From the NCBI RefSeq assembly GCF_900450705.1, contig NZ_UGHK01000002.1, positions 1,220,970 to 1,244,969 of the forward strand: DNA of 24,000 bases, read 5' to 3'. Source of the DNA: Avibacterium paragallinarum (GTDB lineage Bacteria > Pseudomonadota > Gammaproteobacteria > Enterobacterales > Pasteurellaceae). This document shows, in pieces, positions 1 to 24,000 of this stretch (positions within the stretch are counted from its first letter, which is position 1; each line of letters opens with the position of its first letter). The notes beneath the pieces were generated by a model that saw only the letters and a program-made list of their open reading frames with translations, was not told where the DNA came from and did not search any database. Position numbers and translations under genes: made by a program.

Positions 1-450
1 AATAACCCTTATCTTGACCGCGTGCGTGAGATCGCAGCAAAAGAAGGGGCGGTGGTTGTGCCTGTGTGTGCGGCGATTGAATCGGAAATCGCAGAACTTG
101 ACGATGAAGAAAAAGTGGAATTTTTGCAAGATCTTGGCATTGAAGAACCGGGCTTAAACCGCGTAATTCGTGCGGGTTACGCCTTACTCAATTTGCAAAC
201 CTATTTTACCGCTGGGGTGAAAGAAGTGCGTGCGTGGACAGTTTCCGTAGGCGCAACTGCACCAAAAGCGGCGGCAGTTATTCATACGGATTTTGAAAAA
301 GGCTTTATCCGTGCCGAAGTGATTGCTTATGAAGATTTCATTCAATACAAAGGCGAAAATGGTGCAAAAGAAGCCGGCAAATGGCGTTTAGAGGGGAAAG
401 ATTATATCGTGCAAGACGGCGATGTAATGCACTTCCGTTTTAATGTATAA
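1..450 (+). CDS. ychF: Ribosome-binding ATPase YchF (Obg-like GTPase family), C-terminal part; 5' end lies outside the window
   Basis: Frame 1 is open from base 1 and stops at TAA 448-450. The C-terminal sequence '...[49 protein letters not shown]...[18 protein letters not shown]' is the conserved YchF TGS-like C-terminal domain. Confidence 0.9.
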
Positions 451-498
451 CTGTTCTTAATGATGCCAATTTAGTCTAAAAAAATAATGAAAAATCTC

Positions 499-529
499 AC
501 CGCACTTTGCAAAAGTGCGGTATTTTTTT
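499..529 (+). terminator. Rho-independent terminator built from an inverted pair of uptake signal sequences
   Basis: ACCGCACTT (499-507) and AAGTGCGGT (513-521) form a 9-bp stem with a 5-nt loop, followed by ATTTTTTT (522-529). It lies 49 nt after the ychF stop. Confidence 0.8.
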
Positions 530-557
530 AGCCCAAATGTTATTAAAGGAAGCAAAA

Positions 558-1457
558 ATGACAATGACAATTCTTGACGGTGGAATGAGCCGTGAATTAA
601 TGCGTTTAAACGCCCCTTTTCGTCAGCCTGAATGGTCAGCCCTTGCTCTTTATGAGTCACCGCAAGCGGTACAACAGGTACACGAAGATTTTATCGCAAA
701 TGGTGCTGAGGTAATCACGACAAATAGTTATGCGGTTGTGCCTTTTCATATTGGTGAACAGCGTTTTGTGGTGGACGGAAAAATACTTGCCGATCTCGCG
801 GGGCGTTTAGCTAAAAGTGCGGTACAAAATAGTGGAAAATCGGTCAAAATTGCAGGTTCATTGCCTCCATTATTTGGCTCATACCGCCCTGCTTTATTTC
901 AACCTGAGCGCGTAAAAGAAGTAGCTCAGCCTATCATTGACGGGCTTTCTCCTTATGTGGATCTCTGGTTGTGCGAAACGCAAAGTGCGATTATTGAACC
1001 TCAATCCATTAAGCCATTATTACCTGATGATCGCCCACTTTGGGTTTCTTTCACTTTACAAGATGAAGATCTCAATCAACCGGCGTGTTTACGTTCAGGC
1101 GAATCTGTGCAAAGTGCGGTGGAAAAAATGATCGAATTGGGTGTCAGTGCGATCTTATTTAACTGTTGTCAGCCAGAAGTGATTGAGCAAGCCTTAGCTA
1201 TTACCCGTGAAACCTTACAAAAACACGGAGCATTACATATTGAAACAGGGGCATATGCCAATGCTTTTGCACCACAAGGTAAAGAAGCAACAGCCAATGA
1301 AGGGCTTGATGAAGTGCGTCAGGACCTCGATCCGCAAGCCTATTTAGCTTGGGCGAAAAAATGGCAACAAGCTGGAGCAACGATTATTGGCGGGTGCTGT
1401 GGGATTGGTTTAGCTCATATTCAGGCACTCTCTCATTATTTCAAACCGCAGATTTAA
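558..1457 (+). CDS. Homocysteine S-methyltransferase family protein (MmuM/YbgG-like, Pfam S-methyl_trans type)
   Basis: 'MTMTILDGGMSRELMRL...ITTNSYAV...LWLCETQS...LFNCCQPE...IIGGCCGIGLAHI' carries the family motifs, including the Zn-ligand cysteines (CET, NCC, GGCC). I prefer ATG 558 (AAGGA at 546-550) over the ORF-track start at 507, which lies inside the upstream terminator. Confidence 0.8.
   Translation: MTMTILDGGMSRELMRLNAPFRQPEWSALALYESPQAVQQVHEDFIANGAEVITTNSYAVVPFHIGEQRFVVDGKILADLAGRLAKSAVQNSGKSVKIAGSLPPLFGSYRPALFQPERVKEVAQPIIDGLSPYVDLWLCETQSAIIEPQSIKPLLPDDRPLWVSFTLQDEDLNQPACLRSGESVQSAVEKMIELGVSAILFNCCQPEVIEQALAITRETLQKHGALHIETGAYANAFAPQGKEATANEGLDEVRQDLDPQAYLAWAKKWQQAGATIIGGCCGIGLAHIQALSHYFKPQI
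815..823 (+). repeat. Uptake signal sequence core (Hin-type USS)
   Basis: Exact AAGTGCGGT. Confidence 0.85.
1112..1120 (+). repeat. Uptake signal sequence core (Hin-type USS)
   Basis: Exact AAGTGCGGT. Confidence 0.85.
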
Positions 1458-1492
1458 ACATTTTAGATAATCTTTTTATAGGAAAGCGATTT

Positions 1493-2903
1493 ATGTCGAA
1501 TAAAAAAATTGGTTTAATTTCACTCACTGCATTAGTGCTGAGTTCTATGATTGGCTCAGGCATTTTCAGTTTACCGCAAAATATGGCAGCGGTGGCAGGC
1601 TCTGAAGCTTTGCTCATTGGTTGGTTAATCACGGGTATTGGCATTATCTTCCTCGGGCTTTCATTCTTTTTTATCTCTCGCCTTAAACCTGAATTAGATG
1701 GGGGCATTTATACCTATGCACGGGAAGGTTTTGGCGATTTAATGGGATTTCTTTCTGCGTGGGGCTACTGGCTATGTGCCACCATTGGCATTGTGGGCTA
1801 TTTGCTTGTTGCATTTGAAGGAATTGGGACTTTTACCGATAATGAAAGTGCGGTGATTTTTGGGCAAGGAAATACGATTGCCTCATTTATTGGTGCGTCT
1901 TGCGTGGTTTGGTTAGTGCATATTCTCATTGCTAAAGGAGTAAAAGAAGCGGCTTCCGTTAATTTAGTCGCCACCATTGTCAAAGTGTTTCCGCTTATTT
2001 TATTTATTGCATTAGCCCTTTGGTTTTTCTCGCCTGATACCTTTAATTTGGACACCAAAGCCACCGCACTCAATAATAGCGTAAGTGATCAAGTCAAAAA
2101 TACGATGTTGATTACCTTGTGGGTATTCACGGGCGTGGAAGGGGCAGCGGTATTATCTGCTCACGCTAAAAACCGAACTGATGTGGGGCTTGCCCACTGT
2201 ATTGGGAATTGTGATTGCGTTAATTCTCTATGTGGCGATCACCGTGCTTTCTTTAGGGCTTTTACCAAGAGAAGCCATTGCTCAAATGGCAAATCCATCA
2301 ATGGCAGGCTTGCTCGAATTGATGATTGGAAAAAGTGGAAAAGTGTTAATTACGTTTTGTTTGATTGTTTCCGTATTGGCTTCATATATTAGTTGGACAA
2401 TGTACTCTGCCGAAGTGCCTTATCGTGGTGCAAAAAATGGGGCTTTTCCGCAAATTCTCAACAAACTTAATCGCAACGATGTGCCAATTAATTCTTTATG
2501 GTTCACCGGTCTTGTTGTGCAGCTTTGTTTATTCCTTGTGTTGCTTACTGGCAAAACCTATGATGCCTTACTACTTATTTCAACCTCAATGATTCTAGTG
2601 CCTTATTTGCTTATCGGAGCTTACTTGCTGAAACTCTCTTTCCAACAATCTAGCCACTGGTACATTAAGTTCACTGGATTTATGGCAACCCTTTACGCTT
2701 TATGGATATTATACGCCGCTGGATTAGATTATTTGCTAATTTCCGTGGCATTATATGTGCCTGGTATTGCACTTTTTCTTTACTCTCGTTACCAATCTCA
2801 AGGCAAACGGCTTAATCTCAATCATTGGGAAAAAGCCCTCCTCGCTATTTTTGCTATCCTTTTTATTTGGGCAATTAAAGTGTTGATGAACTTTGAGTTC
2901 TAG
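1493..2903 (+). pseudogene. Basic amino acid/polyamine antiporter (APA family, ArcD/YdgI-like), interrupted by a +1 frameshift near 2185-2195
   Basis: ATG 1493 is preceded by AGGAAAG. 'MSNKKIGLISLTALVLSSMIGSGIFSLPQNMA...' is a typical APA N-terminus. The reading frame switches after '...SAHAKNRTDVG' and continues in the next frame as '(L)PTVLGIVIALILYVAITVLS...' (ORF 2181-2903). The two ORF-track entries (1349-2392 and 2181-2903) overlap and together give one protein of about 470 aa. The shift maps to a G4 run (2185-2188) or a CCC run (2193-2195). Confidence 0.75.
1846..1854 (+). repeat. Uptake signal sequence core (Hin-type USS)
   Basis: Exact AAGTGCGGT. Confidence 0.85.
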
Positions 2904-2942
2904 TCAATATTAACATAGCTCATATACTTCGGATGATGAATA

Positions 2943-2968
2943 AAGGTCTAGACAGAAAGCTAGACCTT
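2943..2968. terminator. Candidate bidirectional stem-loop between convergent genes
   Basis: AAGGTCTAG (2943-2951) and CTAGACCTT (2960-2968) form a 9-bp stem with an 8-nt loop. The U-tract is weak on both strands (TTTATT on the minus side). Confidence 0.4.
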
Positions 2969-2994
2969 CACCATAAATCTCAAAAGAAATTTCC

Positions 2995-3933
2995 TTATTT
3001 TCCAATCCCATATTGTTTTAACTTATTTGCGATCGCCGTATGCGAAACACCTAATCTCGTTGCTAATTTTCGTGTACTCGGATATTCTTCATAAAATTTT
3101 TGCAATACCCTCGCTTCAAAATTATTCATCATTTCCTCTAATGTTTGGTTAGCAAACTGCTCAATATTGGCAAGAGGGAGTTCTTGCTCAACCAAGTTCA
3201 ATCCCTCAATTGATAACTGATTATTCTCCGCTAGAGAACAAGCACGATAGAGTGCGTTGTACAATTCTCGGACATTTCCTGGCCAAGTATAATGCGTTAA
3301 ATAATTAAGAAATGCGTAGTCAAAATGCGGTGTAGAAATACCTAATTCTTGACTAATCTGTGCCACAAATATTGATACAAACTGTACAATATCTTCTTTA
3401 CGTTCACGCAGAGGCGGAATAGTAAGGCTAAGCACATTAAGACGATGAAACAGATCTTCACGCATTTTACCCTTTTCTACATAGTACATTAATGGAACCT
3501 GAGAAGTGCAAATCACACGCACATCAGCATAATGCTCTTTTTCCTCACCAACGCGACGAAACGTGCCATCATTAAGAAAACGCAACAATTTTGCTTGCAA
3601 ACTTAAAGGTAATTCTGCCACACTGTCCAACAACACGGTTCCACCATCAGCATATTCAAAAAAGCCTTGAGTTTCAGAATGTACATTAGTTCTTCCAAAC
3701 ATTTCACTTTCAGCATCTTCACTTGGTAATCCTGCACAATTTACCGCAATAAATTTATTCTCCCGTCTAGGGCTAGAAAAATGGCAAGATTTAGCAATGA
3801 AATCTTTTCCTGTTCCTGTTTCACCTTGAATAAGTAGTGGAGCATCAAGCAATGCGAATTTTCTTGCTTTTTTTACAACCTCTTTCATTTTCCAACTTTG
3901 TGCAATAATTTCTGCAAAAAAATCAGTATTCAT
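2995..3933 (-). CDS. tyrR: Short-form TyrR transcriptional regulator (AAA+ central domain plus C-terminal HTH, no N-terminal ACT/PAS domain)
   Basis: Walker A 'GETGTGKD' and 'RVICTS...REDLFHRLNV' mark an NtrC-type AAA+ core that lacks the GAFTGA sigma-54 loop. The C-terminal HTH reads 'YPSTRKLATRLGVSHTAIANKLKQYGI'. RBS AAAGGAG lies upstream. A length of about 312 aa matches the truncated TyrR known from Haemophilus influenzae. Confidence 0.8.
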   Translation of the reverse strand: MNTDFFAEIIAQSWKMKEVVKKARKFALLDAPLLIQGETGTGKDFIAKSCHFSSPRRENKFIAVNCAGLPSEDAESEMFGRTNVHSETQGFFEYADGGTVLLDSVAELPLSLQAKLLRFLNDGTFRRVGEEKEHYADVRVICTSQVPLMYYVEKGKMREDLFHRLNVLSLTIPPLRERKEDIVQFVSIFVAQISQELGISTPHFDYAFLNYLTHYTWPGNVRELYNALYRACSLAENNQLSIEGLNLVEQELPLANIEQFANQTLEEMMNNFEARVLQKFYEEYPSTRKLATRLGVSHTAIANKLKQYGIGK

Positions 3934-3971
3934 CTCTATCGCTCCTTTCTATTTTTTCAACTCGCCTTTAT

Positions 3972-4009
3972 TGTAAATATTTTGGACAAGATGGAAAGAA
4001 AATTTTACA
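3972..4009. promoter_or_regulatory. Tandem TyrR-box candidates in the tyrR upstream region
   Basis: 3992-4009 TGGAAA-GAAAAT-TTTACA matches the TyrR box consensus TGTAAA-N6-TTTACA at 11 of 12 positions. 3972-3989 has a perfect left half (TGTAAA) but a poor right half (GGACAA), so it would be a weak box. Both lie 40-75 bp upstream of the tyrR ATG at 3933. Confidence 0.5.
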
Positions 4010-4112
4010 TTGCATTACTATTTAAAATGAATTATCAGAATAATGAGCTATTAGACATAAGAAAATCTTATAACGCCGTATTATGTTAATCATCAACGCC
4101 TCACTTAAAAAG

Positions 4113-5153
4113 TCATTGCTTCAAATTTGACAAGATCTCTTTATAAATATGCTTTAAATGAGGTTTTTCTTCTTTTGTAAAAGGTAGTGGACGGCAAAAC
4201 TCCATTGCTTTAATTCCCAAACGTGCAGTCAAAATACCGACACCAATCCCTTGAGCAAGGCGACCAGAAAGTTTTGCACTTATATCTTGTGAAAGCCAAT
4301 CTATTCCCATCTCTTTAACCATTTCTGTTGCACCAGCAAATACCATATTACCTAAGACCATTCGGAACAAACGCAGACGGCTAAAATAACCCAACTCAAT
4401 ATGATACAACTTAGCTAATTGATTAATTAAATGGATATTCCGCCAAGCCACAAAAAGCATATCAACCACTGCCAAGGGACTGACTGCGACAGCAATCGCC
4501 GATTCAATAGCATTTTTACTCACTAATTTTTTTGCCTCCAAATCAATTGAGGTTAAAACTGTTTGACTGAACATATACATTATTTCTGACGCCGAAAGCC
4601 CATCGCTAATACGAGCCTTCCAACAAATTAATGATTGTGCATCTTGAGGAATTTCTAAAATATTAGTCAGCTCATCACAGATCTTCTTTGCCTCTTCAAT
4701 ATCCTGAATAGAAAAATCCTGACAAAAAACCACCGCACTTTCAGTTAATAAATTCTGGCTTCGTTCTTGTAATCGCATCCTTCTTTTTAATTTTATTAAC
4801 TTATAGCATTCATTAGCTATCGCTACTCCACCTAATGCTAAAATGGTGCAACTTGCACAAGCAAAAGAAAAATAAATCCATTGATGATTTTGCCAACTGT
4901 CGATTAACCATTGTATAGACTGAGCAACTACGCCTACTAAGAAAAACAACATTGAGCCAATTAACCATTTCTTCCACCAGCTCAGGCCTGACTGCACGAT
5001 TTGTGTAAATTGCGTAGATACTTCATCGGCCATCTCTGAATCTATTTTCAGCTCTGCTTCCATTGTAAGATCACTTTGATCAAAAGTTTGCTTAGGAATA
5101 AGTGACGACGATTCCCCTTCCTGAAAGGGGGTATGAAAAATTTCTTTTTTCAT
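4113..5153 (-). CDS. ycjF: YcjF family inner-membrane protein (UPF0283)
   Basis: '...AVSPLAVVDMLFVAWRNIHLINQLAKLYHIELGYFSRLRLFRMVLGNMVFAGATEMVKEMGIDWLSQD...LTARLGIKAMEFCRPLPF' is nearly colinear with E. coli YcjF. It starts 21 nt after the ycjX stop and has a GAAGG RBS. Confidence 0.9.
   Translation of the reverse strand: MKKEIFHTPFQEGESSSLIPKQTFDQSDLTMEAELKIDSEMADEVSTQFTQIVQSGLSWWKKWLIGSMLFFLVGVVAQSIQWLIDSWQNHQWIYFSFACASCTILALGGVAIANECYKLIKLKRRMRLQERSQNLLTESAVVFCQDFSIQDIEEAKKICDELTNILEIPQDAQSLICWKARISDGLSASEIMYMFSQTVLTSIDLEAKKLVSKNAIESAIAVAVSPLAVVDMLFVAWRNIHLINQLAKLYHIELGYFSRLRLFRMVLGNMVFAGATEMVKEMGIDWLSQDISAKLSGRLAQGIGVGILTARLGIKAMEFCRPLPFTKEEKPHLKHIYKEILSNLKQ
4732..4740 (-). repeat. Uptake signal sequence core (Hin-type USS)
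   Basis: Exact ACCGCACTT on the plus strand. Confidence 0.85.
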
Positions 5154-5174
5154 AAAAAACCTTCTAATATTCTA

Positions 5175-6578
5175 TTACGTTAATTTATCCGCTAACAAAA
5201 ATTGTAATACCGTGTCCATTCTAAAATGAGGAATAACACCGCCTTGTTCTAATCGTTGAGGAGAAAATTGATCAAATTCAAATTTCTGTTTTTGCCAAAA
5301 TTGGATATTTGGTAAACGTTTTGGCACTTCCCCTGGATAAACTGTTATTTTTTGTTGATCTATTTGTCTAACCCCTTGAATTGCATTATAAAATTTACCA
5401 TTTTTATTGACCCTCACTTGCTGTGTTGAGCGAACAGAAGCAATTGCCCCATAACTTGTTTCAATTCCTTCATATTCTACATAATGATGCCCATCTTGCA
5501 CGAGATGACGCAACAAACTTATCAAATTGCTCCATTGATCATTTGTAATATGATCCGCTTTTGTTGCAAGAAACATTAATTTATCAATTTTAGGGGCAAA
5601 TAGACGATGAAGTACCGTTCGCTTTCCATAACGAAAGCTTTCAAATAATTGCTTCAACCCCTCTTGCATATCCAAAAAGGATTGCTGACCATAATTTAGC
5701 GAAGTCAAACAATCAGCGAGAATAACTTGACGATCAAATAAAGAAAAATATTGCTTATAAAATTGTTTCACAATATGTTGGCAATAGTAGTTATAGCGTT
5801 TTTCTAGTATTGAAAAATAACTGCCACTCTCCGCTTGCCTTAAACGTTTCCATTGTGCTTCATTTATATGAATCAAAGGAAAAAATTGTACTGCCGGTGA
5901 GCCGTCCAATTCACCAGGTAAAACAAAACGCCCTGGTTGAATAAAATGTAGCCCTTGCTTTTTACAATCTAATAAGTATTGCGTATAACACTTTGCGAGT
6001 TGAGCAAGAACATCCTCATCTGCTTTTTTTGTTAAATCTAGTTTTTGTATTTTTTCTAACCATTGTTGTGCTAACTCCCTACGCATTCCATACATCAATT
6101 GAGACTGTTGCTCACTCCATTGCTGAAAATTCAATTCCAATAAAGGTAAATCTAATAACCATTCGCCAGGATAATCAAAAATGTCTATATATAATGTCCC
6201 CGTTTCTTTTATATGCCGTAAAAAACCAGACTTTTTATAACGAATAGCAAGCCGAATTTCGTGTACACCTATCGTAGAATTTGGCCATATAGGTGGCTCC
6301 TCACCTAAACATTGTAGATTATTCTCATACTCAAAACGAGGAATAGATAAATCACGTTGCTCTACCCGTTTAACCGCTAAAATACGTCTATCACGAGCAG
6401 CATCAAATAAAGGAAGATGGTTCTCATCAGTTGAATTAATGTGTAAAAGTTGGTTGATAAAACTCGTTATAAACGCTGTTTTCCCACTACGACTCAGCCC
6501 TGTTACAGCTAAGCGTAAAGATCGATCAAAACCTCGGTCTATAAGGTTATCAATTTCTTTTTGGATAGAATCAAACAT
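5175..6578 (-). CDS. ycjX: YcjX-like P-loop NTPase
   Basis: The N-terminus '...DRSLRLAVTGLSRSGKTAFITSFINQLL' (Walker A GLSRSGKT) and the 467-aa length match YcjX. It lies directly upstream of ycjF, as in enterobacteria. Confidence 0.9.
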   Translation of the reverse strand: MFDSIQKEIDNLIDRGFDRSLRLAVTGLSRSGKTAFITSFINQLLHINSTDENHLPLFDAARDRRILAVKRVEQRDLSIPRFEYENNLQCLGEEPPIWPNSTIGVHEIRLAIRYKKSGFLRHIKETGTLYIDIFDYPGEWLLDLPLLELNFQQWSEQQSQLMYGMRRELAQQWLEKIQKLDLTKKADEDVLAQLAKCYTQYLLDCKKQGLHFIQPGRFVLPGELDGSPAVQFFPLIHINEAQWKRLRQAESGSYFSILEKRYNYYCQHIVKQFYKQYFSLFDRQVILADCLTSLNYGQQSFLDMQEGLKQLFESFRYGKRTVLHRLFAPKIDKLMFLATKADHITNDQWSNLISLLRHLVQDGHHYVEYEGIETSYGAIASVRSTQQVRVNKNGKFYNAIQGVRQIDQQKITVYPGEVPKRLPNIQFWQKQKFEFDQFSPQRLEQGGVIPHFRMDTVLQFLLADKLT

Positions 6579-6643
6579 TTTATTTCTATATTTTAGTAAT
6601 ATACTTTAAAATTTCCCCATAATGTATCACAAATCCCTGTTTT

Positions 6644-8341
6644 ATGTTTATAAGAAAAATCATTTCAATCATTACATTTATACTTACATTTTTAGCAAGT
6701 GTAGCTATTCAAGCTGCACCAAAAATTCCAGATAGCCTTACTCAAAATGGGCTTATTTATTGTACTCACGCAAATGGTTTATCCTTTAATCCACAAACAA
6801 ATGATGCTGGTACAAATATGAATGTCGTTACTGAACAAATTTATAATAAACTATTTGAAATTATAAATAATAGTTCAATAGTTGAACCCGTATTGGCAAA
6901 AAACTATAGTATTTCTGAAGATGGCAAAACAATTACAATTAATTTACGCAAGGGAATTAAATTTCATCACACAGATTGGTTTACGCCAAGTCGTAATTTC
7001 AACGCAGAAGATGTCGTATTCTCTCTCAATCGAGTTTTACAACGTAATACAGATTTACCCACATTAGAATCCTCAGCAAATTACCAAAACCCGCAATATC
7101 AGGTTTTCCACGAGCAAGCTAGAAAAGTTCATTTTCCTTATTTCGAAAGCATTAAACTCAACGATAAAATTGAATCTATCATCGCAACATCACCATACCA
7201 AGTACAAATAAAGCTATTTCAACCTGATGCCTCTATCCTTTCTCATTTAGCTAGTCAATATGCTATTATTTTTTCTCAAGAATATGCATTACAGCTCAAT
7301 GCCGATGATAACCTATCGCAACTTGACAGCTTACCTGTTGGCACGGGTCCTTATAAAGTCAAAAACTTTGTCAAAAATCAATATATTCGCCTAATAAAAA
7401 ACGAACATTATTGGCGTAAAAAAGGCACACTTAACAATATTATTATTGATCTCTCAACAGATAAAACAGGAAGATTAATAAAATTTTTAAACGGTGAATG
7501 CCAAATTACTTCTATGCCTGATGTGAGCCAACTTGGTATTTTGAAAAAATTCAATGAAAAATATTATCTCAAGTTCACAGAAGGAGTAAATTTATCTTAC
7601 CTTGCTTTTAATTTTGCGAAATCTACAATAAAAGACCCTAAATTACGGCAAGCTATCTCACAAAGTATTAATCGTAGGAGAATCGTTCAACGTATTTATC
7701 ACAATACTGCAAGTATAGCCAATAACATTATCCCGAGTATCTCTTGGGCGGCAACCGTCAATACGCCTGATTTTACTTATGATTATAACCCTCAATTAGC
7801 TAAAGCATTCTTTCAAGATAAACATTTAAAATTAACAATGTGGGTTTTAAATGAAGAGCAATTTTATAACCCCTCTCCTCTAAAAATGGCGGAACTAATA
7901 AAATGGGATTTATCCCAAGTAGGTGTGGATATCAGTATTCTACCTATTACTCGTACTTATTTACTTGAACAATTAAAAAATAACGCTGAAGATTATGATT
8001 TAATTCTTACAGGCTGGTTAGCTGGAAACTTAGATCCTGATAGCTTTATGCGTCCAATCCTAAGTTGCGGTATCTCGAATGATGTCACCAATCTATCAAA
8101 TTGGTGCTATGCCCCCTTTGAGCAAGCAATGAATAAAGGATTAAGTACATCAAACTTACGTGAGCGAGCTAAATACTACAACATAGCCCAAGATATTATC
8201 TTATCTGAATTGCCTATTATCCCTATCGCAAATGCTAAACGGATGTTAATCGCAAATACTAAGGTAAAAGGATTAGAACTCGCCCCATTTGGCAGCATAA
8301 ATTTCACTACCTTATCCTATCAACAAGGAGAGAAACAATGA
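6644..8341 (+). CDS. sapA: Peptide ABC transporter periplasmic substrate-binding protein SapA
   Basis: Signal peptide 'MFIRKIISIITFILTFLASVAIQA|AP' precedes a family-5 (OppA/DppA-like) solute-binding protein. It is the first gene of a five-gene A-B-C-D-F cluster whose ATPases carry Sap-type signatures. Confidence 0.85.
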   Translation: MFIRKIISIITFILTFLASVAIQAAPKIPDSLTQNGLIYCTHANGLSFNPQTNDAGTNMNVVTEQIYNKLFEIINNSSIVEPVLAKNYSISEDGKTITINLRKGIKFHHTDWFTPSRNFNAEDVVFSLNRVLQRNTDLPTLESSANYQNPQYQVFHEQARKVHFPYFESIKLNDKIESIIATSPYQVQIKLFQPDASILSHLASQYAIIFSQEYALQLNADDNLSQLDSLPVGTGPYKVKNFVKNQYIRLIKNEHYWRKKGTLNNIIIDLSTDKTGRLIKFLNGECQITSMPDVSQLGILKKFNEKYYLKFTEGVNLSYLAFNFAKSTIKDPKLRQAISQSINRRRIVQRIYHNTASIANNIIPSISWAATVNTPDFTYDYNPQLAKAFFQDKHLKLTMWVLNEEQFYNPSPLKMAELIKWDLSQVGVDISILPITRTYLLEQLKNNAEDYDLILTGWLAGNLDPDSFMRPILSCGISNDVTNLSNWCYAPFEQAMNKGLSTSNLRERAKYYNIAQDIILSELPIIPIANAKRMLIANTKVKGLELAPFGSINFTTLSYQQGEKQ

Positions 8342-9303
8342 TTTTGTCTTTTTTTAGACATTTAGTCTTATTAGTCATTACACTTATCGCTCTCTCACTC
8401 ATTAGTTATATCGTGCTAATACAAGATCCGTTGAATCAGGTATTATCCACTCCCCATTTTTATTCTGGTTACTTTTTATATATAAAAAATCTATTAAATG
8501 GTGATTTAGGAATTAGTTATAATGGTGGGGATGCATTGAGCAATTTAGTTTTCACTGTACTCCCTCCCACTCTTGAGTTATGTTTTACCGCACTATTACT
8601 TGCAATTTTATTCGGTATCCCGTTAGGATTAATCGGTGCAATCTATCGGACTAATTTATTAGGAAAAGCGATCCAAGTAGCCTCAATTATCGGGCTTTCT
8701 CTCCCTGTCTTTTGGGTTGCCCCTATATTACTATATTCTGCTGCGATTTATGGATGGGAAATTGCTGCCATAGGACAATATAATCTCCTTTACGATATCC
8801 CTTCTATAACAGGTTTTCCTATTATTGATGTATGGTTTATTGAGGTTCCCTATAGAATAAAAGTTATCCAAAATGTGTTACAGCACTTAGTACTTCCCAC
8901 GCTAGTTCTCTCTATCTTACCAACAATGGAGATTATCCGAATTATTAAAGGGCGTGCGGAGTATTTGTTTGAGCAAAGCTATATTAAAATTACCATCACA
9001 AGAGGTTGGTCTTTATGGAGAATACTGCGGGTTCATATTTTACGTAACACACTGCCTCTATTAATTCCACAAATGACAAGGTTATTCACACTTGTTATTG
9101 CACAATGTATGCTAGTAGAAAAAACCTTAGGATGGTCTGGTATAGGGCGATGGTTAATTAATGCGGTAACACAACAAGACTACAATAGTATTTCAGCTGG
9201 CATCATTGTTATCGGATTATGTATTATTATTGTAAACTTATTTACAGAAATACTGATTTTCATTTTAGATCCTCTTAATAAAAAAGGTTGGTATGCAAGA
9301 TAA
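8338..9303 (+). CDS. sapB: Peptide ABC transporter permease SapB
   Basis: ATGA overlap with the sapA stop (8338-8341). The product is a polytopic BPD-type permease of 321 aa. Confidence 0.85.
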   Translation: MILSFFRHLVLLVITLIALSLISYIVLIQDPLNQVLSTPHFYSGYFLYIKNLLNGDLGISYNGGDALSNLVFTVLPPTLELCFTALLLAILFGIPLGLIGAIYRTNLLGKAIQVASIIGLSLPVFWVAPILLYSAAIYGWEIAAIGQYNLLYDIPSITGFPIIDVWFIEVPYRIKVIQNVLQHLVLPTLVLSILPTMEIIRIIKGRAEYLFEQSYIKITITRGWSLWRILRVHILRNTLPLLIPQMTRLFTLVIAQCMLVEKTLGWSGIGRWLINAVTQQDYNSISAGIIVIGLCIIIVNLFTEILIFILDPLNKKGWYAR

Positions 9304-10183
9304 AGACACTGAAGAATTTCGCCATACAAGAACATTCACAAATATTTGGAAACTTTTTTATCAGAATAAAGTGGCTTTAGGAAGTTTTTACCTTTTTTTA
9401 GCATTTATTTTGACCGCACTTTTTAGTCGATTCCTCGCACCTTATTCTGACCAAATGCAGTTTGTAGGCTATGAACTTATGCCACCTTCTTGGGTTAATG
9501 AAGGAAAGATTACCTATTTTTTTGGTACTGATGATATAGGGCGAGATGTATTTAGCCGTTTAATTATTGGAACCACTTATACCTTAGGGTCAGCATTAAT
9601 TGTTATTTTAATGACCGCAATATTTGGTGGAATCCTTGGTGCTTGGGCTGGGATGTCTCAAGGCATTAAAGCTCGCATACTAGGGCATTTCCTTGATGCA
9701 TTTCTCTCTATTCCTGTTTTATTAATCGCCATTATTATTGCAACATTAATGCAACCAAGCCTAATGAATGCAATATTAGCTATTACATTGGCATTACTTC
9801 CTCATTTCATTCACGAGATCTATCAAACCATTCAAACCGAATTAAAAAAAGAATATGTTTTAATGCTACGTCTAGAAGGTGCGTCCAATTGGCTTATTTT
9901 TAAAGAAGCCATATTTCCAAATATTTGTATTAAATACATTCAAGAGATCGTAAGAGCTTTTACTATCGCAATATTGGATATAAGTGCATTAAGCTTTATC
10001 TCTTTAGGAGCACAGCCCCCCACTCCAGAATGGGGAGCAATGATCAAGGACTCACTTGAGCTCATTTATCTTGCCCCTTGGACCATTATCCTCCCTGGGT
10101 TAGCCATTATGGCTCTGATTCTTGTCGGATTATTACTAGGGAACGGCATATGCCAAGCCATTGAACAATACTACAAAAAATAG
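9293..10183 (+). CDS. sapC: Peptide ABC transporter permease SapC
   Basis: Overlaps the sapB 3' end by 11 nt. It is a DppC/OppC-like permease with motifs '[16 protein letters not shown]' and '...[17 protein letters not shown]'. Confidence 0.85.
9413..9421 (-). repeat. Uptake signal sequence core (Hin-type USS)
   Basis: Exact ACCGCACTT on the plus strand. Confidence 0.85.
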
Positions 10184-10191
10184 GAATCCTA

Positions 10192-11247
10192 ATGGCACTA
10201 CTCGATATTCGAAATCTTTGTATAGAAATTCCCACTTCAACTGGGAAAGTAAAAATTATTGATAATGTAAACCTCACACTGAATGAAGGTGAAATCTGTG
10301 GACTTGTCGGAGAATCAGGATCAGGCAAAAGCCTTATTGCGAAAGTTATCTGTAATACGATTAAAGAATCTTGGATTGTTACCGCAGATCGCTTTCGATT
10401 TAATGATATTGAGCTACTAAAACTCAGCACACATAAAAGAAGAAAACTCATCGGTAAATCTATTTCAATGATTTTTCAAGAACCCCTTACTAATTTAGAT
10501 CCTAGTAAAAAAATAGGCAAACAACTCATACAAAACATTCCTTCTTGGGCATTTAAAGGTCATTGGTGGCAGTGGGTTGGCTGGAAAAAACGAAGAGCAA
10601 TCGAACTGCTTCACAGAGTCGGAATAAAGGATCATAAGGATATAATGAACAGTTACCCCCACGAAATAACAGAGGGAGAGGGACAAAAAGTGATGATCGC
10701 TGTTGCTGTTGCTAACCAGCCTCGTCTACTTATCGCAGATGAACCTACAAATGCTTTGGAATCGATCACTAAAATACAAATATTTCGTTTACTATTAAGT
10801 ATGAACCAGAATCAAGGTACCTCAATTTTACTCGCTAGCAATGATATAAATAGTATCAGTGAATGGTGCGACACCCTTAATGTTTTATACTGTGGTCAAA
10901 ATGCTGAGTCAGGTCCAAAAGACAGCATTATTTCAGCCCCTCATCACCCTTATACAAACGCTTTACTTCACTCGATCCCAGATTTCAAATACCCTCTGCC
11001 TCTTAAAAGCCGTCTCAGTACATTAAAAGGCAATGTTCCCTTACTGGATCAACTTCCAATAGGCTGCCGACTAGGTCCAAGATGTCCATTTGCACAAAAA
11101 AAATGTATTCACAAACCTGCTGGAAGACGAATAAAACAACACGAATTTTTCTGCCATTTCCCACTAAATTTACGGGAACATCAATATAAAGAAAAAGAAG
11201 AACAACGCCCTCTTATCATTACCACCGATGAAAATAATGAAGAATAA
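10192..11247 (+). CDS. sapD: Peptide ABC transporter ATP-binding protein SapD
   Basis: Walker A 'GESGSGKS' and Walker B 'LLIADEPT'. The degenerate signature '[18 protein letters not shown]' corresponds to the E. coli SapD 'YPYELTEGECQKVMIA' motif. Confidence 0.85.
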
Positions 11248-11256
11248 GGAAATGAA

Positions 11257-12057
11257 GTGGATACCTTACTACAAATTAAAAACTTATCGAAATATTTTGA
11301 AGATAATATAAATATTTTTTCCTCTACGCGACTGATCGCCGTAGAAAATATTAACTTCGAACTACAACGTAAAAAAACACTTGCCATAATAGGAAAAAAT
11401 GGCTCTGGAAAATCAACTTTAGTCAAAATGATCGTTGGAATTATCAAGCCGAGTGCGGGGGAAATTTTATTTAAAAATACCCCCCTTCAATTTGGTGATT
11501 ATTCTTACCGCTCACAACATATTAGAATGGTATTTCAAGATCCTAACAGCTCGTTTAACCCTAAACTTAATGTAGGGCAAATTTTAGATACCCCACTTAG
11601 ACTCACATCTACATTAAATGAAAGAGAACGCGACAAAAAAATCTTTTCTACGCTCAAATTAGTCGGTCTTTATCCTGATCAGGCGAATGTCAGAATTAAT
11701 ACAATGTCTATTAGCCAAAAGCAACGCGTGGCATTAGCAAGAGCATTGATCCTAGAACCTGAAATCATAATTACCGATGATGTTCTTGGCTCACTTGATG
11801 CAACCGTAAAAACCCAACTAATGAATTTAATGCTAGAAATTCAAGAAAAACTCGGTATTTCATATATTTATATAGGGCAACATCTCGGTATTATCAAACA
11901 TATCTCAGATAATGTATTAGTGATGGATGAAGGTAAAATGATTGAATACGATACCACTAAAAAAATTTTCACTCATCCTCAAAATGAAGTAACTAAACGT
12001 CTGGTAGAAAGCCATTTTGGACATCTCCTCACAGAGGAATCTTGGCAAACGAGATAG
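11257..12057 (+). CDS. sapF: Peptide ABC transporter ATP-binding protein SapF
   Basis: GTG start at 11257, 6 nt after AAGGA (11246-11250). Walker A 'GKNGSGKS', signature '[15 protein letters not shown]' and Walker B 'IIITDDV'. Confidence 0.85.
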
Positions 12058-12072
12058 TCAATACACAATAAC

Positions 12073-12097
12073 AAAAAGCTCGCAACATATTGCGAGC
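12073..12097 (-). terminator. Rho-independent terminator of the L31B-L36B operon; the hairpin may also stop sapF transcription
   Basis: GCTCGCAA (12078-12085) and TTGCGAGC (12090-12097) form an 8-bp stem with a 4-nt loop. On the minus strand the stem is followed by TTTTTGTTATT. On the plus strand there is no T-tract. Confidence 0.7.
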
Positions 12098-12130
12098 CTG
12101 ACAGAAATGATAAAGAAACCATAACCCAAA

Positions 12131-12274
12131 TTAACGTTTTTTCTTTTTACCGCCTTGACGAGCTTTAAAACGCGGATTTTCTTTACAAATCACATAAACC
12201 ACACCGTGGCGGCGTACAACTTTGCATTTTGGGTGGCGAGTTTTCGCTGTTTTTAATGATGAAAGCACTTGCAT
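12131..12274 (-). CDS. ykgO: Type-B (Zn-independent paralog) 50S ribosomal protein L36 (YkgO/RpmJ2), 47 aa; absent from the supplied ORF track because it is under 60 aa
   Basis: Hand translation of the minus strand gives '[47 protein letters not shown]'. This is colinear with E. coli YkgO ('[41 protein letters not shown]...'). The AAGGAT RBS starts 9 nt after the L31B stop. Confidence 0.85.
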
Positions 12275-12283
12275 AATTGATCC

Positions 12284-12550
12284 TTATTTTGATTTTAATG
12301 CACCGAATTTACCGTAGCGATTATTGAAATCACTGGCACGCCCTTCACTACTAATTTGGCGTGTTTTCCCTGTATAAAATGGATGTGATGCAGAAGAGGT
12401 ATCACACATAAACACAGGATATTCCTTGCCATCTTCCCATTTCATTGTTTGCGTTGTTCTGGCACAAGAGCGGATTAAAAAACCTTTTTTGGCATTGCTA
12501 TCATAGAAAAGTACGGTGCGATAATTTTCAGGGTGGATACCTTTTTTCAT
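12284..12550 (-). CDS. ykgM: Type-B 50S ribosomal protein L31 (YkgM/RpmE2), 88 aa
   Basis: '[33 protein letters not shown]...[34 protein letters not shown]' has the L31 core 'SHPFYTG' and lacks the N-terminal CxxC zinc ribbon pair of type-A L31. The true start is ATG 12550 (RBS AAGAGG), not the ORF-track start at 12622. Confidence 0.85.
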
Positions 12551-12622
12551 TAGAGAACCTCTTATTTTGCGATAAAAAATAACTTGAGCAGCTATCCTAC
12601 AATAAATGCAAACTATTATCAA

Positions 12623-12649
12623 ATCTTATTTTTTAAAGTAAAATAAGAT
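12623..12649. promoter_or_regulatory. Perfect 10-bp inverted repeat upstream of the L31B promoter region; candidate operator of unknown specificity
   Basis: ATCTTATTTT (12623-12632) and AAAATAAGAT (12640-12649) flank a 7-bp spacer, about 75-100 bp upstream of the L31B ATG. The site sits in the divergent L31B/dsbD intergenic region. It does not resemble the gamma-proteobacterial Zur box I remember. Confidence 0.25.
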
Positions 12650-12756
12650 GGCGATAAATTTGTCAAAATCCTAGACTATTTCTACATTGATTAACAAAAG
12701 GATATGCTAAAATCCTATCTTTATTAACGCATTTAACCTAATTTTCTAGGACTAGA

Positions 12757-14487
12757 ATGAAAAAAATTATCATCACTGTTTTATTATGTTGCACAGCTTT
12801 ACTGGCACAGGCAGGGTTATTTGATACCAAGCCTAAATTCCTCAAAGCTGATGATGCCTTTCAGTTTAGCTATCACCCAACTGGTAACCAGCTTTTATTA
12901 GAATGGACAATCGCCCCCGATTATTATCTTTATAAAAAAGAAATTCGCCTTGAACAAAATGATCAGCCACTTCGCGATCTTCCGTTTCCGCCAGCCGAAA
13001 ATTATCACGATGAATTTTTTGGCGAAACGGAGATTTATCGCCAACATTTAGCCTTACCAATCCCTATCAACAGCGATACGCCCGTGCAGTTCAGCGTAAC
13101 CTACCAAGGTTGCACCAAAGGGTTTTGCTATCCGCCAGAAACGAAACGCGTAGAATGGCAGCCTTCAGAAAATGCGATGCAAAAAAATTCGTCGCCAAAA
13201 AGTGCCGCACTTTTACCCTTGAATGAACAACAATCGCTCGCACAACAATTATGGCAAAGCAAATATGCCGTATTTGGCTTTTTCCTATTGGGATTAGGGC
13301 TGGCATTCACCCCTTGCGTGTTGCCGATGTTGCCATTGCTTTCCGCCATTGTCATCGGCAGCGGACAACGCCCAAGCACCTTGCGAGCCTTAGGGCTGAG
13401 TTTCGCCTATGTGCAAGGAATGGCACTGACTTACACCTTGCTCGGCTTGACGGTCGCCGCTATCGGCTTGCCGTTTCAAATCGCCTTGCAAAGCCCCTAT
13501 GTTCTGATTGGGCTATCCATTCTTTTCGTATTACTCGCATTGTCAATGTTTGGGTTATATAGCTTACAGCTTCCTACTTCCTTGCAAACCAAGCTCACCT
13601 TGCTCAGCCAAAAACAAAAGAGCGGTGCGTTTGGCGGGGTGTTTTTGATGGGAATGATCGCAGGACTGGTCGCCTCCCCTTGCACCTCCGCCCCTTTATC
13701 GGGTGCGTTGCTTTATGTGGCACAAAGTGGCGATCTGTTCACAGGGGCAATCACTCTCTATTTACTCGCCTTAGGAATGGGCGTGCCGTTGATGTTGGTT
13801 ACAGTATTTGGCAATCGCATTTTACCCAAATCAGGCGACTGGCTGGAAAAAGTCAAAATTATCTTTGGCTTTGTGATGCTTGCTTTGCCCGTCTTTTTGC
13901 TTTCTCGCCTATTGCCTGAACTATGGGAGGCCCGCCTCTGGGCATTACTCGGCGTTTCGTTTTGCTTATGGGCTGGGTTGCAAATTCAGGGTAAAGGCTT
14001 AGGCTGGGTAGCTCGCATCGCTTTCTTTATTTTGGCGATGATGTTAGTGAAACCTTTGCAATCTTGGCTCTGGAATGAGGCAGATTTCCCACAACGCTAT
14101 CAAGGGCAAAGCAACGAAGCTCACAAAGTCGCGTTCCAAAAAGTGGAAAGCTACGCGGAGTTACAAAAAATCTTACAAAAAAATGACCGCACTTTTGTCA
14201 TGCTCGATCTCTATGCAGATTGGTGCGTTGCCTGTAAAGAATTTGAAAAATACACCTTTTCCAACCCGCAAGTGCAACAAATGTTTGATGAAATGTTGTT
14301 ACTCCAAGTGGATATGACCAAAAACAGCCCACAAAACACTGAACTGATGGAAAAACTCAATGTGTTAGGCTTGCCGACAATCCTGTTTTTTAACTTACAG
14401 GGAAAAGAAATTGAAGCCGCTCGTATTACAGGATTTATGAACTCAGAGCAATTTTTAAACTGGTTACAGCAACGGCTTAATAAATAA
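12757..14487 (+). CDS. dsbD: Thiol:disulfide interchange protein DsbD (DipZ)
   Basis: The 576-aa product has a signal peptide 'MKKIIITVLLCCTALLAQA' and an N-terminal alpha domain ('...VTYQGCTKGFCYPP'). The multi-span central domain carries 'FTPCVLPMLPL' and 'ASPCTSAPL'. The C-terminal thioredoxin-like domain carries 'DLYADWCVACKEFE'. Confidence 0.9.
   Translation: MKKIIITVLLCCTALLAQAGLFDTKPKFLKADDAFQFSYHPTGNQLLLEWTIAPDYYLYKKEIRLEQNDQPLRDLPFPPAENYHDEFFGETEIYRQHLALPIPINSDTPVQFSVTYQGCTKGFCYPPETKRVEWQPSENAMQKNSSPKSAALLPLNEQQSLAQQLWQSKYAVFGFFLLGLGLAFTPCVLPMLPLLSAIVIGSGQRPSTLRALGLSFAYVQGMALTYTLLGLTVAAIGLPFQIALQSPYVLIGLSILFVLLALSMFGLYSLQLPTSLQTKLTLLSQKQKSGAFGGVFLMGMIAGLVASPCTSAPLSGALLYVAQSGDLFTGAITLYLLALGMGVPLMLVTVFGNRILPKSGDWLEKVKIIFGFVMLALPVFLLSRLLPELWEARLWALLGVSFCLWAGLQIQGKGLGWVARIAFFILAMMLVKPLQSWLWNEADFPQRYQGQSNEAHKVAFQKVESYAELQKILQKNDRTFVMLDLYADWCVACKEFEKYTFSNPQVQQMFDEMLLLQVDMTKNSPQNTELMEKLNVLGLPTILFFNLQGKEIEAARITGFMNSEQFLNWLQQRLNK
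14186..14194 (-). repeat. Uptake signal sequence core (Hin-type USS)
   Basis: Exact ACCGCACTT on the plus strand. Confidence 0.85.
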
Positions 14488-14492
14488 TTAAT

Positions 14493-14532
14493 GCCTTGTT
14501 ATAGCTAAATTGATTTCCGCTTTATACAAGGC
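14493..14532 (+). terminator. Weak candidate stem-loop after dsbD
   Basis: GCCTTGT (14493-14499) pairs with ACAAGGC (14526-14532) and is followed by TTTGAG. The loop is large and the U-tract poor. Confidence 0.25.
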
Positions 14533-14630
14533 TTTGAGCCAATGACAGTACAAGCTAAGTAAACGCCATAAGAAAATGAAAGAAGTTTAGCTATAGTTTA
14601 AATTAAACAGCTATATCTTTATTAGAGATA

Positions 14631-14700
14631 TATAGTCGTTTGATTTCAAAATAATACGGCGTTACATCGCCTTGTCTTATTTTGAAATCAAACGACTATA
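14631..14700. repeat. 70-nt perfect long inverted repeat (24-bp arms, 22-nt spacer with a nested GGCG/CGCC stem)
   Basis: Left arm TATAGTCGTTTGATTTCAAAATAA (14631-14654). Right arm TTATTTTGAAATCAAACGACTATA (14677-14700), an exact reverse complement. The spacer TACGGCGTTACATCGCCTTGTC contains GGCG (14658-14661) and CGCC (14668-14671). Neither arm is followed by a T-tract. Confidence 0.9.
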
Positions 14701-14708
14701 CTATTCCT

Positions 14709-14900
14709 AAACATTATACTGAGTTTGACATCCTCCCCGCCCTAAAGGACGGGGATTCCTACTAGTGCCAATTGGCAAGCAATGGGCTACTCTCGGTGGG
14801 TTCTTGTTGCTGACCTCTCAATGAAGTTCACTTCACAAGCTATACGGGCATGTCCTGCCCTGACATTTTATTACGCGTGGACGATAGCTCGCCCACGCCC
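14709..14900 (-). ncRNA. Predicted TnpB omega-RNA (reRNA): scaffold from the tnpB 3' end and right end, plus about 16 nt of flank as guide. The 5' end is not determinable from sequence
   Basis: 146 nt of non-coding but visibly structured sequence lies between the tnpB stop (14871) and the predicted RE terminus (14725). On the minus strand this includes GGGCA..TGCCC, the palindrome GCCAATTGGC and the RE hairpin CCCCGTCCTTTAGGGCGGGG. In characterised IS200/IS605 TnpB systems the guide RNA is encoded exactly here and reads through the RE into the flank. Confidence 0.4.
14735..14754 (-). repeat. Right-end (RE) subterminal imperfect hairpin of the IS605-type element
   Basis: The plus strand reads CCCCGCCCTAAAGGACGGGG. 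The outer stem is 5 bp (CCCCG/CGGGG), with an inner CC/GG and a bulged base. Confidence 0.7.
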
Positions 14901-16007
14901 CAATACATTTAACGCTCCAACCACATCGGCATTTTCTGTGTAGCCACATTCTACACACTCAAAATTAGCCTGTGTTTGGCGATTTTCTTTTGCTACATGA
15001 CCACAACAAGGGCAAGTTCGACTCGTGTTTTGCGGTGGCACTGCCACTAAAAATCCACCTTGCCATTGCGTTTTGTAATCCAACTGACGGCGAAACTCAA
15101 ACCAAGATTGATCTAATATCGCTTGGTTCAACCCTGATTTTGCAGCAACATTTTTGCCTGGTGTTTCCGCCGTACCTTTGGCTGATTTTGACATATTTGA
15201 CACCTGCAAATCTTCAATATAGATCATGGCGTGGTTTTTGCTGATTTTGCTTGAAGTCTGATGCAAGAAGTCTTTGCGACAATTGGCAATTTTATGGTGC
15301 AGTTTGGCAATTTTCGCCTTTAATTTCTGCCAATTTTGGCTAAATTTTACTTTATTTTTAAGCCTCTTTTGCAGTTTAGCCAATTTTCCTTTGTAAGTTT
15401 TAAAGGCGTTAACCGGTTCAAAATATTCACCATTTGACAATGTTGCAAAACGTGCAACGCCCATATCAATACCGATTTCACCGCCTTTATGTGTCGGGAT
15501 TTCGTACTCAAATTCAGTTTGAATACTGACAAAATAGTGACCGCACTTTTGGCTGACGGTAACATTTTTGATTTCACCAACGATATCTCGGCTGTTGCGA
15601 TAGCGAATCCAGCCGATTTTTGGCAAAAATAAGCGGTCATTTTCCTGTTCTAATTTGCAACCTTGCGGAAAACGAAAGCTCTCTTTCACGCCTTTTTTCT
15701 TGAATTTTGGAAAGTCGGCACGTTTCTGAAAGAAATTTTTAAACGCACTTTCTAGGTCTTTTAAAGACTGTTGAAGCACTTGAGAATGGCATTCTTTTAG
15801 CCAAACTAATTCTTTTTTCCATTGTGGAAGCAAGTTGGCGATTTTAGTGTAACTGAACTTAAAGCTGTTATCTTGCTCGTATTGTTCATTTTGCCAAGCC
15901 AATGCCCGATTGAACACAAAACGAGAGCAACCGCAAAATTGCTTGATTTTACGGGTTTGTTCGCCATTCGGCATTATCTCGAACTTAAAGGTTTTGCGTA
16001 GTTGCAT
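14871..16007 (-). CDS. tnpB: TnpB (IS605 OrfB family) RNA-guided RuvC-like endonuclease, apparently intact, 378 aa
   Basis: The N-terminus 'MQLRKTFKFEIMPNGEQTRKIKQF' is typical of the family. RuvC-like acidic motifs are 'EIGIDMGV', 'MIYIEDLQV' and 'TENADVVGALNV'. The zinc finger reads 'CPCCGH...ECVECGY'. The ORF-track start at 16013 is a TTG; the first ATG is at 16007. Confidence 0.85.
   Translation of the reverse strand: MQLRKTFKFEIMPNGEQTRKIKQFCGCSRFVFNRALAWQNEQYEQDNSFKFSYTKIANLLPQWKKELVWLKECHSQVLQQSLKDLESAFKNFFQKRADFPKFKKKGVKESFRFPQGCKLEQENDRLFLPKIGWIRYRNSRDIVGEIKNVTVSQKCGHYFVSIQTEFEYEIPTHKGGEIGIDMGVARFATLSNGEYFEPVNAFKTYKGKLAKLQKRLKNKVKFSQNWQKLKAKIAKLHHKIANCRKDFLHQTSSKISKNHAMIYIEDLQVSNMSKSAKGTAETPGKNVAAKSGLNQAILDQSWFEFRRQLDYKTQWQGGFLVAVPPQNTSRTCPCCGHVAKENRQTQANFECVECGYTENADVVGALNVLGRGRAIVHA
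15540..15548 (-). repeat. Uptake signal sequence core (Hin-type USS) inside tnpB
   Basis: Exact ACCGCACTT on the plus strand, within the tnpB coding sequence. Confidence 0.85.
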
Positions 16008-16052
16008 TGACAAGGTTTAGAATGTAAGTTTTCCATATTTTACCCTTGGCCT

Positions 16053-16286
16053 ATGCAAAAAGAAACAGAAATTAGGCACGGTAGACATTGTGTTTTTAAT
16101 ATGCATGTTCACTTAGTCTTTGTAACAAAATCAAGCCGAATGATTAGGAAGAAAAACTACCCGAACATCCGCAAAAAACTTTGGGGTAATCAGCTGTGGT
16201 CTCCGTCTTATTTTGCGGGCTCTTGCGGTGGTGCACCTATTTCCATTATTCGCCAATACATTGAGCAACAACAAACACCTGATTAG
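16053..16286 (+). pseudogene. tnpA: IS200/IS605 Y1 (HUH) transposase TnpA remnant with an in-frame internal deletion (77 aa)
   Basis: 'MQKETEIRHGRHCVFNMHVHLVFVTK' is a family N-terminal strand. It is fused directly to 'SSRMIRKKNYPNIRKKLWGNQLWSPSYFAGSCGGAPISIIRQYIEQQQTPD', a family C-terminus. Full-length relatives are about 130-155 aa, so the central part is missing. Confidence 0.7.
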
Positions 16287-16324
16287 TTAGGTTTGAAACG
16301 GCTTACGCCGTTTGTGCCTTATAT

Positions 16325-16344
16325 CTCCGCCCTGAAGGACGGAG
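16325..16344 (-). repeat. Left-end (LE) subterminal imperfect hairpin of the IS605-type element
   Basis: The plus strand reads CTCCGCCCTGAAGGACGGAG. It differs from the RE hairpin at positions 2, 10 and 19. Positions 2 and 19 pair with each other and change C:G to T:A, which is compensatory. Confidence 0.7.
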
Positions 16345-16365
16345 TTTTACGGCACATAATCTGAT

Positions 16366-16397
16366 AAAAAAAGCGAATCAAAGGTGATTCGCTTTTT
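16366..16397 (-). terminator. Rho-independent terminator of the adhesin gene (bidirectional geometry)
   Basis: GCGAATCA (16373-16380) and TGATTCGC (16385-16392) form an 8-bp stem with a 4-nt loop. It is flanked by A7 (16366-16372) and T5 (16393-16397). On the minus strand it reads GCGAATCACCTTTGATTCGC-TTTTTTTAT, starting 20 nt after the adhesin stop. Confidence 0.85.
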
Positions 16398-16416
16398 GCT
16401 TATTTATGGATTAAGG

Positions 16417-19400
16417 CTAAAAGGTAAATCCAACACTCATTGCTGCCCCTTTATCTCCGTTACTCGTACTCATACCAGATAAACGGATACCTACTTTTCC
16501 ATTATCAGAGAGTCTAGACATCCCTATTGCAACAGCATTCTCCCCTTTGAACGTTGCTGTACCTACGGAAATCGTTGTTTTCCCTGGTAAAACAACATTT
16601 TGTAGGCTTGCCGTCGCCATTGCACCTGCAATACCTGCACGCGACTCCCGTGTTAAATCGCCAATACGTTGATTAACTTGATTGAAATTATTTTGAACAT
16701 TATCAATCACAGTATTTAATTGACCTCGATTCACCGCACTGGTTGGGTCATCACTCGCTTTAACGCCAGTAATCACTTTATTACCTGCGTGGATTCCACC
16801 ATTGTTGATTACAATGCTATCTCCCTTTTGAGCATCAGGAGCTGTATTTGGAATCTTAACCTCATCAATCGCGATTTTCTTATTCAGTGAAACTTTCACC
16901 TTATTATCATCAGTAATAGATGTTGTCACATTCTCATCACCAACAATTTCAACGGTTTCATTAAGTTTCTTATTAATCACTTTCTCCCCGTCGGCTTTGA
17001 ACTTCAAGCCATCATCCATTGTAGCAAATGAGGTTTCCACTTTTTCAAGTTGCCCATCAGCATTTGTTCTTTCAATCGTCACAGAGAGACGGCTCAAATC
17101 ATTTCCATCAATATCTTTACCTTTCTTAGAGGAAAGGGTGACTTGAGAATCATCATTGCCGACTAAAGTTAATGCCCCATTTTGTCCATCAAGAACCGCT
17201 CTTGGTTTCGCCTCTTTATCACTGAGAACAAGCATATTTTTCTCGTTATTAAAGACCATCGCTGCATTCCCGTCATCTTTGTTAGTGATAACCAAAGCAT
17301 TACCTTCTTGTGCGGCTAATTTTGCCTTCTCAGGCTCATTTGAACCAATTACCAAGTTATTCTCAATAGAAATATTTGGCTGTAATGAAATCCCCACTTG
17401 ATTACCCGCAGAAATCGTTGTTTTCACATTATGATCTCCGTGAATCTTGAGGCTTCCACCTAACGGCACAGCCAAGTGATCATCAACCAATGCCGTATTC
17501 ATCTCTGGCAATGTTGGCTGTGTCGGCGCAATATCCCCCGTTGCTACATTACCTGCTGGTGCTACACCACCCGCCGTATTCGCCGTTGTCGCCCCACCTT
17601 GAGTGCTAGATGCTGTAGGTGCTGTTGTTTGAGTCTTCGTTGGACTAACTTCATCACCATACACGCGAATACCTTTCTGCATTAAGGCGTAGAGCTGACG
17701 ACCTGTCACTACATCACCACTGGTTGGAGAAATATCCCCATCGGCGACATTACTAATTTTCTTATTCCCAGCATCAATACCATCAATACCTGTTGCCAAA
17801 ATACCTACCTTTGATCCCCAACCTGTATTCACAGCGGTGGTTAATTTATCCACCGCGTCTTTAAAGGTGGTTGGAGCCGTGCCGTTTATCGGATTAAAGA
17901 TAGAGGTTTGATTTGGATCTTTGGTTACCGCTAAATCTGTTGTGCCTAATGCGTCATTGATCGCTTTAAAAAGTTTATCTAACTGACCTTTATTCACCGC
18001 ATCGGTGTCTGCCGTCCCTGCTTTCACGCCAGAGACTTTAATGCCATCTGTTGCTGCATTGCCTGCACCAGATAAAGATAAAGTGCGGTCATTTCCTGAG
18101 CCAGATTTTGTTAGCACAATGCCCTCTGTCTCGCCGCCCACGGTTACTGTGCCGCCAGCGATGATATTTCGAGAAGCATTCAAAGATTCAGTTGCGATAG
18201 TTTTTAAGCCTATTAATTTATCTTTTAAGGTGAATTTCACCACACCACTATCTTCCACTGAAGCATCAATATTGGTCGTGCTAGTAAAATTCAATCCGTC
18301 AGTCAATTTAACTGTTTTACCGTTTTTATTGTCCGCTTTATATGCCAATGTCGCATCGGTAAGAGCTTGCTTCACATCAGAAATGGCTTCACTGATCGTT
18401 GTTTTCTCAGTACCGCCAATTTTAGCCCCGCTATCAACCCCTAATAAGGTACGCAACTGCCCCCCATTTACCGCATCTTTTGAATTTGCCGTAATGTTAC
18501 CATCTGCAACACCAGTCAATTTAATCGCCGTTCCGGTTGCGTTCCCCGCAAGAGTAATCGCATCTTGGGCTAAGGTGATGCGAGATTTATCGGAGGTGTT
18601 ATCCGCTTTTAAGGCTATGCCCGATTTAGTTACTTCAACGTGTTCTGCATTTTCCGCACCGATAGATAATTTTGTCGGGGCTAATTTGCTTTCATCGCTG
18701 CCATTTTTCACCGAGAAGCCATCACGACTTACTTTCACTAAGTTTGTTTGAGCAGAATTTGTTGTGCTATCAATGGTTAAGCCATCTTCTGCAAAAGTGG
18801 TGGTTGAACCATTTGTTGTGTCGCCTTTTTTGAAGGTTAAACCCGCACTGCTCATTCTGCCCGTAACTTGATTTGGATCTTGCCCTGACTTATCAAAGGT
18901 AATGCTGTTTACCCCTTCAATGTCTTTCATTAAGCCGACAGTGAAGGTTTTTTTCTTGTTGTTATCGGTAGAAGGCTCAACTGTGATCGGTGAATTTGCT
19001 TTTTTCACCACATCCACCAAGCCAGTAATGCCTTTGTTGGCTTCTGCTGAAACCGTTGGTTTTGCACCTTTAAGTGCTTCATAGACAGCTTCCCCTGACA
19101 CCACTTCTTCTTCTGTTGCCGAAAGCGAGATCAATTTGGTGAGAACATTATTAATCGCATCGTGGATTGTATCTTGCCCTGTGCCGCCAATATTTGTAAA
19201 TGTAATTGTGCCATCAGTGGCAAGGTTTGCATTACCGCCAAAATTCGTTTTAACGGATTGAGCCAGTTTGTTCAACATAAAGTTCGTTGCATAAAGCTGT
19301 GAGCCGTTAATGGCTTCAGTAGAAGTTTGCGAAATATTGCCTGCTGCAACATTAACAATTTTACGCTCTTTCCCAGCCGTTCCGATACTTAACACACCGA

Positions 19401-22400
19401 GTGTTTCAGGGGAACCTGCAAAATTATTGAATGTTAAACCATTTATCGTCGCTGAACTTGTACGGCTAATTGCGGAATTGGCAACCGTCGAATCTTGCCC
19501 CAATGCAATGGAAGGTTTTCCACCCGCAGTAACCGTTGCACCTTTACCAATCGCCACTGCCCCTGTCATTGAGGTATCCGAATTCGTACCGATAGAAATG
19601 GCATTTTCAGCGGAAGAATTCGCTTGGAAACCAATCGCAATGGCTTGTTTCCCTGCTAATCCATTATTAGCTCCTGAGGTTTTTGCCTGCCAGCCAAATG
19701 CAATACTGTCTTGCCCTTTTGCACCATCATTAAGATAGTTATTATTGGCTTTTAACTGTGCAATTACTTGAGGGGTTAAGCCGCCTACATTTCTTGCTGA
19801 ATCCGCATTGCTTGCATTCTCAATCTGCGTTTTATATTGATTAAATTTGTCGAAGTTATTTGTGGTTGCTTCTTGCTCTAATTGTGTTGCAACCTGATTG
19901 AGAGCTGACGCGGTTGTTTTTAACTCGCCACTATATTCCGCTTCAAGTTCTTGCACTACCGCACGAATTTTGTTTAATGAATTTTGATCAAACTTCTCTC
20001 CATTTAATTTTCCTCGTGCATCTAAATAGAGCAATTGTGTTTTTAATTTCACATATCGCTCATAACTTTCCCCTTTACGAATTTGGCTAGCCACTCTCCC
20101 CGATTGTCCATTGATATTCGTTTTTTCAACAGAGAGATATTTCACCCCACCGCCATTTTGTAATAAATTAATTTCAGATAGGAAACGTTCTTCAACGGTT
20201 TTTAACTGAGCAACATTCACGGCATCAGTATCAGAAGAACCCGAAGCAAGATTCACAATACGACGTTCTGAACCTTTTGAACCCACAGAGATAACCCCAG
20301 TTTTACCTGAAGTTGGGATACTGATTGCCCCTTCAGATACCCAAGGATCGGTTTCTAACTGTTCCCAAGTGTAATCTGTTTTAGAGCCTACCCCAAGTGC
20401 GGTGGAATTTTGCAAAGTTGCTTGAGCATAAGCACCAATCGCCATCGAGTTAATCCCCGTTTCCATTTTGCCCGCCCCACGCGAAACTTTAGCATTAAAA
20501 CCTAATGCCATTGCTTGACGCATATAATCGCTACTTTCATTAAAGTTTCTAAAGGCTCGAGTAGTTTCATCATAAACTTGAGGCTGATACAAAGTACCAT
20601 TATCTGTATCTTTAGCGTCAATTCGTGCCTCTTTACCAATGGCTAAGCTGTCAGGGGATTTGGCACTTTTCGCAATAGTAGAACCCATACCTAATGCCAA
20701 TGAAGAAGCACTATCATTACCAATAAAGACATTCACCCCGATTGCTAATGCATTCTGAGAACCTGAGCTAATTGAAGTGGAATTCCCTAGCACAACTGTC
20801 CGATCTGAAAGGGTTGATGCCCAAGTCCCCCCTAAGAAACTGTTTTCCCCTTTGGCATAACTTCCCACACCAATTGTGATTGTATTTGCTGCTGAAGATT
20901 CCACAAAAGAATAAGAACCTAGTGCAAAGGCATTTTGGGCATCGGCTAAGGCATAGCTCCCTAATGCCACAGAATTTGCTTTAGAGGCAAAGGTTTTACT
21001 ACCAATTGCAATGGCATTTTTACCTCCCCCCGCACTGCTGTCTGTTGTTGCAGTTTTTTTAATTGCTCCCGATGAGGTCGTTAAATAGGTTTCGTTTTCA
21101 CTTACCAGCGGTAATCCATTAGTAAGCATATTATCAAAAGACTGGGTAAATACAGTAATCGCATTTCCGGTTTTAGTATCATCTGATTTATCGGCATTTT
21201 TTAAGGTAGCATAAGCATTATTATCCTGTAGTAAATTTCCTGTTTGATAGCTATTAAATTTAGCCCCTGCTGCGACTTCTGTCCCAATTGCGATTGCTCC
21301 CGCACCTACTGCTTTCGCCTTATAACCATAAGCCATTGAGCCAGCATTTGAGGCTTCAGTTTTATTACCAATGGCAACGGAATCTTTAGCAAAGGTTCGA
21401 GATTCTTCCCCGATCGCCGTTCCACCTACGGCGTCTTTAGCAACAAAAGAACGTAACCCCATTGCGGTGGATCTATCTGCCAATGCAAAGGCTAACGAAC
21501 CCACTGCGGTGGACATTTCCCCCGCGGCAATGGTGCGGGAACCTAGAGCAATTGCCCCTAATTTCCCTGCATAAGTAGGTGAAGCAGTTGGGGTATTGAC
21601 ATATTTTCCTTTAAAATCGCTAAATTTATAAAATGCCTCCGGTTTATTAGGGTCTCGAGTAGTTGTATCATAATCTCTGCCGTTAGTCTGTTTCCCCATA
21701 TATAACTCAGAAAATATATCCCAAATGGAGTTTTTCGGAACAGTGCCTGTTCCATTCCAAGCAGTAGCAGGCAATTTGTCATTATACTTAGTCCCTGATA
21801 TTTTATCAGTCCCTATAGCAATGCTTGATTTTCCTTCCGCAAAGGTTCCTGCCCCAATAGAAATAGAATTGGTTTTTGACCACGAATTTTGCCCTAAAGA
21901 AACAGATTGATTCCCAGCACTTTTCGCATTTTCCCCAATCACTACAGAACCTTGACGGGTTTCTTTACTAGTTCTACGGGGATCTAATTGTGTATAAGCA
22001 TTAAGACCCATCACAATAGATTTTTCAAAACGGTTAATCGCCTGTTTTCCAATAGTCACAGAACTTGGTGCTGTGCTTTCATTTTTTGCCCCATAACCAA
22101 TGGCAATAGAGTCTTTCGCTAAAGTTTCATTTTTTACCCCAAACCCAAGAGCAATAGCTCCTGTTGCAGATCTATCGTTGGTTGCACCATAGCCAATAGC
22201 AACCCCTTGTAGGCTATTTGTGCCAACACTCTCAGCTCCCGATGGATTAAGATTAACACTATTACTTTGTGCACTAACAGTAGATAGTTTTACGGAGCTA
22301 CTATAAACCTCTAACCACTTCGCATTAGCCAATTGAGGGAATAATGATGCTCCTAGTGCGATATTAATGAGAAGAGCAAGATATGTACACTTTGTAAATA

Positions 22401-22530
22401 GCGGTTGAAAAAATGCAGTATTATGTGTGTTTTTTTGGCTAGCTGTTTTATCTTTATTATTTGCTAGCTCTGAAACCACAATCATTTCTTGTTTTACAAC
22501 AGAATATTTAATTTTAAAAACTTTATTCAT
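16417..22530 (-). CDS. Giant trimeric autotransporter adhesin (type Vc; YadA/Hia/Hsf/EmaA class), 2037 aa
   Basis: N-terminal extended signal peptide region 'MNKVFKIKYSVVKQEMIVVSELANN' plus a hydrophobic core ending 'LANA|KW' at about residue 70. Many YadA-head-type repeats are present ('SIAIGYGAKN', 'AIALGSRTIA', 'SVAIGNKTEA' and similar). Six neck-type connectors are present ('DAVNVAQLK', 'EAINGSQLY', 'DAVNGGQLR', 'DAVNKGQLD', 'DVVTGRQLY', 'SAVNRGQLN'). The C-terminal YadA-type anchor reads '...RAGIAGAMATASL...ISVGTATFKGENAVAIGMSR...AAMSVGFTF'. RBS AGGAAAA lies upstream. Confidence 0.9.
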   Translation of the reverse strand: MNKVFKIKYSVVKQEMIVVSELANNKDKTASQKNTHNTAFFQPLFTKCTYLALLINIALGASLFPQLANAKWLEVYSSSVKLSTVSAQSNSVNLNPSGAESVGTNSLQGVAIGYGATNDRSATGAIALGFGVKNETLAKDSIAIGYGAKNESTAPSSVTIGKQAINRFEKSIVMGLNAYTQLDPRRTSKETRQGSVVIGENAKSAGNQSVSLGQNSWSKTNSISIGAGTFAEGKSSIAIGTDKISGTKYNDKLPATAWNGTGTVPKNSIWDIFSELYMGKQTNGRDYDTTTRDPNKPEAFYKFSDFKGKYVNTPTASPTYAGKLGAIALGSRTIAAGEMSTAVGSLAFALADRSTAMGLRSFVAKDAVGGTAIGEESRTFAKDSVAIGNKTEASNAGSMAYGYKAKAVGAGAIAIGTEVAAGAKFNSYQTGNLLQDNNAYATLKNADKSDDTKTGNAITVFTQSFDNMLTNGLPLVSENETYLTTSSGAIKKTATTDSSAGGGKNAIAIGSKTFASKANSVALGSYALADAQNAFALGSYSFVESSAANTITIGVGSYAKGENSFLGGTWASTLSDRTVVLGNSTSISSGSQNALAIGVNVFIGNDSASSLALGMGSTIAKSAKSPDSLAIGKEARIDAKDTDNGTLYQPQVYDETTRAFRNFNESSDYMRQAMALGFNAKVSRGAGKMETGINSMAIGAYAQATLQNSTALGVGSKTDYTWEQLETDPWVSEGAISIPTSGKTGVISVGSKGSERRIVNLASGSSDTDAVNVAQLKTVEERFLSEINLLQNGGGVKYLSVEKTNINGQSGRVASQIRKGESYERYVKLKTQLLYLDARGKLNGEKFDQNSLNKIRAVVQELEAEYSGELKTTASALNQVATQLEQEATTNNFDKFNQYKTQIENASNADSARNVGGLTPQVIAQLKANNNYLNDGAKGQDSIAFGWQAKTSGANNGLAGKQAIAIGFQANSSAENAISIGTNSDTSMTGAVAIGKGATVTAGGKPSIALGQDSTVANSAISRTSSATINGLTFNNFAGSPETLGVLSIGTAGKERKIVNVAAGNISQTSTEAINGSQLYATNFMLNKLAQSVKTNFGGNANLATDGTITFTNIGGTGQDTIHDAINNVLTKLISLSATEEEVVSGEAVYEALKGAKPTVSAEANKGITGLVDVVKKANSPITVEPSTDNNKKKTFTVGLMKDIEGVNSITFDKSGQDPNQVTGRMSSAGLTFKKGDTTNGSTTTFAEDGLTIDSTTNSAQTNLVKVSRDGFSVKNGSDESKLAPTKLSIGAENAEHVEVTKSGIALKADNTSDKSRITLAQDAITLAGNATGTAIKLTGVADGNITANSKDAVNGGQLRTLLGVDSGAKIGGTEKTTISEAISDVKQALTDATLAYKADNKNGKTVKLTDGLNFTSTTNIDASVEDSGVVKFTLKDKLIGLKTIATESLNASRNIIAGGTVTVGGETEGIVLTKSGSGNDRTLSLSGAGNAATDGIKVSGVKAGTADTDAVNKGQLDKLFKAINDALGTTDLAVTKDPNQTSIFNPINGTAPTTFKDAVDKLTTAVNTGWGSKVGILATGIDGIDAGNKKISNVADGDISPTSGDVVTGRQLYALMQKGIRVYGDEVSPTKTQTTAPTASSTQGGATTANTAGGVAPAGNVATGDIAPTQPTLPEMNTALVDDHLAVPLGGSLKIHGDHNVKTTISAGNQVGISLQPNISIENNLVIGSNEPEKAKLAAQEGNALVITNKDDGNAAMVFNNEKNMLVLSDKEAKPRAVLDGQNGALTLVGNDDSQVTLSSKKGKDIDGNDLSRLSVTIERTNADGQLEKVETSFATMDDGLKFKADGEKVINKKLNETVEIVGDENVTTSITDDNKVKVSLNKKIAIDEVKIPNTAPDAQKGDSIVINNGGIHAGNKVITGVKASDDPTSAVNRGQLNTVIDNVQNNFNQVNQRIGDLTRESRAGIAGAMATASLQNVVLPGKTTISVGTATFKGENAVAIGMSRLSDNGKVGIRLSGMSTSNGDKGAAMSVGFTF
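18081..18089 (+). repeat. Uptake signal sequence core (Hin-type USS) inside the adhesin gene
   Basis: Exact AAGTGCGGT. Confidence 0.85.
20395..20403 (+). repeat. Uptake signal sequence core (Hin-type USS) inside the adhesin gene
   Basis: Exact AAGTGCGGT. Confidence 0.85.
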
Positions 22531-22563
22531 AAATCATTTTCCTATATTAATATTAAAAATGAG

Positions 22564-23075
22564 TGTTGATCTGCCCCAAAAAGTTAGACTATATTCTAAT
22601 TTCATTCAAGGACTGAGTTCTGTATTCCACAGGGCTTAGTCCTTTGAGCTTCACTTGAATACGCTCATTGTTGTAGTAATGAATGTACTCGTGAATCACT
22701 TTTTCAAGCTGTTCAAAGGTTTCAAACCGCTTGCCAAAGTAACATTCCGTCTTCAATCGCCCGAAAAAGCTTTCCATCGCACCATTATCAAGGCAATTGC
22801 CTTTTCTCGACATACTTTGCGTAATACCGTGTTTTTTCAATATCTCCCGATAACCCATCATTTGATACTGCCATCCTTGGTCGGAATGCAGTATCGGTTT
22901 TTCCCCCGCTAATCGGTTCACCGCCTGGGTCAGCATTCTGGTTATCTGCTCAAAACTCGGACTTCTCGCCACATCATAAGCAATAATTTCGTTATTAAAC
23001 AAGTCTTTAATCGGCGATAAATACACTTTGCCTTCCGCACATTTGAACTCGGTGATATCCGTTACCCACTTCTTT
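22564..23075 (-). mobile_element. 5'-truncated IS3-family (IS150-group-like) insertion sequence remnant retaining its transposase-distal terminus
   Basis: The terminal sequence on the plus strand, TGTTGATCTGCCCCAAAAAGTTAGAC (from about 22564), looks like an IS3-family TG-initiated inverted repeat. The transposase homology stops abruptly near 23075, with no OrfA or frameshift region and no second IR. Confidence 0.65.
22589..23074 (-). pseudogene. IS3-family transposase OrfB fragment (DDE integrase core only, N-terminus missing)
   Basis: 'KKWVTDITEFKCAEGKVYLSPIKDLFNNEIIAYDV...PILHSDQGWQYQ...SRKGNCLDNGAMESFFGRLKTE...YNNERIQVKLKGLSPVEYR' carries the D, D, E region of IS3/IS150-type transposases. 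The ORF-track 'M' at 23026 is an internal GTG. In-frame homology extends to 23074, after which a stop occurs at 23093-23095. Confidence 0.8.
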
Positions 23076-23475
23076 ATTAATAATAATGAGCGTTAATCAT
23101 TATCGATAAATTACTTTTGTAATACCCCCTTAATGTAACTCTTATTAGGTATTTCTAGGGGGGGAATTTGCTTCTCCCTCTCTGAGAGGTGATACCATTA
23201 ATTTAGTAAAGATAAGATTCCGCTCAATACTACTCTAATTAATTAGAGATTACAAATAAAAACACCTCATTTATTGATGCAATATGTAATTTCTAACACT
23301 TAATAACTAAATGCAATTAAAAACACTATTTTAATTCCCTTGCTGGTCTAATGAGTGAGCATAATTTAATCATTTTCTTTAAGTTTCTCCACTCATATCC
23401 GACTAATTTGATTGGTTATTTCATCATTTCAAGAAAAATTTGTATTATTAAAAATGCAATACCTACAGTTAAAAT

Positions 23476-23484
23476 AAGTGCGGT
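23476..23484 (+). repeat. Uptake signal sequence core (Hin-type USS)
   Basis: Exact AAGTGCGGT followed by GTTTTTTT. Confidence 0.85.
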
Positions 23485-23592
23485 GTTTTTTTATCACTTT
23501 TTCTTAACCGTAAAAACTTAATTTCCTTATTTTGAATTGTTTAAAAACAATAATTCCCTTATAATACGCCCCGTTTTATTTAAGGAAAAAAT

Positions 23593-24000
23593 ATGAATAT
23601 CTTCACAAAAATACAACCTTACGCCCTCGGATTATTACGCATTATCGCAGGCTATATGTTCTTACTTCACGGAACGGCAAAATTCTTTGAATTTCCTGTA
23701 TCAATGACAGGTGGAAATGGGGCTGTGGAACTGTTCTCAATGATGGGTGTTGGCGGTGTATTAGAAATCGTTGGTGGAACCTTGTTTATCCTAGGGCTAT
23801 TCACCCGCCCAGTCGCCTTTTTATTGTCAGGTATGATGGCTGTGGCGTATTTCCAAATTCACGCGTCTTTAGATAATGTATTGTTACCAATCGTAAACAA
23901 AGGCGAACTTGTGGCGTTATATTCCCTTGTTTTCTTAAACTTTGTTTTCCTTGGTGCAGGTGCATTCTCGCTAGACAGCAAAATCTGCAAAAAAGCATAA
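23593..24000 (+). CDS. DoxX family inner-membrane protein, 135 aa
   Basis: '...YALGLLRIIAGYMFLLHGTAKFF...GGVLEIVGGTLFILGLFTRPVAFLLSGMMAVAYF' is the DoxX signature with 3-4 TM helices. RBS AAGGA lies at 23582-23586 and a perfect -10 TATAAT at 23560-23565. The TAA stop falls exactly at the window end. Confidence 0.8.
   Translation: MNIFTKIQPYALGLLRIIAGYMFLLHGTAKFFEFPVSMTGGNGAVELFSMMGVGGVLEIVGGTLFILGLFTRPVAFLLSGMMAVAYFQIHASLDNVLLPIVNKGELVALYSLVFLNFVFLGAGAFSLDSKICKKA

Follow-up and report, generated by a model that had tools for sequence, protein, structure and literature searches.

In the IS605 layout, tnpA and tnpB point away from each other, whereas in IS608 they are co-oriented, and the right end (RE) of IS608 reads GAATCCCCTAGCTTTAGCTATGGGGAGTATGTCAA. 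Each end of IS608 contains a hairpin (IPL on the left, IPR on the right): TTAC lies 19 nt 5' of IPL, TCAA lies 10 nt 3' of IPR, and the left DNA guide (GL) is AAAG (PMC3201880). The right guide (GR) is GAAT, and the pairs A+16:T-3 and A+17:T-4 leave G+19 opposite C-1 (PMC5934647). The IS608 spacings and tetranucleotides on which the original prediction for the present locus was built agree with both of these papers.

For the second gene of such elements, Meers et al. reported that TnpA and TnpB share one TAM and that TnpB cleaves the donor joint (PMC10055086). In the same work, the TAM of ISGst2 TnpB was TTTAT, and IS608 TnpB was inactive in the assay used (PMC10055086). Members of the ISGst2 family also include tnpB-only copies, which are non-autonomous, and PATE-like mini-elements mobilised in trans (PMC10055086). 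The omega-RNA of ISDra2 consists of a 116-nt scaffold with four stems, followed by a 16-nt guide; its pseudoknot uses positions -5 to -3, and its stem 4 is capped by UUUA at -20 to -17 (PMC10097598). Finally, RNAs located at the 3' end of IS1341-type tnpB genes are described as sotRNAs, and an RE-like tetraloop motif occurs in the HgcC family (PMC4615843).

The DNA analysed here (hereafter the window, i.e., the whole stretch of 24,000 nt from Avibacterium paragallinarum, whose numbering is used throughout) carries a 1639-bp insertion sequence with divergent tnpA and tnpB genes. It is an ordinary IS200/IS605 member of the well-known TnpB/omega-RNA class, and no new kind of system. Like IS608, it has subterminal hairpins, the GR GAAT at the RE hairpin, TCAA 10 nt 3' of that hairpin and, in the window copy, a 4-nt guide adjoining the left-end (LE) hairpin, with the target tetranucleotide 19 nt upstream; insertion likewise takes place 3' of the target, no duplication arises, and the donor joint is scarless. 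Unlike IS608 (TTAC/AAAG), its target is TTAT, effectively TTTAT, with the guide AAAA, the LE spacer measures 17-19 nt in its family, and the window tnpA is internally deleted.

The likeness to ISDra2 comprises full-length TnpB homology with the D/E/D and CCCC residues, a predicted multi-stem RNA scaffold in the stretch from the 3' end of tnpB to the RE, in which -5 to -3 are free for a pseudoknot, and a terminal UUUA-capped hairpin just 5' of the guide (UUUA at -22 to -19 in the window). Differences from ISDra2 are the TnpB sequence (only ~37% identity in a comparison that covered the N-terminal 160 aa), the predicted TAM (TTTAT instead of TTGAT), and the scaffold (~140 nt instead of 116 nt, its pseudoknot partner being only a candidate). 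ISGst2 TnpB2 of Geobacillus stearothermophilus, compared by description only, also belongs to an IS605-family element, and its TAM is TTTAT.

Element Boundaries and Empty-Site Alleles

The element as a whole is delimited as follows.

14725-16363, minus strand: whole element, IS200/IS605 family, IS605-type layout, 1639 bp (from the empty-site alleles)

The exact neighbouring DsbD protein served to locate sister genomes, some of which carry the insertion while others lack it. In the empty-site alleles L001 (GCA_054073505.1), which represents another 18 places like it, and L003 (GCA_000969315.2), the adhesin gene comes directly after DsbD, and the joint is GATTCGCTTTTTTTAT followed immediately by ACTCAGTATAATGTTTAGGAATAG, with 16364 joined straight to 14724 (in short, GATTCGCTTTTTTTAT then ACTCAGTATAATGTTTAGG in element-free A. 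paragallinarum sisters). Both empty sites equal the left flank plus the right flank, with 0 bases gained or lost, and the boundaries are unambiguous, because no base is common to both sides of the junction. The extent of the element (14725-16363) and its insertion 3' of TTAT, without target duplication, are thereby confirmed. These termini had been predicted from the window alone, together with the sequence of the empty site: L001 and L003 match the former letter for letter, the joint equals the latter exactly, and all the bases quoted in the prediction occur at the minus-strand positions assigned to them.

The insertion is shared by L002 (99.4% identical) and L055 (99.8%), and strains carrying it include those of GCA_000442905.1 and GCA_000348525.1; the contig of L004 ends one base into the right flank, as is expected where an assembly breaks at a repeat. 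By chance, 0.00-0.02 occurrences of each end motif would be expected in the window, which has one of each; these single occurrences, and the same anatomy in ~45 RE and ~40 LE copies elsewhere, exclude chance. As is typical of the IS200/IS605 family, insertion is site-specific, 3' of the target and scarless, with no target-site duplication (L001, L003), and subterminal imperfect palindromes in direct orientation replace terminal inverted repeats. The LE hairpin (16344-16325) and the RE hairpin (14754-14735) are direct copies with 83% identity, and both are conserved across loci, with compensatory changes.

Left End, Target Site and DNA Guides

The left end can be broken down into the following parts.

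16367-16364, minus strand: TTAT, target and left cleavage site; it stays in the flank and is present in the L001 and L003 empty sites
16368-16364, minus strand: TTTAT (TTAT plus T16368), predicted TnpB TAM (from flank statistics)
16290-16363, minus strand: left end (from sequence and family conservation)
16363-16345, minus strand: 19-nt LE spacer CAGATTATGTGCCGTAAAA (from sequence)
16348-16345, minus strand: DNA guide GL, AAAA, abutting the LE hairpin
16344-16325, minus strand: LE hairpin IPL, CTCCGTCC-TTCA-GGGCGGAG (from sequence)
16355-16351 with 16319-16315, minus strand: LE outer stem GTGCC/GGCAC (from compensatory changes)
16313-16296, minus strand: second small LE hairpin (from sequence)

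The left ends of relatives were collected by a hairpin-anchored scan. The outer stem varies among copies as GTGCC/GGCAC, GCGCC/GGCGC, CCGCC/GGCGG, and GCTCC/GGAGC. The ~40 left ends follow TTAT, except for four copies, where the tetranucleotide is TTAC. In the set of 27 distinct left flanks, TTA occupies -4 to -2 without exception; -1 is C in two flanks and T in the other 25, and T also stands at -5 in 26 flanks and at -6 in 19. Over the ~38 left flanks as a whole, -5 is T in all but 2, and since T is near-constant there, the target is effectively TTTAT. A strictly invariant T at -5 is ruled out by L054 (A; ATTAT) and L101 (C; CTTAT).

The spacer between the target and the hairpin is 17 nt long in 18 copies, 18 nt in 6, and 19 nt in 3 (the window included). 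The predicted 19-nt spacing thus holds for the window copy, but not as a family rule (range 17-19, mode 17).

As regards the guides, GAAT/TCAA is invariant among the relatives, and AAAA goes with TTAT in ~35 copies. AAAG accompanies TTAC in two copies, L024 (Kingella kingae) and L034 (Ursidibacter). Exceptions exist on the TTAT side (AAAG in L023, AACC in L025), as well as on the TTAC side (AAAT in L056, AAAA in L057). The proposed covariation, in which a C-to-T change in the site is matched by a G-to-A change in the guide, therefore survives as a tendency (nominal p ~0.02, hand-calculated and uncorrected for phylogeny), but fails as a rule, strict GL/CL covariation being ruled out by these exceptions in both directions.

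Right End and Flank

The right end and the adjoining flank contain the following features.

14725-14758, minus strand: right end core, a motif conserved in ~45 copies
14758-14755, minus strand: GR, GAAT (within GGAAT), abutting the RE hairpin
14754-14735, minus strand: RE hairpin IPR, CCCCGTCC-TTTA-GGGCGGGG (from sequence)
14734-14725, minus strand: RE tail AGGATGTCAA (AGGATG plus TCAA), the cleavage site TCAA being 14728-14725
14724-14705, minus strand: right flank ACTCAGTATAATGTTTAGGA, preceded by TTTAT in the empty-site allele
14724-14705, minus strand (16 nt = 14724-14709): putative omega-RNA guide ACTCAGTATAATGTTT(AGGA), by analogy with ISDra2 (PMC10097598)

A representative-genome scan yielded 49 loci from Pasteurellaceae, Kingella, Neisseria, Dichelobacter, and Pelistega. 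About 45 right ends keep GTAGGAAT, the hairpin, and AGGA(T/C)GTCAA, and the likeness between them stops exactly past TCAA: these ~45 copies have 41 distinct right flanks, and +1 has no base preference. The arrangement foreseen for the RE, with GAAT abutting the hairpin and TCAA at +7 to +10, is found at the very bases named and recurs in the ~45 copies.

TnpB and TnpA

The two genes of the element lie on opposite strands.

14871-16007, minus strand: tnpB, intact gene for an RNA-guided endonuclease, 378 aa from ATG or 380 aa from TTG at 16013
16053-16286, plus strand: tnpA remnant, 77 aa, Y1 transposase (from Pfam Y1_Tnp)

TnpB carries the Pfam domains HTH_OrfB_IS605, OrfB_IS605, and Cas12f1-like_TNB, and can be aligned over its whole length with ISDra2 TnpB (8H1J, 8EXA; E about 1e-51 to 3e-51). 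It displays what characterizes an OMEGA nuclease, namely the RuvC D-E-D triad, in the motifs GIDMG (residue 181), YIEDL (265), and ENADV (360), and the CCCC zinc finger, in CPCC (334) and CVEC (353). Its dN/dS is 0.09-0.13 versus five relatives and 0.05 versus a sixth. Values of ~0.1 against copies that are 5-15% diverged indicate long-term selection on the protein; tnpB is under purifying selection. A domesticated, nuclease-dead TnpB (TldR-like) is ruled out by the intact catalytic residues and by the position of the gene inside a bounded mobile element.

In an exact-protein look-up, the 378-aa TnpB was matched at this one site only, and the 380-aa TTG-start form had no match. The TnpB family is very abundant in A. 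paragallinarum and Gallibacterium anatis, and the G. anatis homologues are already annotated as 'RNA-guided endonuclease InsQ/TnpB'. The Kingella relative L024 has a premature stop.

The 77-aa tnpA remnant scores 56.6 bits against Pfam Y1_Tnp (cutoff 23), over profile positions 75-121 only. Compared with the 138-aa TnpA of L026, it has undergone an in-frame deletion of 183 nt (61 aa), and because the missing block includes the HUH motif DDHVHLL, the window TnpA is predicted to be inactive. The Y1 (HUH) TnpA gene that is typical of the IS200/IS605 family is, thus, present, though probably non-functional in this copy. Within the same species, L054 has a full-length 138-aa TnpA, and its LE and RE cores (spacer, DNA guide, hairpins, and cleavage site) are identical to those of the window.

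Predicted Omega-RNA Scaffold

The region between tnpB and the right end is predicted to contain the following structures.

14725-14866, minus strand: predicted omega-RNA scaffold (from covariation), whose 5' limit possibly lies as far upstream as 14927
14860-56/14850-46, minus strand: helix H2 (RNAalifold)
14839-35/14807-03, minus strand: helix H3 (RNAalifold)
14830-23/14817-11, minus strand: helix H4 (RNAalifold)
14796-95/14759-58, minus strand: helix H5, 2 bp (RNAalifold)
14791-82/14772-64, minus strand: helix H6/7 (RNAalifold)
14754-47/14742-36, minus strand: helix H8, which is the RE hairpin, with the UUUA loop at 14746-43 (RNAalifold)

The scaffold alignment covers 230 nt up to TCAA in 36 copies. 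The ~140 nt from the tnpB stop to TCAA are better conserved than the neighbouring C-terminal coding sequence, and RNAalifold returned five local helices and one 2-bp helix, with double-sided changes in 24 of 39 pairs. Pairing is possible in 96.6% of the cells of the alignment, versus 82% after shuffling and 36-49% with the partners slid, and double-sided changes affect 188 cells versus 54.5 in the shuffles, none of which (0/500) reaches the observed value. Every scaffold helix is intact in the window copy, and this structured block ends at the transposon boundary, as in OMEGA systems.

Folding 14709-14900 and comparing it with omega-RNA covariance models had been suggested as checks of the original prediction. 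The single-sequence MFE fold gives the same helices (z = -3.4), and the Rfam matches are sub-threshold. No Rfam family was matched at the gathering thresholds, and only a permissive search retrieved HgcC (RF00062; 30.2 bits, E 4.2e-5, 14712-14831 on the minus strand; gathering score 50) as the best match and also sot0042 (RF02656; 18.7 bits; gathering score 88). Scores below gathering rule out membership of either family by the Rfam criterion. Both matches extend over the RE hairpin and on through the 3' AGGAxGUCA tail; HgcC and sot0042 alike are associated with the 3' ends of IS1341/IS605 tnpB genes and are archaeal, unlike the window element.

Strong covariation, the sub-threshold Rfam matches, and an intact TnpB under selection support the reading of the region 3' of tnpB as a predicted omega-RNA. 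The existence of this RNA, its 5' end, and the length of its guide are, however, inferred. Two mutually exclusive closing helices are candidates, GAUGU 14927-23 with AUGUC 14731-27 (99.4% paired) and AUGUC 14866-62 with GAUGU 14732-28 (83.4% paired), and the 5' limit of the scaffold is uncertain, because each has 0 double-sided changes. A candidate pseudoknot would join GAC in the H2 loop to GUC at -5 to -3. It is 100% pairable and invariant, so that covariation has nothing to test, and it is no more than compatible with the data. No separate promoter-like site for the scaffold is present, which would agree with an omega-RNA processed out of the tnpB mRNA, without being proof of it.

TnpB REC Motif and the Last TAM Base

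In ISDra2 TnpB, Q80 reads the A at -2 of the TAM, K76 reads the G at -3, and S56 contacts -1. The Q80 equivalent is conserved in the window TnpB, while the K76 equivalent is Ser, a combination that fits TTTAT and not TTGAT. Directly past the S56 equivalent, the REC segment reads K-I-A-N-L-L in the TTAT-flanked copies with a readable motif, with the exception of L025 (LAN) and L058 (LTT). In 4/4 TTAC-flanked copies (L024, L034, L056, and L057), it reads K-(L/M)-T-A-L-L.

On a tree computed with the motif left out, these four TTAC copies occupy at least three separate positions. The association between the REC motif and the flank (Fisher p ~5e-5, hand-calculated and uncorrected for phylogeny) is stronger than the link between the last base of the DNA guide and the flank; the last GL base in the four TTAC copies is G, G, T, and A, respectively. 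A strict link between xTA and TTAC is ruled out by L113, where MTA stands behind TTTAT, and a metagenome scan retrieved no further TTAC copies. It is conceivable, though rather doubtful, that T gave way to C as the last TAM base on at least three separate occasions, tracking a change of the REC motif from I-A-N to L/M-T-A.

Proposed Mechanism and Alternative Explanations

Very probably, the region studied is the right end of an IS200/IS605 element that would rely on TnpA provided in trans, an omega-RNA, and cleavage by TnpB. The element probably integrated as single-stranded DNA directly 3' of (T)TTAT, which ends the T-tract of the adhesin gene terminator, without duplication. By analogy with characterized elements, a full-length sibling copy would supply TnpA in trans, and this enzyme would recognise both subterminal hairpins, with GL (AAAA) pairing with TTAT and GR (GAAT) with TCAA. 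TnpA would then excise the top strand, and the donor would be resealed to TTTAT directly followed by ACTCAG. The tnpB transcript would be processed to an omega-RNA ending in ~16 nt of flank (ACTCAGTATAATGTTT), with which TnpB may cut the empty site once it has been resealed and bears the TAM again; recombination with the sister copy would then restore the element. The occupied site, where the target follows GTCAA instead of TTTAT, would for that reason be spared.

The roles described for ISGst2 have their counterparts here, with L054 as an autonomous copy, the window copy as a tnpA-dead one, and L012:238-498 as a mini-element. The use of the TAM, the use of the guide, and the cleavage of the rejoined site by TnpB are all modelled on ISDra2 and ISGst2. 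Activity of TnpB should not be assumed, because the TnpB of IS608, the closest element at the ends, was inactive in the assay of Meers et al. The window copy itself may no longer move, given its dead tnpA and an exact TnpB found at one site only.

These last points also suit a fossil copy, i.e., a copy that can no longer move, whose TnpB and RNA have lost their activity and whose conservation reflects recent ancestry and not present function. The deleted HUH motif, the single site of the exact TnpB, the premature stop in the related Kingella copy L024, the inactive IS608 TnpB of Meers et al., and the empty site in most strains (L001 and the 18 similar places) all point in this direction. Nevertheless, the tnpB ORF is intact and has kept its catalytic and zinc-finger residues, dN/dS is ~0.1 against copies 5-15% diverged, all the scaffold helices of the window are preserved, and a full-length TnpA with identical LE/RE cores exists in the species (L054), so that a fossil appears improbable. 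Even harder to defend is the view that the helices 3' of tnpB are top-strand single-stranded DNA structures for TnpA, with no RNA scaffold. The excised top strand does share its polarity with the tnpB transcript, which is why G-T/G-U pairs cannot tell DNA from RNA, and H8 certainly doubles as a TnpA-binding hairpin. Yet IS608 TnpA complexes are robust with RE oligonucleotides of 45-56 nt, one of them without sequence 5' of GR (PMC3201880), whereas H2-H7 sit 30-135 nt upstream; in Rfam, the region comes closest to RNAs associated with the 3' ends of tnpB genes, and the architecture parallels that of the solved ISDra2 omega-RNA. This view is, thus, very unlikely to be correct.

An omega-RNA-guided TnpB being retained as the preferred reading, its TAM may still differ from the TnpA target, either because it extends to TTTAT or further into the T-tract, or because its specificity at -1 is another, and the chances of this are about even. 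The near-invariant T at -5 and the T at -6 in 19/27 flanks are in favour of a longer motif, as are the 5-nt TAMs of ISGst2 (TTTAT) and ISDra2 (TTGAT), and it is the TnpB REC motif, not the DNA guide, that tracks TTAC versus TTAT. On the other hand, the same motif was recognised by TnpA and TnpB in Meers et al., and two flanks have no T at -5 (ATTAT in L054, CTTAT in L101).

Significance

The termini, target, and guide of IS605-type elements can be read from raw sequence using the IS608 rules, and then verified with population data. For a family that is abundant in the poultry pathogens Avibacterium and Gallibacterium, this provides an annotation at the base level (ends, TAM, scaffold, and gene status). 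In other respects, the element behaves as this well-described mechanism would lead one to expect. Wider potential lies solely in the natural TTAT/TTAC series and the TnpB REC motif that goes with it, which suggest a small, testable TAM determinant for the engineering of compact TnpB editors. If the proposed switches of the last TAM base were true, a natural three-residue code would determine which base TnpB accepts at -1 of the TAM, and the places where copies persist would be shaped by TnpB specificity as well as by the LE guide.

Insertion site

The element of the window (14725-16363, minus strand) lies between two inverted repeats of the flanking sequence:

16368-16397: stem-loop upstream of the element, with a perfect 13-bp stem and a 4-nt loop, bordered by an A-run and a T-run
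14631-14700: inverted repeat beyond the right end (RE), 27 nt, 96 % complementary, with a 16-nt loop

The upstream stem-loop is likely the intrinsic terminator of the gene for a YadA-type adhesin (2037 aa), which has the same orientation as tnpB. The insertion point is the precise end of the terminator T-tract (TTTTTTTAT), so the target and predicted TAM are provided by the terminator tail. The downstream repeat starts 25 nt past the RE and is also found in empty-site alleles (with one mismatch in that of locus L003); it is, therefore, part of the host intergenic region. It has no T-run and so is not a canonical terminator, but read-through of the guide transcript might be restricted at this point.

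Element ends and omega-RNA region

The left end (LE) contains an additional helix:

16355-16351 with 16319-16315: outer 5-bp stem, GTGCC/GGCAC, enclosing the DNA guide (the 4 nt abutting the LE hairpin), the LE hairpin and ATATAA

Compensatory variants of this stem occur in relatives, namely GCGCC/GGCGC (six times), CCGCC/GGCGG and GCTCC/GGAGC. To our knowledge, such a stem has not been described for the IS608 LE.

On the opposite side, the RE hairpin and tail (14723-14758, minus strand) give a sub-threshold Rfam match (20.1 bits; gathering score, 45) to CRISPR-DR9, a CRISPR repeat family. The 3' ends of omega-RNAs are known to be related to Cas12 repeats, and the match may be either an echo of this kinship or due to chance. 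Four Lonepinella koalarum loci (L021, L028, L030 and L045) carry tandem TCTGTCA heptamers between the tnpB stop codon and the first helix of the omega-RNA (columns 127-153 of the family alignment, A1); the number of heptamers is variable and differs among copies of a single genome.

TnpB REC motif and flanking tetranucleotide

Copies preceded by TTAC were compared with the other loci over a REC segment:

Residues about 55-60 (15830-15850 region of the window): TnpB REC motif

All four TTAC-flanked copies (L024, L034, L056 and L057), occupying at least three separate places on a tree, have K-(L/M)-T-A-L-L, and K-I-A-N-L-L accompanies TTAT flanks. There is one counter-example to this link, L113, in which MTA occurs with TTTAT. 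In L024, L034, L056 and L057, the DNA guide ends in G, G, T and A, respectively. In the Kingella kingae ATCC 23330 copy (L024, 2001-3140), tnpB stops early (CVECGY*NNAD), directly ahead of the third RuvC motif, and this copy is a pseudogene.

Loss of tnpA and spread of the family

The transposase gene of the window copy is internally deleted:

16053-16286, plus strand: tnpA remnant with an in-frame 183-nt deletion

The deletion removes 61 aa, the HUH motif among them, and the C-terminal helix with the catalytic Tyr is still present. Other family loci show different deletions or have no tnpA at all, the distance from LE to tnpB then being only ~115-240 nt. The family has, therefore, undergone a series of independent tnpA losses.

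In Gallibacterium anatis, a ~260-nt mini-element (L012, 238-498) consists of nothing but LE and RE; it is preceded by TTTAT, finishes in TCAA, and is a PATE-like non-autonomous derivative within this family. On a short metagenomic contig, the MTA-type, TTAC-flanked copy L057 (1-1142) adjoins a gene with a weak match to Terminase_6N (terminase); the family may, therefore, also be carried by phages.

What the first reader, a model, noticed from the sequence alone, without database searches (positions are those of the whole stretch)
14725..16363. IS605-type element that keeps an intact TnpB nuclease while its TnpA transposase is gutted
Seen: the divergent ORF pair consists of a 378-aa TnpB and a 77-aa partner. 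TnpB has all three RuvC-like acidic motifs (GIDMGV, IYIEDL, ENADVVGALN) and an intact CxxC..CxxC zinc finger. The partner starts like an IS200/IS605 Y1 transposase (GRHCVFNMHVHLVFVTK) and ends like one (LWSPSYFAGSCGGAPISIIRQYIEQQ), but has no middle. Both subterminal hairpins survive, and their only stem differences are compensatory (C:G to T:A at paired positions 2 and 19). Established: full-length TnpA is about 130-155 aa and carries the HUH motif centrally, and TnpB is an RNA-guided DNA endonuclease that works with an RNA encoded at the right end. Inference: the element can no longer move by itself, yet the nuclease ORF, the RNA-coding region and both ends look conserved. This pattern fits either retention of TnpB for a host or element-maintenance function, or mobilisation in trans by another copy. 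A perfect USS (15540-15548) sits inside tnpB, which suggests long residence in, or acquisition by transformation among, Pasteurellaceae.
Basis: partly seen in the sequence, partly recalled or inferred. Interest (0 to 1): 0.7.

Follow-up and report, generated by a model that had tools for sequence, protein, structure and literature searches.

The report
Crippled jumping gene with intact nuclease
This is an ordinary insertion sequence of the IS200/IS605 family in Avibacterium paragallinarum that has lost the middle of its transposase gene but keeps its RNA-guided nuclease and guide-RNA region; this is the commonest state for this family, and sister copies show the nuclease decaying too.

Summary
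Window 14725-16363 is a 1,639-bp IS605-type element. It sits 3' of a TTTAT target, at the end of the terminator of a YadA-like adhesin gene. It carries a full-length TnpB (378 aa) with the RuvC D/E/D residues and the zinc finger present. It has a guide-RNA (omegaRNA) scaffold with strong covariation support, and both subterminal hairpins. The tnpA remnant (77 aa) has lost 183 bp in frame. These are residues 27-87 of a 138-aa transposase and include the HUH motif.

The same deletion junction occurs at 8 or more different insertion sites in Avibacterium, Gallibacterium anatis and metagenomes. Two copies that differ by only 8 bases lie at different sites. Full-length tnpA copies exist in related genomes. 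The element is therefore a non-autonomous derivative moved in trans, not a host-retained nuclease. In sister A. paragallinarum assemblies the same copy has a 59-bp deletion that removes the RuvC-II glutamate of tnpB, and the G. anatis UMN179 copy has a stop codon.

tnpB without a working tnpA is the majority state in this family (Meers et al. 2023). This is ordinary: a new member of a known kind.

The parts
14725..16363 (-). Whole non-autonomous IS605-group element, 1,639 bp. The top strand is the window - strand. The left end (LE) is at 16363 and the right end (RE) at 14725.
   Evidence: Homology with more than 40 related copies starts and stops exactly at these positions. The full-length reference in L023 is about 1.82 kb.
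16364..16368 (-). TTTAT target site abutting LE. It is the predicted transposon-adjacent motif (TAM) for TnpB and is not part of the element.
   Evidence: TTTAT, rarely TATTAT or TTTAC, precedes LE in nearly all copies, while the flanks further out are unrelated.
16287..16363 (-). Left end. There are 19 nt from the cleavage site to the hairpin CTCCGTCC-TTCA-GGGCGGAG (16325-16344). AAAA lies directly 5' of the stem.
   Evidence: The stem shows compensatory variants in other copies, for example CCACGTCC/GGGCGTGG and CACTGCCC/GGGCGGTG.
16053..16286 (+). tnpA remnant, 77 aa. Residues 1-26 are joined to residues 88-138 of a 138-aa Y1 transposase. The HUH motif is deleted and the C-terminal Tyr helix (RQYIEQQ, Y69) is kept. 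The junction is at 16130/16131.
   Evidence: The alignment of the full-length protein to IS608 TnpA 2A6M places HUH inside the deleted block.
14871..16007 (-). tnpB, 378 aa, intact. RuvC residues are D181, E265 and D361. The zinc finger is C332/C335/C351/C354.
   Evidence: The exact protein is WP_035695966.1, named RNA-guided endonuclease TnpB family protein.
14725..14860 (-). omegaRNA scaffold and right end. It has six local helices downstream of the tnpB stop and ends in the hairpin CCCCGTCC-TTTA-GGGCGGGG (14735-14754) followed by AGGATGTCAA. A possible long-range helix pairs 14923-14927 with 14727-14731.
   Evidence: The consensus has 40 pairs, 22 with compensatory changes. 97% of cells are paired against 37-50% in slid controls, and 0 of 500 shuffles reach the observed values. 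The window keeps 39 of 40 pairs. There are sub-threshold Rfam hits to HgcC (30 bits, E=2e-4) and sot0042.
14709..14724 (-). Predicted 16-nt guide of the omegaRNA, ACTCAGTATAATGTTT, read from the DNA flanking RE.
   Evidence: The position follows by analogy with ISDra2 and ISGst omegaRNAs, which is an inference. The only perfect match in the window is the flank itself.
15540..15548 (-). Hin-type uptake signal sequence core AAGTGCGGT inside tnpB, in the codons for QKCGH.
16368..16397 (.). Terminator hairpin of the YadA-like adhesin gene (16417-22530, -). The end of its T tract supplies the TTTAT target.
   Evidence: (I12).

Best explanation
This is a non-autonomous deletion derivative of a roughly 1.82-kb IS605-group insertion sequence (IS200/IS605 family) that is widespread in Pasteurellaceae.

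A single 183-bp in-frame deletion removed residues 27-87 of the Y1 transposase, including the HUH metal-binding motif. This copy therefore cannot excise or integrate by itself. That conclusion is inferred from the loss of HUH.

Everything needed in cis is shown to be kept:
- the TTTAT target next to LE;
- both subterminal hairpins, with IS608-like spacing (19 nt at LE and 10 nt at RE) and tetranucleotides 5' of the stems (AAAA and GAAT);
- tnpB;
- the omegaRNA scaffold.

The deleted lineage has been moved to new TTTAT sites by TnpA supplied from full-length sibling copies, and it has also recombined with sibling elements.

The likely working of TnpB here is inferred from the published ISDra2 and ISGst work. 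TnpB would be loaded with an omegaRNA whose guide is read from the flank (ACTCAGTATAATGTTT). When a trans-acting TnpA excises the element, TnpB would cut the scarless donor joint TTTAT+guide, so that the copy is restored from the sister chromosome.

In this strain the copy sits harmlessly behind the terminator of an adhesin gene. Whether any working TnpA exists in this genome is unresolved.
For: - **Identity and borders:**
- **Deletion mapped against a full-length copy and against IS608 TnpA:**
- **Spread of the deleted form:** the same junction sequence is found in 8 or more different flanking contexts, each directly after TTTAT. L086 and L089 differ by 8 substitutions in 1,639 bp yet lie at different sites.
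- **Source of TnpA in trans:** full-length tnpA plus tnpB copies occur in about 10 other species genomes. Full-length TnpA occurs in G. anatis UMN179 alongside a deleted copy.
- **omegaRNA:** covariation is strong and the window copy keeps 39 of 40 pairs.
- **Selection on tnpB:** pN/pS is about 0.05-0.13 in all comparisons.
- **Published model:** the role of TnpB and the frequency of tnpA-less tnpB elements come from the Meers et al. preprint.
Against: - No intact TnpA could be shown in A. paragallinarum. The only second copy I could see (strain JF4211) is annotated with a 97-aa TnpA fragment that keeps HUH but lacks the N terminus. I could not fetch its DNA.
- The exact TnpB protein is on record at this one locus only.
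- Mosaic structure shows that recombination, and not only transposition, spreads the deletion allele. The tnpA remnant is nearly identical between copies whose tnpB genes differ by pS 0.25-0.39. Window against L081 is 80-85% identical over 14725-15600 but 95-100% over 15601-16363. The low pN/pS therefore cannot be assigned to the period after the deletion.
- No promoter-like site was found inside the element.
- No expression or cleavage data exist.
Confidence: 0.72

Rival explanations
1. It is an inert relic. The identity is the same, but in A. paragallinarum the copy has no TnpA partner. It is simply a recent arrival whose tnpB has not yet been hit, and it is on its way to the decayed states seen in sister strains.
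For: - tnpB is broken in the same copy in L079/L080 by a 59-bp deletion, and in L081 by a stop codon.
- tnpB is broken in 13 of 24 copies with defective tnpA against 3 of 13 with intact tnpA.
- The species representative genome returned no copy at all in the genome scan.
- The second JF4211 copy appears to be N-terminally truncated.
Against: - The omegaRNA keeps 39 of 40 pairs and tnpB has no defect.
- The window, L077 and L078 all keep it intact, with 3-10 substitutions.
- The deleted lineage as a whole has clearly moved.
Confidence: 0.2
2. The deletion allele spread by natural transformation and homologous recombination (gene conversion) into resident full-length copies, rather than by transposition in trans.
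For: - Mosaicism is strong.
- The hosts carry dense USS, and the element itself carries a conserved USS.
- The deletion-bearing segment is nearly identical between Avibacterium and Gallibacterium, while the tnpB 3' halves differ by 15-20%.
Against: L086 and L089 are almost identical over the whole element yet sit at different sites. This is what transposition of the deleted unit predicts. Conversion would also need a resident copy at each of 8 or more sites.
Confidence: 0.05
3. Host or element domestication. Either TnpB and its omegaRNA serve a host function, or the 77-aa in-frame remnant, which keeps the Tyr helix but no HUH, acts as a dominant-negative inhibitor of TnpA dimers in the manner of KP-type repressors of P elements.
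For: - The deletion is in frame.
- An independent in-frame deletion of nearly the same extent exists in Pusillimonas (79 aa, L090), along with in-frame 92-aa and 74-aa forms.
- All 10 nucleotide differences between the window and L081 remnants leave the protein unchanged.
Against: - The protein search could only recover in-frame forms.
- At the DNA level, 9 or more other tnpA deletions of all sizes exist, and most remove nearly the whole ORF.
- The silent differences cluster in a 22-nt tract and match full-length alleles better, which fits recombination.
- The RuvC residues are intact and LE/RE are kept, unlike the domesticated TldR proteins.
- tnpB is lost in sister strains.
- Presence varies between strains.
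Confidence: 0.03

Closest known systems
IS608 / IS605 of Helicobacter pylori (IS200/IS605 family, IS605 group)
   Same: - The full-length TnpA of this family aligns over its whole length with IS608 TnpA 2A6M (E=2.5e-22), with HUH and the catalytic Tyr/Gln in register.
- tnpA and tnpB are divergent, as in IS605.
- It has subterminal hairpins and no terminal inverted repeats.
- It inserts 3' of a short target without duplication.
- RE ends in TCAA 10 nt after the hairpin, with GAAT 5' of the stem. LE has 19 nt between cleavage site and hairpin. This matches my recollection of IS608 geometry, not a test done here.
   Different: - The target is TTTAT rather than TTAC.
- AAAA rather than AAAG lies 5' of the LE stem.
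- This copy lacks the catalytic core of TnpA.
ISDra2 of Deinococcus radiodurans (TnpB/omegaRNA reference system)
   Same: - TnpB is a full-length homologue (8EXA/8H1J, E about 8e-51, residues 4-369 on 4-369) with D/E/D and the zinc finger.
- The omegaRNA lies at the tnpB 3' end and RE.
- The 5-nt TAM equals the transposon target.
   Different: - The TAM is predicted to be TTTAT, against TTGAT in ISDra2.
- The protein is 378 aa against 408 aa.
- No biochemical data exist for this protein.
Non-autonomous tnpB-only elements (IS1341 group; ISGst2-5 of Geobacillus stearothermophilus, Meers et al. 2023)
   Same: tnpB plus omegaRNA sit between conserved LE and RE, with no working tnpA, and are mobilised in trans by a TnpA encoded elsewhere. 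This is the majority state of tnpB genes.
   Different: A recognisable in-frame tnpA stub is still present here, so the copy is an early stage of the path from IS605-type to IS1341-type. Related loci show the later stages: tnpA fully gone in L007, L008, L012, L016 and L020, and an ORF-less PATE-like form on plasmid pHS129.

Membership tests
IS200/IS605 family, IS605 group | Y1 HUH transposase TnpA (HUH motif plus catalytic Tyr) | tested here: not met
   This copy keeps only profile positions 75-121 of Y1_Tnp plus the first 26 aa. HUH is deleted. Full-length sibling copies meet the feature, so this copy is a defective derivative of a member.
IS200/IS605 family, IS605 group | TnpB with a split RuvC (D, E, D) and a zinc finger | tested here: met
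   Pfam and NCBIfam give full-length matches. It aligns to ISDra2 TnpB structures. Catalytic residues are D181, E265 and D361, with a CxxC...CxxC finger.
IS200/IS605 family, IS605 group | Subterminal imperfect palindromes at both ends on one strand, with no terminal inverted repeats | tested here: met
   Hairpins lie at 16325-16344 and 14735-14754, with compensatory changes between the ends and between copies. The T.G pair on the - strand becomes a C.A mismatch on the + strand, which fits a - top strand.
IS200/IS605 family, IS605 group | Insertion 3' of a conserved 4-5 nt target, with no target-site duplication | tested here: met
   TTTAT precedes LE in nearly all of about 40 copies. RE flanks are unrelated and do not repeat the target.
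IS200/IS605 family, IS605 group | Structured omegaRNA encoded at the tnpB 3' end and RE | tested here: met
   22 of 40 pairs show compensatory change and 97% of cells are paired, well above both the slid and the shuffled controls. The window copy keeps 39 of 40 pairs. No Rfam family reaches its gathering score, and HgcC is sub-threshold.
IS200/IS605 family, IS605 group | RNA-guided, TAM-dependent DNA cleavage by TnpB, and TnpA-dependent excision and integration | not testable with these tools
   This needs plasmid-interference and excision assays.
TldR-type domesticated TnpB (RNA-guided transcription factors) | Inactivated RuvC site, loss of transposon ends, and a fixed association with a host gene | tested here: not met
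   The RuvC residues are intact. LE and RE are present. The element sits at many unrelated sites and is broken or absent in sister strains.
IS1341 group (tnpB-only elements) | tnpB as the only gene between LE and RE | tested here: inconclusive
   This copy is functionally equivalent because it has no working tnpA, but a 77-aa tnpA stub remains. The relatives L007, L008, L012, L016 and L020 have lost tnpA completely.

The most novel reading that the evidence does not exclude
In naturally transformable Pasteurellaceae, a tnpA-less element may keep TnpB and its omegaRNA because the pair protects the insertion against replacement by incoming 'empty-site' alleles. It would cut any chromosome in which transformation has restored TTTAT+guide. 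This would be a retention role that needs no transposase at all. A second variant is that the in-frame 77-aa TnpA stub, which has the Tyr helix but no HUH, poisons TnpA dimers and damps excision.
Probability: 0.07. Interest if true: 0.55.

Novelty: new member of a known kind. Interest (0 to 1): 0.17.

Why it matters
It matters little on its own. tnpB elements without a working tnpA are the norm, and both ORFs already carry the family-level RefSeq names 'RNA-guided endonuclease TnpB family protein' and 'transposase' (the 77-aa ORF is not flagged as a truncated remnant).

The modest value lies in the family as a whole. One dated deletion allele can be followed across two poultry pathogens and 8 or more sites. 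The family also shows every stage of decay:
- tnpA+tnpB;
- an in-frame stub;
- tnpB only;
- tnpB broken;
- an ORF-less LE+omegaRNA form on small plasmids.

This makes it a convenient natural series for studying how IS605-type elements turn into IS1341-type elements and PATEs. It could also be used to test whether TnpB helps retention in naturally competent hosts. The predicted TTTAT TAM and the compact 378-aa TnpB could interest people who collect TnpB orthologues.

Tried and rejected
- **Host-domesticated TnpB.** Rejected. The catalytic residues and the transposon ends are intact, the element is at many sites, and tnpB is broken in sister strains.
- **A naturally short 77-aa TnpA.** Rejected. 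Full-length proteins are 134-138 aa and align end to end with IS608 TnpA.
- **Selection on the 77-aa stub.** The 10 silent differences looked suggestive, but they cluster and fit recombination with full-length alleles. DNA-level deletions in the family show no preference for in-frame stubs, although the sizes from BLAST end points are only approximate.
- **pN/pS as a test of selection after the deletion.** Rejected as uninformative, because the copies are mosaics.
- **Fetching the second element copy of strain JF4211.** Failed.
- **Looking for the empty site in metagenomes.** No hit.
- **Plasmid and phage collections.** These gave only end fragments and no complete copy.
- **Rfam at gathering thresholds.** Nothing was found.
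- **Literature.** A literature search found no paper that mentions both Avibacterium paragallinarum and IS605.
Full report
**1. What is in the window**

The region holds two divergent ORFs.
- tnpB lies at 14871-16007 (-) and encodes 378 aa. A TTG six bases upstream would give 380 aa.
- A 77-aa ORF lies at 16053-16286 (+).

The large ORF matches HTH_OrfB_IS605, OrfB_IS605 and the Cas12f1-like TNB domain in Pfam. In NCBIfam it matches the subfamily guided_TnpB at 367 bits over residues 9-371. It aligns over residues 4-369 with the solved ISDra2 TnpB structures (8EXA, 8H1J; E about 8e-51).

- GIDMGV at aa 179-184
- IYIEDL at aa 262-267
- ENADVVGALN at aa 358-367
- CPCC...CVEC at aa 332-355

The exact 378-aa protein is WP_035695966.1 of Avibacterium paragallinarum, already named 'RNA-guided endonuclease TnpB family protein'. 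The 77-aa product is WP_080558801.1, 'MULTISPECIES: transposase [Pasteurellaceae]'.

**2. The transposase remnant**

The 77-aa ORF matches only positions 75-121 of the 121-position Y1_Tnp profile. Relatives are 134-138 aa and carry DDHVHLL in the middle.

The closest full-length element is L023 from Pasteurella langaaensis. It encodes a 138-aa TnpA whose residues 1-26 and 88-138 are identical to the window product. That full-length protein aligns end to end with IS608 TnpA (2A6M, E=2.5e-22). This alignment puts the HUH histidines inside the missing block and the catalytic Tyr (RQYIEQQ) in the retained tail.

At the DNA level the loss is 183 bp, in frame, with the junction at window 16130/16131 and a 2-nt AT microhomology. 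That last step is an inference from the loss of HUH.

**3. Borders, target and ends**

A scan of one genome per species with TnpB returned 76 loci.

In more than 40 of these loci, homology to the window stops at exactly two places:
- It stops at 14725. Every copy ends ...GGAGGATGTCAA there.
- It stops directly after a TTTAT. The first element base is 16363.

Flanks beyond these points are unrelated between loci, and no target duplication is seen.

On the - strand, which is the tnpB sense, the ends have the following layout:
- **LE:** 19 nt lie between the cleavage point and the hairpin CTCCGTCC-TTCA-GGGCGGAG, with AAAA just 5' of the stem.
- **RE:** it has GAAT, then CCCCGTCC-TTTA-GGGCGGGG, then 10 nt ending in TCAA.

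From my memory of the IS608 literature, this is the IS608 geometry, and the RE tetranucleotide and cleavage pair are the same as in IS608. It was not tested here.

Other copies show further compensatory stem variants.

The insertion lies at the end of the T tract of the terminator of a 2,037-aa YadA-like adhesin gene.

**4. The guide-RNA region**

I aligned the last 230 nt of 33 copies. RNAalifold gave a 40-pair consensus, and 22 of the pairs keep pairing through changes on both sides.

With controls:
- 97.0% of cells are paired, against 37-50% when partners are slid by 1-3 columns.
- 146 cells have double changes, against 7-28 in the slid controls.
- 0 of 500 shuffles reach the observed values.

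The window copy forms 39 of the 40 pairs. The scaffold runs from about 14860 to 14725 (-). The guide would be the flanking ACTCAGTATAATGTTT (14724-14709).

Rfam has no family that reaches its gathering score. The permissive scan found HgcC (30 bits, E=2e-4) and sot0042 over this stretch. Both are RNAs that overlap the ends of IS605-type elements; that link is my recollection.

**5. Is tnpB specially retained?**

The identical 77-aa product was looked up in public assemblies. The results were:
- L077 and L078 are the same dsbD / element / adhesin locus as the window, and tnpB is intact.
- L079 and L080 are most likely also A. paragallinarum. The adhesin flank is 96.5% identical, and a protein accession for the stub is assigned to that species. 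They have the same LE junction but a 59-bp deletion (15181-15239) that shifts the frame and removes IYIEDL.
- L081 is G. anatis UMN179. It carries the deleted form at another site, with a stop at codon 262.

I classified all loci roughly from tblastn. Among copies with an intact tnpA, tnpB was intact in 10 and broken in 3. Among copies with a defective tnpA, tnpB was intact in 11 and broken in 13. Fisher's exact test gives p=0.09.

There is thus no sign that tnpB is kept better once tnpA is gone.

**6. Has the deleted form moved?**

Look-ups of the 97-99% identical 77-aa variants added more loci. All carry the same junction sequence, GTAACAAAATCAAGCCG; the L081 copy has a single substitution in it (...CAAGTCG). 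They lie in 8 or more different flanking contexts, each directly after TTTAT.

L086 and L089 differ by 8 substitutions in 1,639 bp yet lie at different sites. This is what transposition of the deleted unit, necessarily in trans, predicts.

Full-length 138-aa TnpA proteins are on record from the same G. anatis UMN179 chromosome that holds L081. About 10 species genomes hold complete tnpA+tnpB copies.

The copies are also mosaics:
- Window against L081 is 80-85% identical over 14725-15600 but 95-100% over 15601-16363.
- Copies of the deleted lineage have nearly identical stubs but tnpB genes with pS of 0.25-0.39.

Recombination between sibling elements therefore also spreads the allele. tnpB shows pN/pS of about 0.05-0.13 throughout. 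Because of the mosaicism, this cannot be assigned to the time after the deletion.

For A. paragallinarum itself, I found only one other copy (strain JF4211). It is annotated with a 97-aa TnpA fragment that keeps HUH but lacks the N terminus. I could not fetch its DNA.

**7. The USS**

AAGTGCGGT occurs 12 times in the window, against 0.12 expected. The Apl-type core does not occur at all.

The tnpB site (15540-15548) is conserved in nearly all Pasteurellaceae copies, often with the T-rich extension. The Neisseria, Kingella and Pelistega copies read AAATGCGGT there. Long residence in Pasteurellaceae is a fair reading.

**8. Comparison with what is known**

The element works like IS608/IS605 in its TnpA and ends. 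It works like ISDra2 and the ISGst elements in its TnpB and omegaRNA, where the TAM equals the target. The membership features I could test are met, except the transposase in this copy.

Meers et al. (2023 preprint, read) make three relevant statements:
- Only about 25% of tnpB genes have a tnpA nearby.
- Most IS605-family elements are non-autonomous and are mobilised in trans.
- TnpB cuts the vacated donor joint so that the element is recopied.

The window copy is an early stage of that well-known path. Later stages are visible in related loci: tnpA gone entirely (L007, L008, L012, L016, L020) and an ORF-less LE+omegaRNA unit on plasmid pHS129.

It is not a TldR-type domesticated TnpB.

**9. 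Verdict**

This is an ordinary non-autonomous IS605-family element. It is a new member of a known kind, and a literature search found no paper that mentions both A. paragallinarum and IS605. Interest is low.

The least ordinary readings that remain open are both unlikely. One is that TnpB/omegaRNA guards the insertion against replacement through natural transformation. The other is that the in-frame stub inhibits TnpA.

Noticed in passing
L091 about 1093-1337 (- strand), Histophilus somni plasmid pHS129; also G. anatis plasmid NZ_CP126976.1 (hit H3): A roughly 250-nt ORF-less unit of the same family sits on small plasmids. It consists of TTTAT, LE with its hairpin, then the omegaRNA scaffold and an RE ending GGAGGACGTCAA. 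It is a PATE-like end state of the decay series.
   Followed up: partly
L092 36-176, Actinobacillus pleuropneumoniae plasmid p9555: A 141-nt fragment, 97% identical to window 16223-16363 (the tnpA 3' end plus LE), lies next to a hairpin on a mobilisable plasmid. No tnpB or RE is present.
   Followed up: partly
window 14725-14764 (RE terminal 38-40 nt): This stretch is 97-100% identical in 74 Klebsiella plasmids and in Variovorax, Pseudomonas, Azotobacter and Ralstonia phage RpY1. In several of these it lies at annotated TnpB genes. The RE / omegaRNA 3' module is thus extremely conserved across distant hosts.
   Followed up: no
L079 and L080 position 2731/2732, against window 14724/14725: Sister assemblies share the LE junction and the adhesin flank, but their sequence changes exactly at the RE end to an unrelated flank with two porin genes instead of dsbD. 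This points to a rearrangement at the element border, possibly recombination with a second copy.
   Followed up: partly
window 14631-14700 and 14500-14595: A 27-nt-arm inverted repeat (96% complementary, 16-nt loop) starts 24 nt beyond RE, where a read-through omegaRNA would end. A second inverted repeat lies upstream of it. There are no other copies in the window and the function is unknown.
   Followed up: partly
window 16136-16238 against L081: The two tnpA stubs differ at 10 nucleotides yet encode identical proteins, including a TCT to AGT serine switch. Eight of the differences cluster in 22 nt. I read this as a recombination tract from a functional allele, but that is not proven.
   Followed up: partly
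L015 (Histophilus somni) and L090 (Pusillimonas sp. ANT_WB101): These carry independent in-frame tnpA deletions. The H. somni form is 92 aa and joins the two HVHL-like motifs. The Pusillimonas form is 79 aa, two codons longer than the window form, and sits next to a 404-aa TnpB.
   Followed up: partly
L018, L025, L027 (Lonepinella koalarum), alignment A2 columns 130-160: The number of tandem TCTGTCA units varies between copies, directly 5' of the first omegaRNA stem at the tnpB 3' end.
   Followed up: no
window 499-521: Two USS cores lie in opposite orientation 5 nt apart. This is one of 12 USS cores in the window, and such pairs typically act as terminators in Pasteurellaceae, which is my recollection.
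   Followed up: no
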